From positions 32,001 to 96,000 of the IMG/VR virus record IMGVR_UViG_3300035180_001847: a stretch of 64,000 bases of DNA; one strand, 5' to 3'. This document shows, piece by piece, positions 1 to 64,000 of the stretch (within the stretch, counting starts at the first letter, position 1; each line of letters begins with the position of its first letter). The notes under the pieces are model-generated. The model made no database searches. It had not been told where the DNA came from and saw only the letters and a list, made by a program, of their open reading frames with translations. The stretch comes from a virus. The position numbers were made by a program, and so were the translations under genes.

Positions 1-98
1 GATCTTTTCAATGTATCCACAGGCAAGCCCGTAACTTGTCAGCCAACCGTCTTTTGTGTAAAATGGAATTTCCGTAGTCATTTTTTACCTCTTGTTTA

Positions 99-413
99 CT
101 ACAAAATGTCATACGAACCAATGATGTTATATTTATCGTCGCCATCGTCAAATGTCACACCAGGGTCTAATTTTCCGTTACGCCAAAATTTATCGCCCTT
201 AATATATCGCGGATGGATTTCGCCTAAACATTCGGCATTTTCATGAATTTTACTCCAGATATACTCTGTTTCAAATTCATTGAGCGGATTTTTATCGTTG
301 AATCGTGACAATTGCCAAAATAAATTACAAGTTGTTTTTGGCTTACGGTTTACCAGATAGAGAGAATGGATTCCCGTGTGCATGTCAACCACGTCAATTG
401 CATTCTTTGCCAT
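99..413 (-). CDS. hypothetical early protein
   Basis: 104-aa ORF, GAGGTG RBS, sigma70-like promoter upstream. Confidence 0.6.
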   Translation of the reverse strand: MAKNAIDVVDMHTGIHSLYLVNRKPKTTCNLFWQLSRFNDKNPLNEFETEYIWSKIHENAECLGEIHPRYIKGDKFWRNGKLDPGVTFDDGDDKYNIIGSYDIL

Positions 414-529
414 TTTTCACCTCTTATTTATTTATTTATTTAATCCAATTATATCACAATTCAGGGACTTTGCCAGTGATAAAAATCATATTTTATACAT
501 GACTTTTATAATCACCATCCAATATTATT

Positions 530-1162
530 TTATTTGAATACCTTTCCATTTTCATCAAAGAAAATTTCGTTGGCTTCCGTGTAATCAATAAAATTTTCTT
601 TGGATTGTTGAAATTCGAGTTCATCTTCAATAATTCTCACGGCACAATCCGCGAGATTGGAAAATGCCTCTTTCAATGTGAATCCTTTCTTTATGTCGTT
701 CAACAAACTGTATAGAAAATCATCGTCCGCGCAGTATCCCGTAAAAGGACAGGATATTACGTTGCCATCATTCCCAATGATATCATAATAAAATCCCCTC
801 TTTCCCTCGTGAGTATAATTCACACGTTTAAAAGATTTTATCCCCAATCGATCCTTAATCCATTTATAAGCCCTCTGCCCTGTATAGTCATCAACCAGCG
901 AATCACTATCGGCCAATTCGCTCCAGTAGGTAGGGATCGTAAACTTAACATAACTTCGAGAATAGTCATCATCGATATAGTAATCAATGAGACTACACCC
1001 AAAAGCCTTAAAAATAGCTTTAAAACTATCTACAATCTCATACTTTTCTAGCGGTTCACTTTGAGATTGTCTCCACTTTTCCAATGCGGAATCAAATGCG
1101 GAAGGGAAAAGCTCCCGAAGCTCATAGGCAGTATAAACTGTCTTTGTGATTGTTTTTGACAT
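530..1162 (-). CDS. hypothetical phage protein, acidic C-terminus
   Basis: ORF 530..1183; start moved to MSKTITK, which follows an AAGGAG RBS. Confidence 0.7.
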   Translation of the reverse strand: MSKTITKTVYTAYELRELFPSAFDSALEKWRQSQSEPLEKYEIVDSFKAIFKAFGCSLIDYYIDDDYSRSYVKFTIPTYWSELADSDSLVDDYTGQRAYKWIKDRLGIKSFKRVNYTHEGKRGFYYDIIGNDGNVISCPFTGYCADDDFLYSLLNDIKKGFTLKEAFSNLADCAVRIIEDELEFQQSKENFIDYTEANEIFFDENGKVFK

Positions 1163-1251
1163 GGTTATGCTCCTTTTTTTCATAATTAATTAGACGTTAT
1201 GGCATACAATCCCATTCCATCGAGATTATATGCCATCTCGCAACTAATCAA

Positions 1252-1653
1252 TTATCGCGCCCAATATGTTACGCCGTCAAATTCTGATGAAGTGTAATCC
1301 TGTTTAAGATTTTCGGCGGTCTTCTCCCAATCTATGACGATCCAAGCGGGAAAATCTTGCGGAATATCTCCGAGGTCTTCTAAAAGTTCCTGTGTGTAGT
1401 CAACAAAATGAACCTCGTTGATTAGCGTCACAGGATACCAATCCCCGCGCCATTCCTCATCGCCACCATAACCCCGAAAGCCATCAATGAAATCTTGCAG
1501 TTGCGCGAGTTCAATACAATCATCGGATTCTTCCCATTCCGCCAATTTGTTATTTTCAAGAAGCGAGTCGCGGATGTCCTCCAGTTCCTCGATTCTCTTG
1601 AAAATATCACGAGAGTCTAGCACGTCCTGAGCGTTATTAATTTCGTTTGACAT
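1252..1653 (-). CDS. acidic ArdA-like antirestriction (DNA mimic) protein
   Basis: Very D/E-rich; C-terminal IPQDFPAWIVIDWEKTAENL resembles the ArdA IDYEAIARDL motif; early location. Confidence 0.55.
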   Translation of the reverse strand: MSNEINNAQDVLDSRDIFKRIEELEDIRDSLLENNKLAEWEESDDCIELAQLQDFIDGFRGYGGDEEWRGDWYPVTLINEVHFVDYTQELLEDLGDIPQDFPAWIVIDWEKTAENLKQDYTSSEFDGVTYWAR

Positions 1654-1719
1654 GGTATATATCCTTTTCTTTTTTGTGTTGTGTTGTGTTGTGTTGTCAA
1701 TCGTTTTCTATCTTGACGT

Positions 1720-1761
1720 TATTCTACACCCACGCCATAAAAACGTCAATAGCCAAATGTC
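1720..1761 (-). promoter_or_regulatory. sigma70-type promoter with upstream GTGACATTT box
   Basis: Minus strand GTGACATTT-GGCTA-TTGACG-N17-TAGAAT. Confidence 0.7.
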
Positions 1762-1987
1762 ACAAAGCTCCCATTACTTTAATCATATTGCTTTATGCAG
1801 CATTACGCGACTCTATGACCTTGCGAGTCATTCCAAGCAATTTTTCAAACAGATAAAACTCTCGCGCCTTAATTTTCAGTCGTTTTTTGGCGTGTTTTGA
1901 GCGTTTTAGGGTGTGTTTTTTATCACGGAATAGAGAAAATCCGCCATCGGTTAAGCGGATAGCGGATTTTCTGCCAACGATTGAGTT

Positions 1988-2185
1988 TTACAAGCCTTGC
2001 ATCAATCGCTTTGTTTTTGCGAGTTGTTTTTTCGTTGGCACGACAACCCAGGACATGACGGCGGAACGATCGCAGCCTTCGGCCTTGCAAACTAAATCTT
2101 TTGCCGATTCAAAGTCTTTTGCAAAAACACGAATTGAGGTGATGGCATTGTTGCGTTTAATTTCAAATTTAAATTGCTTTTTCAT
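1988..2185 (-). CDS. small hypothetical protein
   Basis: 65-aa ORF with AAGGA RBS, co-oriented with neighbours. Confidence 0.55.
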   Translation of the reverse strand: MKKQFKFEIKRNNAITSIRVFAKDFESAKDLVCKAEGCDRSAVMSWVVVPTKKQLAKTKRLMQGL

Positions 2186-2203
2186 TTTGATAATCCTTTT
2201 TTA

Positions 2204-2470
2204 TTATGCGGTATATCTATCATAGTTACGAATCGGACTATAATCCACCGATTCCTTTTCGACAATCTGAGGCTTGCAACCATAAGTGGCAATATAGGCA
2301 GTAAAAAATTTACTTGCATCGGAATCCTCTTCAAGATAGACGGTATTCCCGTTCTGGTAGGAATGGCTTGAAATTTCGCCATCGATTCCGAGTTTTACCA
2401 GTTCGGAACGCTTTACCGCCAACCAGCCGTGACCTGCATCAGAATAGAATTTATAGATTGGTTTTTTCAT
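2204..2470 (-). CDS. conserved phage hypothetical protein (SDAGHGWLAV ... YLEEDSD motifs)
   Basis: Recognisable DxGHGWLxV and YLEEDxD motifs; start moved to MKKPIY because the promoter -10 lies at 2501-2506. Confidence 0.7.
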   Translation of the reverse strand: MKKPIYKFYSDAGHGWLAVKRSELVKLGIDGEISSHSYQNGNTVYLEEDSDASKFFTAYIATYGCKPQIVEKESVDYSPIRNYDRYTA

Positions 2471-2500
2471 TTTCTTAATCCTCATTTCAAAGATAATATA

Positions 2501-2542
2501 ATTATATCTACTTTTTGCCATTTGTCAATGATGAAATGTCAT
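2501..2542 (-). promoter_or_regulatory. sigma70-type promoter with upstream ATGACATTT box
   Basis: Minus strand ATGACATTT-CATCA-TTGACA-N16-TATAAT. Confidence 0.75.
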
Positions 2543-2682
2543 AAGTTTGTCATATTATAGTCGGTCAAAAGTCACCATTATTTAACTCATCCAATTGACA
2601 AAAACCACCACTGATACACAGCCACCACACCAGACCTCGAACCTCCCGCGTGTTAATCACGTTAACCACGCCACCGAACCAC

Positions 2683-2710
2683 AAAAAGCCCGAAGTGTTT
2701 CAGGCTTTTT
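2683..2710 (-). terminator. intrinsic terminator
   Basis: AAAAAGCC...GGCTTTTT hairpin just after the stop of 2739..3125. Confidence 0.65.
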
Positions 2711-2738
2711 GTATTATTCTGGCCTAACCAAACATAAT

Positions 2739-3125
2739 CTAATCTAATTTCGATAAGATTTTAACCGCCTTGCATGTGATCTGGTATTCTCTGACAAGAT
2801 CGGAATCGGTTGCCGCTGCCTCTTCTTGCCATCGATAATCGAAAATTGATCTGTTTTCAATCTCTTTTTTTGCGTAATCTAGCAAGTATGACATGCTGCG
2901 CCCTGATAACTCATGAATAAAATCGGTGCCTTTGTTTTCTGGATACCATAGCAACCCGCCAAAACCGCCCTTAAAATAAACTAGGATTTTCTCGGTTGGA
3001 ACATGATAAAAAATCTTATAATGACCACTTAAGCCGCCGTCTTCATCCTTTAGATTTACTGCTAGATTCCATGCGTTAAGCGTTAAAATGGTTGGAGACA
3101 ATCGAAATACATTCATTTTAGCCAT
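2739..3125 (-). CDS. hypothetical early protein
   Basis: 128-aa ORF downstream of a CTGGCA-N17-TATAAT promoter with extended TG. Confidence 0.6.
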   Translation of the reverse strand: MAKMNVFRLSPTILTLNAWNLAVNLKDEDGGLSGHYKIFYHVPTEKILVYFKGGFGGLLWYPENKGTDFIHELSGRSMSYLLDYAKKEIENRSIFDYRWQEEAAATDSDLVREYQITCKAVKILSKLD

Positions 3126-3334
3126 CCTTTTTTATTTTTTGGCATAATTATTATAGCACAATCATCAAAAGCTGCCAGCAATCAACGCCATATTCGGAAT
3201 ATTACATTAATCACAACCCCATCACACCACACAACCCTACACCACACCGCCATAAAATGCTAGCATGACCTGGAACGGCCTAAATCTCGTTCCAGGTAAT
3301 GCTACAATCACCCATACTTGCCAGCAACTAGCAA

Positions 3335-3808
3335 TTAACTTAATTTGCTCTTAACGAGGTCTAGCGATAAATCCTCGATGTTGCCAGCCGCTAAGTCATC
3401 TTGCAATGACTTTTTGAGTTGAGCGAAAAACCGATCAAACGCATCAATGATTTTTTCCGGTTCGCCCTCGACTTTTCGGAACGGCAATTTTTTAAGGCTG
3501 TAGGTCTGATACCATTCTCGCGGTTTAATGAAGTAGCTTTTGTACTTGTTTTCTAACATGAGAGACGGTAAATCAGGGGCGGGCATATTGCCAAACACAA
3601 AAGCCCCATCAACCGAATCAATAACATGGAAGACGATGTTAAACATGTCATTCTCCCAATATCGGCGAATCAACTCAGATTCATCACCAGCCAAAAAAAG
3701 CCGGACGTGAATCGAGTGGCGCGATGGGGAGTGAACCATTATCTTACTTTTTGGAAAGTGAGAATGGTACGTTTTTTCAATATTGGTTATGAAATCTTGT
3801 GCGTTCAT
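3335..3808 (-). CDS. hypothetical early protein
   Basis: Start moved to MNAQDF, which follows a GAGGAG RBS. Confidence 0.65.
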   Translation of the reverse strand: MNAQDFITNIEKTYHSHFPKSKIMVHSPSRHSIHVRLFLAGDESELIRRYWENDMFNIVFHVIDSVDGAFVFGNMPAPDLPSLMLENKYKSYFIKPREWYQTYSLKKLPFRKVEGEPEKIIDAFDRFFAQLKKSLQDDLAAGNIEDLSLDLVKSKLS

Positions 3809-3891
3809 TTCGGACTCCTCTTGTTTGTTGATTGATTGATTGATTGATTCAATTTTACCGCAAGCTGCCAGCAATTACAAGATGATAAATG

Positions 3892-4116
3892 TCACGATTC
3901 GACTATGACAAACACCATCCTAATCTGATTAAAAAACTCTTCATCTGTGAATTGACCGGATTCAATCGGTCTACCGCTTGCGAGTCTGGAATTAACGCGC
4001 AGACGGTCACGATATAAGTCCGAGTCTGACATGGATTCGCGCAAAATTGCGCGCGCGGATTCGAATCGCGGTGTTTCCGTTGATTCTGTTTGATTCAATG
4101 TTACCATTCTTAACAT
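3892..4116 (-). CDS. small hypothetical protein rich in ES/DS dipeptides
   Basis: 74-aa ORF; composition dominated by GANTC-containing codon pairs. Confidence 0.4.
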   Translation of the reverse strand: MLRMVTLNQTESTETPRFESARAILRESMSDSDLYRDRLRVNSRLASGRPIESGQFTDEEFFNQIRMVFVIVES

Positions 4117-4189
4117 CCTTCGGCCTTATTTTATAATCTTAAGCTCTGACCGGAATTACGATTCCGGCCAGTGATTGAGGCCATAAATT

Positions 4190-4432
4190 TTATAGTTGAT
4201 TCAACGGCGATTCAAATTCCGATTCGAATTCTGCTTCAAGTTCTGCCGCGAGTTTTGCGGATTCAAGTCTGCGAACTCGCATGTCGTGTTTAAAATCTGC
4301 CACTGCCAACCGTTGAGTCGCCCGCCATCCTTGCGCCTCAAGTTTGAGGCATGACGATTTAACGCCCAGGTGAGGGAGGGGAGAGGCTTGAGTCTTGCGT
4401 GCTTTGTTTGTTTTGTTTGTTTTGGTTGTCAT
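4190..4432 (-). CDS. small hypothetical protein
   Basis: 80-aa ORF with AAGGA RBS. Confidence 0.55.
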   Translation of the reverse strand: MTTKTNKTNKARKTQASPLPHLGVKSSCLKLEAQGWRATQRLAVADFKHDMRVRRLESAKLAAELEAEFESEFESPLNQL

Positions 4433-4448
4433 GTTTTTTGTCCTTTTT

Positions 4449-5045
4449 TTAGAGTTTTTTATAATCAGGTTTATGCCATTTTAAGGCCTTCCTGTTAAAA
4501 ATTACGTCAAGCAGAATCAATCTTCCCGCTTCATCTACTTTTAAATTCCGCTTGTTAAATTCCAGCCTGTAGGAATCTCCATAGTTACCGCAAGCGTCTA
4601 CAAGCGATTCAAGCGATTCGATTATTGACGGTTCAATCTGGCCGCGTAAAGCCTCAATGATTTCATAGTTAAAATTATAATCTGATACTCCGACTCGGCA
4701 GTTTTTCCATGCCGATTCCAGGATTCTAAACTGTCTCCATGCGGTCTTATGTTTCGGAGTCAACGGTTGATATAGTTTAGATTTAAATAGCATCGTGCCA
4801 TCGTCAAAGACTCCGATCTTTTCAATCTCTGGCAAATGCTCACCTATCGCAAACTCGGCTATGGCTTCCTTGCTGTAATCCGTTTCCCGCCGTTGCTGTT
4901 TAACGAACGAGTAAACCACGCCGTCAACCTCATAACACGTAGCGAAACTGCCACGCCCCAGGAATCGGGCTTCAATCTTAACCGGCTCACCCCAGCCGTC
5001 AAGAATTGTAATCATTCTCAAGTCGCCTTTTTTCATGTTAGTCAT
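4449..5045 (-). CDS. protein-kinase-like fold protein
   Basis: Gly loop FLGRGSFATCY, catalytic-loop-like LEFNKRNL, metal-binding-like LILLD. Confidence 0.6.
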   Translation of the reverse strand: MTNMKKGDLRMITILDGWGEPVKIEARFLGRGSFATCYEVDGVVYSFVKQQRRETDYSKEAIAEFAIGEHLPEIEKIGVFDDGTMLFKSKLYQPLTPKHKTAWRQFRILESAWKNCRVGVSDYNFNYEIIEALRGQIEPSIIESLESLVDACGNYGDSYRLEFNKRNLKVDEAGRLILLDVIFNRKALKWHKPDYKKL

Positions 5046-5182
5046 CCTTTTCTTTTTTGGTATGGATGGATTTTAACCGATTCTCGTTGTGAGTCAAGGT
5101 TTTGCAAGGTGATTAATGTCATATATTTTTAAGTCAAATGTCATGAAACACTTGTTCTAATTTTTACATGGATTAAAAAATT

Positions 5183-5220
5183 AAACAAAAAGAGTCTAAT
5201 TCCTTAGACTCTTTTTGTTT
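5183..5220 (-). terminator. intrinsic terminator
   Basis: AAACAAAAAGAGTCTAA...TTAGACTCTTTTTGTTT perfect hairpin. Confidence 0.75.
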
Positions 5221-5231
5221 AATTTGATGGG

Positions 5232-5531
5232 TTAGGCGATATCTAGATTGCCCGCGCCGATGCTTGCCAGGTATGCGGATTCCGCGTCTCGCACCTCGCC
5301 TGCGATGTCATCAATGATTTTATTGATCGCGGCCTCGTGACTCTGGTATTCAGTCTCCCCGCGTCCCGTGATGGTATAAATTCGATTCGGACGCTCACCA
5401 TCACGCGGCGCAATGTAGGATATCTCTGTCATGTAATAGGGCGTGAACGGATCGAGATAAGCGGAATTAATGAGCTTTTCGAATCCAGTTGGCTCAGTGA
5501 TTAGTTTGGTTATCATGGATATAATCTTCAT
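5232..5531 (-). CDS. hypothetical early protein
   Basis: 99-aa ORF with AAGGAG RBS. Confidence 0.65.
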   Translation of the reverse strand: MKIISMITKLITEPTGFEKLINSAYLDPFTPYYMTEISYIAPRDGERPNRIYTITGRGETEYQSHEAAINKIIDDIAGEVRDAESAYLASIGAGNLDIA

Positions 5532-5739
5532 TTCAGACTCCTTCTTGTTTATTGATTGATTAATTGATTAATTTACTTAATGATCCCGACTGATACCAGG
5601 ATCGAGCGGATCAGGAACAAAACGGCGAAAATCAAAAAAGCTACGAAAATTTGGACGGGGACGGCGGAAAGTGTGAGATTCATGATTGATTATCCTTTTC
5701 TGTGTGTTTTTTGTTTTTTGATTTTTTTAATTTTTTAAT

Positions 5740-6087
5740 TTAAATTCCAAAGAGAGCGGCGATTCGAAATTTAAGATCGTTTATCGTTTCCGATTCTCGC
5801 GCAATCGCGGCGATTGCCGAAACATAACCGCCTGTATATCGATTGAGCATGACCGTTAACTGATCTGGAGTTTCCGCGCCCGCTTGCGCCATTTTATCCA
5901 CGATCTCAATCAGATCGTAACCAGTTTGACACCCTGCAATCTGTGCATCATACCCGACTCTCATCATATCGTAGGCCATCCTAACCAGTTGCGAGAGATC
6001 GCGCGATTTGACCTCGATCAGATCACCATCACACGGGGTTAAGATCATTTTATAAGATGGTTTTTTTTGTTTTTTTGTTGTGGTCAT
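5740..6087 (-). CDS. hypothetical early protein (first gene of the early block)
   Basis: 115-aa ORF with GAGGA RBS and upstream promoter. Confidence 0.65.
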   Translation of the reverse strand: MTTTKKQKKPSYKMILTPCDGDLIEVKSRDLSQLVRMAYDMMRVGYDAQIAGCQTGYDLIEIVDKMAQAGAETPDQLTVMLNRYTGGYVSAIAAIARESETINDLKFRIAALFGI

Positions 6088-6126
6088 TTCATCCTCTTTT
6101 GTTTTTTTGCTTTTTTGATTTGAATA

Positions 6127-6169
6127 ATTTTACTCGATTGATTGGTAAGGGTCAATAGTCAAATGTCAT
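6127..6169 (-). promoter_or_regulatory. sigma70-type promoter with upstream ATGACATTT box
   Basis: Minus strand ATGACATTT-GACTA-TTGACC-N17-TAAAAT. Confidence 0.7.
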
Positions 6170-6324
6170 AAAAATAATATAACAAACGTCATAATTCATT
6201 AATAGCGCGGATTGAAACGGCGCAGATTGAAACGAAGCCTAAAACGTCACCGAACCAGTAAACCAGCGAAGTACCAGCGGAACCGGAAACGTCACCGAGT
6301 CACTTCCCTTATTGGGCGCGTGGA

Positions 6325-6476
6325 TTATGTGTATATGTGTTTAGTTATGTGTTTATGGTTATGTCGTTATGGTTGTGTTTATATCGTGGTTGTGTGTTTA
6401 TTTGTTTATGTTTATATGTATATATGTATATATATGTATATGTGTATATGTATATGTGTATATATGTGTGTGTTGT
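6325..6476. repeat. low-complexity TATG/TATATG/GTTTAT tract
   Basis: Directly visible degenerate tandem repeats. Confidence 0.85.
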
Positions 6477-6979
6477 AATGATAGACATGGCTTAATTTAT
6501 GGCTATTATGTTTTTTTATATGTTCGGGACACAATCGGCCGACTCCGATCACGATCCAAACCATAAGACTATATACTATATATTGTTAAGATAATATATA
6601 ATTATCTTAACATATGACGGGGTGGTTTTAATTTTTCGATGTTTTTTGGATGACCCCGTCGGTTAAAGCTCATTAACCCACACACAAAACCATCACCCCA
6701 CATATAAATCTAAATCAACCCTAAACAACTAAACCTAATTCTACATAACCTTAAACAAAACCAAGAGAAAAGAGCGAAGCGATGAATAACCGCCCCGAAG
6801 GGGCTAAAGTGACAAACAAGAACGAGTTATTTCTATAAATTATTAGATAAGTGGATTAAATTTGATTCTAACGATTAATTTTGCACAATTAAATAAGAAC
6901 AGCCCTTTTCATAGGGCTGTTTAAGGTAATGTAGAATTAGAAATGGGTTTTTAGAGGGAACGACAGGGAGTGAAGGACG

Positions 6980-7047
6980 AAAAAAGTTGTCACCTTATAA
7001 CCAATACTTAATTAATTATATATATGTTTATAAAGTGACAACTTTTT
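6980..7047. repeat. long inverted repeat with AT-rich spacer
   Basis: AAAAAAGTTGTCACCTTATAA ... TTATAAAGTGACAACTTTTTT. Confidence 0.85.
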
Positions 7048-7050
7048 TGT

Positions 7051-8091
7051 TTATGGTAATCTTATCAGGTCATCGGTAAGGTATCTTTGATTGTATTCCC
7101 AATCCTTTGATGGGGGTGTAGGTTGTTCGTATTCATCTTTATCAATCATTTGCATAAATTTTTTTAATTCATTTTCATAATTCTCTTTCATTTTCAGATA
7201 CTTCTTTTTCGCATCTTTATTGACAAACGTGGCAAATTTTCCGTTCAGTGAATTTCTAAATTTTATTAATTCGTCGTATTCTTTTTTGTAAGAATCAAGA
7301 TTTTCTTCCAAATTATCTGTGCAGCCTATTAAAAATCCATATTGTAATTTATGAAGTCCCATTTGCTTTGCAACTTCTTCGTCCACGTTTCGATAAAATT
7401 CTGGTAGCCTTCCAATGAAAAATAATTTCCCAAGATTTTTTTGAGTAACATTTTCACTTAACATATTATTTAGGATTTTATTCTTTATGCTCAATATTTT
7501 ACTTTCCTCTTTATCCGTCGTGATTCTATCTTCTGTTCCATCGAATACCATGTGTCTTTTATCTACAAGTATGATGAAATTATCCTCTAAAACTTTTAGC
7601 GCGCTTTTAAGCATTTCTCTCATTTTAGCTTCTGTTCTAATATAAAATTCCTTCATATCTTTAATTTCAATATTTGTTGGACACTCACTGATATATGCTT
7701 CTATGGATTTTTTAGCTGGTAAGTATTTGCTATTTATCATTCCAGTTATTTCAAATATTTCTTTATGTGTAAGAAAAGTTCTCTTATCATCATTCACGAA
7801 AATTCTATCGTTTTTGTGTTCCGCCAGGTAATTTAACAATTGCACGGAAATATCCTCGACATAAATAGACCGATTTCCAAGTTTTCTATTATCAATTTTA
7901 GACAATTCATTTTTATATATTTTTTCAATTATAAGAGATTGACCATCTGATTTATTAAACTTGAAATATCTTTCAAGTTCTCTCATTTGATAAATCTTTG
8001 CTTTTCCAGTTTTTTCTTTAATATCAAGTAATACACAAAGTTCACGATAGTTTTTTATTATCTGACCCTCGGATATATTTCTAATGTTCAT
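7051..8091 (-). CDS. hypothetical basic DNA-binding (possibly replication-related) protein
   Basis: 346 aa from MNIRNI, overlapping the MTase stop; N-terminal IKNYRELCVLL...ELERYF winged-helix-like segment. Confidence 0.6.
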   Translation of the reverse strand: MNIRNISEGQIIKNYRELCVLLDIKEKTGKAKIYQMRELERYFKFNKSDGQSLIIEKIYKNELSKIDNRKLGNRSIYVEDISVQLLNYLAEHKNDRIFVNDDKRTFLTHKEIFEITGMINSKYLPAKKSIEAYISECPTNIEIKDMKEFYIRTEAKMREMLKSALKVLEDNFIILVDKRHMVFDGTEDRITTDKEESKILSIKNKILNNMLSENVTQKNLGKLFFIGRLPEFYRNVDEEVAKQMGLHKLQYGFLIGCTDNLEENLDSYKKEYDELIKFRNSLNGKFATFVNKDAKKKYLKMKENYENELKKFMQMIDKDEYEQPTPPSKDWEYNQRYLTDDLIRLP

Positions 8092-8833
8092 TGATTTGTT
8101 CCATCCTTTTCTTTGCAATTTCAAATATCTCTTCGTCCATTTCCATACCGATAAATTTACGCTTCAAATCTAAAGATGCTATTCCAGTGCTTCCACTGCC
8201 CATTGCATTATCTAAAACCACATCTCCTTCTAAAGTATAACTTTTTATTAAAAATTTTAACAATTCAACGGGCTTTTGAGATGTGTGTAACCTATTGTAA
8301 TTATCTACACACTTATATGTCAATAAATTGGTGGGATAACGGGTTGTATCCCCGCCCTGATAGTCTCTTTTATTTTCTCCCAAATAAGCTCCTCCGTAGG
8401 TTTTGCCCTTTGCCGAATTTGTGGGAATATGTCCATCTGTTTTTTGAGGATAATAAGAGCCATTGTAAAATATAACTATTTCTTCTATCTTACGCAATGG
8501 TTGTCTTTTGGCGTGGAGGAAATGAGTGGATTGATTTTTTTCCCAATACCAACAATATTTATAGTTTTTTCTATTGGATGTTATAAGGTCTGTGGTAAAA
8601 GGTTGTTGTCCAAATAGTGCAACCGTTCCTTTTGGAGATAAAATTCTTTTATATTGTTTCCAGAGAAGAGTTAGGTCTATTGACTTATCCCATTTTGAAG
8701 CAAGTTGTTTATAGGGAAGATCGGCAAGAATTAGGTTTATGGATTTGTCTGGAATATTTTTCATTAATTCTAAACAATCACCCCACCAAAGCTGCACATC
8801 TCTGTTTTCAATTTGATTATTTTCATCGTTCAT
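8081..8833 (-). CDS. DNA methyltransferase, beta class (N6A/N4C)
   Basis: ADLPY catalytic motif, HTSQKPVELL, VLDNAMGSGSTG SAM motif; start MNDENN after AAGGAG. Confidence 0.92.
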   Translation of the reverse strand: MNDENNQIENRDVQLWWGDCLELMKNIPDKSINLILADLPYKQLASKWDKSIDLTLLWKQYKRILSPKGTVALFGQQPFTTDLITSNRKNYKYCWYWEKNQSTHFLHAKRQPLRKIEEIVIFYNGSYYPQKTDGHIPTNSAKGKTYGGAYLGENKRDYQGGDTTRYPTNLLTYKCVDNYNRLHTSQKPVELLKFLIKSYTLEGDVVLDNAMGSGSTGIASLDLKRKFIGMEMDEEIFEIAKKRMEQINEH

Positions 8834-8907
8834 GTTTTTCTCCTTGTGAAATATTATTGAATATGAAATATCATCATATTTAATAATATATAAATATCTA
8901 AACTCAA

Positions 8908-8936
8908 ATTTTACCACCTCGCGTCAAACTTGTCAA
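8908..8936 (-). promoter_or_regulatory. sigma70-type promoter (leftward)
   Basis: Minus strand TTGACA-N17-TAAAAT with extended TG. Confidence 0.75.
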
Positions 8937-8956
8937 TATCCTTGATTTCAACACTC

Positions 8957-8985
8957 TTGACAAATAAAATCTTTTATGATATACT
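8957..8985 (+). promoter_or_regulatory. sigma70-type promoter (rightward) in front of the cassette array
   Basis: TTGACA-N17-TATACT with extended TG. Confidence 0.75.
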
Positions 8986-9023
8986 GTTAAAAATAGAATA
9001 TTGTATTTTTAGGAGTTTGGACA

Positions 9024-9075
9024 CGCCAACTGGAACTCATGCCCGTTTGTCAACGGCTAATTCAAACTGTGGGGT
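9024..9075 (+). mobile_element. degenerate, truncated attC-like site
   Basis: CGCCAAC...CGGCTAATTCAAACTGTGGGGT; the right end resembles the attC terminus GTTGGGT. Confidence 0.45.
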
Positions 9076-9114
9076 AACAAGTTATTACCCAAAAATAAAA
9101 TCATCGGAGAAATT

Positions 9115-9723
9115 ATGCATACACATACAGCAAAAAACCTTTTCAATCAGAATATTCAAAGCGCCAAAGATAGTCTTGCGCTTTATGATGCAATTGCTGC
9201 ACTCCAGCCAAGAGGCGTGGATATCAATTGGGTACTCAGGTCTGCCGTTGTATTTGCGGTTTCAGCACTTGATACATTTTTCCACGACAAAATCAAATAT
9301 CGTGTCGGGAGATTTGATTTTGGAAATATTCCGCCTGCTTTTGCAAAATTTGAAATTGAAATCAAGGATTTAATTTCGTGGGACAAATCAAGGAGAAAAG
9401 GCGATATTTTGCAAAATTGGGTCACTAATTATCTATCAACGCGTTCTCTACAATCACGAACGGAAATCGAAGAGTCTTTGAAAATGGCGGGAATTAACGC
9501 TGTTTGGGACACTATTGAACCAGATAAAGATAATAAAAATGCGCTTTTGCGAGACCTTGATCTTTTGGTCAAACGACGAAATCAAATTTCTCATGAAGGA
9601 GATAGAGTAACTTCTCGTAGAAGTGGAAAAACATTGCGCCCAATCACTAGACTAGAAGTAGAGAATTGGATAAAGTTTGTTGAATACATCGTTCTTAAAG
9701 TTGAAAATGCATTTCCTGGCTAG
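9115..9723 (+). CDS. HEPN-domain protein (RiboL-PSP-HEPN/MAE_28990-like), gene cassette
   Basis: LRSAVVFAVSALDTFFHD helix and RRNQISH (RxxxxH) motif. Confidence 0.8.
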   Translation: MHTHTAKNLFNQNIQSAKDSLALYDAIAALQPRGVDINWVLRSAVVFAVSALDTFFHDKIKYRVGRFDFGNIPPAFAKFEIEIKDLISWDKSRRKGDILQNWVTNYLSTRSLQSRTEIEESLKMAGINAVWDTIEPDKDNKNALLRDLDLLVKRRNQISHEGDRVTSRRSGKTLRPITRLEVENWIKFVEYIVLKVENAFPG

Positions 9724-9737
9724 ATTATGAAAAAATC

Positions 9738-9870
9738 ACCCAATAACGTATGCTCCCGACTAGCGGGAGTCTGGTTGCCATAAATAGGTTTTATCTATTC
9801 TTTGAGTTTAATTTCCTTTCGGGCATTTTCTCAGCCCCGTTCCACAAGCGGCTGACGCAAACCGCTAAGT
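9738..9870 (+). mobile_element. attC-like recombination site
   Basis: ACCCAATAACGTATGCTCCCGAC...AAGCGGCTGACGCAAACCGCTAAGT; termini match the RYYYAAC/GTTRRRY pattern with mismatches. Confidence 0.7.
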
Positions 9871-9890
9871 GGCTAGGGTAAAGGAGTCTA

Positions 9891-10442
9891 ATGGCAAGGA
9901 AAGAGTTTGTCGCTGGCAAAGCGGCTGGTAGGCAGGAAGGTTATACTTCAACACACTTCACGCCCGAAACGGCTGTAATTGATTTACTTCAATTCATCCC
10001 GTTTGAAAGTGGAGATATTGCACTTGATCCTTCTGCTGGCGTAAATAAAGTTTGGTTCAATAATTTTCCATGCAATAAAGATTACTGTGAAATTGATGAA
10101 GGTTTAGATTTCTTTGAGTATCCAAAACAAGTTGATTGGATCATAGGCAATCCGCCTTTCACTGATTTTATAAAGTTTCTTATGCACAGCCCCAGCATTG
10201 CAAGAAAAGGGTTTGCTTATCTTATCGGGCATAGTCGTCTCAATCAGGTTACACCGAAGCGATTGAGTATCTTGGAAGAAAAAGGTTTCTATTTATCAGG
10301 CATCCAAATCTGTACATTCAAAGCATGGTTTGGCAGGTATTACTTCCTGATTTTCACTCGCTCCAAGAATGAAGGTATCGGCTATTCACGAAAGAATTAT
10401 AGCCATGAAGTCTCTACGCCGCAGAACAATGTGTGCTGTTAA
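9891..10442 (+). CDS. small DNA adenine methyltransferase, gene cassette
   Basis: HFTPE, LDPSAG SAM motif, IIGNPPF catalytic motif; AAGGAG RBS. Confidence 0.85.
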   Translation: MARKEFVAGKAAGRQEGYTSTHFTPETAVIDLLQFIPFESGDIALDPSAGVNKVWFNNFPCNKDYCEIDEGLDFFEYPKQVDWIIGNPPFTDFIKFLMHSPSIARKGFAYLIGHSRLNQVTPKRLSILEEKGFYLSGIQICTFKAWFGRYYFLIFTRSKNEGIGYSRKNYSHEVSTPQNNVCC

Positions 10443-10506
10443 AATTTGAATAATTTTACGGTTTTATCTCGTCCCGCTCATATGCAGATAGCGCAAACCG
10501 TTGGCC
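10421..10506 (+). mobile_element. attC-like site (internally shortened)
   Basis: GCAGAACAATGTGTGC...TTATCTCGTCCCGCTCA...GCAGATAGCGCAAACCGTTGGCC. Confidence 0.7.
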
Positions 10507-10705
10507 ATTTTCTAGCACAATAAGGTAAAAAATTATCTCGCCCGTGATGGGATTCACATTGTTTAAAAAATAGAGAATAAAATAACTTATTATAAACTTT
10601 CCACCCCTGTATGAAACAATTATGATTGCATTTGATATCAATGATTATATTTAATATCAATGCAGATAAATTTAAAGAGTAAAAAGGATTTTATAAAGTG
10701 AGATA

Positions 10706-11062
10706 ATGTTGGATTTTTTGAAACAACAAATTGGTTTTTGGCAATGTGTTTTATTTATAGTTGGAATTATTTGTGTTTATGGCTGGTGGTTGTGGAGAAT
10801 ATATAAACCATATAAATATAAAGAACCAAAACAAAATCAACACTCCAAAGATTTGGAAAGATTGGGACAGATTAATGATGAAATTTATAATTTAACGTGT
10901 GATAGGGATTGGGAAAAAATTCAAGAACTTCGCAGGGAGCGCATAAAAATATTAAGCAAGCCTGAAAATTATAATCACTATGCCATTCAACGGGATTTGA
11001 TTTGGCTTAGTATTCAAAAAATTGGTGGTAAATACTTCTATAATTCAGATGCCAATTTGTAA
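10706..11062 (+). CDS. hypothetical membrane protein
   Basis: N-terminal hydrophobic helix. Confidence 0.6.
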   Translation: MLDFLKQQIGFWQCVLFIVGIICVYGWWLWRIYKPYKYKEPKQNQHSKDLERLGQINDEIYNLTCDRDWEKIQELRRERIKILSKPENYNHYAIQRDLIWLSIQKIGGKYFYNSDANL

Positions 11063-11290
11063 TTTGACGGGTGAGAATTAATGTTTTTGTTAAATTATAA
11101 ATATGGAATATTTATTAATATGTAATATGTATTAAGAAGAGCAATAGCGGAGATAAAAGATAAAAAAATTTTTTATTAATGGTGGTTGAAGAAAAAAAGA
11201 GAGAGAAAGAAAGAAAAAAATAATCAACTGGAAGTATGAATGAGTTGATATAATTTATGTAGATAAGGATACTAACAACATAGAAAATAT

Positions 11291-11560
11291 ATGAATATTC
11301 GCAATTTTTATTTATTTGTAACAAGTCATAAAAATATTTCTTTGGATTGTGTAAACCCAACTAATCAGCCTGATTTAGATATAATGGATTTAGATGATAA
11401 TTTGAGTTTGGAGGAATTGAATAATATGGATATGGATGATGTTGAAGATGAAGATAAATATTTGGATTGGGAAAGTTTTTTTGAAGTAAATAAACACGGC
11501 GAGGGGAGATGGTCAGAAATGTCTTATAATAGATATTGTCAAGGAATTTTGGATCAATAA
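11291..11560 (+). CDS. acidic hypothetical protein
   Basis: 89-aa D/E-rich ORF upstream of the RNA polymerase. Confidence 0.45.
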   Translation: MNIRNFYLFVTSHKNISLDCVNPTNQPDLDIMDLDDNLSLEELNNMDMDDVEDEDKYLDWESFFEVNKHGEGRWSEMSYNRYCQGILDQ

Positions 11561-11626
11561 AAAAGGTGTTTATATTGAAAACTTTTTTTAGATAAAATAA
11601 TTTTTTGTGAAAGGAAATATTGAGCC

Positions 11627-14359
11627 TTGTCCCGAAAAATACAATCCTTTTATGTATTAAAATTAGAAAGCGAAAAACTAAAAAAACACGGATATAAAAT
11701 TAAAATAGATTTGAACGAGGCAAGAAAAAACAATGAAGTGGTATCATTGGCAAATAGTCAAATGATACGGACGATACAAGAAGTTATAAAATCAAGTTAT
11801 TCTCAGAAAAAATTAGATAGATTAGTAAAAAGAAAAAAAGCATTAGGAAATCAAAAAAATAAATCGATTTATCGAAAAGAATTGAGCGATATTCAAAATG
11901 AAATAGATAAGTTATTGTTTATTCCTGAATTGATAGTAATTCATTTTAATCATACATCACATTATAAAACAATTATTAAAAAGGGTCTTTTTATAAATGA
12001 CAAAGAATATGTTAGATTAATGACGGGAGCGGGTCACGCTCGTCGTAATTCCAGTATCTTCATTGAAAAAAATATTTGGATGAATGTCAATGAAATATTT
12101 GAAAATGGAAGAAACAAAAACGTTCCTCTAGTGTATAGCAAGTATAATGCCTATTATGGACTTTATGCTTCGGCAACTCAACCCGTCTCATTTCCTCGTA
12201 TAGCAGTTGTGCCAGACCTTGAATTGGAATTTATAAGAACATTTGATTTTGTTGAAGAAGTCGAACAGGAAGATGATTTGGTTTATGAAAAAATAATGCC
12301 CGTCAAGCAAAATATTTTTGATGGTATGGGATTGATAAGCATTGAATTTGCGAAACAATGGCAGTCAGACCTTGAACTTGATTATCTTCCATCTGGATTT
12401 ATATTTAGAGGGGGATTTTTCAAAGGAATGCTTGCAACATTTGATATAAAAATGTTTGCCAAAGAAAATAATTCTTTTGAAATAAAAGATGTTTGGGGAA
12501 ATATTCATAATGTAAAAGATATTGATATTATTGCAACCCAATCACAATTCAAATTATGGATGTGCTATAATTCAATTGATGACTACCGTGAAAACTGTGT
12601 AAAAAACAATATTGGATTTGGGGTAAGCAGAGTTTCTCCAAAAAAACAAAAAGATTTTTTTTATTCATCATATCAATATTTACAGGTATTGAATGAAGAT
12701 AAAGTCAATATTGAAAAATTATGTGAACCAACCTTAAATTATTTCAAAGATGTTTCTTCTGATGATGCTAATAAGGCAATTTTATATTTATTGGGCGATA
12801 AGGATTATCAAGATTTAGAAAAATTATTCGAGCAAATTGATAATAACGTGTTGAAAGCGCTCATGATAAATAAAAATGTCATAAAAGATAATCATATAAA
12901 AAACCATATTTTCAAGACTATTAATAAAAAGATACGAAATTCCTTCATGGGGAATCTTATTCTTGATGGATGTTATCAAATGAATATTGCTGATCCTGTG
13001 GCTTTCATGCAACACGCTCTGGGTCTTTTGGTAACGGGATTGCTAAAAGATAAAGAATATTATTCTAAATACTGGTCATCAAGAAAAATAAATAAAATCG
13101 CAACGGGTAGAAGTCCTTTAACTTGGAGAAGTGAATTAAATGTCTTAAATCTTATTGACAATAATGATACTGAGAAATGGTACAAATATTTGAGTGACGG
13201 GATTATAACCAATATTTATGGTGATGACAACTATCGTTGGGCGGATTCCGATATGGATGGTGATTTGATTTTTTCTACATCTAATGAATACTTGATAAAT
13301 GGGGCATTTGGCGGAAATCCAATCACATATAATCGTGACTCTGGAAATAAGGATATTATAAATACCGATGAATTATATAAAAGCGATATTGATAGTTATG
13401 GTTCGCGCATTGGTGTTTTAACCAATTATTCAACAACATCGTATTCAATGCTTTCCATGTTTGGTAACAAGGACAGTGAAGAATATAAAACCATTATAAA
13501 TAGATTGAAAATAACAAGAAAAAATCAGGGTCAGGAAATTGATAAGGCGAAATTGGGCGGATTTATAAAACCAATTCCTGAATGGGCTAAGTATAGGCAC
13601 ATAAAAAATTCCATGACCGAAGAAGAAAAAAATAAAATTAGGCTTCACAATAGACTTCTTCTTGATCGTCGTCCTTTGTGGATGATTTATCTTTATCCTC
13701 ACAAAATGAATGAATTTCGTCGTTTCAATAAGATATATGAAAACTATGTTCAAAGTAAAATGGGATTTTCTCTGGAAACATTGTTGAATAAAAAAGATAG
13801 AAACAAGAAGGAAAACGACATTTATAATAGTTATGTAAGATATTCTCCATTTATTGTTGAAGATAAGTCTATTATGATGAAGATTTATCAATATATGATT
13901 CAATCTGTTCGTGAACATAAACTTAAGATGAAAAACGATTCATTGACATTTGATTATACCATATATCTAAATAAATCCATCCCTAAAAACTCATATAAAC
14001 TGCAACAGATGGAAAATTTACTAAAAGAATATAAGTCCGCTAAAAAGAATTTATCTGTTACCAATAATTTTGAAAACAAAGAACAAGTCTTTTCTATTTT
14101 GAGAAATAAGGCTGAATTTAATATAAGTAATAATATATCAGAATTAACAAATTTGGCTGTTGAGGTTTGTTATGAAAAAGGAACTGTAAATTCAAGGCAA
14201 TTTGTTTTTGATCTGTTTGGCGATGGTATTATTCAGAATCTCTTGACAAATAATGGAAATAAGATTATGATACCAGTTCTTACTGAACCATCTGGAGATT
14301 TGGAATTTCTTGGAAAACACTATTCATTGAAAGAGGTTAAAATAAATAATGTCGTATAA
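11627..14359 (+). CDS. yonO: YonO-like single-subunit two-barrel RNA polymerase
   Basis: 910 aa; FDGMGLIS, RGGFFKGML, GRSP and ADSDMDGD (DxDGD) motifs; position upstream of late genes as in SPbeta. Confidence 0.9.
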   Translation: MSRKIQSFYVLKLESEKLKKHGYKIKIDLNEARKNNEVVSLANSQMIRTIQEVIKSSYSQKKLDRLVKRKKALGNQKNKSIYRKELSDIQNEIDKLLFIPELIVIHFNHTSHYKTIIKKGLFINDKEYVRLMTGAGHARRNSSIFIEKNIWMNVNEIFENGRNKNVPLVYSKYNAYYGLYASATQPVSFPRIAVVPDLELEFIRTFDFVEEVEQEDDLVYEKIMPVKQNIFDGMGLISIEFAKQWQSDLELDYLPSGFIFRGGFFKGMLATFDIKMFAKENNSFEIKDVWGNIHNVKDIDIIATQSQFKLWMCYNSIDDYRENCVKNNIGFGVSRVSPKKQKDFFYSSYQYLQVLNEDKVNIEKLCEPTLNYFKDVSSDDANKAILYLLGDKDYQDLEKLFEQIDNNVLKALMINKNVIKDNHIKNHIFKTINKKIRNSFMGNLILDGCYQMNIADPVAFMQHALGLLVTGLLKDKEYYSKYWSSRKINKIATGRSPLTWRSELNVLNLIDNNDTEKWYKYLSDGIITNIYGDDNYRWADSDMDGDLIFSTSNEYLINGAFGGNPITYNRDSGNKDIINTDELYKSDIDSYGSRIGVLTNYSTTSYSMLSMFGNKDSEEYKTIINRLKITRKNQGQEIDKAKLGGFIKPIPEWAKYRHIKNSMTEEEKNKIRLHNRLLLDRRPLWMIYLYPHKMNEFRRFNKIYENYVQSKMGFSLETLLNKKDRNKKENDIYNSYVRYSPFIVEDKSIMMKIYQYMIQSVREHKLKMKNDSLTFDYTIYLNKSIPKNSYKLQQMENLLKEYKSAKKNLSVTNNFENKEQVFSILRNKAEFNISNNISELTNLAVEVCYEKGTVNSRQFVFDLFGDGIIQNLLTNNGNKIMIPVLTEPSGDLEFLGKHYSLKEVKINNVV

Positions 14360-14626
14360 AATTTTGAATATTGATAATATGCAATATCAGACAGAAGAAC
14401 AAGCGGATTTAATATTTTGCGATTTTGTGTATGAGGATTTAAATTTTCAATGGGTGGACAAATATTGGAGATTTTTAAAAGAGGGGGGAGTATGGGGAAG
14501 TAGAATGTGCGGGAGGCAATCTTGAATAATGTAAATTATGTTGGAATTGAATATGATAAAGAACCGTTTGAATTAGCGCAAAAACGATTAAAAGAAGTTT
14601 ATGAGAAGAAAAATACTAATTCTTAA
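14349..14626 (+). pseudogene. internally deleted beta-class DNA methyltransferase
   Basis: MSYKILNIDNMQY...ADLIFCDFVY...WRFLKEGG joined out of frame to ...NYVGIEYDKEPFELAQKRLKEV, i.e. MTase N- and C-termini only. Confidence 0.65.
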
Positions 14627-15377
14627 TGAAATTACTCAAGCAGAAAAAATATTGAAGAATGGTTTCACCAATGGCATAATGTTTGGAGAATTAATGTTGT
14701 TGGCAAAATATTTTAAAGCATTGGGACTTAGACCAAAAAAAATTAAGGAAAAAATTGTCGAGTTTTGTACAAAAGAAGATAAATTTTTTAATGTTGATGT
14801 TTATGATAAAATGATAGCGACAGCTATAAATAAGTCCAAAAATTATAAGATCAAATCTGTTGAAGGCATAAATATCCCCATCTTTGAAGAAGAAATAGAT
14901 GTCATAAAATTTTTACCTCACCGTTTATATAAAATATTGTTTGTAATGCTTGCTCTTTCCAAGTATCAGAAATTTTTTCATTCCAGGATAAAAAATAAGA
15001 AAAGAAAAAGAATGTCTTATTTTTTGAATTTTGTGGATTTTGAAGATATATGTAGAATGGCTGGATTAGGAAGCAAAAATATAACCAAAAAATTAATTTA
15101 TAAAATTCGTTATGAATTGGATGGGAAGGGCGGATTTATATCGTCCAGCAAATTCTCAGAATCCAGTTATCAAATAATGTTTGCTAGGGATGAAGGTAAA
15201 ATAATTTCTTTGGTGAGGGATTTAGAAAATATAATAGATTTTATTCCTTATTTTTGCGTGGATTGTAAAAAACAATTTGATAAAAAGGGTAAACGTGATA
15301 GATGTGATGACTGCTATTTAGAATATAGAAGGAAAATCAATAGAGAAAATATGAAACGTTCCAGAAAAGAAGCATGA
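14601..15377 (+). CDS. hypothetical protein with C-terminal CxxC..CxxC zinc ribbon
   Basis: CVDC...CDDC; follows the RNA polymerase. Confidence 0.75.
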   Translation: MRRKILILNEITQAEKILKNGFTNGIMFGELMLLAKYFKALGLRPKKIKEKIVEFCTKEDKFFNVDVYDKMIATAINKSKNYKIKSVEGINIPIFEEEIDVIKFLPHRLYKILFVMLALSKYQKFFHSRIKNKKRKRMSYFLNFVDFEDICRMAGLGSKNITKKLIYKIRYELDGKGGFISSSKFSESSYQIMFARDEGKIISLVRDLENIIDFIPYFCVDCKKQFDKKGKRDRCDDCYLEYRRKINRENMKRSRKEA

Positions 15378-15436
15378 AAATTTGTGTACAGATGTAATAC
15401 TTATCTAATTAATGAAAGAGGATAAAATAAACAAAA

Positions 15437-15853
15437 ATGACCGGAAAACGAAGTAAACCAAAAAACGAAAATTTTCTTGATACTGACCAATTTGCACGAG
15501 AGCTTGCTCAAAGAGCAAAGTTCTCTTTAAGTGATACCAAAATATTCATGAAGGAATATCAAGGTATATTCGAGGATTGTATTGAACAAAACATAGATAT
15601 TGATTTAAGGGGTTTTGTACATTTATATATACAGACAATTCCGGCGCACGAGGGAAACAATGCAAGAGAATCGAGGCTTAGAGGCGGTGAGCCAGTTAAA
15701 CAATGGTTTCCCGAATCAAAAAGAATTACAATTAAGGTTGCAAAAAACTTGACGGATATTCTTCGGAGTCCTGAAAAGAAAAAAATTCAAAATTCCAAAT
15801 CTACAAAAGATGCCTTACGTCAAATGACCTTGGATGAAAATATGGGTGGATAA
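15437..15853 (+). CDS. HU/IHF-like DNA-binding protein
   Basis: ELAQRAKFSLSD...IDLRGF...GNN...FPESKRITIK follows the HU pattern; YonN-like position. Confidence 0.75.
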   Translation: MTGKRSKPKNENFLDTDQFARELAQRAKFSLSDTKIFMKEYQGIFEDCIEQNIDIDLRGFVHLYIQTIPAHEGNNARESRLRGGEPVKQWFPESKRITIKVAKNLTDILRSPEKKKIQNSKSTKDALRQMTLDENMGG

Positions 15854-15865
15854 AGAGGTTGTTTT

Positions 15866-16306
15866 ATGAACTCATTAGCTGTCAAACCCGTTACAAATGA
15901 GATCGTTCAGGTGAAAACTCAAATAAGAAGATTTTGTTCTTGTTGCGGTGCATTTGTCAGAGGTGAAGATTATCATTGTACCATGCGACCTATTGAACTT
16001 AGATACATCATTGGCGCATCTATTTATGTGGAATGGCCTTATATTTGGAAAACAAATGAATATGGTTCGGGGAATAGGTATAAATATTTTTTAAAGCCAA
16101 TTAGAGTTATTTTGAAAAATGGTCAATTCTTTAGTTCCAGAGAAATTGTTGGTGAGAATGGTGGCAGCATATATATTGGAGCATTTCAGACTTTTGATGC
16201 CATTGAATTACATGAAAAAAATAAGGAATTATGGCCTACGGTTGAACAAGCCGAAAGAGCCGTTCATCATCCAGATGAAATTTTATATTCCAATTTTATG
16301 GGATGA
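15866..16306 (+). CDS. hypothetical protein
   Basis: 146-aa ORF with GAGG RBS. Confidence 0.65.
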   Translation: MNSLAVKPVTNEIVQVKTQIRRFCSCCGAFVRGEDYHCTMRPIELRYIIGASIYVEWPYIWKTNEYGSGNRYKYFLKPIRVILKNGQFFSSREIVGENGGSIYIGAFQTFDAIELHEKNKELWPTVEQAERAVHHPDEILYSNFMG

Positions 16307-16419
16307 ATTTTTATAAACAACTAAATAAATAGGCTTTTTTAAGTGCTTGATTATTTAATTTTTATAAAAATGCTTTTTTGAAGATATATTTTATTTCTAC
16401 GAGAGAGGAAAAAATAAAG

Positions 16420-16647
16420 ATGAATTTAAATGATAGAACCGTGAAATATTTCAATACGGACAATCGATGGGTCGGTATTGATCCAGAAAACATTAAAGAG
16501 GGTATGACTTTTCAAGTTTTTGAATTGAATGGTTCTCCGGTTATTCAAGATCGCGCGGCAATTTTTACCGCCGCGTCCGATTCCAAAAATATTGGAGGAA
16601 TCATAACTGTACAAGTTATCATAGACCCCGCATTCCAAGTTTTTTAG
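16420..16647 (+). CDS. small hypothetical protein
   Basis: Start MNLNDR after a GAGGA RBS. Confidence 0.6.
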   Translation: MNLNDRTVKYFNTDNRWVGIDPENIKEGMTFQVFELNGSPVIQDRAAIFTAASDSKNIGGIITVQVIIDPAFQVF

Positions 16648-16719
16648 AAATCAAGATAGAAAAAAGTGAAATCTTTGAAAAATAAATGTGATAAATAAAT
16701 TGATAGATGAGAATTTATA

Positions 16720-16911
16720 ATGAAACATTCAGCAAGAAAAATTAGTAAAAAATATCTGCCCAAAGGCTTGATTCGTAAATTGGATAAAAGTGATGGAAAG
16801 AGAAAATGGTTTTTAGGAAAAGATAAAAAATGGGATACGCTTCATCAAGTTGTGCTTGATTTAGGATACACGCCGGAAAAGAAATCATTGGATTCCCGCA
16901 AAGACATCTAA
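16720..16911 (+). CDS. small basic hypothetical protein
   Basis: 63-aa ORF. Confidence 0.5.
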   Translation: MKHSARKISKKYLPKGLIRKLDKSDGKRKWFLGKDKKWDTLHQVVLDLGYTPEKKSLDSRKDI

Positions 16912-16963
16912 CAAGCCATTTAAAGTAATGAAAGAGTAATTTTATGAACGGAGGAGGCGAAAT

Positions 16964-17356
16964 ATGAGCGATTATGTTTTAACGGGTTTCACCACCAATG
17001 TTCTTACAATTCCAAATATAACAACGGCGGATGATTTATTTTTTACGGTAAAAGCCGATTTATCTCTTGATGATACTCATAGTATTTTAAAAATATCTCA
17101 AACAGCAGGATTGTTGATTTTATATGGACAAACTATTCCAATAAACGGAACGAATATTATAACATCCAACGATGGTTCAATTGCCATATCTGGATTGAAT
17201 CTTATTGTGACATTAAGTGCGTTAGCTTCAAGCGCTCTGCCCAATGCCGTTGGATTATTTGGAGATATTCGATCTAAAACAATAATTGGGAATATTATAT
17301 CTGTTCAAAAAAGTTTTACGTTGGATATAAATTATCCAGTTGGTCATTCGATTTAA
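16964..17356 (+). CDS. hypothetical beta-rich protein
   Basis: 130-aa ORF, strong GGAGGAGG RBS. Confidence 0.7.
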   Translation: MSDYVLTGFTTNVLTIPNITTADDLFFTVKADLSLDDTHSILKISQTAGLLILYGQTIPINGTNIITSNDGSIAISGLNLIVTLSALASSALPNAVGLFGDIRSKTIIGNIISVQKSFTLDINYPVGHSI

Positions 17357-17390
17357 TTATATGTAGATAAAAAGGAGAAAAAATAAAAAA

Positions 17391-17702
17391 ATGGAAAATA
17401 CTTTGGCTTCAATTATTTTGGGAATTGCTGGCGTGATTCTTTCTTTGATTTTTAGTTATTTCCCTGTCGCGCAAAAATGGTACGATGCCCAGTCAAATAA
17501 AGGTCTGTTGATGCTTGCTTTCAATGTTATTGTTGCTGGAGCATACTTTGGTTTATCTTGCACTCCATTTGCCGCTCAGTTTCATATTTCCGTAAGCTGC
17601 GATCAGAATGGGGTATTCAATATGCTTCAAGCATTGTTTGTAATGGCTTCTAGTAATCAACTGACTCTTCTGTTTTCCAAATCAGGAACTCCAAAAAATT
17701 GA
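17391..17702 (+). CDS. holin-like membrane protein
   Basis: 103 aa with 2-3 hydrophobic helices; AAGGAG RBS. Confidence 0.6.
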   Translation: MENTLASIILGIAGVILSLIFSYFPVAQKWYDAQSNKGLLMLAFNVIVAGAYFGLSCTPFAAQFHISVSCDQNGVFNMLQALFVMASSNQLTLLFSKSGTPKN

Positions 17703-17714
17703 ATTTTCCACCCC

Positions 17715-17744
17715 TTGACAAGATAAGGGGTATTGTGCTATAAT
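17715..17744 (+). promoter_or_regulatory. sigma70-type promoter
   Basis: TTGACA-N18-TATAAT with extended TG. Confidence 0.75.
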
Positions 17745-17753
17745 GCTTAGAAT

Positions 17754-17901
17754 ATTGGTAGTGAGAGAAAGTTTCATCTTAGCTTACGAATAATTGCGCG
17801 TATAGCTGTATGATGGATGCCCACTTATCAGGGTATGACACCTCCTAACGCATGGGTTGAGGCCATATAGATGGTTCTTATAAAACAAGATAAGTACCAA
17901 T
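17754..17901 (+). ncRNA. candidate structured ncRNA
   Basis: Closed by ATTGGTA/TACCAAT, several internal hairpins, starts about 10 nt after a -10 box, no ORF. Confidence 0.45.
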
Positions 17902-17960
17902 GCTTTGAAAACATAATCGTTTTTTAAAATGCCCTATAAAAATTAGGGAATAAACCATAT

Positions 17961-18031
17961 GCGGATTTGGCAGAACGATCATGCACTTGCCTTCCAGGCA
18001 ATGTAAGAGGGTTTGACTCCCTCAACCCGCT
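17961..18031 (+). tRNA. tRNA-Gly(UCC), degenerate
   Basis: GCGGATT/AACCCGC acceptor (1 mismatch), CT-TCC-AG loop, GAGGG-TTTGACT-CCCTC T arm; followed by CTA rather than CCA. Confidence 0.75.
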
Positions 18032-18141
18032 CTAAATACAAAACATTTTTTAAATAAAACCGATTTTTAATGACGGAAATCATTTCATTCAAACGATTTG
18101 TCCATAAATAAAAAATTGAAAAATGAATAAGGAAAATATAG

Positions 18142-18492
18142 ATGAATAGTTCTATCATAGGCGTTGGTAAAGTTGTGGTTGAGTTTGCTGCTGTAATGGA
18201 TAAACCAAATATCAATGCTAACATTGTTGGTATAGTTGGAAAAAATTATTCTTTTAAGGTAATTTTTCAATCTTGTCCAATGTCATTATCTAAAAACAAT
18301 TCTATAAATGATTTGTGGTTTCAGACGAGTGACCACAGATGGATTCCAATGAAAATTGGAAATAAGCAATATTGTTCTTTTATTCCTTATAAAACAATTT
18401 TTATAAAAGATATTGGCGAAGAGCCAATTTCCATAATGGATGAAAACAACAATCATTATATTTTATATCCAAATGATTTGGTAAAGGAATAA
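18142..18492 (+). CDS. SH3b-like domain protein
   Basis: VMDKPNINANIVGIV...LWFQ...RWI pattern. Confidence 0.5.
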   Translation: MNSSIIGVGKVVVEFAAVMDKPNINANIVGIVGKNYSFKVIFQSCPMSLSKNNSINDLWFQTSDHRWIPMKIGNKQYCSFIPYKTIFIKDIGEEPISIMDENNNHYILYPNDLVKE

Positions 18493-18495
18493 TAA

Positions 18496-19794
18496 ATGGA
18501 TCAAAGTTTATACAATATATGTAAAAGAAAAAGTAACGGCGAAGATTCTAGAACTTGGGAAGAGATTGCAAAAGAAAATGGTATTTCTTCGGGAAAAGTT
18601 TTAAAGGATCGCTGGTCTCGCATTAAAAAATCTGGAAATAAAAATTTCATGGGCAATAAAGAATCAAATGTGGAAAAAGAAAGCACCACATTTACGGAAA
18701 CAGATGATGCAATTCATGTTGTTTGTGATTCAAAAAGAATTAAAACAAAAGAAGATGTAATCAATTTTTTTAATATTGATACTAATATTTGGAAAATAAA
18801 AGAATTCACCGTAAGAACAAGTGAAGGTTATCGTAAAGATCGCAAGGTTGATTGGAATGTATCCGATGGAGTTGTTGTAAATGGGGATGTAAAAGATAGT
18901 GGAAAAATTCTAATCGTTCCAATGATGCATACTGAGACAAAACTTGTTAGACGTGAAATGAATGATATTTCTTTCAAAGAAATAGACGAGTTTTTTAAAG
19001 AATACAAGCCAGTGAATTATGCGAACAACCCCAAAACCAAGCAATATAAAAATAATGGTTTGGTTCTTGAAATTGATTTAGCCGATTTGCATGTTGGAAA
19101 CGAGTCTTTGACATTTGAACAAGTAAGAGAAAGAATTGCCTATTTGATTCAAGATATAAAAGAGAGAACGTCCAATCTCTTGCTTGAAAAAATAATACTT
19201 GTTCAATTGGGTGACATTATGCATTTTGACGGAGTTAACAGGACTACAACTGGTGGAACTCTTGTGACCTACGGCGACAATTTCAAAGATGCTTGGGATA
19301 ATGCGGTATCTCTACTTATTTGGGTAATTGAACAATTGTCTCAGATAACTAAGGTAGAAGTAATAAATATTTATGGTAATCATGATAAATCTAGCTCATA
19401 TACAATTGCCAAAGCCGTTGAAATTGCTTTTAGTAAAAATAAAAATGTTGTAATTGATGCGAATCATAATATTAGAAAATATAGAGTTATTGGCAAATCT
19501 CTTGTTGCATTTATTCATGGTGATATGCCACCCAAAAATATAAAATCCATTATTCAGCGTGAGGCGCGAAAAGAATTTGGAAATACAGAATACGCGGAAA
19601 TACATTTGGGGCATTTGCATCATGAACATAGCGTTGAGGCTGATGGGGTCATAATGAGGTATTTACCAAGCATTACTGTTCCCGATGATTGGCATGAGGC
19701 TAACGGTTTCACTGGTGCAAAACAGGGAACAATGTCATTTTTATGGCATCCTGAAAAGGGATTAATTGAAACTTGGTTTACGGGGGTTCAATAA
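18496..19794 (+). CDS. calcineurin-like metallophosphoesterase (YonJ-like)
   Basis: DLHVG, LGDIMH, GNHD, HGD and GHLH motifs; N-terminal HTH-like segment. Confidence 0.9.
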   Translation: MDQSLYNICKRKSNGEDSRTWEEIAKENGISSGKVLKDRWSRIKKSGNKNFMGNKESNVEKESTTFTETDDAIHVVCDSKRIKTKEDVINFFNIDTNIWKIKEFTVRTSEGYRKDRKVDWNVSDGVVVNGDVKDSGKILIVPMMHTETKLVRREMNDISFKEIDEFFKEYKPVNYANNPKTKQYKNNGLVLEIDLADLHVGNESLTFEQVRERIAYLIQDIKERTSNLLLEKIILVQLGDIMHFDGVNRTTTGGTLVTYGDNFKDAWDNAVSLLIWVIEQLSQITKVEVINIYGNHDKSSSYTIAKAVEIAFSKNKNVVIDANHNIRKYRVIGKSLVAFIHGDMPPKNIKSIIQREARKEFGNTEYAEIHLGHLHHEHSVEADGVIMRYLPSITVPDDWHEANGFTGAKQGTMSFLWHPEKGLIETWFTGVQ

Positions 19795-19807
19795 AATAAA
19801 TTTTTTT

Positions 19808-19913
19808 AACTGACCTGAACATCTAATTATACAACTGGTGACGATGACTGCTATTCGGCTGTAACGGTATGTGGGCTTGAGTAACCCTAAGTTGTATATG
19901 TGGTCAGTTTTTT
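19808..19913 (+). ncRNA. candidate structured RNA or long terminator
   Basis: AACTGACC/GGTCAGTT and ATACAACT/AGTTGTAT nested stems followed by a T tract. Confidence 0.4.
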
Positions 19914-20034
19914 ATTTAAGGGGGAGGGGGAATTTATTATTATGCATACACCCTATAAAAAATATTTTCAATAAATAATTGAAAGAGTATAATTTATATT
20001 ATATTGAAAGTATGGGTATTTTAAATAAATAAAT

Positions 20035-20108
20035 GCTTTCATAGTTTAATTAGCAAAGCCATCCTTTGTAACGATGAGTTGGTGGTGCAATTCCACCTGA
20101 AAGCTCCA
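20035..20108 (+). tRNA. tRNA-Thr(UGU)
   Basis: GCTTTCA/TGAAAGC acceptor, TT-TGT-AA loop, GGTGG/CCACC T arm, encoded CCA. Confidence 0.85.
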
Positions 20109-20115
20109 TGATTCA

Positions 20116-20141
20116 AAGACACCTTGCAAGGTGTCTTTTTT
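20116..20141 (+). terminator. intrinsic terminator
   Basis: AAAGACACCTTGCAAGGTGTCTTTTTT. Confidence 0.8.
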
Positions 20142-20280
20142 AATTTAAGGCTATGGAATATGAATAACAATAATAAAAAATTTTGTATTCATACTTGTTA
20201 AATAGCATGTTCCAATTCTATTGATGAACAGAAATAAACTTGTCTAATGGGGCATATATAACAATTGTAATTTAAGTAAA

Positions 20281-20358
<78 letters not shown>

Positions 20359-20403
20359 AAAATTAAGATGGTTACTCTTTTCGATAAAGAGGAGGAAAAG
20401 AAA

Positions 20404-21405
20404 ATGGGTAAAATAAGGTCTCGCAGATTGAATCAACAAGAACAAGACGAAATCATATATTGTCGAAAATGTACTTTACAAAAACCGCCTTCTGAATTTT
20501 ATGATAGTCCAGATAAATTACTGGATACGAATGGTAAATTGAGCGTGTGTAAATCTTGCGTTAATGATATTTTCAATGGATTTATGATTTCAACAAATTC
20601 TTCTCTATCCGAATCTATAAATAAAACATGCAAGATACTCAATATTTATTATTCTTCTAAATCTGTGGAATCATTGAAAGCCCACATTGAAACTTTGGGT
20701 GATAAAGCACTAGAAAAAAATTTATTTGGAATGTATAAAATTCATTTGGCAAGATTTTTAAGTTTAAATCAAGGTATCAATGGAACGTATGAGTTTGATG
20801 GCTCTTATGTTCGGCCAAGTGATGAAGATGCGTTGGTAAATGAAAATTCCGAATATAAAAAAGAGTTATATAATTTTTGGGGTACTGGTTTGGAATGGGA
20901 AGATTATCAATTTCTTGAAAATGAATTGGCACAATGGAAAACCACCCATAAGCATGATACTCGTTCAGAATTAATTTTCTTGAGAGAAATAGCCTTTATT
21001 TTATTGGATATAAAAAAGGCAAGGGAAAGTGGTCAATCTACTTCGACATTGATGAAACAATTTCAAGAAACTGTGAAAACCGCTGGACTTGATCCTGCAA
21101 ACGCATCCGCAATTACGGGGGCGCAAGAGACATTTGGTAATTGGATAAAAGAAATTGAAACTAAAACTCCTGCTGAATGGTATGAGAATGATAAATTATT
21201 TAAAGATGTTGATAATTTATCTAAATATTGGGAAAATTATGTTACTCGTCCTTTAAAAAATTTTATTACGGGTTCAAGAGATTTCAATATTTCTGAGGCA
21301 TCTGAAGAAGGCGAAGATTCTCCCGAATTAGATTTATCATCTGCATCATCAGATGGTGATTATGGAATAGATATTATCGGAGATTCAAATGACGGCGATA
21401 ACTAA
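20404..21405 (+). CDS. probable terminase small subunit (YonG-like)
   Basis: CRKC...CKSC zinc finger; immediately upstream of TerL; start MGKIRS after GAGGAGG. Confidence 0.65.
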   Translation: MGKIRSRRLNQQEQDEIIYCRKCTLQKPPSEFYDSPDKLLDTNGKLSVCKSCVNDIFNGFMISTNSSLSESINKTCKILNIYYSSKSVESLKAHIETLGDKALEKNLFGMYKIHLARFLSLNQGINGTYEFDGSYVRPSDEDALVNENSEYKKELYNFWGTGLEWEDYQFLENELAQWKTTHKHDTRSELIFLREIAFILLDIKKARESGQSTSTLMKQFQETVKTAGLDPANASAITGAQETFGNWIKEIETKTPAEWYENDKLFKDVDNLSKYWENYVTRPLKNFITGSRDFNISEASEEGEDSPELDLSSASSDGDYGIDIIGDSNDGDN

Positions 21406-23542
21406 TTTCAGAAATAAGCGGGAAATAAATAAATCTAAATCAAGACAAAATAACTTGTTTTTAGCTCCAAAGAAAATGACGAGAGCAGAAGATATAATTG
21501 GTTCAAGAAGAGACAGATTAATTGATTGGATAACTTTTTACAGAAGAAATATGCACAGATTCGTGCAACATTATTTAGGAATAAAACTGCATCCATATCA
21601 GATTATATGGATTTATATGATGTCCATTTCGGATTCTTTTGTGGCAATATGCAGTCGCGCAGCAGCTAAAACTTGGTTATTGGGGGTTTTTAGTGTTGCA
21701 AAAGCCATATTGTATCCAGGTTCTGAAATTGTGGTTGTAGCTTTAACAAAAGAACAGGCTGGGAAGATTATTACCGAAAAAATAAAACCGCTTGCGAATC
21801 GCTATCCTATGGTTGCAAGAGAAATATCTGAAATTAGAACGAGTTTAAATTTATATGAATGTCAATTTCATAATGGGAGTGTGATTAGAGTTGTTCCAAG
21901 CAGAGATTCGGCTCGTGGTGGAAGGGCATCCATGCTTATCATGGAAGAGTTTAGATTGATTTCAAAAGATATTTTGGATTCCGTTATTCGACCTTATTTA
22001 GTTGTTAGGCAAGCACCCTATTTAAAAATAGATAAATATAGTCATTTAATTGAAGAACCAAGAGAAGTATTTATTTCTTCTGCTTATCATAAATCAGAAT
22101 GGTGGTACAAAGAAAGTTTATCAACGATAAAAGCGATGTTGAAAGGCGATAACGCTAATTTTTTTGCAACCGATTTAATGGTGGCCATTAAGCATGGTAT
22201 AAAAACCGTGAAGCAAATTAAACGTGAAAAAACCAAAATGGATGAAGTTACCTATCAAGAAGAATATTTGAATATTCCATTTGGTGAAAGCGGAGATTCG
22301 TATTATAAATTAGGTATGTTTACGAAACTTAGGGATTTAAAAAAGGGTTTTTATCCGCAAAAGGCTGATACATATAACGCTAAAAAAAATCCTTATGCTA
22401 TTTTAAAAATTGATGATGAAATTAGATTAGTGTCGGTGGATGTTGCAACTCGCGCCGGAAAAACAAATGACTTAACGATTATAAGTTGCATTAGACTTTT
22501 ACCAACATCTCATGGTTATCATAGAGAAGTTTGTTATATTGAAAGTTTTTCTGGAAAAAATACAATTGAGCAAGGTTTACGAATCAAACAAATTTTCTAT
22601 GATTTTGAAGGGGATAATATCGTACTCGATATTCAAAATGCAGGGATGAAAATAGTTGTCCTCCCCATTAGTGATTTTGGGGTAATTAATTTGCGGAATT
22701 AAGCGGGAAGCCTGAAATGGTAATCCGAACCGAAGATTGAATTTAAAATTTCAATCAGGGGCAGAGCATAGTCTTGAAACTATCATTATATTGAAAATAT
22801 TATTACGATAGATATATAATAGACCAAGAGGCCGCAATATCTTTTTGAGAAAATGGTATTTGTGGTGAAAAATGATGATTCCAATTAATCATTAAAATTT
22901 CTTAAAAAGATAAAAAGATATGCCGAACTAATAGGAAACGAACTATTAGAACATGCTGATAAAAAACAGTGTGGATAACAAATTTGTTCTATTTTAGACC
23001 AGTTGGGCGTTGTCACAAAAGACGATGAGCGCGGAATTGAATATCCTGCTATGACGGTTATGCAACATGAATCGATTGAAGAAAAAGTTTATCTTGAATT
23101 AGTGGCAAGAACGCTTGGCGCAAATGCCCTTCCAATTATTTATCCTATATCCGCCACTGGAAATCTTAATAGCAATATTGCTGTTGATTTTAGAGATAAA
23201 TTGAAGAAAAAAATGTTTTCTTTTCTTTTGGATGAGACTGCTGCTGAAGATTTTTTGTTGAAACATAATAAAGAAGTCATGGTTGCAAATGATGAACTTG
23301 CTTTAAAGGCTTTTTTTATGAATCCTTATATTCAAACAACATTGCTCATCAATGAATGTATAAATTTATCGATGAGTATTATTTCAGGTAATATCAAATT
23401 AAAAGAACGATCTGGTGGTCGTAAAGATAGATATACATCCGTGAGTTATGCAAATTATTTTGCTAGTTTTTTGGATAAGGATATAATGAGAGAAGAAGGC
23501 AATCATGATGATGATTTATTGAATAGCGTCGTGGTTTTATAG
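21389..23542 (+). CDS. terL: terminase large subunit, spliced: join(21389..22647,22987..23542), 604 aa
   Basis: Walker A SRAAAKT, Walker B LIMEEFR, nuclease VDVA and KDRYTS; removing the intron gives DIQNAGISILDQL in frame. Confidence 0.9.
22648..22986 (+). ncRNA. group I self-splicing intron, no homing endonuclease
   Basis: P1 GGGAU/GUCCU with U.G at the 5' splice site; P10 AAAATAG/CTATTTT; P3 TTGCGG/CCGCAA; P7 GCATA/TATGC; terminal G; restores the frame. Confidence 0.9.
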
Positions 23543-23596
23543 TGAATATGATAATAAATATAATAAAATTTAGTTGAAGGAGGTAAAATACTAAAT

Positions 23597-25201
23597 ATGG
23601 CTAGAACAAAAAAGGCTTCATCTCCTTCTAAGAAAGATGAAAAAAATGATGATGGGTTAATTTCGGCTGAAGATGTGTGGGATGTTTTGAAATTTGCGTC
23701 GAATTTATATGGTGGTGTGATTCCTCAATATGGAATTTCCGGTGTTTATAATCCAATGTTGACGAATGACATTATGAAAAATATGACGCTTCATCCACAG
23801 GCTGTAACATCCGATCAGGTTGACAAGGCTTTAGCAGACCCGAAGAACAATGAGCAAAATTTAATTGGATACAGCGAATTCTTCGAGTTGTCAAATATGC
23901 TTTATAAGCGGATTTTATATTATTTATCTGGCATGTTATCATTTGATTTGACATATGTTTGTATAAATGCAGAACCAGATGATTATAAGACAACAAGATA
24001 TAAAGGTGATTTACAAATAGTTCAAGATTTTCTTGATAAATTTGATGTAAAAAAAGAATTTAAAACCATTCTTCGTCAAATGCTCAGACAAGAGGCCTAT
24101 TTTGGAATTCTGCGTGATGATGGAGAAAAATACGTCATGCAAGAAATTGATGAGAGCTACTGTTTAATTACGGGAAGATTTGATTACGGGCTTTTGTTTG
24201 ATTATAATGCCATTCAAATGCTCAATCCTGGTTTTGACATCGATTTTTATCCAGAAATTTTCAAGACATTTTATGATAAAATTTTTAGAGATGGAAATAG
24301 CGCAAATTTATATAATCCCGCTGCATCTGTTATGAATAGAGATAAAAATTGGGTGTACTGGATACAGACGAGTCCCGAACAAGGGTTTGCTTGTTTTAAA
24401 TTCAATGAAGAAATTGGTACTAGAGTTCCTTTCTTTGCGCCTCTGTTTCCAGATGTGGTCAATGGAAATCTTATCCGCAAACTTCAAACAAATTCTTATA
24501 TAAGTGAAGCAAGTAAAATACTTGTTGGAAAGATTCCAATGATAAATAATCCTAAGGGTGCTGGTGTACGCGATAGTTTGGCTATCTCTCCAGAACTACT
24601 TGGCAAGTTCTTGGCATTATTGAAAGCGGGATTGGCAGAAACAGTTCGCGTCGCTGGAAGTCCGCTGGAGAATATGCAAGGAGTAGAATTTACAAGCAGG
24701 GATTATTACCAGCAATATTTAAAAACAACTGGTTCTGCATCTGGAATAGATTCGAGATTGATTTTTACCATAGATAAGCCTACTCAAATGGAATCGCAGC
24801 TTAGTACAAATGTTGATGAGTATTTAATTGGACACGTTTATAATTATTTCAATGACTTTCTTAATTATCATATAAATAAAAGAACTAAAAAATATAAATT
24901 TAGATTCTTTTTTGAAGGTACGAATTTATTTACAAATCGGGCGGAAAGATTGGATACTCAATTGAAATTGATGCCCTTTGGAATAGTTAATTATCAAAAA
25001 ATAGCTTCTGCCATTGGTCAATTACCCCATCATTTCCTGAAGCAGTTGCAGGAAACAAGGGCGATTGGATTTGTGGATATGTTGACACCAATTCAAACTT
25101 CTGCCACATTGAGCAGTAATTATGGCGGTGCGCCTAAAAAATCGGCTGGTGATTTATCGGATTCTGGGGCGCAAGCAAGAGATGATTCTGGGAATTATTA
25201 A
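23597..25201 (+). CDS. portal protein (YonE-like)
   Basis: 534 aa after TerL; C-terminal PIQTSATLS..GGAPKK pattern. Confidence 0.8.
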   Translation: MARTKKASSPSKKDEKNDDGLISAEDVWDVLKFASNLYGGVIPQYGISGVYNPMLTNDIMKNMTLHPQAVTSDQVDKALADPKNNEQNLIGYSEFFELSNMLYKRILYYLSGMLSFDLTYVCINAEPDDYKTTRYKGDLQIVQDFLDKFDVKKEFKTILRQMLRQEAYFGILRDDGEKYVMQEIDESYCLITGRFDYGLLFDYNAIQMLNPGFDIDFYPEIFKTFYDKIFRDGNSANLYNPAASVMNRDKNWVYWIQTSPEQGFACFKFNEEIGTRVPFFAPLFPDVVNGNLIRKLQTNSYISEASKILVGKIPMINNPKGAGVRDSLAISPELLGKFLALLKAGLAETVRVAGSPLENMQGVEFTSRDYYQQYLKTTGSASGIDSRLIFTIDKPTQMESQLSTNVDEYLIGHVYNYFNDFLNYHINKRTKKYKFRFFFEGTNLFTNRAERLDTQLKLMPFGIVNYQKIASAIGQLPHHFLKQLQETRAIGFVDMLTPIQTSATLSSNYGGAPKKSAGDLSDSGAQARDDSGNY

Positions 25202-25396
25202 AACTTATTTTCAACAAAATAAAAGTTTTCTTGTGAGACTGTCTTGAATTGTTTCATAAATTTTATAAAATAAATTTATCGGATAATATTTATGTTAGCC
25301 TCTTCATAAGGAAATTGTTTTTAGAATAAAAATAGTTCAAAAAATAGTGGTTCTTTTTTTGAAAATATTGAAATATTTAAGATAAGGAGGTGAATC

Positions 25397-25921
25397 ATGT
25401 CCTATAACGGTTCAAGACCCTTGATTTCAGATGATGTCAATAACAAGTTGAATTTGATAGTTCAAAAATTATTCATAGGCAATAGAATAATGGATAGGGG
25501 TATGAGTGTCATAGGTGTTAAATATCTGATGAATCATACTGTTGATATTATACATCCTCTTATAGCTCATCGATACCCATTAATGGCAGATTTGATTTCT
25601 GGTTATCAAGAAGCAAGAAATTGTTTGACTGTTTATGGTGATGTACCAACGGATGATACAGAATACAATTCTGTCCCAGAATTTTTTGACAGAATGGTTG
25701 AATATCAAATTGATTTGGAGAATTTGGTTTATCAGGTTTGTGAATTCGCTCAAGAAGAAAATGATTATATGACCAAAGTGTTTCTTGATAAATTTATGCT
25801 CGATTTAATTCCGTTGACTAAACAATTATTGTTGTTATCTGATAAGGCAAATATGTATTCTGATAAATGTGAAGATTTTGATGCAAGAATAGAACAATTT
25901 ATAATATTGGAATCTTTATAA
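25397..25921 (+). CDS. ferritin-like four-helix-bundle protein
   Basis: EYNSVPEFFDRMVEYQIDLE...AQEENDYMTKVFLD resembles ferritin helices C and D; AAGGAGG RBS. Confidence 0.6.
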   Translation: MSYNGSRPLISDDVNNKLNLIVQKLFIGNRIMDRGMSVIGVKYLMNHTVDIIHPLIAHRYPLMADLISGYQEARNCLTVYGDVPTDDTEYNSVPEFFDRMVEYQIDLENLVYQVCEFAQEENDYMTKVFLDKFMLDLIPLTKQLLLLSDKANMYSDKCEDFDARIEQFIILESL

Positions 25922-26085
25922 ATCTTGATTGAGTTCAAATGAGGGAATGCACCAGATTAATTACTAGATTGATAAGACAATCAAAAATATTTTTCTATCT
26001 GTCTTGTTTATGTTTGGAGTGTTTTTTGATTTATTATTGTAAAGTTTGTTTTAAGTAAAGAGATAAAAACAAGGAGATAAACATT

Positions 26086-26307
26086 ATGTTGATAAAAAAC
26101 GCAGATGAAATGGCGGAAACATTTTCTTGCGGTCAATTGCTGGGGAAGTGGCTTCACCATGACATGAATATTCCAGTATTGTCAATAGAAGAACCAAGAG
26201 ATTATGAAACGGAAACAAGATATATTTTTTCAAACACAGACCTTTTAAAAGAAGCTCTAAATAAAAAGCCTTTTTGGATAAAATTGGCAAATATTTTTGT
26301 AAACTAA
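26086..26307 (+). CDS. small hypothetical protein
   Basis: 73-aa ORF with AAGGAG RBS. Confidence 0.65.
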   Translation: MLIKNADEMAETFSCGQLLGKWLHHDMNIPVLSIEEPRDYETETRYIFSNTDLLKEALNKKPFWIKLANIFVN

Positions 26308-26321
26308 GGAGGTGAATATAA

Positions 26322-28316
26322 TTGAATGATAAAATTACATTCGCCATAGATAAATACCAGCTTCTTAGCGATTCAGAAAATGAGCAACTTGCTAAACTTA
26401 AACTTTTTATCTGTCGTGAAGGAAATAACCTGCATAATTTACCTATATCATGGGATACGATTATTGCAGCGAAAAATTCACTGGTGGGAAAACCGATTCT
26501 AACAAATTATATTCCATACAAAGATGACTTTGGAAGTCACGATCCTCAGGAAAGCCCAGTGGGATGTTTCATAAATGAAAATGATATTTCCGAAGAAAAA
26601 GATGAATATGGTAATAAGTGGTTGACAAGCATTGGTTATATATGGAAAGGATATTTTCCCCAAGTATATGATGTTCTAAGAAAAAGAGACAATAAAAAAG
26701 AAAATTCACCCGTTTCAATGGAAATAGTTGTGTTAGATGGCGATAAAAATGATGATGGAATGTTTAACAGTGTTTCATTATTTAGTTTTATGGGCGTGAC
26801 ACTTCTGGGTTCTAAAGTTCAACCCGCCATTCCAAATGCCAGAGCAACATTGAATTTTACGATGATGTTAGAACAAACCAAACAGCTTCTTCAATATTCA
26901 TATAATCATATTGATTTTCAGATACCGTCCAATGTAAAATCTAATGCTCAAAAAGGTTTAGATTTATATTTTGAAAATAAAAGGGGCGGAAATTCATTTA
27001 ATTTAAGCATGGCTCGTTATCTATCTAAAAATAAGATGATAGAACCAGATAAAGTTAAAAAGCTCCATCGGGCACTACTATCCAAATCCAAACAAGACCT
27101 TGCCAAAGATGGGAATAATTATATTTCATTTATGTTGCTTGGTGGGAAAGCTGGATTGGATTGGTGCAATGGTTTAATAAATGATATGAGTAAGACTGAT
27201 AATCAGAAATCGTCTTACTTTGCGGAGGATGAATATATGAGCACTAATGAATATGGAAAAGGCGAAGCTATTAAAGTTGATAAATCATTTAAGGCAATGG
27301 ATATTAATTCATGGGGAAATGTGGATAAAACTTCTTTGAGAAACAAGGTTTTAAATGCGAGTAATTATAAAACATTGGTAAATGATGTTTATGCTTTAGT
27401 GGAATCTGGATGGGAAGATGCTCCCAGTGAACATCTCAAATATCCAATCATGGTTATTAAAAACGGTGTTGCTGTTTATAATAGATATGGTCTTTCTGCG
27501 GCATTGCAACGCGCAGAGGGTCAAAATGAAAGTGATGTTGTTTCAAAAATTAATGGTATTTATAAGTCATTAGGATTGGACAACGAAAATAAAAGCAAGG
27601 AGGAAAAAAGTTCAATGGCAAAAAAAATGAAAGAAGGTTCTTCCGAAGAAGAAAAACAAGAATCGCCTGAGGAAGAAAAGAAAGAGGATATGGCGACTGA
27701 AGGTTCTAAGGCAGAAGAAGAACAAGAAACCGCATCCGAAGAAAAAGGGGAGCAAGAACAAGGTAGGGGTGATAAGTCTGATTCCGAAAAGAAAATGGCT
27801 AAGTCTAAGAAATCTGCTGAAGGTTCTCCTGAAGAAGAAAAACAAGAATTTCAATTGGAAGATGACAAAGAAGATGCAAAAATGTCTCTCGATGACTATG
27901 CCGATGTTGGAGCAATGATGGCTATGCTTGGTATGGAGACTGAACAGAATCGTTCTCTTGCAAAAGAATTGGTTTCTCCTGAAATGGGAAATTTGTTTGC
28001 CGAGGTTTTTGCTAAGGTAAAAGAATTAGCTGAATTCAAAGCGGATATTGAAAAAGAGAAAATGGCTTATGAAGTTGAAAAAACCATGAGTGAAGTTGAA
28101 TTGCCTGCAACCAAGAAAGAAGAACTTAAGACTGAAGCATCAAAATTTTCTTTGGGGAATATTGATATTTGGAAAAACAAGGTCAAAGCCGAGGCCTATG
28201 AATTTTCAAAAATCAATAAAATGGAAAAGGTAAAAGACAATATCAAAAGATATGCCCTTCCTTTTAACGTGAAAGCCGAAAAGAAAAATGATTCTTTATG
28301 GCAAGGCAATGGTTAA
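26322..28316 (+). CDS. prohead protease/scaffold fusion (YonD-like)
   Basis: KPIL...DFGSH...GYIWK...VSMEI...GVTLLG...PA protease-like N-terminus, acidic coiled-coil C-terminus. Confidence 0.75.
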   Translation: MNDKITFAIDKYQLLSDSENEQLAKLKLFICREGNNLHNLPISWDTIIAAKNSLVGKPILTNYIPYKDDFGSHDPQESPVGCFINENDISEEKDEYGNKWLTSIGYIWKGYFPQVYDVLRKRDNKKENSPVSMEIVVLDGDKNDDGMFNSVSLFSFMGVTLLGSKVQPAIPNARATLNFTMMLEQTKQLLQYSYNHIDFQIPSNVKSNAQKGLDLYFENKRGGNSFNLSMARYLSKNKMIEPDKVKKLHRALLSKSKQDLAKDGNNYISFMLLGGKAGLDWCNGLINDMSKTDNQKSSYFAEDEYMSTNEYGKGEAIKVDKSFKAMDINSWGNVDKTSLRNKVLNASNYKTLVNDVYALVESGWEDAPSEHLKYPIMVIKNGVAVYNRYGLSAALQRAEGQNESDVVSKINGIYKSLGLDNENKSKEEKSSMAKKMKEGSSEEEKQESPEEEKKEDMATEGSKAEEEQETASEEKGEQEQGRGDKSDSEKKMAKSKKSAEGSPEEEKQEFQLEDDKEDAKMSLDDYADVGAMMAMLGMETEQNRSLAKELVSPEMGNLFAEVFAKVKELAEFKADIEKEKMAYEVEKTMSEVELPATKKEELKTEASKFSLGNIDIWKNKVKAEAYEFSKINKMEKVKDNIKRYALPFNVKAEKKNDSLWQGNG

Positions 28317-28396
28317 TAATTAAATAAAACTATTGTGATTTTACCATCACAATTTATTTTTAAATATATAGAAAAGATAATGGAGGATTTTTAAAC

Positions 28397-28942
28397 ATGA
28401 GTCATGGAATTTTAGTACAAGATGCTGTGCAAGCAATGAATATCGATGCGCTTAATCGTAGTGCTGTAGCGGCTGTTGATTTAGATAGGGGCAATGTGTT
28501 TGCGCTTGATGCACAATCTGCGGTTGCCGGACAAACTGAAGCATGGACAGTCGTGCAACCTGCTACTGGAGCGCACTTAACTCATCTTTGGATGTGTTCA
28601 CAACCAGAAGATGTTGTAGTATATAGTGGTTCAAATGCTTATAAGGGACTTAATCCAGACCCTCGCAACTTTTATGTTAAGAGTGGTTTAGTGTTTACGG
28701 CTTTCCAACCTCAAATTGGAGATGTGATTGAATTGAGTGCCGATGCACTTGGAACTGGTTCAGGAGTTGCATCTGCTTACGCCGTTGCCGTTAATGGTAG
28801 TTATCAATTGACTTGGGCTACCGCCCCAATTTCTGGTTTGACACTTACCTATTTGTCAACATCTTACGTTTCTATTGCTGATGGTTCTATTGGCACTCAG
28901 CGTGTTACAATGTACAAATTTGCTGTTGCGGCTTTAGCATAA
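28397..28942 (+). CDS. head decoration protein (YonC-like)
   Basis: Between scaffold and major capsid protein; A/V/T/G-rich. Confidence 0.6.
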   Translation: MSHGILVQDAVQAMNIDALNRSAVAAVDLDRGNVFALDAQSAVAGQTEAWTVVQPATGAHLTHLWMCSQPEDVVVYSGSNAYKGLNPDPRNFYVKSGLVFTAFQPQIGDVIELSADALGTGSGVASAYAVAVNGSYQLTWATAPISGLTLTYLSTSYVSIADGSIGTQRVTMYKFAVAALA

Positions 28943-28992
28943 TAATCCTTTGGGGTTATAAAATAAAATAGAATATTGGAGGATTAAATTAA

Positions 28993-30138
28993 ATGAAAAT
29001 CTCGAATAAAATTTTAACTTTTGCGGGTGGGGAAGATAAACTTGCTCCTTATTTGATGTTTGCTGATTACTGGAATCATTATCGTGCAGAACATAAAAAG
29101 GGCGATGATGCCAAAAACATTGATTACCAAAAATTTGATAAGAATGGTAATGTAATTAGCTTCTCCCAAAAAGAAGATGAAATGAACAGGGTGCTTCGTG
29201 ATGAAATTATCAGACAAGCATTCAATGGAATCAATCCAACTGAGAATAGTGTTCTTCCTTTGGAGGCATGGGCGACCCATCCTACTTTAAGTTGGGCGAC
29301 ATTCTCGGTTGTTTCTGCAATGATCGATATGGTGTTGCCGGATACAATAATTGAGTCGATTGGTTCTTACACTGATGTTAAAAGTGGAGATTGGGGAGAT
29401 TCTTTCTCTTTTGATATTACTCCCCGTGATTTGTTTGTTGTGTCAAAGCAGGGGCGCGATCGCAGAACAACGGAACTTCGCAAACAATATAAAGGTCAGG
29501 TAACTGTTGTTCCTGAACCTCGTCAATTGTCTGTAAGTGTTTCATTGTATAGAGTTTTGGCTGGCAAAGAATCTTTGGCGGAATTTGTTGCAAAAGTTGT
29601 TCGTTCACTTGAGTCCCAAATGACGGTGGATGTATACAACACATTTGCTACTGCTATGGCCGCTCTCCCAACTTCGCCTGCCAATACGGCCTTGCAGGTT
29701 ACCGGCTATTCTCAGCAATCTCTGGTTGCTTTGGCTGAACGTGTTGGCGCTTGGAATGGCGGAAATCAACCAATTGTGATGGGAACGCGCCTGGCTCTTG
29801 CCAAAATTGTTCCTGATAATGCTGGCTGGCGCTATGATACTGAAAGTGATTATGTCAAGATTGGTTATATTCGCACAATCAGTGGATATGACATCATGAT
29901 GTTGCCACAAGTTGCGGCATGGAACACTCCTTTTGCAACTGTTATTGACGATTCTAAATTGTGGATTGTGTCACCTTCTGCTTCAAAACTCGTGAAATTG
30001 TGTTTGGAAGGTTCAACTTTGAGTAATGTTAGTACAACTTTCCAAAATGCCAATTTAACTCAAAGTGCTTCAATCACTAAATCTTATGGAACTGCTATTG
30101 CAACTTCCGCAATTGCTGGTGTTGTTGCTTTGCAATAA
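28993..30138 (+). CDS. major capsid protein
   Basis: 381 aa, strong RBS, followed by a terminator; synteny. Confidence 0.8.
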   Translation: MKISNKILTFAGGEDKLAPYLMFADYWNHYRAEHKKGDDAKNIDYQKFDKNGNVISFSQKEDEMNRVLRDEIIRQAFNGINPTENSVLPLEAWATHPTLSWATFSVVSAMIDMVLPDTIIESIGSYTDVKSGDWGDSFSFDITPRDLFVVSKQGRDRRTTELRKQYKGQVTVVPEPRQLSVSVSLYRVLAGKESLAEFVAKVVRSLESQMTVDVYNTFATAMAALPTSPANTALQVTGYSQQSLVALAERVGAWNGGNQPIVMGTRLALAKIVPDNAGWRYDTESDYVKIGYIRTISGYDIMMLPQVAAWNTPFATVIDDSKLWIVSPSASKLVKLCLEGSTLSNVSTTFQNANLTQSASITKSYGTAIATSAIAGVVALQ

Positions 30139-30146
30139 AAATTAAA

Positions 30147-30178
30147 CATGGGATGGAAAATAAAATTTCCATCCCATG
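30147..30178 (+). terminator. hairpin terminator after the major capsid gene
   Basis: CATGGGATGGAAA...TTTCCATCCCATG. Confidence 0.7.
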
Positions 30179-30207
30179 AACATAAAAAATGAAAGAGGAA
30201 AAATAAA

Positions 30208-30873
30208 ATGAGTGAGGAAAAAACAACTAAATTAAAATCAGGAAGATTGAATTCCAAAAAATCTCAAAGAGAAATTGATTTAGAAAAAAAAATTCTTAAA
30301 ATGCAGGAGCAACTGGAAGCAATAAAAGAGCCTCAAACTGAAGGCTCATCTATTTCAGAAGAAGAAAGAATTGACCCAACTGAATATATAAAGGTTATGT
30401 CATTGACTAATCATCTTTTAAATCTTACAACCCAGCCGAGAGGCGGGGGTAAAATATATTCATTTTCAAAGGGATTTGGTGAAGTAAAAAGAATTCCATA
30501 TTCTCATCTTGCTGATATTATTGAAAATCATCAATCTTTTGTTGAAGCTGGGAATTTTTATATTATGGATAAACGTGTTATATCTCAGCATGGTTTGGAT
30601 GATGCTTATGAAAAAATTCTTGATAAAGATAAGATTGAACAGATATTCAATGGAAATAAGAATGATGCTTTAAATCTTTTTAAAATGGCTAATCCTAAAC
30701 AGCAAGGAATGATAATTAATATGCTTATTGAAAAATTACGGGATGATCCAGAGTTTGATTTAAATGTTATTGAAATTATTTCAAAATATTCCAAAGTCAA
30801 TCTTCAAGAAAAAGCAATTTTCGCAAGAGAATTTATGGAAGATGAAGAGAAAGATGAACAAGAAGAAAAATAA
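30208..30873 (+). CDS. hypothetical virion-module protein (YonA-like position)
   Basis: 221-aa ORF; synteny. Confidence 0.7.
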   Translation: MSEEKTTKLKSGRLNSKKSQREIDLEKKILKMQEQLEAIKEPQTEGSSISEEERIDPTEYIKVMSLTNHLLNLTTQPRGGGKIYSFSKGFGEVKRIPYSHLADIIENHQSFVEAGNFYIMDKRVISQHGLDDAYEKILDKDKIEQIFNGNKNDALNLFKMANPKQQGMIINMLIEKLRDDPEFDLNVIEIISKYSKVNLQEKAIFAREFMEDEEKDEQEEK

Positions 30874-30942
30874 TACGATTCAATTTTTCAAAATTTAGTT
30901 GAAGATAGAAATTAGATAATAAAAAATGATGGAGGTTAAAAA

Positions 30943-31410
30943 ATGGGTACTACTTATCAGGAAATCAATGACCTCTTCATGCTACAAATTCAGGATTATA
31001 GATTAATGGATTTGTATAATACATCCATATTGAATACCACTACGGATTTTGATGTATATTTAATGGGTTTTATGCTTTTGGCAATACCCGACTTTATATA
31101 TTGTACTCAAGACCTTTCAAATAGAGATGATGCAGCCAGAACATTTAATATAGTTTTGACAGATGAAACAAAAAAGATTTTATCTAAATTTATGGTTTTG
31201 GAGTGGTTGGGCAAAGAAGTAAAAGATGTTTTGCAAATGCGTTTGCATGTTCAAGATGCAGATTTCAAAACTTTTGCAGAGGCAAATAATCTCAATGCTA
31301 AACAAGCATCCTATAATATGTTAAGAGAGGAATGCTCTCAATTATTGACAGACATCGCCTATAAAAATAATAATTGGAATAATTGGATTTCTGGGGTTTT
31401 TTATCCATAG
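30943..31410 (+). CDS. head-tail adaptor-like protein
   Basis: MGTTYQEI...ILSKFMVLEWL...DFKTFAEAN pattern; synteny. Confidence 0.6.
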   Translation: MGTTYQEINDLFMLQIQDYRLMDLYNTSILNTTTDFDVYLMGFMLLAIPDFIYCTQDLSNRDDAARTFNIVLTDETKKILSKFMVLEWLGKEVKDVLQMRLHVQDADFKTFAEANNLNAKQASYNMLREECSQLLTDIAYKNNNWNNWISGVFYP

Positions 31411-32706
31411 GTGGGAAACATGACATATAAATTTATAAATGCATCTAAACCCATGCAAAAAACTCCAAAGGAAATATTAACTAATGATTTTCAAGAGAAT
31501 CTAACAGACCAATTTAAGCAATCTACTGATTGGTACACCATCAAAGAAGAATTTCCATTCGCATCTGGAATTTATAATGATATAGATGTAAGAATAACTC
31601 ATGCAATCGATAGTGTAACAGGAAAGAATTTGGGCGATGATTTTAAAAACATTTTATTTCCAGATTTAAACCATCAATTTCAAATTGGTTCAATGTATTT
31701 TTTTGATAAAAATTATTGGATAGTCATAAATAGCGAAATAAAAAGAAATCTTGCGGCATCTGTTACCATAAAAAGATGTAATGAAGAATTGAGATGGAAA
31801 GATAAAATAACGGGAAAGTTTTATTCAGTTCCATGTAGTATTGGTTACGATGTTCGTATGCCAAGAAATTATTCTACGGCTGGTTCTGCATTGGTTTTGC
31901 CTTCAGGATTCGCTGAAGTTATGACTCAGTTTAATGCTGCGACAAATACGATTTATCCTAATCAAAGATTTTTATTTGGAAATACGAATAATTGGATTGC
32001 GTATGTGATTGAAGGTGGAGGTTTAAATAATTTTCAAAGATTACAAACCACAGATGGAATGAGTGCCGGAATACTAAGATTGACTATGAGGACAAATCAA
32101 GTCAATGTTGGACAAGATGATTTAATAAATGGGATTGCGGATGCTTTTGAAAATATTTACACACTGTCATTAAATACAAATTCCGTGTCCATAACAAAAG
32201 ACAATAGTTTACAATTGATTGCCAATGTGAAATTGAATGGAGCAAATGTTGATAGACCGCTAACTTGGTCAACCAGCGATTCTTTGGTCGCAACAGTGGA
32301 TTCAAATGGTGTGGTTACAGCAATTGGAGTTGGAAGTTGTATGATAAGTTGCAATATAAGGGACAACGTTGTTGTCAGTGATTCTTGTGCCGTTACTGTA
32401 ACATTATCTTCTGTGGATAATTATTCTATTATAATGACACCAATTTCAAACTCAATTCTTGAAGGACAAACGGTTACATTTACCACAACGTTGATATTTA
32501 ATGGAAACTCTTTGGCAGATGCATTTACATATTCGATTGATGCTTCAAACACCGTGCCTCAATCAAATTTTGTATTTACCATTGTGGATGGTCACAGTTT
32601 TTCAATTAAAAATAATTCAAAATATCTAATTGCTCCATTGAAAATTATGGCTGTATCTGGAACGTATTCTCGAACTTTCGACATTCTTTTGAAGGGAGCG
32701 TGGTAA
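31411..32706 (+). CDS. head completion protein with Ig-like (Big_2) domain
   Basis: LTWSTSDSLVATVDSNGVVTAIGVG Ig motif. Confidence 0.7.
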   Translation: MGNMTYKFINASKPMQKTPKEILTNDFQENLTDQFKQSTDWYTIKEEFPFASGIYNDIDVRITHAIDSVTGKNLGDDFKNILFPDLNHQFQIGSMYFFDKNYWIVINSEIKRNLAASVTIKRCNEELRWKDKITGKFYSVPCSIGYDVRMPRNYSTAGSALVLPSGFAEVMTQFNAATNTIYPNQRFLFGNTNNWIAYVIEGGGLNNFQRLQTTDGMSAGILRLTMRTNQVNVGQDDLINGIADAFENIYTLSLNTNSVSITKDNSLQLIANVKLNGANVDRPLTWSTSDSLVATVDSNGVVTAIGVGSCMISCNIRDNVVVSDSCAVTVTLSSVDNYSIIMTPISNSILEGQTVTFTTTLIFNGNSLADAFTYSIDASNTVPQSNFVFTIVDGHSFSIKNNSKYLIAPLKIMAVSGTYSRTFDILLKGAW

Positions 32707-32707
32707 T

Positions 32708-33274
32708 ATGAATACGGCAGGAATGATTTCAGATCAAAGTGCATATAACCCATATTCCGATCTTCCCAATTTTAGTTACAACATCATTTCTCATCTTATG
32801 GGGGCAAATGAGGATTTTTGGCGTTTGATTTACTATAATGACCCCGATGCATGGAATGTAAATGTTGATGCAAACCTAACTGCTTCACAAAAGGCATCCC
32901 TTATTTTCAATGGAACTGATGACGAAACAAAATTTAGAATTTTTCTGGATGAAGGACAAGTAAGTGCATGGCTGGTTGAGGCAACAATTGTCAGAATATT
33001 TCCTTATTCTATTTTTTCTGAAAATAGAACGGTTGGTACTTTGACAATGGCTTTTGATGTTTTCTCTCATTATCGCATAAATACACTTAGTAATTATACG
33101 ACAAGAATAGATACTTTGTCCCAAATAATTCTTCAAACATTCAATGGGTTTTATATAGGCGGGCTTGGAAAATTAACAGTTGATGTTTTAAGTAATAAGC
33201 AAGATAGGTTGTATCCATCGGGGCAAATACCATTTAAAGGTAAAAGAATAACAATGTCAACGAAAATGGGGTAG
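32708..33274 (+). CDS. neck/tail completion protein
   Basis: Synteny. Confidence 0.55.
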   Translation: MNTAGMISDQSAYNPYSDLPNFSYNIISHLMGANEDFWRLIYYNDPDAWNVNVDANLTASQKASLIFNGTDDETKFRIFLDEGQVSAWLVEATIVRIFPYSIFSENRTVGTLTMAFDVFSHYRINTLSNYTTRIDTLSQIILQTFNGFYIGGLGKLTVDVLSNKQDRLYPSGQIPFKGKRITMSTKMG

Positions 33275-33278
33275 AAAT

Positions 33279-34058
33279 ATGAATAATTATAGAGACATAT
33301 ATTACATTTATGATAAACCCGTTCCCTATAAAGGTTTAAATATTTATCCAATTACAATGGATAAATATTTAGAATTTACATATTTTTCCCAATGCCTATT
33401 ATTTGAAAAAAATGATTTTGATGCATCTTTATCACTAGAAGAAAAAATGAAAATAATATCCATGACGGATTTGGAATACATATATTTAAAAGGTGATAAA
33501 AGTAAAATTCCATTGATAACTATGTTAATGAATCTTTTATCTTTGTGTTTTAAGTTAAAAGATGAGGATAAATTAAAACTAGATTTCGATGATAATGTAA
33601 AACCAATAATAATAATAAATGACATTGTTTTAAATTCAAGTGATTTTGATGAAATAAAAACAATAATATGTGAGCAAAATCTTGTTGATCTTCCAGATAT
33701 AAATGTCCAAAAAGAAGTCAGAGATGCAATGAAGCAAGCAAAGGATTATGAACAATCTTTATCGGGGAATAAAATGGCCTCGCTCGAAGATTTATTTATT
33801 TGCATAATTACATCCACAGCATTAAATTTAGAACAAATTTACGGATTGACAATTAGAAAATTTATAAAGGTTCTTCAAAGGGCTGATATAAAATTGCATT
33901 ATCAAATTTATAAAACAGCATCGTTATCTGGAATGGTTACTTTCAAGGAAAATTCAATAAAACATTGGATGTCAGAAATAAAACCCAATAAAAATGACGG
34001 TTTACTTGATAAGGAAGTCGTAGAAAACAAGATAAATAAAATTCAAGGAGGAAGTTAA
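33279..34058 (+). CDS. hypothetical tail-module protein
   Basis: 259 aa; LTIRKF...IKHWM pattern of SPbeta-like tail-module proteins. Confidence 0.6.
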   Translation: MNNYRDIYYIYDKPVPYKGLNIYPITMDKYLEFTYFSQCLLFEKNDFDASLSLEEKMKIISMTDLEYIYLKGDKSKIPLITMLMNLLSLCFKLKDEDKLKLDFDDNVKPIIIINDIVLNSSDFDEIKTIICEQNLVDLPDINVQKEVRDAMKQAKDYEQSLSGNKMASLEDLFICIITSTALNLEQIYGLTIRKFIKVLQRADIKLHYQIYKTASLSGMVTFKENSIKHWMSEIKPNKNDGLLDKEVVENKINKIQGGS

Positions 34059-34061
34059 TAA

Positions 34062-35096
34062 ATGAAAAAATTTATGGTAAGCGTTGCTGATGTTAGAATG
34101 TACGACACCAGCAATGGAAATTTACTTGCTATCGGTAAAACATTGTTGGATAGCAATGTGACTATGAAGGTGGCAAATACCGATATTCGTGGTGGACGCG
34201 GGGCGCAACTTCAAACAATTTATTTCCACTCACCGGATTTGAACTTTGTTGTAACTGATACACAATGGAATTTGGATTTCTTATCGGCGACATTGGGAAG
34301 CGATATTGTTACTGGCTCTAATGTTTTCACAGAAGAAACAGTGACGTTGGGTGCCGCTGGGGTTGGAACGGTTTCGGGAACTCCTTTAGCAGTTGATAGT
34401 ACAACTATTTATGGTTGGGTGACATTGCCAAATGGTGTGGTTGAAAAAGTTGTGTTTACTGGAAGTGACTTCACATCATCTTTGGGAACTGTTGGGGATG
34501 TTGTATGTATTCGTTATTATCATTTGAACAGTTCCGCTCGTTCAGTTACCATTAATGCAGATGTTCTTCCAAAGAATGTTCGTTTGGAACTTGAAACGTT
34601 ATTGGTTTCATCTGCTGCAACAACAAATAGAATTGGTGTTGTTCAGATTTCAGTGCCAAAGGCTCAATTAACTGGTAATTTTACTTTGACAATGAAATCA
34701 GATGGTGTTTCCACTACGCCTTTGGATTTGCGCGCTACTGCTGCCGATGATGCCCTAAGTGCTGCTTGTAACAATGTTCCTACTTATGCCAAATTGATAG
34801 AAATTCTTGATTCCGCGAATTGGTATGATAATTTGCTTGGTTTAAGTATTGAAGGTGGGGATTTTACTTTAGTTAATCCCGCCACAAAACAACTTTATGT
34901 TTACGCCATTCCTCAAAATGGTGCGCCATTCCTAGCACCCACAACGGATTTGACATTCACATCTGGAACTGTGGGGACTGCAACAATTAGTTCAACGGGA
35001 TTGGTTACCACCGTTGCGGCTGGAACTTCCTTGCTGCATGTCACCATAACTGCTGCACCTCAATATGATGCTTCTGTAACAGTAACTGTTTCGTAA
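34062..35096 (+). CDS. major tail (tube) protein with C-terminal Ig-like domain
   Basis: DIRGGRGAQL motif, T/S/V-rich, Ig tail, downstream hairpin. Confidence 0.75.
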   Translation: MKKFMVSVADVRMYDTSNGNLLAIGKTLLDSNVTMKVANTDIRGGRGAQLQTIYFHSPDLNFVVTDTQWNLDFLSATLGSDIVTGSNVFTEETVTLGAAGVGTVSGTPLAVDSTTIYGWVTLPNGVVEKVVFTGSDFTSSLGTVGDVVCIRYYHLNSSARSVTINADVLPKNVRLELETLLVSSAATTNRIGVVQISVPKAQLTGNFTLTMKSDGVSTTPLDLRATAADDALSAACNNVPTYAKLIEILDSANWYDNLLGLSIEGGDFTLVNPATKQLYVYAIPQNGAPFLAPTTDLTFTSGTVGTATISSTGLVTTVAAGTSLLHVTITAAPQYDASVTVTVS

Positions 35097-35108
35097 TAAA
35101 ATCTTATA

Positions 35109-35140
35109 TTTATATCCCCATATTATTATGGGGATATAAA
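35109..35140 (+). terminator. hairpin terminator
   Basis: TTTATATCCCCATA...TATGGGGATATAAA. Confidence 0.65.
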
Positions 35141-35153
35141 TTGAACATTTTTT

Positions 35154-35663
35154 ATGGAAGAAAAATTTTTAGGAGAGGAACGAAGAAAAAATATCAATAT
35201 GACAGATTATGTTGGTGATGAAAAAAGAATTACAGATTTGTCAGAACGGATGAGAAAGTTGGAAGACAGGTATATTGAAATGAATACAACTGTGACCAAA
35301 TCAAATACAGTGATGGATAGGTTTGAATCCACGATGAGCAGGATTCAATCTACATTAGATAAATTTGGAGATACAATTGCATCCTTAGATAAAACTTTAT
35401 CGTCGGTTCAAGTAGAACTACAGCATAATGCAAATGAAATATCTGAGATGAAACTGGGGTTGAAAAATATAGAAACTAAAGTTGAAGTAATTGATAATAA
35501 GAGCAAGGTGGATACTATAAAAATTATTTCTAATAATTGGTGGGGAATCGTGACTGCCACATCCGTACTCATTATATTGATTTCGTTCGGAAGACAGGTG
35601 TGGGAATATTATCTTTCCAAGATGATAACGACAATTCCAATTATCACACCTCTTGTAAAATAA
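35154..35663 (+). CDS. coiled-coil protein with C-terminal TM helix (XhlA/holin-like)
   Basis: Heptad repeats followed by WWGIVTATSVLIILISF. Confidence 0.55.
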   Translation: MEEKFLGEERRKNINMTDYVGDEKRITDLSERMRKLEDRYIEMNTTVTKSNTVMDRFESTMSRIQSTLDKFGDTIASLDKTLSSVQVELQHNANEISEMKLGLKNIETKVEVIDNKSKVDTIKIISNNWWGIVTATSVLIILISFGRQVWEYYLSKMITTIPIITPLVK

Positions 35664-35790
35664 GAATAAGTGTTGATAAAAGAAGTATTTTATCAACTTC
35701 AACACTTATTTTTTTAATTTTTAAGACTATTGTGTGTAGTCTTAATTATACAGAATGAAAATAAACGTATGAAGAAAGAGGAGAAAAGAC

Positions 35791-36408
35791 ATGCAAAAGA
35801 TAAAATTGAATGAAAAACCCTTAAAAACAGTCGAAATTGAGTTTAATGGACAAAATATTGAGGTCAAGCCGTATTTTGATTTCAATGAACAATTCGTATT
35901 GATTTCCACATTTTTAGATAATTATTTCAAAGAAAGCAAGTTTGGCTCATCTACTGATTTGCTATCCGCTACTTATACTAATATGTTGGCTGTTTTAGAT
36001 TTTATGACCAACATAGATGTTGAGCAAATAAAAATCGATAATGTTGTTGGTTCTGGTCTTTGGGATAAGATTAAAGAATCAATTAAAAATTATTCTGATT
36101 TTGAAAGTAATCTAAATGATGCCATTGAATCAAAAAAACAAAAATCGAATGATGTCATGGGCGCAATTCAATCGGCTATTGAAAAATTTACTGCAATGGA
36201 TATATCTGATGAGAAACTTTCTGAGACAAAAGAACTTGTAAAAAATTTATCTAATCAATTGAATAACACCCCCGTTGGGAAATTAATTTCCACTGGTGTT
36301 GTGCCAACTGAAACTAGGGATGAGAACACAAAAGGAAAAAAGAATGTTGCTACCTCAGCAAAATCAGCAGAAACAACAAAAACTTGGAAAACTAAAAAGA
36401 ACACTTAG
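35791..36408 (+). CDS. probable tail assembly chaperone
   Basis: Position between tail tube and tape measure genes. Confidence 0.5.
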   Translation: MQKIKLNEKPLKTVEIEFNGQNIEVKPYFDFNEQFVLISTFLDNYFKESKFGSSTDLLSATYTNMLAVLDFMTNIDVEQIKIDNVVGSGLWDKIKESIKNYSDFESNLNDAIESKKQKSNDVMGAIQSAIEKFTAMDISDEKLSETKELVKNLSNQLNNTPVGKLISTGVVPTETRDENTKGKKNVATSAKSAETTKTWKTKKNT

Positions 36409-36595
36409 GGAACTTTGCCCAGATTGTGAAGAAATTAATTTGCAATTGAGGAGTGATGAAATAAATATTTTAGTTAAGGGGGAAGAAAGATTTGAAAATA
36501 AAGATTATAAATATTGTCCAAAGTGCGGATATAAAGATTATAATATTAAAGGCAGGAAAAAGAATCACAGGATTGTTTTGGAAGATGATGAATAG
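36344..36595 (+). CDS. small zinc-ribbon protein
   Basis: CPDC...CPKCG; ATG at 36344 after AAGGA. Confidence 0.55.
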   Translation: MLLPQQNQQKQQKLGKLKRTLRELCPDCEEINLQLRSDEINILVKGEERFENKDYKYCPKCGYKDYNIKGRKKNHRIVLEDDE

Positions 36596-36619
36596 TTGGA
36601 CATTCGGGAGATGATTTGA

Positions 36620-37195
36620 TTGGCAGATATAAATAATGATGATGCTTTACGAGCAGTAATGGAAGACATTGTTGCCCAAGTGATAAAAATAGTTTCAGAT
36701 AGATTGGTCACCATGCTTCGAGAAGACATAAATATTTTTACATATACCATTGGAAGTTCAACGTTTCCCAATTTAGTGTATAGAACAGTTGGAAATAAAT
36801 TAAGAGAAAAATATCCCACTCTTTCAAAATATATTTTGGGTTCAGATGAAGTGGCTAATGCTGGATACAGAAGAGAAGCCAATGGAATAAGAGATAAATA
36901 TCCATCATTTGAATTTAGAGATGCCTTTCATTTTTCAGATATTACCATAAACATGCAGGAAGTGTCTAGTGAACTTGATTATCATTGGAATGAGATGACG
37001 GTTGATAAATCTACTGGACAGCATTGGGATGGAGAAGATAGCAGAGAAAGACTTGCGGACATTTTAAATGTTTCTGGATTTGAATCGGGAAAAATTCGTG
37101 CGCCGTTCTGGGATATTTTTATAAGTCAAGTAGATACAAACATAGATGAATATTTTCAAGAAGCATTTCAATCATTAGGGATTCAAATAGCATAA
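36620..37195 (+). CDS. hypothetical tail-module protein
   Basis: 191-aa ORF. Confidence 0.6.
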   Translation: MADINNDDALRAVMEDIVAQVIKIVSDRLVTMLREDINIFTYTIGSSTFPNLVYRTVGNKLREKYPTLSKYILGSDEVANAGYRREANGIRDKYPSFEFRDAFHFSDITINMQEVSSELDYHWNEMTVDKSTGQHWDGEDSRERLADILNVSGFESGKIRAPFWDIFISQVDTNIDEYFQEAFQSLGIQIA

Positions 37196-37252
37196 TTTTT
37201 TATTTATGAATTATGCTATTTGAATAAAATCAAATTTCATTAGGAGAAAAAG

Positions 37253-37714
37253 ATGGAGTATATTTTAGCATTAGATTTGTCGTTGAGTTGCATTGGTTGC
37301 GCCCTATTTAGTCAAGATGGAATTTTACAGAAATTAATTTCCATAGAAACCGATCCCAAATCGGAAACAAAAATTAGACTAAAAAAGATTGCAGATGAAT
37401 TTATAAAAATTAAAAAAGAGTATAAGCCCAAAATAGTTTTAATAGAGCAGGGATTTTATCGTTTTAATATAAGTACCGAACAAATTTTCAGGGTTCATGG
37501 TATTGCAAATTATATTTTTTACAACGCAGAACAAGTTTATTATCATTCAACAACAATTAGAAAAATTGTTGCTGGCAAGGGTAATATTAAGAAAGATGAA
37601 TTAAGAAATTTTATAATAAATAAATACGGCAATATTGATTTTAAAAATTTTGATGAAAGCGATGCGGTAGGAGTTGGATTATGCTTTTTTATCAAAGAAG
37701 GAATTTTGAAATGA
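37253..37714 (+). CDS. ruvC: RuvC-like Holliday junction resolvase
   Basis: ILALDLS, VLIEQ, GKGNIKK and DESDA motifs. Confidence 0.85.
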   Translation: MEYILALDLSLSCIGCALFSQDGILQKLISIETDPKSETKIRLKKIADEFIKIKKEYKPKIVLIEQGFYRFNISTEQIFRVHGIANYIFYNAEQVYYHSTTIRKIVAGKGNIKKDELRNFIINKYGNIDFKNFDESDAVGVGLCFFIKEGILK

Positions 37715-37875
37715 ATGTAACGGCGATGAAAATTTGTTGTATTAAAAAATAAAATGAATGATAAAAAATGGATTATGCGTTCCCCAAATATGTATTATAA
37801 ATAGCTGATTTATTTCATTGAATCCGCTTTATTTTCTAAAATATCACTTGGAAAGAGGAGAGAACAAATAAAAAA

Positions 37876-38880
37876 ATGGCGAAAATTAAATCGATTGAAA
37901 TAACAAATGAACAATGGCAATCCGTTAATCCACGCAACCGAAAAATAACGGATGAATTTCTTCGAGAAAGTATGCAACTTTCAGACCAAACCTTGAAGCA
38001 ATATTCTTCCGCTCTTCAAATTTATTTTTATTGGGTGAAAACGGAATGTGAAGATAAGGATTTCGATAAACTTAAAAGTAAAGATTTTTTGATGTTTCAA
38101 AATTATCTAATAAGAAGGGGGCTGTCATCTTCTGCTATTAGACTTAAACGAGCGGCTGTTTCATCTTTGAATCAATATGTTGAGACATATTTTGAAGATT
38201 TGAATTTTAAAAATTATATAACTAAAAAAATTCCTGCGCCAGCAATGGTGTTTGTAAATGAAAAGAAGCCCCCCACTCTTGAAGAATATGAAATGATTTG
38301 TGCCAAGCTGGAAGAAATGCAGGAATGGCAAAAATTGGCTTATCTACGCTTTACATTTACAACTGGATGCCGAAGGAGCGAATCGGTTCAGTTATTAAAA
38401 AGTATTGTTGATTCTGAAAAGAAAATTGTTGAAGTAAAAACAAAAGATGAGAACGGTAATCCCATAATTAAACAAGCGTCTTTTTATGTTACCAATCCCA
38501 TACGATGTAAGGGCAGGGGAAAAGCTGGAAAGATTCGCACATTTCAGATGGATGAGGCGGCCATGCTTGCAATTAAAAAATGGTTGTCTGTTCGCGGAAA
38601 TGATGATTGTGAATATGTTTTTGTTTCTAATATAAAAGGAAAAATAAAACAATTAAATCCAGCGACTTTAAATAAATGGTCGAAAGGATTGTTTACAGAG
38701 ATTTTAGGAAGAAGATTTCACCCCCACATTTTAAGAGAAGCAAGGGCAACAAGTCTTGTCGTTGAAGGTGGGAAAGATATAAAAGTTGTTCAAAAATTAT
38801 TAGGCCACAATAGTCCTCAAACTTCCGAAATTTATGTAATTAGAAATGATGAAGATATGAGCGATGAGGCATTTACATAA
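37876..38880 (+). CDS. tyrosine recombinase (XerC-like, YomM-like position)
   Basis: TGCRRSE, HPHILR, LLGH and Y catalytic residues. Confidence 0.9.
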   Translation: MAKIKSIEITNEQWQSVNPRNRKITDEFLRESMQLSDQTLKQYSSALQIYFYWVKTECEDKDFDKLKSKDFLMFQNYLIRRGLSSSAIRLKRAAVSSLNQYVETYFEDLNFKNYITKKIPAPAMVFVNEKKPPTLEEYEMICAKLEEMQEWQKLAYLRFTFTTGCRRSESVQLLKSIVDSEKKIVEVKTKDENGNPIIKQASFYVTNPIRCKGRGKAGKIRTFQMDEAAMLAIKKWLSVRGNDDCEYVFVSNIKGKIKQLNPATLNKWSKGLFTEILGRRFHPHILREARATSLVVEGGKDIKVVQKLLGHNSPQTSEIYVIRNDEDMSDEAFT

Positions 38881-38938
38881 AAACAAATAATAAAAATTTA
38901 TTCGTCTTTTCACAGGCGATTCGCAAGGAGGTCATTTA

Positions 38939-41900
38939 ATGGCGGCTAAAGATTATACATTATTATTGAAAGCATCCATCGATTCAACTACACTGCAATC
39001 TCAAATAGATGCCTTGTCTGAGAAATATTCAATTAACTTAAAGATAAATGCAGATGATACGGCAATAGCCAATTTACAGACTAAAGTGCAACAGGTACAA
39101 TCTCAATTAGCACAAACTCCAAATACCGATTGGATAAATGCTATGAGTACCGAAGAAGCATTAGATATAATTAAACAAAAAATTGAAGATATACAAGCAT
39201 CTGGAAAAGGCATGAACGTTGGATATACAATATCCAGTGTTCCCGCGCAGGATGAAAATGGCGATTCTTTTGATGCGGTTACTAAAGCCACAATGAGTTA
39301 TACTGATGCTCTTGGAAATTTACAAACAGCGACATTGAAATATGATGAATCTTCCAATATGCTTGTTGAATCCAACAACAAACTTTCTGAGAGCATGGCT
39401 CAAATTCAATCTCAAGCAATAAAAGAAAATGCTATTTTTGACGCGCAACAAAAAACAATAGAGAGATTACAAACCTCTGCCAGTGAATTTTTGGCTAAAT
39501 CAAAATTATTAGATCAAGGTAATCCAAATGTCCAAAGTGCGGTTGCAATTGCCAAACAAATGACTGATGGCGCGGATAGGTCATCCGAAGAAATGATTAA
39601 ACTTGGGGAAGCTCTAAAAATTGCTAAAGCGGGAATTGATGGCACTAAAGTATCCGCTTTATCCTTTGCTGAAGGCATGAGAAATGCAATTGTTAGAACC
39701 ACTGAGTATGCTTTATCAGTGGGTTTATTGTATGGAGCTTTAAATCAATTGAAACAAGGTATTCAATATATCATTGATTTGAATGCTGAAATGACAAAAA
39801 TTCAAGTATTACAGGTTGAAGGTGCAAAAACAACGGAGCAAATAAATTCTTTGGCTGGGAGTTTCAACAATTTAGCTAAAGAATTGGGGACAACGACCAT
39901 AGAAGTTGCAAAAGGCAGTGTGGAATGGTTGCGGCAGGGTAAGACAATTGCTGAAACACAAGAACTGATTAAATCAACAATGATGTTGAGCAAGTTGGGT
40001 GCATTGGATTCCGCTTCTGCAACTGAGGATTTGACGGCTGTTTTGAATGGATTTCAAATGCAGGCTAGTGATGCGAGTAGGGTTGTAGATAAGTTGGTTG
40101 CAATAGATAACATAGCGGCAACCTCGGCGGGAGAATTATCTTCAGCATTACAATATTCTTCTGCCGTTGCAAATGAAACGGGTGTTTCATTTGATAACCT
40201 GACGGCATATATTGCAACAGCATCTTCACGAACAAGATTGAGCGCAGAGATGATTGGACAAGCATTCCGAACAATGTTTACAAGAATGCAATCAGTGAAA
40301 TCTGGTGCAATAGATGAAACTGGAATGAATTTGAATGCTGTTGAAAAATCCCTTCATGGAGTTGGAATAGCTTTAAGAGATTCAACAGATTCGTTTAGGC
40401 CTTTGGAAGATGTAATTGCTGATGTTGCTGGAAAATGGAAAACATTAGATGAAGTTCAACGCGCTCAAATTGCAACGGCAATTGCTGGTCAACGTCAATC
40501 ACAAATATTTCAAGTATTGATGCAAAATTGGGGAGATGTAGCCAAATATGTTTCCGCTGAAACAGATTCGGTTGGATTGGCTACACAACGTTACGACATA
40601 TATTTGAAATCTGTTGCCGCATCTCAAGCTAAGTTTGCAGATTCCCTACAGGCATTATGGCAATCAACCATTTCATCTGGAATGATAACGTGGTGGATAG
40701 ATTTGGGAACGGCTTTGCTGAATGTTTTTTCAAATGCGGGTGGATTAAATTCGGTTATTTTAATTTTGACGGAAAGTTTTTTGATTTGGAAAAGTGCCGC
40801 CATTGGTGGTGCAATAGCATCTTTGTTTGATTTTGTGTCAACTGTCAAATCGGCGAATGCCGCTTTATTGGTAATGGATGCTGAAATTGACGCGAATCCT
40901 CTTGGATTATTTGCTGCTGCTTTGGCCGCTGTAACTATTGGAGTAATGGCTTGGAAAAATTCAATTCAAACCACTGATGATAAAATAAAATCATTAAACA
41001 AAGATATAGATGATTTAAATTCAAAATTAAATAAGGATAAAAGTGGTGCTGACAACCTGAGAAGTTTAACATCCGAGTTGGAAAATTTAAGGTCAAAAAC
41101 AAGTTTGACAATAGATGAACAACAAAGGATGTTTGATATCCAACAGCAGATACGAGATATTTTACCGAGCGTGGCGGGACATTATGATGACGAAGGGCAT
41201 TTCATATTAGATGATAGCGTATCTTTATCAAAATTAGTTGATTTAAAAAATCAAGAATTGGAATTGGATAGAAAAAAGCTGGAAGAAAAAACCATCGATA
41301 GAATAAAGACAGAGACGCAAGCATATAAAGAGCAAATTGCCGTCCTTGATAGAATGGTTCATCCAGTCACAGAAAGACAGTATGTTCCTGGAAAAGGCAT
41401 GACGTTTATATCACCAGAAGATATTGCCAATCAAAAACAAGCCATTGCTGATTTGATTGATAGCATAAAAAGCGATTTTTCTGGATTAACTCTTACAGAA
41501 CAAAGAAATCAAATAAAAATGATTTCGGATGCGCTTCAAGGAATGGGAACTACGGGAAAAGTTGCCGCTCAAGAATTAGCAACATCATTAACGAATGCGC
41601 TAGAAGCGGTTTCTCATGATGCAAGAGATAATAAGACTGCCATTCAATCAATAAATGAAACATATCAAGATTTTCAATCTACAATAAAAACTCTCACGGA
41701 CACTAATAAAATCCTTGATGATTTGATGGCTAAATCTGAAACGGGAAAATTTACATATTCAGATATTGAAGCATTGGCAAAAGCATATCCTGATTACTTA
41801 AATGTTCTTAGAGATGAAAATGGTCAATTAACCATAAACACCGATGCAATTAGACAATATCAAGTTGCACAGGCTAAGGCCGCGCTTGCTTCGGCGCAAA

Positions 41901-43198
41901 GTTCACATGCAACAGCAGAAGTAATAAAAATCCTGCAAGATTATGTGAATCAAATGCAGGGGGCAACGACTGTTACTTGGAATGGAGCGCAAGTATCCAA
42001 GCAAGCATTCGACCAAATGCTATGGGCTGTTGCCAATAATGCCGCTGAATCTGGAAATAAGTTTAGGGATATGACGGGCGATGCCTTAAATAGCGCACAA
42101 GCCATTTATGATTATATGTCTGCCAGCAACGCTAATTTCAATGATTTTATTAGACAAGCGGCAGATATAACTGGTCACAGCGTTGAGGATATAACAAATC
42201 AAATAAATGGAATGTTAAATGCGACTGCGGTAAACGTAGACAATCTTATTGCATTATTAGGACGTTCAGCGGGAGCTTATGCCGCAAGATTACAGGGATT
42301 GGCTAATCTATATGGAATGCAACAACCAGTGTCCACCATATTCAATCCAGCCCCTGTTGGCTATCAATATGTTGGTGGATTATCTGATTTACAAAAAGGA
42401 TTAGATTCCGCTTCATCTGCGGCCGACAAATTAAAGACCGCATTGAATGATGCGGCAACAGCAGCGGAAAATTCTTTGAATAAACAATTAGATGGTTATA
42501 AAAATTTAATTGACGCAAGAAAAAAACTTTTAGATTCATTGCAAGCGGAAAAAAATTATAATCAAGAAATTGGCGATAAGAACAAAGCGATTCTTGATAT
42601 TCAGAATAAATTGGCCGCTTTACAGTTTGATACGAGCGAAGAAGCTAATGCTGAAAGATTGAAACTTCAGGATGAGTTGGCCAAAGCACAAAGAGATTTG
42701 CAAAATACAGAGGATCAACATTCAACAGACCAACAAAAAGACGCGCTTGATGCTGAGTATGCCGCATTTGAAAAGCGAATTAATAGTGCTATTGAGGCCA
42801 TTAAAGATATTAATGCTAATTCATTGAGTGATTTCGCAACACAACTGGCTGCAATATTGGCTAAATTTAATTTGCCAAGTCATCATTCAGGAGTTGAAGC
42901 GGGAATTATTGGCGGTCAGGGATTGAGTTCAAGCGAACAATTTATTAAAGTTATGAAGGGTGAAGTGGTAGTTAATGAACATCAAATGGCTGGTTTCATA
43001 AATAAAACTTTGCCATCAATAACAAACAATGCAATTGGTGGAAATATAACTGTTACCATGCCCTTGCAGGTACAAGGAAACTTGGATGCAAGTGTGCTTC
43101 CAGCAATAGATGCAATTGTGAATAAAGCGATAAAGAAATTAAATGACAATCTTCAAAGCAGGGGATTTAATAGAAGAAGCGATATTTTTGCAATATAA
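38939..43198 (+). CDS. tail tape measure protein
   Basis: 1419 aa, Ala/Gln-rich; TP901-like core (WLRQG...VVDKLVAID...AGQRQ). Confidence 0.9.
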   Translation: MAAKDYTLLLKASIDSTTLQSQIDALSEKYSINLKINADDTAIANLQTKVQQVQSQLAQTPNTDWINAMSTEEALDIIKQKIEDIQASGKGMNVGYTISSVPAQDENGDSFDAVTKATMSYTDALGNLQTATLKYDESSNMLVESNNKLSESMAQIQSQAIKENAIFDAQQKTIERLQTSASEFLAKSKLLDQGNPNVQSAVAIAKQMTDGADRSSEEMIKLGEALKIAKAGIDGTKVSALSFAEGMRNAIVRTTEYALSVGLLYGALNQLKQGIQYIIDLNAEMTKIQVLQVEGAKTTEQINSLAGSFNNLAKELGTTTIEVAKGSVEWLRQGKTIAETQELIKSTMMLSKLGALDSASATEDLTAVLNGFQMQASDASRVVDKLVAIDNIAATSAGELSSALQYSSAVANETGVSFDNLTAYIATASSRTRLSAEMIGQAFRTMFTRMQSVKSGAIDETGMNLNAVEKSLHGVGIALRDSTDSFRPLEDVIADVAGKWKTLDEVQRAQIATAIAGQRQSQIFQVLMQNWGDVAKYVSAETDSVGLATQRYDIYLKSVAASQAKFADSLQALWQSTISSGMITWWIDLGTALLNVFSNAGGLNSVILILTESFLIWKSAAIGGAIASLFDFVSTVKSANAALLVMDAEIDANPLGLFAAALAAVTIGVMAWKNSIQTTDDKIKSLNKDIDDLNSKLNKDKSGADNLRSLTSELENLRSKTSLTIDEQQRMFDIQQQIRDILPSVAGHYDDEGHFILDDSVSLSKLVDLKNQELELDRKKLEEKTIDRIKTETQAYKEQIAVLDRMVHPVTERQYVPGKGMTFISPEDIANQKQAIADLIDSIKSDFSGLTLTEQRNQIKMISDALQGMGTTGKVAAQELATSLTNALEAVSHDARDNKTAIQSINETYQDFQSTIKTLTDTNKILDDLMAKSETGKFTYSDIEALAKAYPDYLNVLRDENGQLTINTDAIRQYQVAQAKAALASAQSSHATAEVIKILQDYVNQMQGATTVTWNGAQVSKQAFDQMLWAVANNAAESGNKFRDMTGDALNSAQAIYDYMSASNANFNDFIRQAADITGHSVEDITNQINGMLNATAVNVDNLIALLGRSAGAYAARLQGLANLYGMQQPVSTIFNPAPVGYQYVGGLSDLQKGLDSASSAADKLKTALNDAATAAENSLNKQLDGYKNLIDARKKLLDSLQAEKNYNQEIGDKNKAILDIQNKLAALQFDTSEEANAERLKLQDELAKAQRDLQNTEDQHSTDQQKDALDAEYAAFEKRINSAIEAIKDINANSLSDFATQLAAILAKFNLPSHHSGVEAGIIGGQGLSSSEQFIKVMKGEVVVNEHQMAGFINKTLPSITNNAIGGNITVTMPLQVQGNLDASVLPAIDAIVNKAIKKLNDNLQSRGFNRRSDIFAI

Positions 43199-43399
43199 GA
43201 GTTTCAACAATAATAGTGTATTGCAGTAAAATAATAATTTGGGGATAGATTGAAATTTATAGACCAATCGATAAGTGACTCGCCACTTCCCCATCATAAA
43301 TTTTCAGACACATATTTAAGAATCTGGTTGATAAAAACATTCTTTTATCAATAGTAGGAATGTTTTTATTTTAATCCATGAATAATGAAAGGAGGAAAA

Positions 43400-44203
43400 A
43401 TGGGATTTTATGGTTCGTCTTTTATTTATGCTGGAATTCCTTCGGAACTATATGATATAAGAATTGCTGAATTGAACTCAAATTCATCGGAACAAAAATC
43501 AATGGGTTCATCCGACATGGAAATAATAAATAAAAAAATAGCGAGAAGACCCATTCCATTTTTTTATGCGGCAACACCTTCTCCAGTGTTATCTTTTTCA
43601 GTGAGTGCCTATACCAATTCCACCGAAATAGATGCAGAATTTTTTGCATTATTGCAATCTAAATTTTTTTCAAATAGAAGATATGATGTTTTTCAGGTTA
43701 TTCAACCAGATATGCAATCTTCATATTGGAATGCAATTCTTAAAAATCCTCAAATAACAAGAGTTGGCAATCTTCTTCGAGGAATAACCTTCGATGTAAC
43801 CTGTGATGCTCCGTATGGATTTGAATTTCCCAAAACAATTACCTATAATTATAATGCGGAAACAGTTGATGACCATAAAATATTTAATAATACGAGCCAT
43901 GATACATGGGATTATGTTTATCCAAATCTTGTTATAACAATCAATAATATTGGCGGGGATTTAACAATAACAAATTCGGATGATAATAATAGGGTATTTC
44001 AATTCACAGGTCTTTTTCCTAATGAGGTTATAACGATGAATTGCGGATTACAAACTATTTCGTCCTCTACTGGTTTATTGAGACTTGGGAATTTTAATAA
44101 AAATTTTCTTCGTTTTGTGCCAAAATTAAATCATCTTCATATACAGGGTTCTGTTGCAAGTATTTCTATGACAACACAGTTTATAGCCAAGAAAATAGGA
44201 TAG
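43400..44203 (+). CDS. distal tail protein (Dit)
   Basis: Follows the tape measure gene; FIYAGIPS...CDAPYG...FNKNFLRF. Confidence 0.75.
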   Translation: MGFYGSSFIYAGIPSELYDIRIAELNSNSSEQKSMGSSDMEIINKKIARRPIPFFYAATPSPVLSFSVSAYTNSTEIDAEFFALLQSKFFSNRRYDVFQVIQPDMQSSYWNAILKNPQITRVGNLLRGITFDVTCDAPYGFEFPKTITYNYNAETVDDHKIFNNTSHDTWDYVYPNLVITINNIGGDLTITNSDDNNRVFQFTGLFPNEVITMNCGLQTISSSTGLLRLGNFNKNFLRFVPKLNHLHIQGSVASISMTTQFIAKKIG

Positions 44204-44212
44204 GAGGCGCAA

Positions 44213-46882
44213 ATGCAAGTTAATTTTGATTATTTTAATCAACCAGAACTTCCCATTATGATTTTATGCAATCCTGATAAAACAGAGTTGTATTCTTTGG
44301 CCGTATATTATGATGCAACATTTACCCCTCGTTTTAATGCTTTGAGTGAATTGAAATTTACTTTTCCGCAAAGTATTGATGGGGGAAAAACAATATTGGA
44401 TGCGTATTCCTATATAAAAAATAAAAGATTGATAAAACTGGATAATTTAGGATATTTTCAAATTATTGATGCCGAAGAAGATATGGATGGTACAGTTCCA
44501 ATAAAAATAGTCGCATGTCAATCTCTTGAAGCAGAACTAATAAATAAAAGAGTTGTGGCATTCACTGGAACATATAAAATGTGGGACGATATTAACCCAG
44601 AAGAAACGCTTCTTCAACAAATGATAAATCTTGCTCCAAGTTGGTCGGTGGCAAGTGTTGATGCGGAGTTGCAAGTTATGTTCCGCACGTTCTCCATTTC
44701 CGATTCAAATATCTATAATTTTTTAATGAATGATGTTGAAACGGCTTTTCAATGCGTCTTCTTTTTTGATACTATAAATAAAACAATAACCGCAAAAACC
44801 CTAGCCAATGCAACAACTAATACAGATATATTTTTAAGTTTTGATAATGTAATAGATAAAGCAACTCTAACGGAAAAATCAGACGAAATGTGTACCTGTT
44901 TGGCTGTTTCAGGCGGTGGAGGTTTAAGCATAAATTTAGTGAATCCTCTTGGAACAAATAAGATATATAATTTTTCATATTATGCAAACACCGATTGGAT
45001 GAAACAAGATTTAGTGGATGCAATAAACGCTTGGGTTGCTCTTGTTAATTTGAAACAGTCAGATTATTCATCAAATTTATTATTGCTTGAAACTTATCAA
45101 GGCGACTTGTTGGCATTGCAATCCGATATGGCTCAATATCACTCTGATTTATTGAGCATTCAGGATTTAATAAAGGTTAGAATACAACAAAATTTACCAT
45201 ATTCAGATTTAAATACTAAACTTGCAAATAAGCAAGCTCAAATAGCATCTCAACAAACACTGATAGATAATAAAAATTTACAAATAACAACCATCAAGGA
45301 TAATTTGACGGCAATTAATACCGCTGTCAGTTTTGAAAATAACTTCACGCCATCTCAGTTATTGGAACTGAATGAATTTATTTATGAAAACACATATCAA
45401 AACACAAACATAATTCAAACAGATACAATGACTTTGGTTGAAATTCAACAGCAATCACAATCATTATATAATCAGGCGGTTGATGTTTTATCAAGGATTT
45501 CTCAGACCAGGTATGAAATTGTCATAGATTCTGTAAATTATCCTGCCCTAAAAGAATTTCAAGTTTTTACGCAACAAACAGAGGTTGGATGCTTGGTCAC
45601 GGCAGAATTATCGAATGGTTCATTTATATCAACTGTATTATTGGAAATGCAAATAAATTTAAATGATCCAAGCAAATTTACCATGACGTTTAGCAATAGA
45701 TTGAGAATGGATGGAGCAAATTTTATTTATTCTGATCTAATGGGTTCTGTTCAAAAAACTGGTTCAACTGTTTCATTTAACAGTAGTCAATGGAGTAATT
45801 GGGAACAGCAATATAAAAATGATGTTACAACATTTATTTCTTCTGCTTTAAATACTGCTAACAATAATTTGATAAGTAATTCAAATCAAGAAATAACCAT
45901 TAATCAAAATGGATTAATTGGTCGTTCTTTTGACCCATCAACAGGGTCGTTTAAAGACAATCAGGTTTGGTTAACCAATAATATGCTTGCATTTAGCGAT
46001 GATAAGTTTCAAACATCTAAATTAGCTTTAGGACAAATCACGTCCCCCACTGGAAGTCAGGTGTACGGAGTAGTGGGAAATTATATCGTTGGACATATTT
46101 TGGCGGGAAATCAACTTACTATATCTAATGATAAAAATAATTTTATTTTAGATTCTACTGGAGCATATTTAAACAATGCCAAATTGACACTGCAAACATT
46201 AAATACTAAAATAATCATAGACCCAACATCCACCAATTCATTCTCTATTCAAAAAAATGAAGGTGGAACATTTAAGAATAAATTCTGGGTTGATAATACT
46301 GGAAACGTGAATTTTTCGGGAGTGTTGACTGGTAATTCTGGTTCAATTGGCGGGTGGAATATTACTTCAACTGGAATATCCAATGGCACAAATTATATTA
46401 ATAGCGATGGAACAATGAAGATTGGTGTATTGACCGTCACTCCAACAGGCGGAATTTTTAATGGAAGTGTTAGTGCATCAAGTATAACTGGTTTGATTCA
46501 GGCCAATCAAATTGTTGGATTGCCAGGTTCTCAAATTACAAGTGGTACTATAACTGTTCCAAGTGAATTATCAACCACTGGAACAATTACATGGCCTGGA
46601 GTCACAATGGGAACAACATCAACCGGATATTCATATATATTAGCCGATTATAACATAACAATAGGAATTGAAAACAATAATGACTTAGCCATTTTTAAGG
46701 ATCAAGTAGTTCTCAGAAATGAATCGGGTTCGGGTGTTGACGTGCATGGTGGTTCTTTTAGAGTGATTGGCTCTTTTTCTATTAATGGATATACGGGGGT
46801 TTCAATTGGATACGCGGTAACAACACCTTATGGAACAAAATATTTATATTTTGCCAATGGAATTTTATATAACTTTACATAG
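44213..46882 (+). CDS. baseplate hub/Tal-like tail protein
   Basis: 889 aa after Dit; coiled coil and beta-rich C-terminus. Confidence 0.75.
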   Translation: MQVNFDYFNQPELPIMILCNPDKTELYSLAVYYDATFTPRFNALSELKFTFPQSIDGGKTILDAYSYIKNKRLIKLDNLGYFQIIDAEEDMDGTVPIKIVACQSLEAELINKRVVAFTGTYKMWDDINPEETLLQQMINLAPSWSVASVDAELQVMFRTFSISDSNIYNFLMNDVETAFQCVFFFDTINKTITAKTLANATTNTDIFLSFDNVIDKATLTEKSDEMCTCLAVSGGGGLSINLVNPLGTNKIYNFSYYANTDWMKQDLVDAINAWVALVNLKQSDYSSNLLLLETYQGDLLALQSDMAQYHSDLLSIQDLIKVRIQQNLPYSDLNTKLANKQAQIASQQTLIDNKNLQITTIKDNLTAINTAVSFENNFTPSQLLELNEFIYENTYQNTNIIQTDTMTLVEIQQQSQSLYNQAVDVLSRISQTRYEIVIDSVNYPALKEFQVFTQQTEVGCLVTAELSNGSFISTVLLEMQINLNDPSKFTMTFSNRLRMDGANFIYSDLMGSVQKTGSTVSFNSSQWSNWEQQYKNDVTTFISSALNTANNNLISNSNQEITINQNGLIGRSFDPSTGSFKDNQVWLTNNMLAFSDDKFQTSKLALGQITSPTGSQVYGVVGNYIVGHILAGNQLTISNDKNNFILDSTGAYLNNAKLTLQTLNTKIIIDPTSTNSFSIQKNEGGTFKNKFWVDNTGNVNFSGVLTGNSGSIGGWNITSTGISNGTNYINSDGTMKIGVLTVTPTGGIFNGSVSASSITGLIQANQIVGLPGSQITSGTITVPSELSTTGTITWPGVTMGTTSTGYSYILADYNITIGIENNNDLAIFKDQVVLRNESGSGVDVHGGSFRVIGSFSINGYTGVSIGYAVTTPYGTKYLYFANGILYNFT

Positions 46883-46897
46883 AAAGGAGGATAAAAA

Positions 46898-47089
46898 ATG
46901 GACTATATTATTACACAGGAAAATTTGAATCAATTGATGCAAATAGATGCACGTTTGGCTGTTATAGAAGTGAGGGGGGATTCCGTAGAGCATTTACTTA
47001 CATGCCGTTTATCTTTAAAAAGAATAGTTGAATCCCTAAAACAAGTTGATGAAAGCAAAAATATTGAGAAAGAAATAAAGGAGGAGTAA
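46898..47089 (+). CDS. small hypothetical protein
   Basis: 63 aa, AAGGAGG RBS. Confidence 0.65.
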   Translation: MDYIITQENLNQLMQIDARLAVIEVRGDSVEHLLTCRLSLKRIVESLKQVDESKNIEKEIKEE

Positions 47090-47095
47090 TCAACA

Positions 47096-47455
47096 ATGTC
47101 TTCTTTTCAAAATTTTTCAATCATAAATTCATTGCCAGATTTTAGCATGATTGCTGGGAATGAATATACTTTGATATATAATGTCTATGAACAAGATGAA
47201 ATAACTCCTCTCGATCTTGGAGGAGCGACATGCTATGTTGTTTTAAGTCCTTATGGTCAAACAGATTATAATATCCTTCAAAAAACGGCAACCATTACAT
47301 CAACAAATACTTTTCAGGTTGTTTTTTCAGGAACAGACACGGCAGCATTAAGTGGATGGTATATTCAACAACCTGTCGTATATAGTTTTACTGGAAACGA
47401 ATATCGCCCATCACAAGGAAGAATTTTTATAAGTCCGCAAATTCCTGTTGTTTAA
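47096..47455 (+). CDS. BppU-like baseplate protein
   Basis: PLDLGGAT...DTAALSGWY pattern. Confidence 0.55.
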   Translation: MSSFQNFSIINSLPDFSMIAGNEYTLIYNVYEQDEITPLDLGGATCYVVLSPYGQTDYNILQKTATITSTNTFQVVFSGTDTAALSGWYIQQPVVYSFTGNEYRPSQGRIFISPQIPVV

Positions 47456-47540
47456 AGATGCGCATTGGGGATATTGGGGGATATTTAACAATATTCAAAA
47501 TATCAATAAATATTATCAATAAAAAGGAGAAAGAATAAGC

Positions 47541-47945
47541 ATGATTACATACACATCGTCCAATAAGACCATTGACTATTTGTTTGGTGGTTCTTCATTT
47601 GTAGTTCCATCAACTCTATATTTTGGACTATCAACTACACCCATAAATATAGATGGAACTGGTGCGACAGAACCATCTGGTGCTGGATATGCAAGAGTTC
47701 CTCTTGTAAATAATAAAATAAATTGGAGTAGTGCATCAAATGGTATTATAACAAATTCCGCTCCCGTAACATTTCCAACATCAACTGCTTCGTGGGGAAC
47801 AATAACCACTGTGTTTATTGCTGATGCATTAACATCTGGGAATATTTGGTTTTATGATACCCTCACCCCTTCTCGTTCAGTTGCATCTTCAACAACGGTT
47901 TTGTTTGCAATTGGAGCGATAACAATTCAAATGAATAATACTTAA
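47541..47945 (+). CDS. tail fibre-associated structural protein
   Basis: LYFGLST...EPSGAGYARV...FPTSTASWGTIT...DALTSGN pattern. Confidence 0.7.
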   Translation: MITYTSSNKTIDYLFGGSSFVVPSTLYFGLSTTPINIDGTGATEPSGAGYARVPLVNNKINWSSASNGIITNSAPVTFPTSTASWGTITTVFIADALTSGNIWFYDTLTPSRSVASSTTVLFAIGAITIQMNNT

Positions 47946-47963
47946 TTTTTAGGATTTATTATA

Positions 47964-48440
47964 ATGCAAATAAATAAAAAGACGTTTACATTAATAAACC
48001 GAATAAGTCAATCCTTTGATATTGCCATAAATAATTTTGCATTTGCTGTAACATTTTTATTTAGAATAAAACCAAAAATAATAATTGATTATATTGCATC
48101 TTTTATATCTTATGCCACAGTTGTTTTATATATAAAATCAATCAAAAGTTCATATATTGCTTCTTACATATATAATCAGGTACAAATCATAAATAATAAA
48201 ACAATAAAAGCTGTTTATGCAATATCAGAAATAATGAATGCTGCTTCAACCATAAATATAAAAAACACCATTGTTTTTATTTCTAATGCTATACAATATG
48301 CAACAACAATAATTGACAATAAAAAAATATCAATTATAGCGAATCCAACGATTGCCGTATTTTTTACTTTAGGCGATCACGATTCCAGTGCGTTATCAGT
48401 ATTAGACCCTAAAACATTGGGTGCGTTGGATTACAGTTAA
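47964..48440 (+). CDS. hypothetical tail protein
   Basis: 158-aa Ile-rich ORF. Confidence 0.55.
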   Translation: MQINKKTFTLINRISQSFDIAINNFAFAVTFLFRIKPKIIIDYIASFISYATVVLYIKSIKSSYIASYIYNQVQIINNKTIKAVYAISEIMNAASTINIKNTIVFISNAIQYATTIIDNKKISIIANPTIAVFFTLGDHDSSALSVLDPKTLGALDYS

Positions 48441-48465
48441 TTATAAAATAGAAGGAGGAAAATAA

Positions 48466-50061
48466 ATGACAACTACTACTCCAAATTTGGGGTTGACGTT
48501 ATATGATTCTTCAACTGATACATCTGTGCTATTTTCAACCTTTCGGGCTGTTTGGGGCGGGACAGCACCGACATCAAATTTCTATAAAATAGATACCGCT
48601 TATGGGGTTCAAGCCTCTCAGATTGCAAATTTAATGAATACGCGAGGTGCAATTCCAGTTTCAGCATTATTTAGTTCTGCAAATTATTATGTTGCAAATG
48701 GGGTTTCAGACATTACAGCATACACGGCAGGAATGACAATTATCTTGAATGTTGATACGACAAGTAACGGAACTGTAACACTGAACATAAATTCGCTTGG
48801 AATTATTTCTGTTATGAAGGTTGATTCAACTGGAACTCCAATAAATTTGACGGGTTCAGATTTAGTCAAAGGCAGACAATACTTAATGGTTTACGATGGA
48901 GCGAGATGGCTTTGGGTTTCCGCTAATTCTGCTGACCAAATTCAAATTGTTGGAACATCTGGAAATGTTGTAACCGTTGGAGCTACTAATAATTTGGATG
49001 GTTCTTTAACACAATCATCACTTATATCCAATACATTACATGCCGCAATAGTTAAAACAACTTTGAATGATAATGATGAATTTGGTATATCAGATAGTGC
49101 CGCATCCAATATTCTTAAAAAAGCAACGTGGGCAAATATTAGGGCAACGCTCAAAACATATTTAGACACCCTATATATGTCTTTGGTTGCCCCTGGTGCA
49201 TCCGGCAACGTAATGACATCAAATGGCTCGGCGTGGGTATCATCTGTACCAAGTAAATTGCCATTCAATGGCACATACGGAGATGGCTCAGATGGTGACG
49301 CAACCATTTCCAGTACCGTTACGCTCACACGCGACATGTTTTATAACAATCTAACTATTACTGGCTCTGGCGTGTTAATTCCCGCCGGATATATTATCTA
49401 TGTGAGCGGCAACCTTACCATTCAGTCAGGTGGCATCATTGCCGCGAATGGCTCAAATGGCGCGATTGGTTCAGGTGGCAACGGTGGTGCAGGCGGTGCT
49501 GGGGCGGTTGGAACAACATTGCATTATCCAATAGCAACCAGTGGTAGCGCAGGTGGTAACAGCGGCGGCGTTGGAACGGTAAACGGCACAAGCGGCACAT
49601 CTGGGGTATCACAAAACACTTCGACCCTTGCGCCCATATCGATGAGAGCGGGTGGTGGTGGCGGTGGTGGTGGCGGACATGGTTCATCTCCCACCAATGG
49701 CAGTAATTCAGCAGGCTCCTTATTCGGTGCAAGAGGTGGAAACGGCGGAGCTACAACCAGCACAACAAACATTTCCTCTGCTGGTGGTGGTGGCGGCGGC
49801 GGTGGCGGAGTTATTGATGTGCGCGCATACATTATCGGTAACGCTGGTTCAATTCAGGCACTTGGCGGTAACGGTGGAGACGCGCAAGGCGGAGCCAACG
49901 GTGGTGGTGGCGGTGGTGGCGGTGGTGGTTGTATTTCTGTCATCTATCACTCAACCACTGGAAACGGAATTGGAACTCTCAACGTCAACGGCGGCGCGGC
50001 TGGTGCTAGTGGTTCAGCTTCGGTGGGTGCTAATGGATATACAATGACAACGCAAATTTAA
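48466..50061 (+). CDS. tail fibre/receptor-binding protein with glycine-rich C-terminus
   Basis: MTTTTPNLGL start, YGDGSDG motif, poly-Gly tracts. Confidence 0.8.
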   Translation: MTTTTPNLGLTLYDSSTDTSVLFSTFRAVWGGTAPTSNFYKIDTAYGVQASQIANLMNTRGAIPVSALFSSANYYVANGVSDITAYTAGMTIILNVDTTSNGTVTLNINSLGIISVMKVDSTGTPINLTGSDLVKGRQYLMVYDGARWLWVSANSADQIQIVGTSGNVVTVGATNNLDGSLTQSSLISNTLHAAIVKTTLNDNDEFGISDSAASNILKKATWANIRATLKTYLDTLYMSLVAPGASGNVMTSNGSAWVSSVPSKLPFNGTYGDGSDGDATISSTVTLTRDMFYNNLTITGSGVLIPAGYIIYVSGNLTIQSGGIIAANGSNGAIGSGGNGGAGGAGAVGTTLHYPIATSGSAGGNSGGVGTVNGTSGTSGVSQNTSTLAPISMRAGGGGGGGGGHGSSPTNGSNSAGSLFGARGGNGGATTSTTNISSAGGGGGGGGGVIDVRAYIIGNAGSIQALGGNGGDAQGGANGGGGGGGGGGCISVIYHSTTGNGIGTLNVNGGAAGASGSASVGANGYTMTTQI

Positions 50062-50092
50062 TCAAAGGAAAAATTAAGGACGGTCAAAAAAC

Positions 50093-50121
50093 AAAAGCCA
50101 GTCAATTTTTGACTGGCTTTT
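50093..50121. terminator. bidirectional terminator between convergent blocks
   Basis: AAAAGCCAGTCAA...TTGACTGGCTTTT. Confidence 0.8.
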
Positions 50122-50175
50122 TGATTATTTCAACACGATGGAAACTATTGATATTTATTTTTTATGAAACGTGCT

Positions 50176-50709
50176 TCATATATTTTTATTTCCATCTAAA
50201 AATGAATAGATTTTATATTCAAGTTTATCTAGTCCTGTTGGGCAGGAAAGAACGGCATCGAATGAGAAATCAAGTAAAGAAGTTTCAGATGGATGGTTTT
50301 TTTGTTCCTGTGTCAGTCCATTATCAAAATCAGGTCGAAAAATCCAAATTGAAAATACTTTGTATCCAGATTGTTTTAATAAACTTATTTCGTTTTCAAA
50401 TCTACAATCCGCAATTACTATGTAATCAAAATCTTGTCCAAATGTTTTTATAAATTCTAACGCAATATTAACCCATATATTAGGATTTCTTTCGCGCCCA
50501 ATATCCGTTCCGATTTTTTGTAGAATAGACCTTCCCTTATCATCTTTTGCTCCATCCCATCCAAAATATTCTTTTGCAAAAAATTTCAGGGTATCTGCAT
50601 AATTAAAGATGAGAACGGATTTTCCCTTTGATTCCATATATTTTTTAATATATTTTGCCACAGAAGTTTTTCCATGTTGAGCTTGTCCTGAAATGGTTAT
50701 TATTTTCAT
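50176..50709 (-). CDS. deoxynucleoside monophosphate kinase
   Basis: GQAQHGKT P-loop, YADTLK, RSILQKIGTD, DCRFENE, HPSE. Confidence 0.9.
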   Translation of the reverse strand: MKIITISGQAQHGKTSVAKYIKKYMESKGKSVLIFNYADTLKFFAKEYFGWDGAKDDKGRSILQKIGTDIGRERNPNIWVNIALEFIKTFGQDFDYIVIADCRFENEISLLKQSGYKVFSIWIFRPDFDNGLTQEQKNHPSETSLLDFSFDAVLSCPTGLDKLEYKIYSFLDGNKNI

Positions 50710-51243
50710 TTATAAATTTTCTTCTTTCCTGATATATTCAACAACCTCTTTCCAATTATTGCATCGTGGATTGTAGTCATATTTAGAATTCCATGCTTTA
50801 TTGTAAAGAACTCCTTTTCCATAAGCGTTCTTGCAATTTTCATATTTGTCATCAATCAAGTAATGACATAAAATCAAGCTTTTATCGAGACATTCTATAT
50901 AATCCTCCTTTTTCTCAATAAAACCATATTTCTTCAACCACATAAATTTGATTCCAGCATGTCCTAGTGTGCTTGATGTTACAAAAACAACCCTTCCAAT
51001 TTTCTTTAATTCTCCTACTCCCCATTGAGAAAATGATATGGGTTCAATCTCATCATAAATTTTTGGGTCTTCTATATATTGATAAATGTTTTTTCCGCAA
51101 ATTGGTTTTACATACTGTGTCATATCCCAAGAAAGAATTTTGTTTTCGCTAAGGTCATCGGAATAATCTCTGTTATATCTTTTCAACCATTCGCTCATCA
51201 AATCTGCACATGTGTCATCAACATCTACTGATATTGTAATCAT
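50710..51243 (-). CDS. 5'(3')-deoxyribonucleotidase (NT5C, HAD family)
   Basis: VDVDDT, KFMWL, LIDDK, AWN motifs. Confidence 0.9.
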   Translation of the reverse strand: MITISVDVDDTCADLMSEWLKRYNRDYSDDLSENKILSWDMTQYVKPICGKNIYQYIEDPKIYDEIEPISFSQWGVGELKKIGRVVFVTSSTLGHAGIKFMWLKKYGFIEKKEDYIECLDKSLILCHYLIDDKYENCKNAYGKGVLYNKAWNSKYDYNPRCNNWKEVVEYIRKEENL

Positions 51244-51443
51244 TTATCTTCCTCTTTTTTATTGTCTGTTGAATAAAATCCGCTTCCCGAAAATAGAATT
51301 GGGAAAGCCGATTTTATTATTTTTTTTACTATTTTGCTTTTACATTTTGGACATTCAACATTATTCTTTATTTTATCATATTCTATAAATAATTCAAATT
51401 CTTTCCCACAAACATCACATCTAAAATCATATAACGCTTTCAT
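51240..51443 (-). CDS. FmdB-family zinc ribbon protein
   Basis: YDFRCDVCG...CPKC...FSGSGFYSTD. Confidence 0.85.
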   Translation of the reverse strand: MKALYDFRCDVCGKEFELFIEYDKIKNNVECPKCKSKIVKKIIKSAFPILFSGSGFYSTDNKKEEDK

Positions 51444-51447
51444 ATCA

Positions 51448-51696
51448 TTATCCTTGTACCTTTTTCAGATCATCCTGACGTAATTTTCTGCGAACTAATG
51501 CGTCAGCCATGTGAATACAATATTCTTCAAAATCATATTTTCCATCTCTATGAAATCTATGTGATAATTCTTCCCAATAAATTTCATCATTAGATTTTAT
51601 TGCATTCATAATCATTTCGGCTATAATATGGTCGTCTGTACCCTCCACCACCCCATTTGGAAAAAATTTTAAAAGCACACCATATTTTTCTGTCAT
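51448..51696 (-). CDS. hypothetical protein
   Basis: 82-aa ORF in operon. Confidence 0.55.
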   Translation of the reverse strand: MTEKYGVLLKFFPNGVVEGTDDHIIAEMIMNAIKSNDEIYWEELSHRFHRDGKYDFEEYCIHMADALVRRKLRQDDLKKVQG

Positions 51697-52445
51697 AATA
51701 TATTTCTCTTATCATCTGGGGACAAAGGAACAAAAGTAAATTGATTCTTAAGATTAAATTTACTCACAATCCAGAACGAATGAAAATCGGATGATGAATA
51801 TTTTTTTAGCAATTCATAAGGAATGTCGTCATCCAAGTCTTTGAAGTTTCTTTTATTATCTTCGTAACATTTTAGAATATTGGCATCATTGCACATTTCA
51901 ATATCATTAAGATTTTTATATTTTGTTCTGAATTTTTTGTTTACTGCGAATAATCCTTCGCCTATGTTTATTCTCTCCACGATGTTCGGAGTAAGATAAT
52001 CAATTCTTCGTTCTGGAACAATAGCTTGAAGACCCTGACTGAATTTTTTATGTAGAAATCCGCACATATCAAATGGTATTAAAAATGCGAAAGGAATATC
52101 ATATTCCAATGCTTTTGTAATAAAATCAAATTTCAGACTAAAAGGGGGGTTTGTTATAATACAATCAATATTCCCAATTGGTTTTTCTAAAGATTGAGAC
52201 TCTAAAAAATCTTCATTATAACAATCTTTTCTCAAAGGATATTTATCACTCGAATAAACCTTGTATCCAGAATCAAAAAGTTTATCACTTAACCTCATCT
52301 GCCCTGCCGCGCACTCCCAGATTTTCTTTACATTCATTGGGATATAAGGAAGCAATAAATTTAAGGCATAAATGGGTGTTTGAAAATTATTTCTATTAGA
52401 TTTGTCATTTTTAGGCTGTGGAATTTTTGTCTTAGTTGTTTTCAT
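51693..52445 (-). CDS. DNA adenine methyltransferase
   Basis: FQTP, IWECAAG, IITNPPFS motifs. Confidence 0.85.
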   Translation of the reverse strand: MKTTKTKIPQPKNDKSNRNNFQTPIYALNLLLPYIPMNVKKIWECAAGQMRLSDKLFDSGYKVYSSDKYPLRKDCYNEDFLESQSLEKPIGNIDCIITNPPFSLKFDFITKALEYDIPFAFLIPFDMCGFLHKKFSQGLQAIVPERRIDYLTPNIVERINIGEGLFAVNKKFRTKYKNLNDIEMCNDANILKCYEDNKRNFKDLDDDIPYELLKKYSSSDFHSFWIVSKFNLKNQFTFVPLSPDDKRNIL

Positions 52446-52800
52446 GTTTATCCAGAGGAAGCGTAATAGAGGAATTGATGTATAAGATTTTACGAAATTT
52501 GAATACTCTTGGAGAAAGTATTTTTTCAGAATTTATTTTTTTAAGAATAAGATGTTTCTTCAATCTTCCATATTTATTAAAATCAATGGCATAATTCATA
52601 TTATCTACAAGAGTATAATCCGTAAATTTTTCTTTTTTATTTTGCACAATTGCAGAAACATATTCGCCCGTTTCTTCACAAAATAAGACTTCTAAACACG
52701 GTTGAGGGAAAATATTATCCTTAATCCAATTTGAAATCTTGCTATTATAAATATTGCTGACAAACCTGTTCCACTTATTTATTCTAGTAAAATCTTTCAT
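52432..52800 (-). CDS. hypothetical protein
   Basis: 122 aa, AGGAG RBS. Confidence 0.55.
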   Translation of the reverse strand: MKDFTRINKWNRFVSNIYNSKISNWIKDNIFPQPCLEVLFCEETGEYVSAIVQNKKEKFTDYTLVDNMNYAIDFNKYGRLKKHLILKKINSEKILSPRVFKFRKILYINSSITLPLDKHENN

Positions 52801-52821
52801 TGTAAAATATATCTCCTGAAA

Positions 52822-53055
52822 TTAAAATTGATAAAAATATTTTGGATGACAACTTTCAATATGAGCCACGCCGTCAGTTACTACAACCCTTACTTTCATT
52901 GCCTCATCTTCATTTTCAGCCAGGCATCCTCTTTTCACTGGAATTTTATAATCAACATCAACCAACGGAATGATTACTTCCCGCCTCATCCATAGTCCAA
53001 TATAAGTTTCGTTTCGTAAATCAACTTGAAAATCTTCTTGTGACTGTGTAAGCAT
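52822..53055 (-). CDS. hypothetical protein
   Basis: 77 aa, AGGAG RBS. Confidence 0.6.
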   Translation of the reverse strand: MLTQSQEDFQVDLRNETYIGLWMRREVIIPLVDVDYKIPVKRGCLAENEDEAMKVRVVVTDGVAHIESCHPKYFYQF

Positions 53056-53087
53056 GTTGTGTCTCTCCTATTTTTTATAATTTTTGT

Positions 53088-53285
53088 TTATAAAACTTGA
53101 AATTTATCAACAATTTTTATTGCTATGTCATAGTATTTATTTTCTTTTTCAATACCTATTCCTATGCGATTTGTATTTTTACAGGCAATCATTGTTGATC
53201 CGATGCCCATTGTGTTATCAAGTACAAGTCCACCATTATTGGAATATGTTTTTATCAACCATTCCATGTGTATTTCAGACTCCAC
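53088..53285 (-). pseudogene. C-terminal fragment of a beta-class DNA methyltransferase
   Basis: WLIKTYSN..LVLDNTMGIGST...IGIEKE; catalytic half missing. Confidence 0.75.
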
Positions 53286-53363
53286 AACAAAAAATCTCCT
53301 AAAATAAGTCTTATGTATTTTGAATTGCCCTCCAGTATGAATAAAATATTATTTTTTTATTCA

Positions 53364-53735
53364 TTAAATAACTTCTACTTCACAAGTGGTTTCTAAGGAG
53401 GGGTTTAACAGGCTTCTAACGGTGAAAAACGTTTTTCCCATGTTTTTCCCTTGAACAATACAGGTACTTGAATACAAAATATTTCTATCATTAACCACTA
53501 TTTCAAAATCGTCCCATGCATAAGGAAAAGGATCGCATAAATTACTAATAGCCCATACGGTTATTTTTTTACCCTCGCCCAAAGGCAATTTGAAATTGCC
53601 TCCGTCAACCGCCAATGCAACAACGGATTTTTTGTACAAAATCCTGTTCCAAACCGTTTTTAATAAAAAATAGCTGTTATATCCCAGAAAAGAACTTGGC
53701 ATATTGTTTTTCATTCTCACAATGGATTTAAGCAT
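53364..53735 (-). CDS. hypothetical protein
   Basis: 123-aa ORF. Confidence 0.55.
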   Translation of the reverse strand: MLKSIVRMKNNMPSSFLGYNSYFLLKTVWNRILYKKSVVALAVDGGNFKLPLGEGKKITVWAISNLCDPFPYAWDDFEIVVNDRNILYSSTCIVQGKNMGKTFFTVRSLLNPSLETTCEVEVI

Positions 53736-53800
53736 TTATTTTTCCCTATCATTTAATATGAACATATTATATTCTTTATAAATATTTCTTGAACTCATCA

Positions 53801-53983
53801 TTAATACGCCCCATTCTTTTCCGATCCATTATCGCTCCTATTGCAAGAATCACATATAGGTGCTTCAACAACCATTCCAAATTCATTTTCAATTAAAGTA
53901 AAAAAGTGACCCGAATGATTATGTTCATCGATATCTTCCCCGCATTCAGCACATTTTATTGGTTCAATAATTGGAAAAGCCAT
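53801..53983 (-). CDS. small zinc-finger protein
   Basis: CAECG...CDSC; GAGGAG RBS. Confidence 0.6.
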   Translation of the reverse strand: MAFPIIEPIKCAECGEDIDEHNHSGHFFTLIENEFGMVVEAPICDSCNRSDNGSEKNGAY

Positions 53984-54215
53984 TTTATTCTCCTCATTGA
54001 TGAAATTATAGTTTTATTCTTTGTACCAAATTGTTCCAATTAACTTTTTTGACTTCCGTGTATTTCTTTCAAAGCCTTGAACGGTAATCGATTAGCATCC
54101 ATATTTTCACAAACAATTTCCCGTTCTTTTTTAGATTTACGGTGTCTTGCCAGAGTATCAAGGTTTATATTTTCACTTTTATTATACTATATTTATAATA
54201 AAAAGTCAAGAATTG

Positions 54216-54248
54216 AAAAAGTCACCTTATTAATAAAGGCGACTTTTT
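54216..54248 (-). terminator. intrinsic terminator
   Basis: AAAAAGTCACCTT...AAGGCGACTTTTT. Confidence 0.6.
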
Positions 54249-54420
54249 ATTAATGTTATTCTTTTTTGTCTGTACGCTGCCTAGATGGAATAACTAGAAC
54301 CGCGTTGCCACCCAAACATTCGAAAAAAATTCAAGCAACAAAAAAATCAAAATACAATCAAATATTGACATTTTATTTTACTTCTATCGAACCAAAATTA
54401 TCTCAACTTATAGTTTAATT

Positions 54421-55035
54421 TTACTTGAATGGCTCAAGGATTGTTTCACCTTGAGAAATAACATACGGAATTTCTCTTGCTCCCCACTTCAACACAATAT
54501 ATGAAATAAAATCTTGAATAGTGGGGAATAAATCGACACTAACTTTATATGCCGTAATTAATCTTGCCACAGTGTTCCCCCCAATTTTTTCAAAAAACGT
54601 GGTTATAATTGCATAAAATGATCCATCGTCATCTTTACAAAGCCATAAATTTGTACTAACTGGAGTATCATCCGCATTCTTAAAACCATAAGTGCGATAA
54701 GATTTCCATGTTCCATGATTGTCCAAACATCGAAAGGCAGCATTGGCTTCCGTAGAATGTCTAAGCCAAGCATGTCCATTAACAACTTGAATAATGCGAA
54801 GTTCTTGTGATGTTAAATTTGATGCAGTTTCATCAAGAACTGGCGACAAAGTTAAAGTCCCGCCATATTGCAAAACAAATTTTCCCAAATCTTCTGATTG
54901 TTGAATAGGAGACAATACGGTAAAATTTACACCAGAAAAAAACAAAACAGAAATTATAATTGAAAACAATAGAATGGCAATCATTGCAAATTTAATTACA
55001 CCCATACCGCTTGTTGGAATATTCATTGTGGTCAT
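54421..55035 (-). CDS. membrane-anchored hypothetical protein
   Basis: N-terminal TM helix; GAGGAG RBS. Confidence 0.7.
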   Translation of the reverse strand: MTTMNIPTSGMGVIKFAMIAILLFSIIISVLFFSGVNFTVLSPIQQSEDLGKFVLQYGGTLTLSPVLDETASNLTSQELRIIQVVNGHAWLRHSTEANAAFRCLDNHGTWKSYRTYGFKNADDTPVSTNLWLCKDDDGSFYAIITTFFEKIGGNTVARLITAYKVSVDLFPTIQDFISYIVLKWGAREIPYVISQGETILEPFK

Positions 55036-55075
55036 AAAATATAATCTCCTCTTTATTATAATTTTATTTTTTGTT

Positions 55076-55291
55076 TTATAGAGTTCTGAAAATCAATTGG
55101 CGAAGGTTTTCATTATTTGCATCGGGCGAGTTTATAATCATTTGAAATGATAGCTTTTCCCCAATTGTGCAATCAAAATCTGGTTCGTGAATTCGCACAT
55201 ATTCCATAACATGAAGCGGAATGTTCAAGCGTAAAATCCAGCATCCAATCATAATTGCATACATAAATTTGTTGAGTGTGAGTGATGACAT
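55076..55291 (-). CDS. hypothetical protein
   Basis: 71 aa, AAGGAG RBS, promoter upstream. Confidence 0.6.
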   Translation of the reverse strand: MSSLTLNKFMYAIMIGCWILRLNIPLHVMEYVRIHEPDFDCTIGEKLSFQMIINSPDANNENLRQLIFRTL

Positions 55292-55320
55292 TTTATCTCC
55301 TTTTTTATTTGATGCTTATC

Positions 55321-55349
55321 ATTATACAGGATGATGATTGATTTGTCAA
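55321..55349 (-). promoter_or_regulatory. sigma70-type promoter
   Basis: Minus strand TTGACA-N17-TATAAT. Confidence 0.75.
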
Positions 55350-55587
55350 GATGTAAAATTACATTTTTATCAATAATTTTTACTATCATGTCACAATATT
55401 CGTCTTCTAATTGAGTGCATGACAAAACACATGACAAAAAATTAAAAAGACATGCACACGTCAAATAATAACGTGCGCATGCACTCAAATAAGTAAGAAA
55501 TGTCATCACAAGAACAATGAAATCGAGGATGATTAACCAGAACACAAAATACAATCAACAACTACACCAACGTCGAAACCTAAACTC

Positions 55588-55626
55588 GCCCAACCGATAG
55601 CCAGTTGGCCGCACGCTTTGTTAGTC
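55588..55626 (-). mobile_element. minimal attC-like site
   Basis: Minus strand GACTAACAAAGCGTGCGGCCAACTGGCTATCGGTTGGGC. Confidence 0.7.
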
Positions 55627-55815
55627 ACCGCTCATGCTGTCAAACACATTCAATAGTGTTTCATCAAACGTGCCAACACCTCTCATTTCTTCGAGGCGTA
55701 CGGCGCATTGAAAGAAATCATTTTCTTTGAGACAATCTTTGGCAGATGTCAACAATGTTTCGATAACCTTGATGCGTCGCTGCAACTCTTGTTTGCAAAC
55801 ATCTTCTGTTTTCAT
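55621..55815 (-). CDS. hypothetical protein, gene cassette
   Basis: 64 aa, AAGGAG RBS; stop codon TAA lies within the GACTAAC inverse core. Confidence 0.7.
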   Translation of the reverse strand: MKTEDVCKQELQRRIKVIETLLTSAKDCLKENDFFQCAVRLEEMRGVGTFDETLLNVFDSMSGD

Positions 55816-55839
55816 AATTCTCCTTTTAGCAAGATGGGG

Positions 55840-55964
55840 GACTAACGGCTTGCGTCAGTTGCGGGGCGATTTGCAAAGCCCGCAAGTATCAAAATTTACA
55901 CTGCAAAAGGAATTACATTTTTTGCAGCACCAGTAATCCCCATCAACTGCGCGCCTTGTTAAGT
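55840..55964 (-). mobile_element. attC-like site overlapped by coding sequence
   Basis: Minus strand ACTTAACAAGGCGCGCAGTTGATGGGG...GCCCCGCAACTGACGCAAGCCGTTAGTC. Confidence 0.8.
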
Positions 55965-56103
55965 GCGCCAAAGTTTCGCCAAGTTCCTTATAAAGCAACC
56001 CTGCTTCTTCTCGCGTAAGTATATAATCTTTCATACCCTCAAGGGGACGAAGGCAAACAAGATCGGAAACACCTTTATACGTTGAAATCATTTTGTTTTG
56101 CAT
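55855..56103 (-). CDS. hypothetical cassette protein with C-terminal zinc finger
   Basis: 82 aa, AGGAG RBS; WCCKKC...CGLCKSPR. Confidence 0.7.
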   Translation of the reverse strand: MQNKMISTYKGVSDLVCLRPLEGMKDYILTREEAGLLYKELGETLAHLTRRAVDGDYWCCKKCNSFCSVNFDTCGLCKSPRN

Positions 56104-56109
56104 AGTAGC

Positions 56110-56204
56110 TCCTAACTATGTTTTGAGCGGTGAAATCACCGCCTAAATACCCAAATTAATCTTAATTATCTTCATTAGCCAATCGTATGAACGGCTTGCT
56201 CTGG
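56110..56204 (-). mobile_element. degenerate attC-like site
   Basis: Ends ATAGTTAGGA on the minus strand; the left end CCAGAGCAAGCCGTTCA is eroded. Confidence 0.35.
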
Positions 56205-56387
56205 ATAGAACTTGACTTCACCACCCCAAGCATACCAAAGATCAGTTACGTGTTCAACGATTTCAGACGCTTTATTCTCAAGTTCATCAGGAATAACGAG
56301 AGTTGGATTATCGCCGTCCCACCTGATTATTGCGCCTTCATACTCTTTTGCAAGAGCCTTTTCAAGAAGTGCCTTCCAGTTTTTCAT
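56175..56387 (-). CDS. hypothetical protein, gene cassette
   Basis: 70 aa, AAGGAG RBS, directly after an attC GTTGGGC core. Confidence 0.7.
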   Translation of the reverse strand: MKNWKALLEKALAKEYEGAIIRWDGDNPTLVIPDELENKASEIVEHVTDLWYAWGGEVKFYPEQAVHTIG

Positions 56388-56407
56388 GAGTCTCCTTTTC
56401 CTAGATT

Positions 56408-56539
56408 GCCCAACAGACTTGCGTTAATGGTTTTGTCGCTCATAGTTCGCGCAAATTAAATGAATGCATTGTTCGCAGGGTTCGCCATAGACATATTGTT
56501 TGGTATCGGTGGCGAAATCCCCTGCGTGCTTTGTTAAGT
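56408..56539 (-). mobile_element. attC-like site overlapped by coding sequence
   Basis: Minus strand ACTTAACAAAGCACGCAGG...TAACGCAAGTCTGTTGGGC. Confidence 0.7.
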
Positions 56540-56672
56540 GTACTTTATGTTGATTATGAGCGTCTCTGACACCGAACGCCCAGCATCGAAAGCCACAAAT
56601 TGAGCAGGTGTAATATTTTGTCTTTTTACCGCGATGGGTAATTTCAAATTTAGCACGATGATGTTTTTTCAT
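56424..56672 (-). CDS. hypothetical Cys/His-rich cassette protein
   Basis: 82 aa; CSICG...H..H and CEQC motifs. Confidence 0.6.
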   Translation of the reverse strand: MKKHHRAKFEITHRGKKTKYYTCSICGFRCWAFGVRDAHNQHKVHLTKHAGDFATDTKQYVYGEPCEQCIHLICANYERQNH

Positions 56673-56795
56673 ATTTATTCACTTCTGTTCCTTTTGGTTT
56701 CAAACTAAATCACCCGCAATTTTCATTACACCCAATCTTATTTTTTGGCAAACGTTTTCTTTTTCAAGTGGCAAAAATTGAAATTGAAAGCGACA

Positions 56796-56996
56796 TCAAA
56801 CATCTTTTTCCGGAACTGATTCTACATCGCCATACTTCTCTAGAAGTGGCTCAACCTCATCATAAAGTGAATAACCCTTTTTGAGTAATTCAACAGCATT
56901 ATGTAATTGGCCTTTTGCAATCATTGCTCCAAGTTCCCCATTGTGTTGAATATTGTAGTCTGCGTTTTCCAACGCTTCCAAAATTAATGCCGCCAT
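56796..56996 (-). CDS. hypothetical protein
   Basis: 66 aa, AAGGAG RBS. Confidence 0.6.
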   Translation of the reverse strand: MAALILEALENADYNIQHNGELGAMIAKGQLHNAVELLKKGYSLYDEVEPLLEKYGDVESVPEKDV

Positions 56997-57062
56997 TATC
57001 TCTCCTTTATATATTAAAAATTATTGATATTGTTAATTTCACGAAACATTTACGTTCAACTA

Positions 57063-57200
57063 TCATGTAGTGCCCAATGCGATAGTGAAAAAAAATGCAG
57101 ACAAAAATAACCATGCAGCAGATTCATATTCATCATAATACAACGCAATACCAGCCATTATTAATTGAATTACAACAAGAATCAAGAGGATAATCTTCAT
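57063..57200 (-). CDS. small membrane protein
   Basis: Start MKIILL after AAGGTG; TTGACA-N17-TATAAT at 57220-57248. Confidence 0.5.
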   Translation of the reverse strand: MKIILLILVVIQLIMAGIALYYDEYESAAWLFLSAFFFTIALGTT

Positions 57201-57426
57201 TTTTTCACCTTTCTTTTTTATTATATAGCAAACGATCCATTTTGTCAATAGGCAATTTATGAAATTGAATTATTTGTTCTATTTTTCAAATCCTTTTAAG
57301 GTATCTTACAATATCTCACCATTTATTTATCATACTTGTTGTCATCACGTTATCCATTCAAGTATTTCAAATAATTGTTTATAAGCATCTTCATTTATGT
57401 GTGCATAATAAACATGATTTTTAAAT

Positions 57427-59685
57427 TTAATTTTTGAAACCTTTCAACCATGTATTTCTAATTGTGGCATCTTCCCTCAAACATTTATCAAATGCGTATG
57501 GTTCAGCCAGAATCAAACATCTTTGTTTAGAGCGAGTCATTGCCGTATAAATTAACTGGGAATTCAATAACATAAAATGCGAGTTATCAAGAACGATAAT
57601 CACATCTCTATATTCTGAACCTTGAGATTTGTGGACTGATATTGCATAGGCAAGTTGTATTTCATTAATGTTTTCATGGTTATATTCAATATATTTATCT
57701 GAAAGATTATAATAAACTTTTACTCCATTCCCATCAACAAAAGTAATCACTCCAGTTTCTCCATTGAACACGTTGAGGTCATAATCATTCTTGGTGTGAA
57801 TAACTTTATCATTTAACCAAAATTCGTTTTTCCCATGAACAAATTTAACTGAACTATTATGAAAATTTATTTCTTTTTGAATCGCTAAATTGAAATTTCT
57901 TGTTGAATTTAACGTATCACTTTTTCTTGGAACTAACAATACCACATTATCTAAACCGAAATCAGACACGGATTTTAGATATGTCTTTATAGCAATATTG
58001 AATAAATCTTCTCTTTCATTTTTAAAAATATAATAAAGGTCTTTATTATTTCCATGAACGATTTTTGGTTCTTTCTTTTCAATGGGGTTTATTCCATTTC
58101 TAATTTTATTGGAATCTAGAATGATGCCAGAATTTTTTGCTTGTCTTTGAATTTCAGTTAATTCAAATCTCGTAAATGGCATATCTATTTCATATAGATC
58201 GGAAAAAACATTTCCTTCACCAATGGGAGGAAGCTGACCCCTATCACCCATCAAGATTACCTTTGTTTTAGTGGTATCAATTGCCTCAAATAATTTTTTA
58301 AATAAAAATGAATTTATCATTGATGACTCATCAACGAGAACTATGGAAAAATCAAGTTTATTTCTTTCTCCATATATAAATCCAGATTTTCCCTGCGCTC
58401 CAAGTAATCTATGAATTGTCATTGCATCAAATCCAGTTACGGATTGAATCCTCATGGCCGCAACGGCGGATAAAGAACAAACACCAATTTTATATCCCAT
58501 ATTTCTATATATAGAAAGAACTCCTCTGGCAATGCTTGTTTTTCCAGTTCCACTTAATCCAGTAATACTGGAAAAATTATTCATGGTTATTTTCTCAATC
58601 ACATTTTTTTGCTCATCGGTATACGAAAAACCAAGCTCCTTCTCCGCCATTTTAATGCCCGTATTTATCGCATCATCACTTACTTCGAGGGGAATTGAAT
58701 TATGAATAGATAAAATGGCGTCGTAAATATATTTTTCATAGTCATAAAATTTTTTAAGAGAAATTTTATCGTTTTCTATATGTAGAAATTTCGGATTATT
58801 TTTTTCTCCATCCATAAAATTTTCTAAAAGTTCATCTGTTTCAGGAATATTGTTATTCACTTCTTTTTTTAAATCATAAATAGTAACCCAAGTATCACCA
58901 TCTTGAGAACGTTGTTCCAAATAATACTTGATGAAAGAAACCAGTCTTGTTTCAGAATTTCTTAAATTGGGATTTAGTTGATTGGCAATCTTGTCCGCTG
59001 TTTTAAATGTTATTCCATCTGCTTCGGTAATAATATACGGATTTCTTAAAATCTTTTCTCGAAGAATTTTGGGATTAGTTTCATAGTCTAATAGTTTTTT
59101 GATTTTGGAAAAAGAAATTCCAAGAGGTGTAAGCAAAATTAATATATCAGATAAAGCAAAATTACTTACAATCTTTTCTTTAATTTTATCCCATGTAGTC
59201 TGTCCAACCCCCTTAATTAAATCTAAATCAACATTATCTTTACCAGAAATAATGTCATCGACAATATTTGGATAGTTTTCCAGAATGGATTGAGCCTGAT
59301 TATTTGTGACTAAAGAACGCAAATATAATTCCTGTTCATCCCTTGTCTTTGGCTGAACCAATTCAACCGATTTAATTGTATATTGATAACCCCTTATTTT
59401 TTTTACATATTCAGGGATGCCAACAATATTATAAATATCTCCTATCGATGGTTCTGGCATCTTTCCGGCAATTGAAACGATATAAGATGATGACTCATTA
59501 TTTGTTTCAATGTCGTAATCCAACTGCAATTTGGAATGCGGTATTTCATTTTTAGTTGAAACAACCAGAGCGCCCCAAGAACTATTTGGGTCATAATATC
59601 TAATGGACTTGATTATTGCAGTAAATGTCAATGGTTGTTTTTCTTTATTTGTATCGATGTTTTCCATTATTGGTTTCCTTTTCAT
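57427..59685 (-). CDS. recD2: RecD2-like SF1B helicase
   Basis: GLSGTGKT, TIHRLL, VDESSM, GDRGQLPPIG, AYAISVHKSQGSE; N-terminal HhH. Confidence 0.93.
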   Translation of the reverse strand: MKRKPIMENIDTNKEKQPLTFTAIIKSIRYYDPNSSWGALVVSTKNEIPHSKLQLDYDIETNNESSSYIVSIAGKMPEPSIGDIYNIVGIPEYVKKIRGYQYTIKSVELVQPKTRDEQELYLRSLVTNNQAQSILENYPNIVDDIISGKDNVDLDLIKGVGQTTWDKIKEKIVSNFALSDILILLTPLGISFSKIKKLLDYETNPKILREKILRNPYIITEADGITFKTADKIANQLNPNLRNSETRLVSFIKYYLEQRSQDGDTWVTIYDLKKEVNNNIPETDELLENFMDGEKNNPKFLHIENDKISLKKFYDYEKYIYDAILSIHNSIPLEVSDDAINTGIKMAEKELGFSYTDEQKNVIEKITMNNFSSITGLSGTGKTSIARGVLSIYRNMGYKIGVCSLSAVAAMRIQSVTGFDAMTIHRLLGAQGKSGFIYGERNKLDFSIVLVDESSMINSFLFKKLFEAIDTTKTKVILMGDRGQLPPIGEGNVFSDLYEIDMPFTRFELTEIQRQAKNSGIILDSNKIRNGINPIEKKEPKIVHGNNKDLYYIFKNEREDLFNIAIKTYLKSVSDFGLDNVVLLVPRKSDTLNSTRNFNLAIQKEINFHNSSVKFVHGKNEFWLNDKVIHTKNDYDLNVFNGETGVITFVDGNGVKVYYNLSDKYIEYNHENINEIQLAYAISVHKSQGSEYRDVIIVLDNSHFMLLNSQLIYTAMTRSKQRCLILAEPYAFDKCLREDATIRNTWLKGFKN

Positions 59686-59693
59686 GTTGCATT

Positions 59694-62600
59694 TTATTCT
59701 AAAAATTTATCGTTTTGTTTCATTACATAATATGTTTCAAGCCATAAATCGAATTTATCTGGTACATCTTCCCATTTTCCGTTGATTGCTTTTCTTTTTA
59801 TGTTTTTCTTTTTCAATGTTTTACATAATAGAACATCGCCAATTTTAAACGGATGTTCAGAAAAGGTTTTCTTATCTATTTTCAATGTTTTTCGCATACC
59901 ATTTTTTAATGTGTGAACAAGAGCCTTCGGAGAATATTCTAAATTCAAATCCATGATGAATGCATACATCTTATTGACATCAAATTTTGTAAAAATATCG
60001 CCAGTAATATTGAATTCAGATGTAATTTTTTCTAAAATTGAAAAATTTTCATTTTGCATCCATTGTTCAATTTCTCTTAATTCTTTCAATCTGCTTTCTT
60101 TGGTTTCATTCTTCAATGAACTAGAATATCTAAATTTTCCAGATTTAAATTCATCAAAAATTTTTAGCAATTTTTTTTCGCCACCAAAATCTTCAAAATA
60201 TCCTATTTTAATAAGTTGTTCAAATTTAGATGATAAAAATTTATTTTCTTCGGCGCAAACCAATAAATCAACAAAGGTATTTCCTTTAAATATTTGATAA
60301 AGATTAAACATATCATCTGAAATTTTTGAACCGAAACCCTTTAAACTTTTAATAGATTGTGTGATTTCATTCCTTTCAGTATTTCCAATAATCTTTCTGT
60401 TATCTTGTCCAAATTTCAGCTTTGGAAACTTTATATGAAAAAATGATTCAGCTTCTTTTTTTGCTAGATTTAGTCTGTCTTTATCGCCATCTTCTTCCAT
60501 CATTTGAAGAAAAACTTCATAAAATTCAATGGGATAGTGTGATTTCAACCATGCACCATACAGACTATCACCAGCAACGGAATAAGCATGACTGCTGTTG
60601 AATGAATAGCGGCTAGAATCTTCAATGATTTTCCAAGTCATATTTGCAATTTCATTTGACTTATTTTCATCTAGTTTTTCTATTTCCATCAATCTTTTCA
60701 TCATTCCGTTGATGAATTTTTCTTTTTTAGACAAAACCTTCTCGTATCTTTTTTTGGCAATATTTTTGATAATATCATAGGTTTCTTTGATTGGAATTCC
60801 CGCCCATGCCATAACATTCATTGCATTTTCTTGATAAAGCATATAGCTAAAAGGGAATTCATCTGTTTGAATCACTTTGTCTAATGATTTAACCCCATAT
60901 TCAAATGGAAGTCTTGCTTCAAATTGAGAATAATTTGACTTGAATCCTGGTCTAATTGCGGCTATAAAAGCCGATAAATCAGAAATATTACGAGGGGAAT
61001 ATTTAGCAACCCGCTCGATTGTTCCAGATTTTTCTACTTGGTTAATTCCAATTCCCAATCCATTTTTATATATATCCCAAGTTTTATCATCAGCTTTTCT
61101 TAGCAATTCAGACAATGAAAATGGCTCAATTCCAATTCTATCGAAAACACGATAAATTAAATCCACGACACTTACTTTTAATAAATCATTTTTGAACATC
61201 TTGTATTTTTCTGCGAATTCCCCATCGCAATTCACACAAATATGTTCAGAATCTCCACTTTTGATTTTAATTAATCCAAATTCTTCTCTTATATCTCCCT
61301 GTCCATATAATAAATATGCACATGGATGAGGAGAAATGGTATTTACAATGTTCAAATACTTTCGACTTTCATTATAAATCGGAAGATATTCTTCATCAAT
61401 ATAATCATCGATTTGAGGAGCATTGTCCAAATCAACATCATCTGGATTTTCCTCAATGTAATGCCGCATATCCTTTTCAAAATTTTTTAAAATATCTGAA
61501 ATAAAATTGGATGTATCAAAATCAATCCCGGCGGCTCTTGCATAAAGTTTCCATGCGCCAGAATTTTTTACTTTTCCAAATGCAATCATGGGATAAGAAT
61601 GCTGTTCCCCGATTATTTCTTTTTGAGCCTTTGCAAATATTGATGGTGTTCCCAAATTTAAATCAACATCTGGCAAAGAACCAGTTTCCAAAATTCTTTC
61701 CGCTGTAATAAATCTTTCTGGAAACAGTTTGACTGTTGCGGCAATTCTATCAATCGTTGTAATTCCAAGTAATTTTGTAATATAAAAACTTGGCGCAGAA
61801 CCACGCCCCGTTAAAGTAATGGAGCCACCCAATTCTTTTCCTCTGGCAACTATTTTTTCATCAAGAAGAAAATAATCGGACATTTTCGATGTAATAACAA
61901 CATCTATTTCTTTTTTTATTTCATTTTCATATAATGGCCATTTATCAAACGGCACATTGTTTTTTTCTTCATCCCATCTTTCCCAAACAAGTTTCTTGAA
62001 AATTGAATCCTTTTCATCTTGGGATTTATCGGGATAAAGTGTTGGCATTTTAATTAATTTGTCATTAAAAATAATTGAATCATAAACATCCACATTTTCA
62101 AAAATCATTGTGTTTTGGAGAGAAATTTCAATTTGTTCATCTGAAAGAATGTTTTGATCTTGAAATCTTTTAAAAGCCAAATCATAAGATGGAAAATCCA
62201 TGAACCAACCATCTTCATCTGGATAAGAAATTCCACGAGAAATAAGAAAGTTGTCTCTCTCAATCTTTTGAGATTCATGAATCATGTGAGTATCCATACC
62301 AGCTATGATTTGAATACCATACCTTTCGGATAATCTCAAAACTTCCTTATTTATTTCTTTTTGTTTTTCAACATTATGATTTTGAACTTCAAGAAAAAAA
62401 TTATTTTTAAAATTATTATGGAATTGCAAAATCAAATTTTCATAATCATCATATTTCCACACTCCGCCCAAACAAGCAGATGTAACCCAAACATCGTTGG
62501 AGGGGAGTGATAGAATCAATTCTAAATCTGTTCGAGCCTTATAATAAAATCCAGTTACATTTGCTTCGCTGAGAATTCTATTTATGGCTTTACGTCCATT

Positions 62601-62882
62601 TTCATTCTTGGCAAGAAGAACAAGATGCGCGTTTGTCGCATCTTTTTCAAAACGATTTTTTACAAAATAGGTTTCAACTCCAAGCAACGGTTTCAAATTA
62701 TTTTTTTTAGCAAGTTCAATGATTTCAATGAATCTTCCAGTCGTACCATGTTCAACACCCGATAGGACTGGCATTCCTAATTCAATAGTCCTATTGGCTC
62801 TATCAGAATTGGAAATAACAACATCTGGGGTAACAATGTTACTGTAAAAGGAATGCGAATGATAATTTATATAATTGTTCAA
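59694..62882 (-). CDS. dnaE: DNA polymerase III alpha subunit
   Basis: PHP NYHSHS, GRGSA, FPERF, LPDVDLN, HPCA, LYQE, FNSSHA motifs; no intein seen. Confidence 0.95.
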   Translation of the reverse strand: MNNYINYHSHSFYSNIVTPDVVISNSDRANRTIELGMPVLSGVEHGTTGRFIEIIELAKKNNLKPLLGVETYFVKNRFEKDATNAHLVLLAKNENGRKAINRILSEANVTGFYYKARTDLELILSLPSNDVWVTSACLGGVWKYDDYENLILQFHNNFKNNFFLEVQNHNVEKQKEINKEVLRLSERYGIQIIAGMDTHMIHESQKIERDNFLISRGISYPDEDGWFMDFPSYDLAFKRFQDQNILSDEQIEISLQNTMIFENVDVYDSIIFNDKLIKMPTLYPDKSQDEKDSIFKKLVWERWDEEKNNVPFDKWPLYENEIKKEIDVVITSKMSDYFLLDEKIVARGKELGGSITLTGRGSAPSFYITKLLGITTIDRIAATVKLFPERFITAERILETGSLPDVDLNLGTPSIFAKAQKEIIGEQHSYPMIAFGKVKNSGAWKLYARAAGIDFDTSNFISDILKNFEKDMRHYIEENPDDVDLDNAPQIDDYIDEEYLPIYNESRKYLNIVNTISPHPCAYLLYGQGDIREEFGLIKIKSGDSEHICVNCDGEFAEKYKMFKNDLLKVSVVDLIYRVFDRIGIEPFSLSELLRKADDKTWDIYKNGLGIGINQVEKSGTIERVAKYSPRNISDLSAFIAAIRPGFKSNYSQFEARLPFEYGVKSLDKVIQTDEFPFSYMLYQENAMNVMAWAGIPIKETYDIIKNIAKKRYEKVLSKKEKFINGMMKRLMEIEKLDENKSNEIANMTWKIIEDSSRYSFNSSHAYSVAGDSLYGAWLKSHYPIEFYEVFLQMMEEDGDKDRLNLAKKEAESFFHIKFPKLKFGQDNRKIIGNTERNEITQSIKSLKGFGSKISDDMFNLYQIFKGNTFVDLLVCAEENKFLSSKFEQLIKIGYFEDFGGEKKLLKIFDEFKSGKFRYSSSLKNETKESRLKELREIEQWMQNENFSILEKITSEFNITGDIFTKFDVNKMYAFIMDLNLEYSPKALVHTLKNGMRKTLKIDKKTFSEHPFKIGDVLLCKTLKKKNIKRKAINGKWEDVPDKFDLWLETYYVMKQNDKFLE

Positions 62883-62939
62883 AATAAAATCTCCTAATAA
62901 TTAAATAATAAATACCCGCATATTTTCATGTGGGTATTT

Positions 62940-62968
62940 ATTATAATGTATTTTTATTTATTTGTCAA
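62940..62968 (-). promoter_or_regulatory. sigma70-type promoter for dnaE
   Basis: Minus strand TTGACA-N17-TATAAT, followed by a hairpin at 62907-62942. Confidence 0.7.
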
Positions 62969-62977
62969 GCATCAATA

Positions 62978-64000
62978 TTATTCATTGATCCGATATTCTT
63001 CAATTATAAATGCCCACCGCCGTTCACCATTATATTCAGTTCTGGCAATCTTACAAATTACATCCATAAACAAATCATCTCCATCCCAATTGAATCCTTC
63101 ATTATTGCCGCTTCCGTACTTCTTATAAATAACATCATTTTCATCCGCATGAAAATTTAATATATCTACGCCATCTTTCAATTCAAATTTCCAATTGTTT
63201 TTTATTTCACTTTTTTCTCTTGCACCAAAGAAGGAAATATCGGAAGATTTTACCCCTATATTCTTTATAAGAATTTTAGCTTCCGGTATTCCCTGTCCCC
63301 AATATTTTTTAAAATTGTGGATGGGCAGTAGCATATTGTCTAAGATTAATATTTCTTCTTTTTTATTGAAGTCAAATTCATAATCAATATTATGAATTTT
63401 TTCAAAACTATAATCTTTTAATTTTTCATTTGACAATTCAATACTTTTTAATAGCTGTTTTTTAGAATATCCTACCCCACTTGCGTTCATATGCCCGCTT
63501 AAGAATGAAGCATATCCCAGACTCTCAAGAAAACCTTTTAAATTAGTCAATGGACTATCCTGAAAGTTTCTTATGCTTCCTGAAAAATAATCGCCTTTTT
63601 CATTTTTACGCAAAAGAACAACTGGTTTATTGAACTTGGATGCTAGACGTTGAGCAATGAGACCTGTAAAAGCCCTATCCACCCTATCATCACAAAGAGC
63701 AAACAAAATCTTGTTATCGTTGCGCTTAAATTTTTCAATATCTTCTAGGATGATTTCCATGCCCTTGTCTATGGCTCTATCTTGACGACTCTTACTATTT
63801 GTGCAAAGTCTTAATGCACGAGCATAAACAGATTCTTGAACAATTGTTTTATCGCGCTTAACATACTCAAATGATTCATCCTTTTCACATAATGCCTGAA
63901 ACATTATTTGTTTATCCAATTCTGAACCCGAACGTATAGTGCCATTTATAAGTGGAACAACAAAAAACGAGACATCAATTATTGTTGGAGGAGAGTTTTT
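62978..64000 (-). CDS. recJ: RecJ-like DHH exonuclease (N-terminus beyond the window)
   Basis: PLING..R, TGLIAQRLA...KPVV, GSIR, GHMNASG (DHHA1); frame open to the window edge. Confidence 0.85.
   Translation of the reverse strand, partial: KNSPPTIIDVSFFVVPLINGTIRSGSELDKQIMFQALCEKDESFEYVKRDKTIVQESVYARALRLCTNSKSRQDRAIDKGMEIILEDIEKFKRNDNKILFALCDDRVDRAFTGLIAQRLASKFNKPVVLLRKNEKGDYFSGSIRNFQDSPLTNLKGFLESLGYASFLSGHMNASGVGYSKKQLLKSIELSNEKLKDYSFEKIHNIDYEFDFNKKEEILILDNMLLPIHNFKKYWGQGIPEAKILIKNIGVKSSDISFFGAREKSEIKNNWKFELKDGVDILNFHADENDVIYKKYGSGNNEGFNWDGDDLFMDVICKIARTEYNGERRWAFIIEEYRINE

Follow-up and report, generated by a model that had tools for sequence, protein, structure and literature searches.

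A dense GANTC island coincides with one early transcription unit of an uncultured phage

The early transcription unit and its surroundings

The window analysed here is a stretch of 64,000 nucleotides, bases 32001–96000 of a 105,455-bp IMG/VR record of an uncultured phage with terminal repeats; positions are those of the window unless the genome is named. The locus lies in a leftward arm that forms a multi-promoter early region, with promoters of the sigma-70 type and a dyad operator. Within it, an island of GANTC sites matches one leftward early transcription unit, composed of a promoter, a kinase-like gene, a pair of small ORFs and the 5′ part of the gene that follows. The promoter of this unit (5070–5097, minus strand, TTGACT-16-TAAAAT) carries one GANTC over its −35 box and another in its spacer; no GANTC is found near the promoters at 6155 and 2528. 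A perfect 20–22-bp hairpin terminator (5179–5224, minus strand), with one GANTC in each arm, marks the right edge of the island.

The kinase-like gene (4449–5045, minus strand) encodes a 198-aa protein of the T7 gp0.7 type that matches phrog_11084, and contains 10 GANTC sites versus 4.4 ± 1.2 in synonymous shuffles. The protein belongs to a family conserved in phages, with a Gly-rich loop and RNL..D motifs (kinase-like catalytic motifs). The Pfam-A search gave no match for the 198-aa protein; its Atlas neighbours carry PF27024 (Phage_T7_kinase), and the fold resembles that of kinases. Small kinase-like proteins of this type are widespread in uncultured phages. The two small ORFs of the unit are both on the minus strand, preceded by a ribosome-binding site and without a known family: an 80-aa ORF (4190–4432) with 6 GANTC, and a 74-aa ORF (3892–4116) with 9 GANTC (40 per kb) and six Glu/Asp-Ser dipeptides where 1.4 are expected. 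The next gene (3335–3811, minus strand), a 158-aa early gene matching phrog_21515, contributes its 5′ part as the left edge of the island.

A 14-bp dyad operator, RTGAYAWWTRTCAY (3882–3895, unstranded), adjoins an internal early promoter and recurs at early promoters elsewhere, namely at genome positions 18409 and 28147. The dyad or its half, RTGAYAWWTRTCAY / GTCAAATGTCA, was observed at window positions 144, 1745, 2524, 3882, 5134 and 6151 and at genome positions 18396 and 28134; at many early promoters of leftward orientation it sits just upstream of the −35 box. It has the appearance of an early operator used phage-wide. We assign the block to the early region because of its sigma-70-type promoters with this phage-wide operator, its T7-type kinase, and a weakly ArdA-like gene (1252–1653) that has homologues in many phages. 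To the left of the island, a weakly enriched shoulder (1400–3600, minus strand) with four small early genes, the ArdA-like one among them, holds 13 GANTC versus 7.6 ± 2.6 expected, a marginal excess. To the right, the neighbouring early unit (5250–6100, minus strand) has 9 GANTC versus 6.0 (not significant) and 13 GATC versus 7.5, i.e. GATC is not purged there. These GATC sites, 13 of the 106 in the genome, fall within 720 bp (5325–6043); as a co-cluster they were set aside, being marginal against the local null (p 0.03) and outside the island.

GANTC excess and its origin at the DNA level

Regional counts of GANTC and GATC were compared with dinucleotide-preserving shuffles. The island proper (3600–5250, unstranded) holds 36 GANTC sites in 1.65 kb (22 per kb), about 4.5 times the 8.0 ± 2.7 expected. 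The preliminary description of this DNA had counted 18 sites between 3813 and 4394 and about 32 up to 5210 by eye; a direct count gave exactly these numbers, with the last sites at 4390 and 5207. The corresponding expectations are 4.0 ± 1.8 for the 18 sites in 3810–4394 and 6.6 ± 2.4 for 31 sites in 3810–5210, and over the wider interval 3600–5800 we find 44 sites versus 12.2 ± 3.1. When the 105,455-bp genome is divided into 1-kb bins, window positions 4001–5000 reach 23 GANTC per kb compared with about 3 per kb elsewhere; the next-highest bins contain at most 13, and this is the single such peak genome-wide. A uniform enrichment across the genome, which the preliminary description had named as a possible objection, does not apply, as the excess is local to 3600–5250. 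In the rest of the genome GANTC is close to expectation and not purged (O/E 0.86), whereas GATC is strongly purged (O/E 0.25). The island itself contains 1 GATC site versus 8.1 ± 2.7 expected.

Ranking all 4-mers, 5-mers, xxNxx words and 6-bp palindromes in 3600–5250 against local shuffles placed GANTC at the top (z 9.1). Both GAWTC and GASTC add to the excess, and all four centre bases are enriched. A longer motif surrounding the sites was rejected, a weak Y-GANTC-R preference being all that is seen in the flanks. Enrichment of every centre base together with weak flanks indicates that the word itself is the unit, which fits an enzyme of HinfI/CcrM specificity. The sites are spaced slightly more evenly than random (CV 0.74; random mean 0.96, 5th percentile 0.76), and short spacings occur at about chance frequency. 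No helical, lattice or fixed spacing was significant: the best period, 10.25 bp, has a power of 7.1, and the null maximum has a mean of 7.0 and a 95th percentile of 12.2. Dense but unphased sites would suit a factor that works site by site. Two sources of trivial enrichment were discarded. Tandem repeats are limited to two tiny arrays (12 nt × 3 and 9 nt × 2), and other early genes with a GC content of 0.40–0.52 have 0–9 GANTC per kb, which excludes GC content as the cause.

About 80% of the island sites are intragenic. A protein-level origin was weighed as one explanation: early proteins of acidic character in which Glu/Asp-Ser is frequent, such as substrates of the kinase encoded with them, might yield GANTC accidentally, as the two residues can be written with this word. 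In keeping with such a by-product, 17 of the 36 intragenic sites of the six core genes lie in codon phase 0 as Glu/Asp-Ser. Moreover, across the ten genes from 1252 to 6087 these dipeptides reach 20.6 per 1000 aa versus 7.6 elsewhere, a 2.7-fold enrichment. Conversely, the excess is three- to fourfold in phases 1 and 2 as well (17, 9 and 10 sites in phases 0, 1 and 2 versus 5.8, 2.1 and 2.4 expected), and non-coding DNA holds 9 GANTC in 576 nt (15.6 per kb). The amino-acid- and codon-matched null suggested in the preliminary description leaves the excess in place: the four core genes carry 29 sites, compared with 16.4 ± 2.0 in synonymous shuffles that keep the protein and 7.3 ± 2.4 in codon-order shuffles. 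The serine codon is likewise affected, since serine after Glu/Asp is written TCN in 24 of 24 cases in the ten genes, versus 70% in other contexts of the same genes (p 0.002) and 68% in Glu/Asp-Ser elsewhere in the genome (p 0.0002). The synonymous-shuffle, per-phase, non-coding and serine-codon tests thus largely refute a cause at the protein level, and an accidental by-product is scarcely credible.

The excess acts at the DNA level, at a price that can be measured in codon choice and in protein sequence. The earlier proposal that GANTC shapes the encoded proteins is upheld by the dipeptide density and the uniform TCN usage. Its emphasis on Glu-Ser and Asp-Ser codon pairs stands as far as their enrichment is concerned but was too narrow, given that phases 1 and 2 and non-coding DNA are equally enriched. 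The dipeptides are the easiest among several ways to write GANTC, and it is the word that shapes the proteins.

Relatives, genome background and methyltransferases

A profile search with the kinase family returned 67 metagenome loci and one genome locus. Relatives with 99% identity to this phage are represented by L088 and L089. Comparison with relatives, as advised in the preliminary description, revealed three distant, independent uncultured contigs that are also rich in GANTC: L011 (one phage with L012), L024 and L078. They have a GC content of 31–35%, contain no GATC, and have the kinase gene alone in common with the window, at 44–51% identity. L011 holds 35 GANTC in 3.2 kb versus 8.8 ± 2.8 expected, L024 10 in 1.2 kb and L078 67 in 5.6 kb, corresponding to 11–12 per kb for L011 and L078. 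Within the kinase gene we count 10 sites in the window, 9 in L011, 12 in L078 and 4 in the partial gene of L024, compared with 0–5 in each of seven homologues without an excess. Only about 3 alignment columns with GANTC are common to the GANTC-rich kinase genes, which implies that density is kept while positions turn over. That three distant relatives show the excess, with the sites largely at other positions, speaks for selection on the DNA word. As a side observation, a HicA-like toxin gene (L078, 3490–3699) directly follows the kinase homologue in L078.

The island is absent from the cultured phage PMBT24 of Enterocloster, whose genome is laid out in the same way and lacks GATC over 100 kb, and from two portal-related IMG/VR contigs (G002 and G003). 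It is also absent from the complete 165-kb phage G005, which encodes a kinase homologue and seven PF01555 genes; a local cluster in this phage (L008/G005, 15 sites in 1.5 kb) was judged modest. Another apparent cluster, at 12420–12690 of L047, proved to be an artefact near a distant homologue of the kinase, where tandem GCAGAGTCAGCA / GCACGGTCAGCA units mimic a cluster of GAGTC. Comparing the window DNA with the phage collection gave no match, and a search of IMG/VR for longer relatives by way of the kinase, P0005 and the L078 neighbour gene found none.

By sequence comparison, the backbone of the phage is similar to that of Bacillota phages: for both the major tail protein and Pol III alpha, the best matches from cultured phages all belong to phages of this phylum. 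Homologues of the kinase and of the ArdA-like gene belong mostly to phages of Proteobacteria and Actinobacteria, those of the latter gene including Caulobacter and Erythrobacter phages. A Burkholderiales host, as the MAG label of L078 would imply, was rejected; the contig is mis-binned, judging from its GC content of 0.315 versus 0.55–0.56 for the Burkholderiales MAG. The leftward arm (genome 8–41 kb) is a mosaic of early genes whose GC content varies from 0.25 to 0.52 from gene to gene, which fits frequent import of accessory genes. The genes of the island have a GC content of 0.41–0.49, compared with 0.29–0.33 for their neighbours and about 31% for the backbone.

Beyond the neighbouring early unit lies a repeat-rich stretch of about 950 bp of non-coding DNA (6100–7050), outside the island. 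It contains (TATGTGTA)n-type repeats at 6326–6473, the direct repeats GATTGAAACG and AAACGTCACCGA, and two long inverted repeats (6721–6757/6918–6954 and 6980–7003/7025–7048). The cumulative GC-skew minimum is located near 8000–9000, likewise outside the island. As the non-coding stretch is 1–2 kb from this minimum and from the point of divergent transcription, it is a candidate origin or control region.

The preliminary description had invoked methyltransferases of the phage, and seven DNA methyltransferase genes are indeed present: three of the PF01555 family, at genome positions 15622–16377, 16398–17327 and 40081–40917, together with a fragment, a single C5 enzyme and two of the Dam-like kind. 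The nearest to the island (8081–8917, minus strand) is a beta-class N6/N4 enzyme of PF01555 with a DPPY-type motif and a candidate writer of GANTC methylation. Still, the idea that one of these enzymes targets GANTC could not be substantiated, as comparison with the CcrM model and with PDB structures left none of them assignable to the word. None of the PF01555 enzymes is a CcrM orthologue by the NCBIfam model NF050803, scoring 92, 72 and 65 bits versus a cut-off of 830 bits. In the PDB, CcrM either ranks below further beta-class enzymes or is matched solely over the C-terminal cofactor region; of the solved structures, the closest relatives have a different recognition word or resemble the phage enzymes in the cofactor domain alone. 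For the reader GcrA (PF07750), the phage genome gave no match even at E ≤ 1. PADLOC returned generic methyltransferase models and nothing else, and Rfam nothing relevant. It should be noted that GATC is about fourfold depleted genome-wide despite the two Dam-like methyltransferase genes.

A gene for a 357-aa protein (7051–8124) shares 44 nt with the end of the nearest methyltransferase gene and is translationally coupled to it. The protein has no family, few homologues and no sequence match in the PDB. Its AF2 model (pLDDT 68) gave non-significant fold matches (best E 0.07), several of them to proteins containing a winged helix. The protein may bind DNA as a partner of the methyltransferase.

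Candidate explanations and known systems

The island most likely results from selection on the DNA itself, in view of the enrichment in all codon phases and in spacers, its recurrence, and the turnover of positions. Positive selection had already been proposed from the sequence alone, and both the matched null and the recurrence in three distant relatives support it. For the nature of the selected signal, we rank first, albeit tentatively, a dense block of adenine-methylation sites on the early unit. GANTC is a classic adenine-methylation site, the target of HinfI- and CcrM-type enzymes; this, the dense and unphased arrangement of the sites, and the richness of the phage in methyltransferases determine the ranking. 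The early “host-takeover” unit would have been selected to carry about 22 GANTC sites per kb as targets of N6-adenine methylation, and would become densely methylated by one of the three beta-class adenine/N4 methyltransferases of the phage or by a host enzyme. Such a mark may act on the whole stretch rather than on single operators, and could either tell methylated parental DNA apart from freshly replicated DNA or modulate transcription of the unit. Methylation as the relevant chemistry, its writer and its reader are all parts of the model that we infer. The two GANTC sites in the unit's own promoter count in favour of methylation. Against it stand the 165-kb phage described above, with seven PF01555 genes and no island, and a 54%-identical relative of the nearest methyltransferase that sits in a GANTC-depleted contig, as well as the failure to assign any methyltransferase to the word and to find GcrA in the phage. 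Also counting against it, we know of no mechanism that requires 36 sites spread through coding DNA.

The island may alternatively be a trace of past history on which selection no longer acts, the kinase unit having been imported as a cassette from a GANTC-rich, GATC-free phage lineage in which the pattern was perhaps genome-wide. The GC mosaic of the early region and the GC step between the island and its neighbours agree with an import, as does the different vocabulary of the adjoining unit, in which GATC is not purged. The pattern is seen solely in relatives that share the kinase, and these are GANTC-rich over their whole short length; moreover, the nearest cultured homologues of genes in the wider early block are found in phages of Proteobacteria and Actinobacteria, unlike those of the backbone. 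However, the island is equipped with the phage's own early promoters and dyad operator, and the GANTC-rich relatives, with their low GC content, were not the donor. A kinase identity of 44–51% implies that the pattern has persisted through long divergence, and the kinase homologues P0002–P0004, which are 87–88% identical, gain and lose Glu/Asp-Ser dipeptides at the protein level. A relic of import seems somewhat unlikely and, even if correct, would move the selection to be explained into another lineage.

Direct reading of the word by a sequence-specific DNA-binding protein of phage or host, coating or marking the early unit independently of methylation, would account for enrichment in coding and non-coding DNA alike and for the slightly even spacing. 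The coupled 357-aa protein with its weak winged-helix matches could be such a binder, but these matches are not significant. Neither a helical or fixed spacing nor an extended flanking consensus was detected, and besides the kinase no candidate binder is common to the window and the GANTC-rich relatives. We regard a methylation-independent binder as unlikely. The preliminary description had also considered a decoy or sink that draws a GANTC-specific restriction enzyme or a methylation-sensing factor of the host away from the rest of the genome. The location in an early region adjoining a weakly ArdA-like gene is in its favour, but adding cleavable sites to one and the same molecule would do harm rather than protect it. 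Furthermore, the near-expected frequency of GANTC in the backbone, in contrast to that of GATC, gives no sign of GANTC-directed restriction pressure. The decoy claim is thus left without support and is very improbable.

Turning back to methylation, the closest precedent for its use with this word is the CcrM/GcrA system of Alphaproteobacteria, in which GANTC-bearing promoters are reportedly under epigenetic control (work associated with Fioravanti in 2013 and Haakonsen in 2015). The phage has the same five-base word, a promoter in which GANTC overlaps the −35 box and recurs in the spacer, and beta-class adenine methyltransferases that belong to the superfamily of CcrM. It differs in lacking a CcrM orthologue and GcrA, in having most island sites inside genes instead of promoters, and in a backbone whose nearest cultured relatives infect Bacillota, where to our knowledge the CcrM/GcrA module does not occur. 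Nor do we know of any described GcrA promoter near the density of the island, 22 per kb over 1.65 kb. A broader reading, which we consider possible with the balance leaning against it, is that early cassettes carry a selected dense GANTC code read by a writer/reader pair beyond alphaproteobacterial CcrM/GcrA, as a general epigenetic or protein-docking mark that travels with them.

Clusters of adenine-methylation sites are known from E. coli oriC (GATC, SeqA sequestration), phage P1 pac and the phage Mu mom promoter, and the Caulobacter origin carries a GANTC cluster. These clusters resemble the island in being local pile-ups of a short adenine-methylation palindrome kept by selection. They occupy tens to a few hundred non-coding bases beside a known machine (initiator, terminase or OxyR), whereas the island spans a whole operon of 1.65 kb, is mostly coding and unphased, and has no known partner. 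Judged as a cluster of the origin or pac type, i.e. less than 0.3 kb of non-coding DNA beside an initiator, iterons or a terminase, the island does not qualify, and the terminase is 16 kb away. The HIP1 word of cyanobacteria (GCGATCGC) is likewise a methylase-type palindrome present far above expectation at a cost to coding sequence. HIP1 is enriched genome-wide; the GANTC excess stays within a single transcription unit, and elsewhere in the genome the word occurs about as often as expected. Reading of GANTC without methylation is exemplified by TraM, a ribbon-helix-helix protein that binds the word at sbmA–C of F-like plasmids. TraM sites form a few pairs at fixed spacing (about 12 bp) on one helical face; the island shows no such spacing, and no TraM-like gene was found in the phage.

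Short palindromes open to attack by restriction systems are expected to be lost from phage genomes. The present phage sheds GATC yet piles up GANTC at a cost to codons and proteins, which implies an unrecognised DNA-level signal in the first-expressed genes. If the signal is methylation, it would constitute a new format of epigenetic switch in phages, spanning an operon instead of an operator; should the host belong to Bacillota, GANTC-based signalling would extend beyond Alphaproteobacteria. The features that set the island apart are the Bacillota-like backbone, the lack of CcrM and GcrA homologues and the tie to a single transcription unit. In the literature searched we found no paper on a local GANTC excess in phage early genes. 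Genome-wide depletion of GANTC has been described in pelagiphage clades (PMC9516812), where GANTC density is likewise an evolving trait of phage genomes, although there it takes the form of whole-genome depletion and here of a local excess.

Outside the early region, the strongest word cluster of the genome consists of CCNCC/CCACC, with 41 occurrences in 1.5 kb (48466–50061). It coincides with a late ORF of 531 aa (GC 50%) that gave no Pfam match, and probably reflects a repeat rich in Pro and Thr within a fibre or tail protein. Similar clusters are present in PMBT24.

Follow-up and report, generated by a model that had tools for sequence, protein, structure and literature searches.

Integron gene cassettes without an integron integrase downstream of a promoter in a 105-kb phage genome

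Downstream of one of its own promoters, a 105-kb phage genome carries two integron gene cassettes, one with a gene for a HEPN RNase and the other with one for a small protein resembling DNA methylases (Table 1). The two attCs of this array lie 551 nt apart and the 105-kb genome holds no IntI, making the array a CALIN (cluster of attC sites lacking an integron integrase); an intI gene with the IntI-specific insertion, the mark of a complete integron, was not found. We consider it probable that both cassettes derive from the integron pool of the host lineage, were placed by host IntI and became fixed behind the phage promoter. The array itself looks largely fossilised or fixed, and its attC arms still serve as breakpoints between strains. 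Positions refer, unless stated otherwise, to the window, which is the whole stretch of DNA that was analysed (64,000 nt; positions 32,001 to 96,000 of IMG/VR record IMGVR_UViG_3300035180_001847).

Table 1. Positions of the cassette array, its surroundings and the Xer-like recombinase genes
Feature	Position	Strand	Basis or remark
N6_N4 methylase gene	8081-8836	-	PF01555, 96 bits
Divergent promoter-like site, TTGACA-17-TAAAAT	8908-8936	-	faces the N6_N4 methylase gene
Sigma-70-like promoter, TTGACA-17-TATACT, TG-extended -10	8957-8985	+	11/12 matches; AT-rich phage backbone
Proposed attC remnant, ends GTGGGGT	9024-9076	+	by-eye likeness to attC 3' arms; not accepted
HEPN gene, 202 aa, GGAG ribosome-binding site	9115-9723	+	RiboL-PSP-HEPN (PF18735)
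attC1, 133 nt, homologous along its full length to the Anaerolineae attC family	9738-9870	+	covariance model, nhmmer
Small methylase-like gene, 183 aa, AAGGAG ribosome-binding site	9891-10442	+	motifs, PHROG 799
attC2, 86 nt	10421-10506	+	nhmmer, covariance model, BLAST
GC-richer island tail	10507-10557	+	short strings resembling attC arm pieces, by eye
Xer-like recombinase, 334 aa	37876-38880		SAM-like N-terminal and catalytic domains
Xer-like recombinase, 278 aa	7477-8310 (genome)		SAM-like N-terminal and catalytic domains

The cassette island and its genes

The island stands out by its composition, with a GC content of 0.37-0.46 compared to ~0.28 in the flanks, and the AT-rich phage backbone starts again at 10558. 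Predicted cassette extents are 9070-9864 for the HEPN unit and 9865-10500 for the adenine-methylase-like unit, and the island tail beyond them gave no attC model match. Searches for relatives of the phage by blastn against 50,697 phage records returned a match to the N6_N4 methylase only, a 910-aa neighbour protein found no relatives in IMG/VR, and blastn with three intergenic stretches as queries found no non-coding similarity in any of the HEPN and methylase loci. An Rfam scan of 8000-12000 likewise yielded chance matches only.

The strong TTGACA-N17-TATACT promoter described in the initial annotation is present and is the presumed driver of both promoterless cassettes, as judged from its sequence and position. 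It belongs to the ordinary AT-rich phage backbone and forms half of a divergent pair, the -35 boxes of both promoters sitting in the arms (8930-8945 and 8948-8963) of an imperfect inverted repeat. A strong phage promoter does stand just upstream of the cassettes, but its resemblance to Pc is one of analogy, not homology. Promoter-like matches are common in the AT-rich DNA of this region (25 observed vs 16.4 ± 4.5 in shuffles), and no T-tract terminators were predicted within the island.

Both cassette genes proposed from the sequence were borne out. The first ORF matches the Pfam family RiboL-PSP-HEPN at 54.2 bits, above the curated cut-off of 28.4, and contains an Rx4-6H motif in its Rx4H form (R155-N-Q-I-S-H160) that is invariant across 23 homologues. 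Relatives of this protein occur in canonical cassette arrays of Leptospira, Spirochaetota and Chloroflexia genomes, and a 90%-identical HEPN (P0002) exists on another contig. Scanning metagenomes with the HEPN sequence by itself gave no match, and a scan with the HEPN alignment recovered relatives of at most 66% identity only; comparisons with solved-structure sequences and with PADLOC also gave no match. The GC3 of the HEPN gene is 0.29, compared to 0.49 in an Anaerolineae homologue and 0.25 in one phage backbone gene, its third-codon GC having drifted toward phage values.

The second ORF is methylase-like by its DPSAG and GNPPF motifs, comprising a conserved AdoMet motif I (D46-P-S-A-G50) and motif IV (N87-P-P-F90) with ~90 residues C-terminal of the latter, and by a match to PHROG 799 (7.9e-17). 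Matches to DpnA and to PADLOC MTase_II are weak, solved-structure sequences match at the level of motifs only, and a Pfam search found no family at E 0.1. A 96%-identical methylase (P0098) exists, and the C-terminal read-through of a further homologue, P0099 ('PPNIACSG...'), suggests that such copies may be followed by attCs of full length. The attC model R1 gave a single match (locus L101) on 50 HEPN loci and no match on 29 viral methylase loci; by this count, neither gene appears to be generally tied to an Anaerolineae-type attC. Since the methylase family otherwise consists of phage genes without such attCs (29 viral loci), this gene may have passed from phage to integron and not the other way round. 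A co-evolving HEPN-methylase pair was considered and rejected, as the two genes did not co-occur in any locus fetched, and they are accordingly treated as independent cassettes.

The attC sites and their bacterial relatives

A family of ~130-nt attCs adjoins integron integrase genes in Anaerolineae-class genomes. In one of these (G240), for example, ~850 nt separate the attCs from intI genes of divergent orientation, whose scores are 451-459 bits (cut-off 265). The bacterial copies combine an R box that carries AAC/GTT with a spacer that stays unpaired and a bulged L box, with compensatory changes at 7 of 21 pairs and an array spacing of roughly 0.8-0.9 kb. The covariance model used here was built only from 13 attCs of Anaerolineae-class genomes and is thus family-specific. 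Together with nhmmer, it supports the proposal that the island consists of integron-type cassettes with Anaerolineae-family attCs, and the assignment of the repeats to an Anaerolineae family in the initial annotation proved to be correct, attC1 and attC2 being homologous to the attCs beside intI in these genomes. Both sites lie at the 3' end of a same-strand promoterless ORF, as expected of attCs.

The site claimed behind the HEPN gene was recovered by the covariance model along model positions 1-129 and with exactly the proposed borders (45.5 bits, E 2e-9, an E-value that is rough owing to short calibration), and by nhmmer (E 5.7e-11). attC1 begins 15 nt after the HEPN stop, and its 133 nt fall within the 57-141 nt typical of attCs. 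Its R'' (ACCCAAT) and R' (GCTAAGT) cores have lost both conserved triplets, AAC having become AAT and GTT having become GCT; 14 of the 21 model pairs are kept and 7 are non-standard. The minimum-energy fold of the bottom strand forms local hairpins only, without an R/L-box hairpin. With the core triplets of its attC mutated and a third of the model pairs lost, the HEPN unit does not bear out its earlier description as excisable.

attC2 begins 22 nt before the methylase stop, and the last methylase codons are encoded by its R''/L'' arm. Here too the borders proposed in the initial annotation were reproduced by the covariance model (15.6 bits, E 0.055 under the same rough calibration), while nhmmer matches the 3' half (E 4e-7), in which the 3' arm hardly departs from the family sequence. 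BLAST found 80-85% identity to five Anaerolineae-class genomes. The cores are intact, R'' being GCAGAAC (with AAC) and R' GTTGGCC (with GTT), and complementary to each other at 4 of 7 positions. The interior spans 53 nt compared to ~96 in the model, leaving a weak L box (GTGT/GCGC plus CTG/CAG), and the minimum-energy fold pairs another stem, ACGGTTT/AAACCGT, in place of the R/L hairpin.

The proposed attC remnant upstream of the HEPN gene fared differently. Neither the covariance model nor three nhmmer profiles matched 9024-9075, even when 8880-9120 was searched alone, and its pairwise likeness to other attC 3' arms is marginal against shuffles (p ~0.03-0.06). We therefore rejected it as an established attC for want of a model match and because of the marginal permutation tests. 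The end strings quoted for the HEPN unit are present as such, GTGGGGTAA at 9069-9077 and TCACCCAAT at 9736-9744. The stretch 9024-9076 is conserved upstream of the 90%-identical HEPN, where the N terminus reads through it, and is skipped or replaced in one strain by a joint from 8985 to 9091. A strict generic attC detector, demanding R''/R' complementarity at 6 or more of 7 positions plus an L box, returned nothing within the island, and its counts over the whole window were the same as in shuffles; it did find a Spirochaetota array.

Beyond the island, the 105-kb genome contains 15-17 attCs of the Anaerolineae family in five clusters. Across 17 aligned phage copies from all clusters, 83% of cells pair compared to 74% in shuffles (0 of 500 as high), both-side changes occur at 15 of 21 pairs, and pairing falls to 21-37% when the partners are slid, the alignment behind these counts having been fitted to the model. 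Elsewhere in the genome, several attCs retain their AAC/GTT cores and fold into a complete hairpin; for example, the site at 55840-55964 is intact and its bottom strand folds into the full hairpin. Moreover, a cassette unit of 347 nt occurs as a duplicate of 91% identity whose ends coincide with attC borders.

Strain variation and the origin of the array

Contigs of sediment and mat samples from four metagenome studies break at the island edges and inside attC arms, with breaks at 8985, 9835-9846, 10419/10558 and 10661, and contigs of two other samples join 10419 directly to 10558. The locus thus varies between strains, in line with the expectation that related phages would differ here. Since attC1 has lost its triplets and many pairs, attC2 is internally deleted and the HEPN codons have drifted, cassette-by-cassette excision from this array is unlikely today.

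An assembly chimera, with reads from a bacterial integron mis-joined onto a phage contig, would explain the jump in composition at the island borders, yet error-free contigs span both junctions without differences (X1 at 8956-9947 and 10341-10585; X3 at 8973-9418 and 10435-10623), with the proviso that the run best matching the window may be its own source sample, and the record ends in 127-nt direct terminal repeats; we find this explanation hardly credible. It is also very improbable that the repeats are phage terminators or regulatory hairpins resembling attCs. Predicted folds of 9730-9875 are indeed dominated by local hairpins, no Rfam family was matched and the strict detector came back empty in the island, but the repeats share full-length homology (E ~1e-10) with bacterial elements that flank intI and form arrays, and the island is devoid of predicted T-tract terminators. 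As for the enzyme, no integron integrase was found in the 105-kb genome (best TIGR02249 score 42 bits, cut-off 265), in agreement with the earlier view of an integrase-less platform. Cassette movement by the two Xer-like phage recombinases instead of host IntI would be helped by the fact that IntI is itself a Xer relative, by the SAM-like N-terminal and catalytic domains of both enzymes and by their best NCBIfam match, to the XerA / 'integron integrase' model (105-123 bits). We nevertheless judge it improbable: both proteins fall below every family cut-off, with 37-42 bits where the IntI model demands 265, the inserted segment specific to IntI, which bona fide Anaerolineae IntIs possess, is missing from both, and neither gene adjoins a cassette cluster.

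Passive capture deserves more weight, though we still hold it to be unlikely. A piece of array would have been acquired once by illegitimate or homologous recombination, like a moron, with inert attCs and no integron integrase acting. The degenerate cores of attC1, the truncation of attC2, the possible partial attC upstream and the attC-like scraps downstream all suit such an event, and an illegitimate event, at motifs resembling GTTRRRY, is also put forward by Qi et al. (PMC9892861). It accounts poorly for five separate clusters with a single attC family, for several attCs elsewhere in the genome that retain intact cores and the full hairpin, for a cassette duplicated with its ends at attC borders and for strain breakpoints inside attC arms.

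In the explanation that we prefer, the cassettes would stem from integrons of the lineage that the phage infects and would most likely have entered through the host integron integrase acting in trans, which would have recombined an attC with a non-canonical target as in the published attC x attG route. As the cassettes are promoterless, those inserted behind a phage promoter would have been retained, and the same process would have filled at least four other sites in the genome. Both genes would be transcribed from the promoter at 8957-8985; the methylase may shield phage DNA from host restriction, and the HEPN RNase may serve in host takeover or in the exclusion of competitors. Host IntI loading in trans is plausible from the phage-wide pattern, not from the 9738-10506 array. 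Assignment of the putative host to an Anaerolineae-class lineage is indirect, the whole phage having a GC content of 34% compared to 50-62% at the Anaerolineae loci. Some observations run against the preferred explanation: the left island border is too blurred for a clean G|TT junction, an IntI-mediated event is not among the observations, attC1 is without AAC/GTT and neither attC adopts the R/L hairpin as its minimum-energy fold. The stretch 9024-9076 and the scraps after attC2 would moreover better fit the capture of a larger array chunk than precise insertion, and the possible passage of the methylase gene from phage to integron also speaks against it.

A more dynamic reading, possible but doubtful, is that of a working integrase-less platform, in which host IntI would repeatedly insert and remove cassettes of the host chromosomal integron downstream of phage promoters at several sites during infection. 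If this were true, an uncultivated host from the Chloroflexota would supply the phage accessory genome from its integron pool, and that pool would be fed by the phage in turn; flow from phage to integron may then be exemplified by the methylase family, and the common attC family would double as a marker by which dozens of other viral contigs could be assigned to hosts.

Relation to known integron and phage elements

Integron cassettes are usually regarded as traffic between bacterial chromosomes and plasmids. Their carriage by phages was described only recently and seemed rare. Phage CALINs were published in 2023, including methylase cassettes and functional phage attCs: 17 were found in 10,705 isolate phage genomes and described as single clusters of at least two attCs, of six phage attCs assayed there, five recombined with attI1, and loading and unloading in trans by bacterial IntI was proposed (PMC9892861). 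The present array resembles them in its attC-bounded, co-oriented small cassettes, its lack of IntI and its DNA methylase cargo. It differs in belonging to an uncultivated phage with 15-17 attCs in five clusters, far above the usual for such integrase-less clusters, in drawing on one attC family from the class Anaerolineae, a taxon not seen among those named there, and in being partly decayed.

IntI-catalysed insertion of cassettes at non-canonical GWT genome sites (attG) gives rise to SALINs and CALINs (bioRxiv 10.1101/2022.09.11.507474). The phage shares with these the scattered single or short clusters far from an integrase, the presumed dependence of expression on a resident upstream promoter, and attCs that slippage later erases or 'domesticates'. 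The evidence for that route comes from bacterial chromosomes, whereas the target here would be a phage genome, and the junction resolution is too low for the G|WT signature to be visible.

Sedentary chromosomal integrons of Anaerolineae-class genomes (G240, G127 and G001) share with the phage the same ~130-nt attC family, with a common consensus that starts with ...YAAC AAAGCGTGCA and ends with ACGCAAACC GTTRG, the same order of R box, spacer and bulged L box, and a cassette spacing of roughly 0.8-0.9 kb. Their arrays adjoin intI (451-472 bits), which the phage lacks, and several phage attCs are shorter (39-107 nt) or core-mutated compared to the bacterial copies. Phage morons and orphan methyltransferases offer a further parallel, since they too are accessory genes that differ in composition from the phage, sit behind one of its promoters and include a methylase as anti-restriction cargo; unlike this array, morons have no integron recombination sites at their borders.

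Five clusters bearing the attC type of one bacterial class in a single phage suggest that, in some environmental lineages, phages regularly draw on the integron gene pool and carry its genes. The phage offers concrete attC sites, both intact and decayed, for studying IntI action on phage DNA, the array at 9738-10506 being mainly an example of cassettes becoming fixed. Furthermore, the attC family provides a sequence marker tying uncultivated phages to their hosts, and at least 59 stretches of viral contigs in IMG/VR contain the Anaerolineae attC type.

attC sites of an Anaerolineae-class family

The island at ~9000-10560 very probably holds integron cassettes with attC sites. Rfam returned nothing for its intergenic elements, the predicted fold of 9730-9875 consists of small local hairpins, and our own strict R''/R' plus L-box detector found no site in the island, though it recovered a Spirochaetota array. 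When island DNA was searched against 301 genomes from the class of an Anaerolineae MAG, window positions 10461-10505 were found to resemble short repeats in five of them (80-85% identity). In full, these repeats measure ~130 nt, starting with YAAC then AAAGCGTGCA and finishing with ACGCAAACC then GTTRG, and are spaced roughly 0.8-0.9 kb apart on the same bacterial contigs. In the fold of the 13 aligned bacterial copies, an unpaired spacer separates the R box from a bulged L box, and 7 of the 21 pairs show compensatory changes. Moreover, one genome (G240) has divergently oriented intI genes (451-459 bits; cut-off 265) ~850 nt from two of its copies, and intI is present in two others (G127 and G001). 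Array spacing, covarying fold, adjoining intI genes and the further intI carriers show that these Anaerolineae-class repeats are bona fide integron attCs.

A covariance model trained solely on the 13 bacterial sites recovers identical coordinates for the two attCs proposed by the initial annotation, here attC1 and attC2 (see table), and sequence-only nhmmer agrees (attC1 at full length, E 5.7e-11; attC2 3' arm, E 4e-7). Because both searches match both sites, the earlier attribution to an Anaerolineae repeat family is borne out. A further attC remnant, claimed at 9024-9075, is supported by no model, and pairwise tests were marginal.

Features of the cassette island and of related loci in the phage genome (contig C1 of G000)
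Feature	Position	Strand	Details
Promoter-like TTGACA-17-TATACT	window 8957-8985	+	11/12 positions; TG-extended -10 box
Divergent promoter-like partner	window 8936-8908	minus	faces N6_N4 methylase gene
RiboL-PSP-HEPN ORF	window 9115-9723		54 bits (cut-off 28.4)
attC1	window 9738-9870		45.5 bits, E 2e-9
Methylase-like ORF	window 9891-10442		motif I DPSAG, motif IV GNPPF; PHROG 799 match
attC2	window 10421-10506		15.6 bits, E 0.055
Xer-like recombinase 1	window 37876-38880	+	SAM-like N-terminal and Phage_integrase domains
Xer-like recombinase 2	genome 7477-8310	minus	SAM-like N-terminal and Phage_integrase domains
attC clusters outside the window (~1.3-2.2, 21.4-25.1, 29.6-30.2 kb)	genome 1260-2163, 21377-25103, 29614-30220	minus	scores up to 57.7 bits
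attC cluster, this array	genome ~41.7-42.5 kb
attC cluster, genome ~87.6-88.5 kb	window 55588-56477	minus
Second island	window 55588-56672	minus	GC 0.40-0.46; four small ORFs, 64-82 aa
attC, second island	window 55840-55964	minus	34.5 bits; intact cores; complete hairpin fold
attCs of the same family	window 56408-56477, 55588-55626	minus	the latter a 39-nt mini-attC
Duplicated 347-nt unit	genome 22105-22451, 23114-23460		attC, small gene, collapsed attC end; neighbours differ

Cassette genes, promoter and integrase

The source IMG/VR record (105,455 bp; window, bases 32001-96000) is the genome of a tailed phage, with 127-nt direct terminal repeats at its ends, an overall GC of 34%, and portal, tape-measure, DNA polymerase and helicase/exonuclease proteins in the window. 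TG/TA-rich low-complexity DNA at 6212-6600, open in multiple frames as Cys/Tyr/Val/Met-rich pseudo-ORFs, is probably a microsatellite-like repeat. GC is 0.37-0.46 in the island and ~0.28 outside.

The promoter, HEPN gene and methyltransferase gene named in the initial annotation are all present. Both divergent promoter-like sites sit in AT-rich phage backbone, where such sites are frequent (25 found versus 16.4 expected), and the plus-strand site would drive transcription of both cassette genes. The HEPN motif RNQISH is invariant across homologues, and the protein would act as an RNase; the methylase ORF, which has no Pfam match, may serve in anti-restriction.

HEPN homologues are bacterial and spread across many phyla. 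Several lie within canonical cassette arrays of Leptospira (L007), Spirochaetota (L008, sharing a contig with an intI) and Chloroflexia (L003), with attCs of other types (~190-208 nt in Leptospira, 114-116 nt in the Spirochaetota MAG); thus, one gene family is associated with several attC types. Sites of the Anaerolineae-class family occur at just one of 50 HEPN loci. Approximately 1.7 kb upstream of an Anaerolineae HEPN homologue (L002), an 85-aa frame at 6134-6316 (G001 C226 94422-94604) resembles an IntI C-terminus (56 bits) and is possibly a decayed integrase. Because the methylase family is mainly phage and such attCs are absent from 29 other viral methylase loci, this gene may have moved in either direction between phage and integron.

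As claimed earlier, the array is integrase-less: no integron integrase was found in the phage genome. Its two tyrosine recombinases are Xer-like, scoring 37-42 bits on the IntI model, without the IntI-specific insertion of the Anaerolineae enzymes, and their best NCBIfam match (XerA / 'integron integrase') falls below cut-off. The phage attC clusters are therefore, by definition, CALINs.

Array decay and strain variation

The initial annotation had regarded the HEPN unit as excisable, which the state of its attC contradicts. attC1 is full length, with AAT replacing AAC in R'' and GCT replacing GTT in R'; 7 of 21 model pairs are non-standard, and the minimum-energy fold of its bottom strand contains no R/L hairpin. 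In attC2 both AAC and GTT are retained and the 3' arm has hardly changed; its interior measures 53 nt versus ~96, and its predicted fold relies on a different stem. Furthermore, HEPN GC3 (0.29) is close to that of a phage backbone gene (0.25; Anaerolineae HEPN homologue, 0.49). These changes and the backbone-like GC3 indicate that this array is old, largely fixed and not actively excisable. The last methylase residues are encoded within the R''/L'' arm of attC2, and close homologues on other contigs continue through this arm (…PPNIACSG…), which, judging from the protein sequences, is probably what an intact family consensus would encode.

Four metagenome runs from four studies (sediment, microbial mat) contain the stretch. 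Error-free contigs span both island junctions, ruling out an assembly chimera. The locus differs from strain to strain, and the breaks fall at the promoter and at attC arms, as seen in short contigs that diverge from the reference at 8985 (directly after the -10 box) and 10661, break at 9835 and 9842/9846 within the attC1 3' arm, where differing sequences abut the HEPN and methylase units, join 8985 to 9091, or join 10419 to 10558, skipping or replacing attC2 plus 51 nt.

Further clusters and comparison with known systems

The same covariance model detects 15-17 sites in five clusters of the 105-kb genome. Many copies retain both cores, and several in the three clusters outside the window carry R' GCT instead of GTT, like attC1. 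In an alignment of 17 phage copies, itself fitted to the covariance model, 83% of cells pair versus 74% in shuffles and 21-37% with partners slid, with both-side changes at 15 of 21 pairs. The four small ORFs of the second island have no Pfam match, and ORF 55855-56103 extends ~110 nt into its own attC. Additionally, the two copies of the duplicated 347-nt cassette unit share 91% identity, and the ends of the unit coincide with attC borders. A 90-nt segment is common to genome 18061-18149 and 88074-88163 (window 56074-56163).

One-off passive capture of array fragments, the main rival account, appears unlikely. We consider it probable that cassettes of a host-lineage integron were inserted by host IntI acting in trans, maintained by the promoter and largely fixed since. 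Among 10,705 phage genomes, 17 CALINs were reported alongside three complete integrons and a single In0, with methylase cassettes noted and five of six phage attCs recombining with attI1 (Qi et al. 2023, PMC9892861). IntI also puts cassettes into GWT sites genome-wide, where they need resident promoters and can lose attC (attG/SALIN work, bioRxiv 10.1101/2022.09.11.507474). The present phage is consistent with both. Phage cassette clusters without an integrase are thus already known; what stands out here is five clusters of a single, taxon-traceable attC family. Its occurrence elsewhere in IMG/VR further sets the case apart: a stringent, gapped 23-base pattern occurs in 59 stretches of contigs catalogued as viral (L176-L234), which have a GC of 0.39-0.57 and do not come from near relatives of this phage; three to four copies are present in L189, L206, L217 and L220. 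Several of these attC-bearing loci (L218, L184 and L192) also contain homologues of the N6_N4 methylase at 8081-8836 of the window.

Follow-up and report, generated by a model that had tools for sequence, protein, structure and literature searches.

An integrase-less cluster of attC-bounded gene cassettes at the 3′ end of a phage operon

The window, meaning the whole 64,000-nucleotide stretch of phage DNA analysed here, very probably carries on its minus strand, at 55588-56700, an integrase-less cluster of attC sites (CALIN), whose four promoterless cassettes form the 3′-terminal part of a phage operon, derive from a wider pool and most likely entered or were swapped under the action of a host integron integrase (IntI). 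The sites belong to a family of bacterial attC sites, and the small genes between them are laid out as cassettes of foreign composition. Cassettes of this phage are shared with a bacterial integron, and two strains of the phage differ by whole cassettes.

The phage operon and its four cassettes

The IMG/VR record is 105,455 bp long and has direct terminal repeats; the window represents its bases 32001-96000 (positions are those of the window unless marked as genome positions). PHROG matches identify the tailed-phage genes for a portal, a tape-measure protein, a minor tail protein, a large DNA polymerase and a repair exonuclease, and the genome is that of an uncultured, siphovirus-like phage of about 105 kb. 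The backbone has a GC content of about 30%, and the cassette block, with 43% overall and 40–45% across 55500-56700, is compositionally foreign to it. Further GC-rich islands are present at other places in the genome. A 1-kb GC peak of 50% at 49001-50000 also lies within an ORF of 531 aa (48466..50061) that has no PHROG match, in a tail region of otherwise 30% GC.

The cassettes are framed by the following features of the phage:
57220..57248, minus strand: perfect sigma-70 consensus promoter (TTGACA-17-TATAAT, 12/12 consensus match), predicted function
56796..56996, minus strand: phage backbone ORF of 66 aa, directly upstream of the array and conserved in the relative L130
55450..55482, minus strand: T-tailed hairpin resembling an intrinsic terminator, about 100 nt past the array, predicted function
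55349-55321, minus strand: second perfect sigma-70 consensus promoter (12/12), downstream of the terminator-like hairpin

The promoter at 57248-57220 is located about 550 nt upstream of cassette 1 and heads a phage transcription unit whose 3′ end consists of the cassettes. The two 12/12 promoters, both on the minus strand, are less than 2 kb apart and flank the cassette operon. Upstream of cassette 1, neither a recognisable attI nor an attC-like site was found, and no Pc promoter of an integron was identified there. A sequence-only reading of this DNA had described each of the four genes as bounded by attC-like sites; this applies to cassettes 2–4 but not to cassette 1. The cassettes lack promoters and run in the direction of the operon, so read-through from the promoter at 57248 would likely account for their transcription.

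The four small ORFs are all encoded on the minus strand:
56424..56672, minus strand: cassette 1 ORF, 82 aa, with a zinc-finger-like N-terminus (CxxC...HxxxH); it runs through its attC, and the TAA of TTAACGC (L′ box) is its stop codon
56175..56387, minus strand: cassette 2 ORF, 70 aa, from a small metagenomic family with 15 homologues; predicted small alpha/beta protein
55855..56103, minus strand: cassette 3 ORF, 82 aa, whose last 33 aa are a CxxC...CxxC zinc ribbon encoded by the attC; the stop codon is the TGA of the L′ box
55621..55815, minus strand: cassette 4 ORF, 64 aa, 89% (nucleotides) and 92% (amino acids) identical to a cassette of the complete bacterial integron L145

Within about 25 nt (10–25 nt) after each complete attC, AAAGGAG is found, followed by the ATG of the next ORF. 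The units have the layout of gene cassettes, in which a promoterless ORF with its own ribosome-binding site is placed between an R′ core and the next attC, and cassettes of the phage (cassette 4 among them) recur in differing arrays and contexts. Two proteins with unrelated N-termini (among P0005-P0007) also carry the 33-aa zinc-ribbon tail of ORF 3, and P0005 is the ORF 3 body joined to another tail. A structure model of the ORF 2 family (pLDDT 80) gave no PDB match at E <= 0.001, so no function was assigned to it. None of the four proteins has a Pfam match, a significant PHROG match or a tblastn match in 50,697 GenBank phage records, and nucleotide searches of GenBank phages gave no match. 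The idea that the cargo consists of typical small phage accessory genes did not survive these searches, and cassette 4 has its counterpart in a bacterial chromosomal integron.

The attC sites and the search for an integrase

The motif C(T)TAACAARGCRYGCRG is present in five copies in the 105-kb genome, all on the minus strand and three of them in the cassette region, and matching 3′ ends of the form ACGCAAGyC(n)GTTRG follow about 125 nt downstream. The shared starts and ends from which the array was originally recognised are therefore present in the sequence as described. A 16-mer from the phage was scanned over 185,579 genomes (596 Gb) and gave 120 loci, about half of which are chance matches, as expected, so that the scan is useful only once it is filtered for the 3′ end. 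The remaining loci form a family of sites of about 125 nt with the conserved end CTAACGCAAACCGTTRRRY, and they occur mostly in metagenome-assembled genomes of Anaerolineae/Chloroflexota. Three of the five genomes checked encode integron integrases with more than 460 bits on TIGR02249 (cut-off 265), which in two of these three lie 3–6 kb from such a site.

A covariance model, R1, was built from 37 aligned bacterial attC sites. Their alignment displays compensatory changes in 8 of 15 stem pairs and the architecture of attC, namely, an R box, an unpaired spacer, an L box with extrahelical bases and a variable loop. Since the training sites were chosen with the phage-derived 16-mer, the 5′ part of each R1 score is to some extent built in; this choice has no bearing on the 3′ halves, on the stem pairing or on the shared cassettes. 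The model finds three sites in the locus, on the minus strand and with exactly the ends given in the sequence-only reading, and a filter-free search of 6 kb around the array gave no other significant match. The fourth site of that reading, 56110-56204, failed. The elements of the locus are as follows:
56408..56539, minus strand: attC 1, which keeps the 5′ end (CTTAACAAAGCACGCAG) and the 3′ end (TTAACGCAAGTCTGTTGGGC) of the family; interior rearranged; weak R1 match (14 bits, E 0.014 in the 6-kb search)
56111..56160, minus strand: atypical (“eroded”) element, a hairpin GCGGTGA/TCACCGC followed by GTTAGG; GTT at 56116-56114; swap point relative to L130
55840..55964, minus strand: attC 3, canonical (R1 38.7 bits, E 3e-9); R″ ACTTAAC, unpaired spacer, L″/L′ stem with extrahelical bases, R′ GTTAGTC
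55588..55626, minus strand: terminal attC of 39 nt (R1 21.7 bits, E 1e-4); R″-spacer-L″ intact (GACTAAC), R′ GTTGGGC; truncated

Cores of the form RYYYAAC and GTTRRRY are found as R″ and R′ at 55840-55964, 56408-56539 and 55588-55626, and the R′ cores of the locus are an intact GTT. The 7/7 core match noticed earlier is real: GTTAGTC at 55846-55840 and GACTAAC at 55626-55620 are exact reverse complements. The TAA of the ORF 55621..55815 does fall within CTAAC, which places the stop codon in the inverse core. The fold of the site 55840-55964 is that of a canonical attC hairpin (z = -2.9), and in the R1 alignment G/C and A are extrahelical on its 5′ arm, matching the bacterial consensus. Such a hairpin is formed by none of the other three. 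The site 56408-56539 (ACTTAAC ... GTTGGGC) has no end-to-end fold. In 55588-55626 the L″ and L′ boxes abut without a loop, so the site cannot fold, and it is probably inactive. The conserved core of 56110-56204 is a hairpin element of about 47 nt ending in GTTAGG, which carries only an R′ (GTTAGGA). Its interpretation as a short or reversed attC was rejected, as there is no complementary R″ in either orientation and no R1 match. Of the four sites, one alone is a well-formed attC; the locus is partly decayed, with the last site truncated, one rearranged and one atypical. In L130 (11220-11237) and in the metagenome runs X2 and X4, attC 1 and ORF 1 contain, at the position of window 56465, a tandem duplication of 9 nt (GAACAATGC on the minus strand), which adds EQC.

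The locus has three R1 matches within 950 nt, where a CALIN requires at least two attC sites (Qi, Rajabal, Ghaly, Tetu, Gillings 2023, Front Microbiol, PMC9892861), and the closest gene for a tyrosine recombinase, which is no IntI, lies at a distance of 17 kb. When the covariance-model scan was extended to the whole phage genome, it gave 13 sites at E < 0.01, including sites of the present array; 12 are on the minus strand and all are in GC-rich islands. Eleven more matches lie outside the cassette locus, at genome 1697-30220, mostly before the start of the window, and at one place within it:
9738..9870, plus strand: attC of the same family in another array of the window (R1 34 bits, E 1e-6), co-oriented with the neighbouring genes

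The genome thus has no fewer than 13 attC sites, distributed among several arrays. Mutated R′ cores (GCT, ATT, TTT) in 5 of the 15 sites listed elsewhere suggest fixed, decaying cassettes. Among 39 IMG/VR loci (L148-L186; about 45–55% GC), all preselected for containing the 16-mer, R1 gave 112 matches, so the cassette-array phenomenon is not unique to the present phage. Two of these contigs, L171 and L166, have single cassettes or attC sites in common with it. About a dozen attC matches were also found on the contig L118 (3.9 kb), which had been assigned by binning to a CPR bacterium.

The sequence-only reading had proposed to look for intI elsewhere in the phage. The best TIGR02249 score over the whole 105-kb genome is 37–42 bits against the cut-off of 265, and no IntI is encoded; an intI gene adjoining the array, scoring above the cut-off and containing the IntI-specific insertion, as in a complete integron, is absent from the phage. 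Two tyrosine recombinases are present, both Xer-like and both without this insertion:
37876-38880, plus strand: Xer-like tyrosine recombinase, 334 aa, directly upstream of the tape-measure gene in the structural module
genome 7474-8310: second Xer-like tyrosine recombinase

The position of the first of these in the structural module is odd for an integrase. It is very unlikely that one of the two recombinases acts on the attC sites and makes the phage self-contained. Their best NCBIfam match is a XerA/“integron integrase” model, though below the cut-off, and the mere presence of two such enzymes fits the idea; however, neither gene adjoins an array, the missing insertion is the part of IntI that reads the extrahelical bases, and the same attC type stands beside bona fide IntI genes in bacteria. 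As the phage has no IntI, exchange of its cassettes would probably depend on a host integrase.

Cassettes shared with integrons and replaced between strains

The complete metagenomic integron L145 encodes an IntI of 326 aa that scores 411 bits on TIGR02249 (cut-off 265) and contains the IntI-specific insertion. Its intI gene is followed by ten R1 matches of 37–80 bits, and its cassettes have 43–48% GC between flanks of 57–60% GC. In L145:3520-9467, intI and its cassettes share one strand instead of being divergent. The similarity between phage and L145 is confined to the cassette (window 55865..55611, 89% of nucleotides): its start lies within the conserved 3′ portion of the attC before the cassette, and it ends about 16 nt into the next attC. 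A second cassette is common to both (genome 24011..23683, 91%), and it is 2 kb from cassette 4 in L145 versus 64 kb in the phage. A homologue of the cassette 4 protein with 92% identity is found on three metagenome contigs. The exchange between phages and integrons suggested by the sequence-only reading is supported insofar as cassettes are common to L145 and to other arrays of the phage, but the phage itself encodes no IntI.

The site 55840-55964 recurs, about 95% identical, behind an unrelated ORF in the IMG/VR contig L166 (632-850). In homologous cassettes, the similarity ends about 16–20 nt into the attC, past the invariant CTAACAAWGCKTGC, as seen for window 55611-55626 against L145:7019-7034; the same end, past CTAACAAWGCKTGC, is seen for L130:12105-12126 against genome 17831-17853. 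These alignments show that ORF bodies and attC sites re-assort at the invariant R″-L″ 16-mer. Such re-assortment is not explained by G|TT crossover alone, and homologous recombination may be needed. As far as the compared sequences indicate, the cassettes come from an environmental pool common to bacterial chromosomal integrons with the attC type of about 125 nt, mostly of Chloroflexota. The GC content of the phage (30%) argues against a Chloroflexota-type host, although the shared attC type points to Chloroflexota-like integrons.

Turnover of the array can be seen in the relative L130, a contig from another sample that is 96% identical to the phage over 11.6 kb (98% in the helicase). It is collinear with the window as far as 56114 and diverges immediately after ATAGTT, at the GTT of the atypical element. 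Past this GTT, the cassettes of L130 are other small ones and bring attC sites of their own; one of these replacements (MSEKQ...) shows 88% identity to genome 18060-17831, within another array of the present phage. At genome 18 kb, a deletion has joined the MSEKQ leader to a 93% copy of the atypical element together with codons 1–10 of cassette 3. The two strains thus differ by whole cassettes from the GTT on, and the MSEKQ cassette occupies a different locus in each. In this one relative, the boundary falls right after GTT and the cassette content is replaced, as the comparison of related phages proposed for the GTT cores would predict; such a divergence would equally arise from homologous recombination between conserved attC 3′ ends. 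In searches for more relatives, the helicase gave only L130 among viral contigs and none among metagenome contigs, cassette 4 gave no match in viral contigs, and the ORF 2 family and the 47-nt element gave no relative besides L130.

DNA of the phage is contained in four metagenome runs (X1-X4) of sediment and microbial mats from four studies, one of which could be the sample of origin. In these runs, 56111-56114 is the joint for at least five different sequences, of which only the L130-type variant was placed at the same phage locus. The depth over the 47-nt element is raised 3- to 8-fold, which indicates that the element sits in many contexts. A joint 55858->55947 in X2 and X4 may represent a replaced interior instead of a deletion.

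Repeats such as attC can mislead metagenome assemblers, and attC hairpins look like weak terminators. It could be asked whether the array is an assembly chimera of phage and bacterium formed at repeats, or whether its hairpins are terminators or promoter stem-loops. This is hardly credible and has been largely refuted. Independent contigs from at least three studies span both junctions between backbone and array, which argues against a chimera, and backbone and cassettes are joined in the same way in the diverged relative, which comes from another sample. A purely regulatory nature of the repeats is ruled out by R1, a model of bacterial sites, and by the cassettes common to an IntI-bearing integron.

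A different account, in which a bacterial piece with several cassettes was taken up once by illegitimate or homologous recombination and is now inert, is unlikely but has more in its favour. Later changes would then reflect phage homologous recombination at attC ends, with no integrase involved. The truncated terminal attC, the rearranged attC 1, the atypical swap site and the mutated cores in one third of the sites listed elsewhere fit such a relic, as do the absence of IntI from the phage, the re-assortment of ORFs and attC sites at the 16-mer and the deletion that fused two cassettes at genome 18060. However, the arrays occupy several separate loci and are all co-oriented with the local genes, cassette-wise replacement is seen between strains just 4% apart, at least five different sequences are joined at one GTT in metagenomes, and the R′ cores of the present locus are intact, all of which speaks against a single inert capture.

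Known systems and biological meaning

According to the preferred reading, that of a pool-derived CALIN, cassettes most likely enter and swap during phage replication in a host that expresses an integron integrase. This host IntI, whose action on phage DNA is assumed, would cut the folded bottom strand of attC at G|TT. The cassettes might be of benefit to the phage. A more far-reaching version can be entertained tentatively, in which host integrase recombines infecting phage DNA in an active cassette traffic, with cassette-wise turnover at several loci, a two-way flow between phages and integrons and the co-option of some attC sites as coding zinc-ribbon tails. The broader proposal of the sequence-only reading, that these phages use attC recombination to gain and shuffle their genes, stands in part: an integron-type array is present in a real phage genome, and its cassettes vary at GTT between relatives.

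Integron cassettes are usually regarded as belonging to bacteria and as being moved by plasmids and transposons. Modular exchange is also known from T4-type phages, in which PeSL shuffling makes use of promoter/terminator repeats by homologous recombination. The likeness lies in small phage accessory genes that are exchanged as modules between repeated hairpin elements; the sites of the present phage differ in being integron attC sites common to bacterial integrons. The sedentary chromosomal integrons (L145 and those of the Anaerolineales/Chloroflexota genomes G001, G002 and G005) resemble the phage arrays in their homogeneous attC type, the AAAGGAG leader and shared cassettes. Phage and integrons have in common an attC family with R″ CTAAC, spacer AAAGC, L″ GYGCAG, L′ CTAACGC and R′ GTTRRRY and a length of about 90–130 nt. 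In contrast to these integrons, the phage lacks IntI and has no recognisable attI or Pc, its replicon has 30% GC, its arrays are short and scattered, and several of its sites are truncated or mutated in the core.

Integrase-less attC clusters in phages have already been published and are rare in that report, which screened 10,705 phage isolate genomes and found integron parts in 21 phages, including 17 CALINs (PMC9892861); the present phage is a further case. In a plasmid assay, IntI1 recombined five of the six phage attC sites tested there (PMC9892861). As that report describes them, those CALINs share with the present one attC-bounded, co-oriented small cassettes, the absence of IntI, a cargo mostly without assigned function and a presumed bacterial integrase. 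Compared with them, the present phage has at least 13 R1 matches in several arrays. It also displays natural cassette swaps relative to a 96% identical strain, of which the sections of that report considered here describe none (PMC9892861), and it has two cassettes about 90% identical to those of a complete integron.

Evidence for the few phage examples published so far comes from site prediction and a plasmid assay; the present phage adds natural evidence of three kinds, namely, cassettes about 90% identical between phage and integron, strains that differ from the GTT on and one cassette in different arrays. Phage-integron exchange becomes testable in defined sediment and microbial-mat samples. 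These findings suggest a route by which phages may sample small genes from the cassette pool. If the traffic is indeed active, the accessory genes of such phages would turn over cassette by cassette and would be exchanged in both directions with bacterial integrons.

Follow-up and report, generated by a model that had tools for sequence, protein, structure and literature searches.

A phage-borne integron attC site that is probably translated through as the zinc-finger tail of a small cassette gene

Integron attC sites are taught as non-coding recombination signals, defined by their structure and lying after cassette genes. The locus described here raises the question of whether such a site can at the same time be the coding sequence of a protein domain. 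It lies in a phage (G000) represented by a 105,455-bp virus record in IMG/VR that has direct terminal repeats, of which bases 32001-96000 were analysed; this stretch of 64,000 nucleotides is called the window below. The core genome of the phage has a GC content of 30-32%. Amid small early genes on the minus strand, one open reading frame runs into an imperfect palindrome with the appearance of an attC, and ends only on its far side. We argue, with a probability of about 0.8, that this is an attC within a phage CALIN that is translated through as a finger tail, with two overlapping constraints acting on one DNA.

The gene and the elements of the palindrome are listed with their surroundings in Table 1. 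A ribosome binding site, AGGAG at 56109-56113, lies 5 nt ahead of the ATG. A reading made earlier from the sequence alone had held that the frame continues through the attC and stops in its right arm, and this is directly visible in the sequence. The TGA stop (55855-55857) lies within that arm, at the family-conserved T-A-A of L', and the last 36 residues encoded are HLTRRAVDGDYWCCKKCNSFCSVNFDTCGLCKSPRN. The two arms, CTTAACAAGGCGCGCAGTTG at 55944-55963 (minus strand) and CAACTGACGCAAGCCGTTAG at 55842-55861, are complementary as had been proposed. The bottom strand, which is the plus strand of the window, folds with 20 arm-to-arm pairs, compared with a median of 21.5 in non-coding bacterial sites of the same family. 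The opposite assignment, with the minus strand as bottom strand, was rejected; the extra bases lie on the 5' arm of the top strand, as they do in canonical attC sites.

Table 1. Features of the attC/finger locus and of related elements; positions are those of the window except where the genome of G000 is named.
Feature	Position	Strand	Remarks
Cassette gene, 82 aa	55855..56103	-	Body residues 1-46; attC-encoded tail residues 47-82
attC, Anaerolineales-type family (assigned by sequence comparison), 124-nt imperfect palindrome	55840..55963	-	Top strand is the window minus strand; recombinogenic bottom strand would be plus
R'' box ACTTAAC	55958..55964	-	Perfect RYYYAAC; in the gene frame part of Leu48-Thr49
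Unpaired central spacer and L'' arm (AAGGC GCGCGCAGTTG AT)	55942..55957	-	Linker residues RRAVD
Variable terminal structure (loop)	55873..55932	-	W58-C77, predicted C4 zinc finger W-x-C-x2-C-x10-C-x2-C
Stem extension CCCC and L' arm CAACTGACGC	55852..55866	-	P80-R81-N82 and TGA stop
R' box GTTAGTC	55840..55846	-	One deviation from GTTRRRY (third R); family consensus GTTGGGC
Next cassette gene, 64 aa	55621..55815	-	RBS and ATG begin 25-40 nt past R'
Short attC remnant after the 64-aa gene	55588-55625	-	Partial match to the covariance model, 16.3 bits, E 0.043
Second attC, same family	56408..56538	-	Covariance model 20.2 bits, E 0.0057
82-aa gene	56424..56672	-	Reads through attC 56408..56538, ends at TAA of L'
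RecD2-like helicase	57427-59685	-	Replication module adjoining the attC/finger locus
DnaE-like polymerase	59694-62882	-	Replication module adjoining the attC/finger locus
attC, same family	9739-9870	+	Covariance model 44 bits
attC, same family	10422-10506	+	Covariance model 19.6 bits
Tyrosine recombinase	37876-38880	+	PF00589 (83.6 and 76.6 bits for the G000 pair)
Tyrosine recombinase	G000 genome 7474-8310	-	PF00589 (83.6 and 76.6 bits for the G000 pair)

The identification of the palindrome as an attC comes from its relatives. The motif of the 3' arm, CGCTAACGCAARCCGTTGG, is present in 83 bacterial contig stretches, overwhelmingly from metagenome-assembled genomes (MAGs) of Anaerolineales/Chloroflexota, and two of five motif-bearing genomes encode an integron integrase, IntI (TIGR02249 scores of 447 and 438 bits, with the cut-off at 265). 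In the Anaerolineales genome with the 438-bit integrase (G004), 20 co-oriented sites of the family occupy 20 kb upstream of intI and are divergent from it, which is the classical layout of a sedentary chromosomal integron. Fifty-seven bacterial sites were aligned (alignment A3), and we built our own covariance model (CM R1) from these sites only. AAC and GTT are invariant in the alignment, the spacer is unpaired and the variable loop is long, and the L-box has extra bases on the 5' arm of the top strand (a 2x1 asymmetry with a bulged A). Compensatory changes are seen in 10 of the 15 consensus stem pairs, and the pairs of the L-box covary. The model matches 55840-55963 on the minus strand over its full length with 45.3 bits (E 1.2e-8 in the 64-kb window). 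Folded in isolation, the 136-nt stretch exceeds shuffled sequences in stability by a small margin only (z = -1.6 to -1.8), and so it is the family that supports an attC, not the free energy of a single copy. Different genes translate the arms in all three frames (as LTKRAxD, QQSVQxT and PNKACSG), from which it follows that the arms are conserved at the level of DNA and not of protein. The score, the R'' and R' boxes, the covarying stem and the family arrays beside IntI all indicate, by comparison of sequences, that the palindrome is a genuine integron attC, as had been claimed, and that it belongs to the family of the sedentary chromosomal integrons of Anaerolineales/Chloroflexota.

The site has company within the phage. 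G000 has roughly 19 attC sites in total, of which about 14 fall between 1 and 32 kb of the genome and so outside the window. The arms themselves are found about 15 more times, mostly at 1-32 kb and on the minus strand, and at every one of these other copies a small gene stands before and a ribosome binding site with ATG after. The product of the second gene that reads through an attC in the window (56424..56672, minus strand) has a body with a C2H2-like motif, YTCSICGF...HNQHKVH, and an attC-encoded tail with C-x2-C-x4-C. There is also, at 18061-18130 of the G000 genome, a 37-nt, 97%-identical copy of the ribosome binding site and first nine codons of the finger gene (compared with window 56074-56150). 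It adjoins another attC-bounded cassette, has the same small upstream palindrome GCGGTGAAATCACCGC with mismatches, and looks like a remnant of cassette rearrangement.

No IntI was found in G000, which has two generic tyrosine recombinases only, scoring at most 35 bits with TIGR02249 (cut-off 265); both were rejected as integron integrases. Because IntI is absent from the phage, the cluster is a CALIN. A second phage with related sites (G001) was found to have neither IntI nor any tyrosine recombinase. A megablast search of 54000-58000 against GenBank phages gave no match, and MAG contigs of low GC content in which the arm motif is present (Flavobacteria and others), compared with the phage by blastn and tblastx in a search for its host, proved unrelated to it.

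What does the site encode? A protein search over 1.8 billion representatives (word-based plus full HMMER) gave nine further proteins of 72-80 aa that have unrelated N-terminal bodies and the same tail; the tails of P0003-P0009 and P0012 sit on mutually unrelated bodies. In the resulting alignment of 10 sequences (A2) the tryptophan and the four ligand cysteines are invariant, together with D, G, P and R, and the positions of the window copy's two non-ligand cysteines are variable, occupied by C/V/A/M and by C/V. The C-terminus is thus conserved among the homologs, a point on which the sequence-only reading depended. A profile of the tail compared with all PDB sequences matched only fingers of the NZF/RanBP2 type (TAB2 best, with E 0.004; also TAB3, Npl4, HOIP and RYBP). 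AlphaFold2 (AF2) gives pLDDT values of about 90 for residues 61-80, and the Foldseek list is headed almost wholly by RanBP2-type fingers (ZRANB2, HOIP, Trabid). Several of the top matches have an rmsd of 0.5-0.6 Å over about 26 columns; the E-values of 0.3-2 are non-significant because the domain is tiny (26 residues).

Neither the 82-aa product nor its five small neighbours have a match in Pfam or PHROGs. For PF00641, the gathering threshold is not reached by the window ORF, and the scores of P0012 (21.1 bits), the L078 tail (14.5) and the second tail of L014 (11.1) are all below the cut-off of 27. The window copy has the spacing of the finger and its four cysteines, but the asparagine conserved in RanBP2 fingers is replaced by cysteine (cysteine or valine in this finger type); the exact pattern W-x-C-x(2,4)-C-x3-N-x6-C-x2-C occurs in the relatives P0012, L078, L150 and L175.

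Selection on the protein can be examined in the codons of the loop, where pN is 0.10 and pS 0.35, a ratio of about 0.3 (Fisher p = 3e-4). The test is a small one, with three independent pairs, because DNA was sampled for only three copies of the exact finger type, two of them near-identical; such copies are few, as a DNA search with the tail found L014 among metagenome loci, G001 among viral ones, and no others. Constraint on the protein and covariation in the stem are both observed. The proposal that the loop encodes a RanBP2-like C4 finger is upheld by the invariant residues, the PDB profile matches, the AF2 fold and the substitution ratio. The tail may well bind zinc, and it would supply a folded module for binding RNA, DNA or protein.

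The same arrangement recurs elsewhere. The covariance model finds 236 sites in 79 viral loci, and an arm-based census gave 207 distinct sites (loci L016-L220). The upstream ORF reads the whole site as far as the L' stop in 57 of 111 phage sites compared with 9 of 94 bacterial sites (p = 5e-11), and of 83 frames that enter a site, 57 share the phase of the L' stop where one third would be expected (p = 8e-11). A CxxC...CxxC motif is present in the frame of the gene in 17 of 76 read-through tails; it is absent from the 152 remaining frames of those sites and turns up in one of 210 frames of non-coding sites. The fingers of the census are diverse, including the exact RanBP2 pattern (L150, L175, L078) and C-x2-C-x14-C-x2-C ribbons (L118, L206). 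Sites that encode fingers retain paired arms, with slightly fewer pairs than the non-coding ones (median 16 vs 21.5, p = 0.03), the 20 of the window copy lying between. Among phage-borne sites of the Anaerolineales-type attC family this design is common, and the window site is an example of it.

The contrast between hosts is sharp: in bacteria the copies are for the most part one uniform non-coding repeat of 124 nt, and in phages their loops are diverse and usually coding. In one contig binned to a bacterial MAG (L027:938-1070, minus strand) an attC loop encodes two CxxCxGxG repeats (CPVCAGKG...CIPCNGTG), the pattern of a DnaJ-type zinc centre; its score with PF00684 is 18.3 bits, below threshold.

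Comparison of copies shows where the module begins. Between G000 and the unrelated, higher-GC phage G001 the bodies are 27-47% identical, and from exactly R'' through the site identity rises to 83-100%. The same finger-attC is found behind at least nine unrelated bodies, and the body of the finger gene is found elsewhere with another attC tail: in P0002 it is 87% identical and is followed by a Cys-rich tail of a different kind. By these sequence comparisons the finger travels with the attC and not with the gene body. At the other end the common module reaches about 25 nt past R' into the next ribosome binding site. This stretch lies beyond the canonical IntI crossover, and therefore the common module comprises the attC and the ribosome binding site of the next gene. 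In the window the stretch after R' (CCCCCATCTTGC.AAAAGGAGAAT followed by ATG) is at 55815-55840; it is common to unrelated phages and to cassettes, with counterparts in G001 (L011, about 655-680) and at 17730-17765 of the G000 genome.

The codon that ends the gene varies within L', being TAA in the family, TGA in the window copy and TAG in L014. By reading of the alignment, the three stops appear to match structurally tolerated variants of that arm. The contig that provides the TAG variant (L014:1-2256, from a metagenome) is an array of five cassettes whose genes almost all continue into their attC sites; it has two different RanBP2-like finger tails and an internal TTGACA-N17-TATAAT promoter at about 693-725.

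These observations can be assembled into a mechanism. The frame of a small cassette gene passes the 5' arm, with R'', spacer and L'' read as a linker, LTRRAVDGD. The variable loop then encodes a predicted four-cysteine finger of the RanBP2/NZF type, and the gene ends at a stop codon that the conserved L' arm itself supplies (C-T[A/G]A-CGCAA, TGA in the window copy). As folded single-stranded DNA, the arms would have to pair for IntI-type recombination; at the level of mRNA, loop and arms would have to encode a domain that folds. The finger is under constraint as protein and the arms have remained complementary, so that one stretch of DNA bears two sorts of information that overlap. Of the dual coding that had been claimed, the family attC, the fixed frame and the constrained finger stand, and recombination in the present is only putative.

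That last point opens the way to a different account, in which the site was active when the cassette entered but no longer recombines. The attC would then be a fossil and the DNA single-use today, its arms persisting only through their coding role or a hairpin in the mRNA, or because the event was recent. Several observations fit such a history. The phage has no IntI, R' is GTTAGTC and not GTTRRRY, and the 45 bits of the window copy are far lower than the 82-118 bits scored by bacterial sites adjacent to IntI. In the L014 copy, which encodes the same finger, complementarity of the L box is poor, and the neighbouring sites at 55588-55625 and about 56110-56200 look eroded. However, the window copy has CAGTTG/CAACTG where the family has CAGCGG/CCGCT(G). 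Both arms carry matched changes with respect to the family, and so pairing has been kept after divergence; it is kept also in GGGG/CCCC and in the spacer AAGGC/AAGCC, and 20 arm pairs still form on the bottom strand. The copy in G001, 90% identical and bounded exactly at R'' behind another gene in an unrelated phage, argues that the module has been mobile recently. Moreover, phage attC sites lacking an IntI of the phage's own have been recombined by bacterial IntI1 (PMC9892861). We therefore regard a dead site as rather unlikely, and prefer the reading of an attC under both constraints, on which a host IntI could still act at 55840-55963.

It might instead be translation itself that is selected, the ribosome proceeding to the L' stop, melting the mRNA hairpin and coupling the next, promoterless cassette, with the peptide as a by-product. 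Short ORFs in attC sites and in attI (ORF-11) relieve stem-loop barriers (PMC8876359), the L' stop of the window copy is 39 nt before the next ATG, and about three quarters of the read-through tails are not finger-like, many of them low-complexity in appearance. Yet this leaves unexplained the invariant tryptophan and four cysteines, the pN/pS of the loop codons, the confident predicted fold and the confinement of CxxC...CxxC to the frame of the gene. We consider it improbable as a complete explanation. Coupling and a functional tail are compatible, and coupling competes with the preferred reading only if nothing else is gained from the translation; within the preferred reading of a translated attC with a finger tail, translation through the hairpin probably also aids expression of the next cassette.

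A more sceptical view is that the ORF is merely open across a GC-richer palindrome, with cysteines supplied by a TGCA-rich hairpin. A canonical 124-nt bacterial site is indeed open in all three top-strand frames up to L' (one sequence was read), and palindromic TGCA/TTTGCAAA motifs in the loop provide TGC codons. Chance or faulty annotation of this kind would not confine the cysteine motif to the frame of the gene, keep ligand cysteines invariant while non-ligand cysteines vary, preserve the spacing W-x-C-x2-C-x3-N-x6-C-x2-C on unrelated DNA (L078, L150, L175, P0012), or bring the entering frame into phase with the stop at a rate far above one third. It is largely refuted, and we give it very little credence.

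Last, and least probable of all, the palindrome could be an intergenic repeat peculiar to phages (a terminator, or a module like the PeSLs of T4) that merely resembles an attC, for which one might cite the missing IntI, the 25 nt of common module past R' that the IntI crossover model does not predict, and the great abundance of the family in viral contigs, but which is largely refuted by the 20-site array beside the 438-bit IntI and by the AAC/GTT boxes, unpaired spacer, bulged bases on the top-strand 5' arm, variable loop and strong covariation. The PeSL modules of T4-type phages combine a promoter with terminator-like stem-loops and shuffle small early genes by homologous recombination; they are not known to be substrates of IntI or to be translated. 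They share with the sites described here the repeated hairpin boundaries between small early phage genes and the modular shuffling of genes.

Accepting that the attC is translated as a finger tail, there remains the direction in which the arrangement arose. The sequence-only reading took the site to be exapted and a route to new domains. That a loop encodes a finger stands; the direction does not follow, as the finger fits the pre-existing RanBP2/NZF family in its tryptophan, four cysteines and PR after the last cysteine, with the conserved asparagine in relatives. From these sequence traits it seems at least as likely that a ready-made finger was captured between attC arms as that one was born from the loop. 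We may also suggest, tentatively and as something we think somewhat doubtful, that the loop acts as a portable C-terminal mini-exon, recombination between arms (by IntI or by homology) adding finger tails to upstream small genes. The recurrence of zinc fingers, the smallest autonomous folds, as cargo would follow from the loop's capacity of about 25 aa. If the mini-exon were real, integron-type sites of phages would reassort the domains of proteins in addition to entire genes.

The closest known system is that described by Qi et al. 2023 (PMC9892861), who found CALINs in virulent phages and recombination of phage attC sites by bacterial IntI1. The sites described here resemble those in forming integrase-less clusters among small co-oriented genes, with R''/L''/L'/R' hairpins. 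In the accessible portions of that paper attC sites are treated as lying downstream of cassette genes, and no translated or domain-encoding sites are reported; its 17 CALINs are also far fewer than the occurrences in metagenomic viruses of the present family, which is of Anaerolineales type.

Compatibility of attC rules with protein coding was established by Nivina et al. 2020 (PMC7439510), who placed synthetic attC sites in coding sequence. Their sites were designed, and encode linkers or segments of lacZ. The overlap described here is natural, the loop has the predicted fold of an autonomous finger and the L' arm serves as stop. ORF-11, ORF-17 and ORF-18, and short ORFs borne on attC sites, couple translation (reviewed in PMC8876359). 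In common with these there is translation across a recombination site, a stop in the core-site region and a plausible aid to the next cassette. But those ORFs are separate leader-like peptides of 11-18 aa that have no fold, whereas here the cassette gene itself crosses the whole site and gains a conserved domain.

With the RanBP2/NZF fingers themselves (PF00641; TAB2, Npl4, HOIP, ZRANB2, Nup153) the tail shares the cysteine spacing, the PR after the last cysteine and a predicted two-hairpin fold; the asparagine is conserved in P0012, L078, L150 and L175 and is cysteine in the window copy, which has no Pfam match. The known ligands of these fingers, ubiquitin, Ran and GGU RNA, are eukaryotic. 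Unlike known members, the finger here is the C-terminal tail of phage proteins of 72-82 aa and is encoded inside a recombination site. Literature searches (attC with zinc; attC with Anaerolineae; overlap of ORF or stop codon) found no natural attC that encodes a domain, and to our knowledge the hiding of an attC inside coding sequence has been shown by synthetic work only.

The sites would thus constitute a natural family in which the arms are read as linker and stop codon and the loop as a predicted folded finger, about half of the phage sites being so read. One consequence is practical, in that gene calling which trims cassette ORFs at the attC will get them systematically wrong in such arrays. 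The family also provides a tractable natural case of overlapping codes for a DNA hairpin and a protein, in which the trade-offs can be measured. For the phages, it suggests shuffling at the level of domains among tiny early proteins, which are likeliest to be factors of host takeover or anti-defence.
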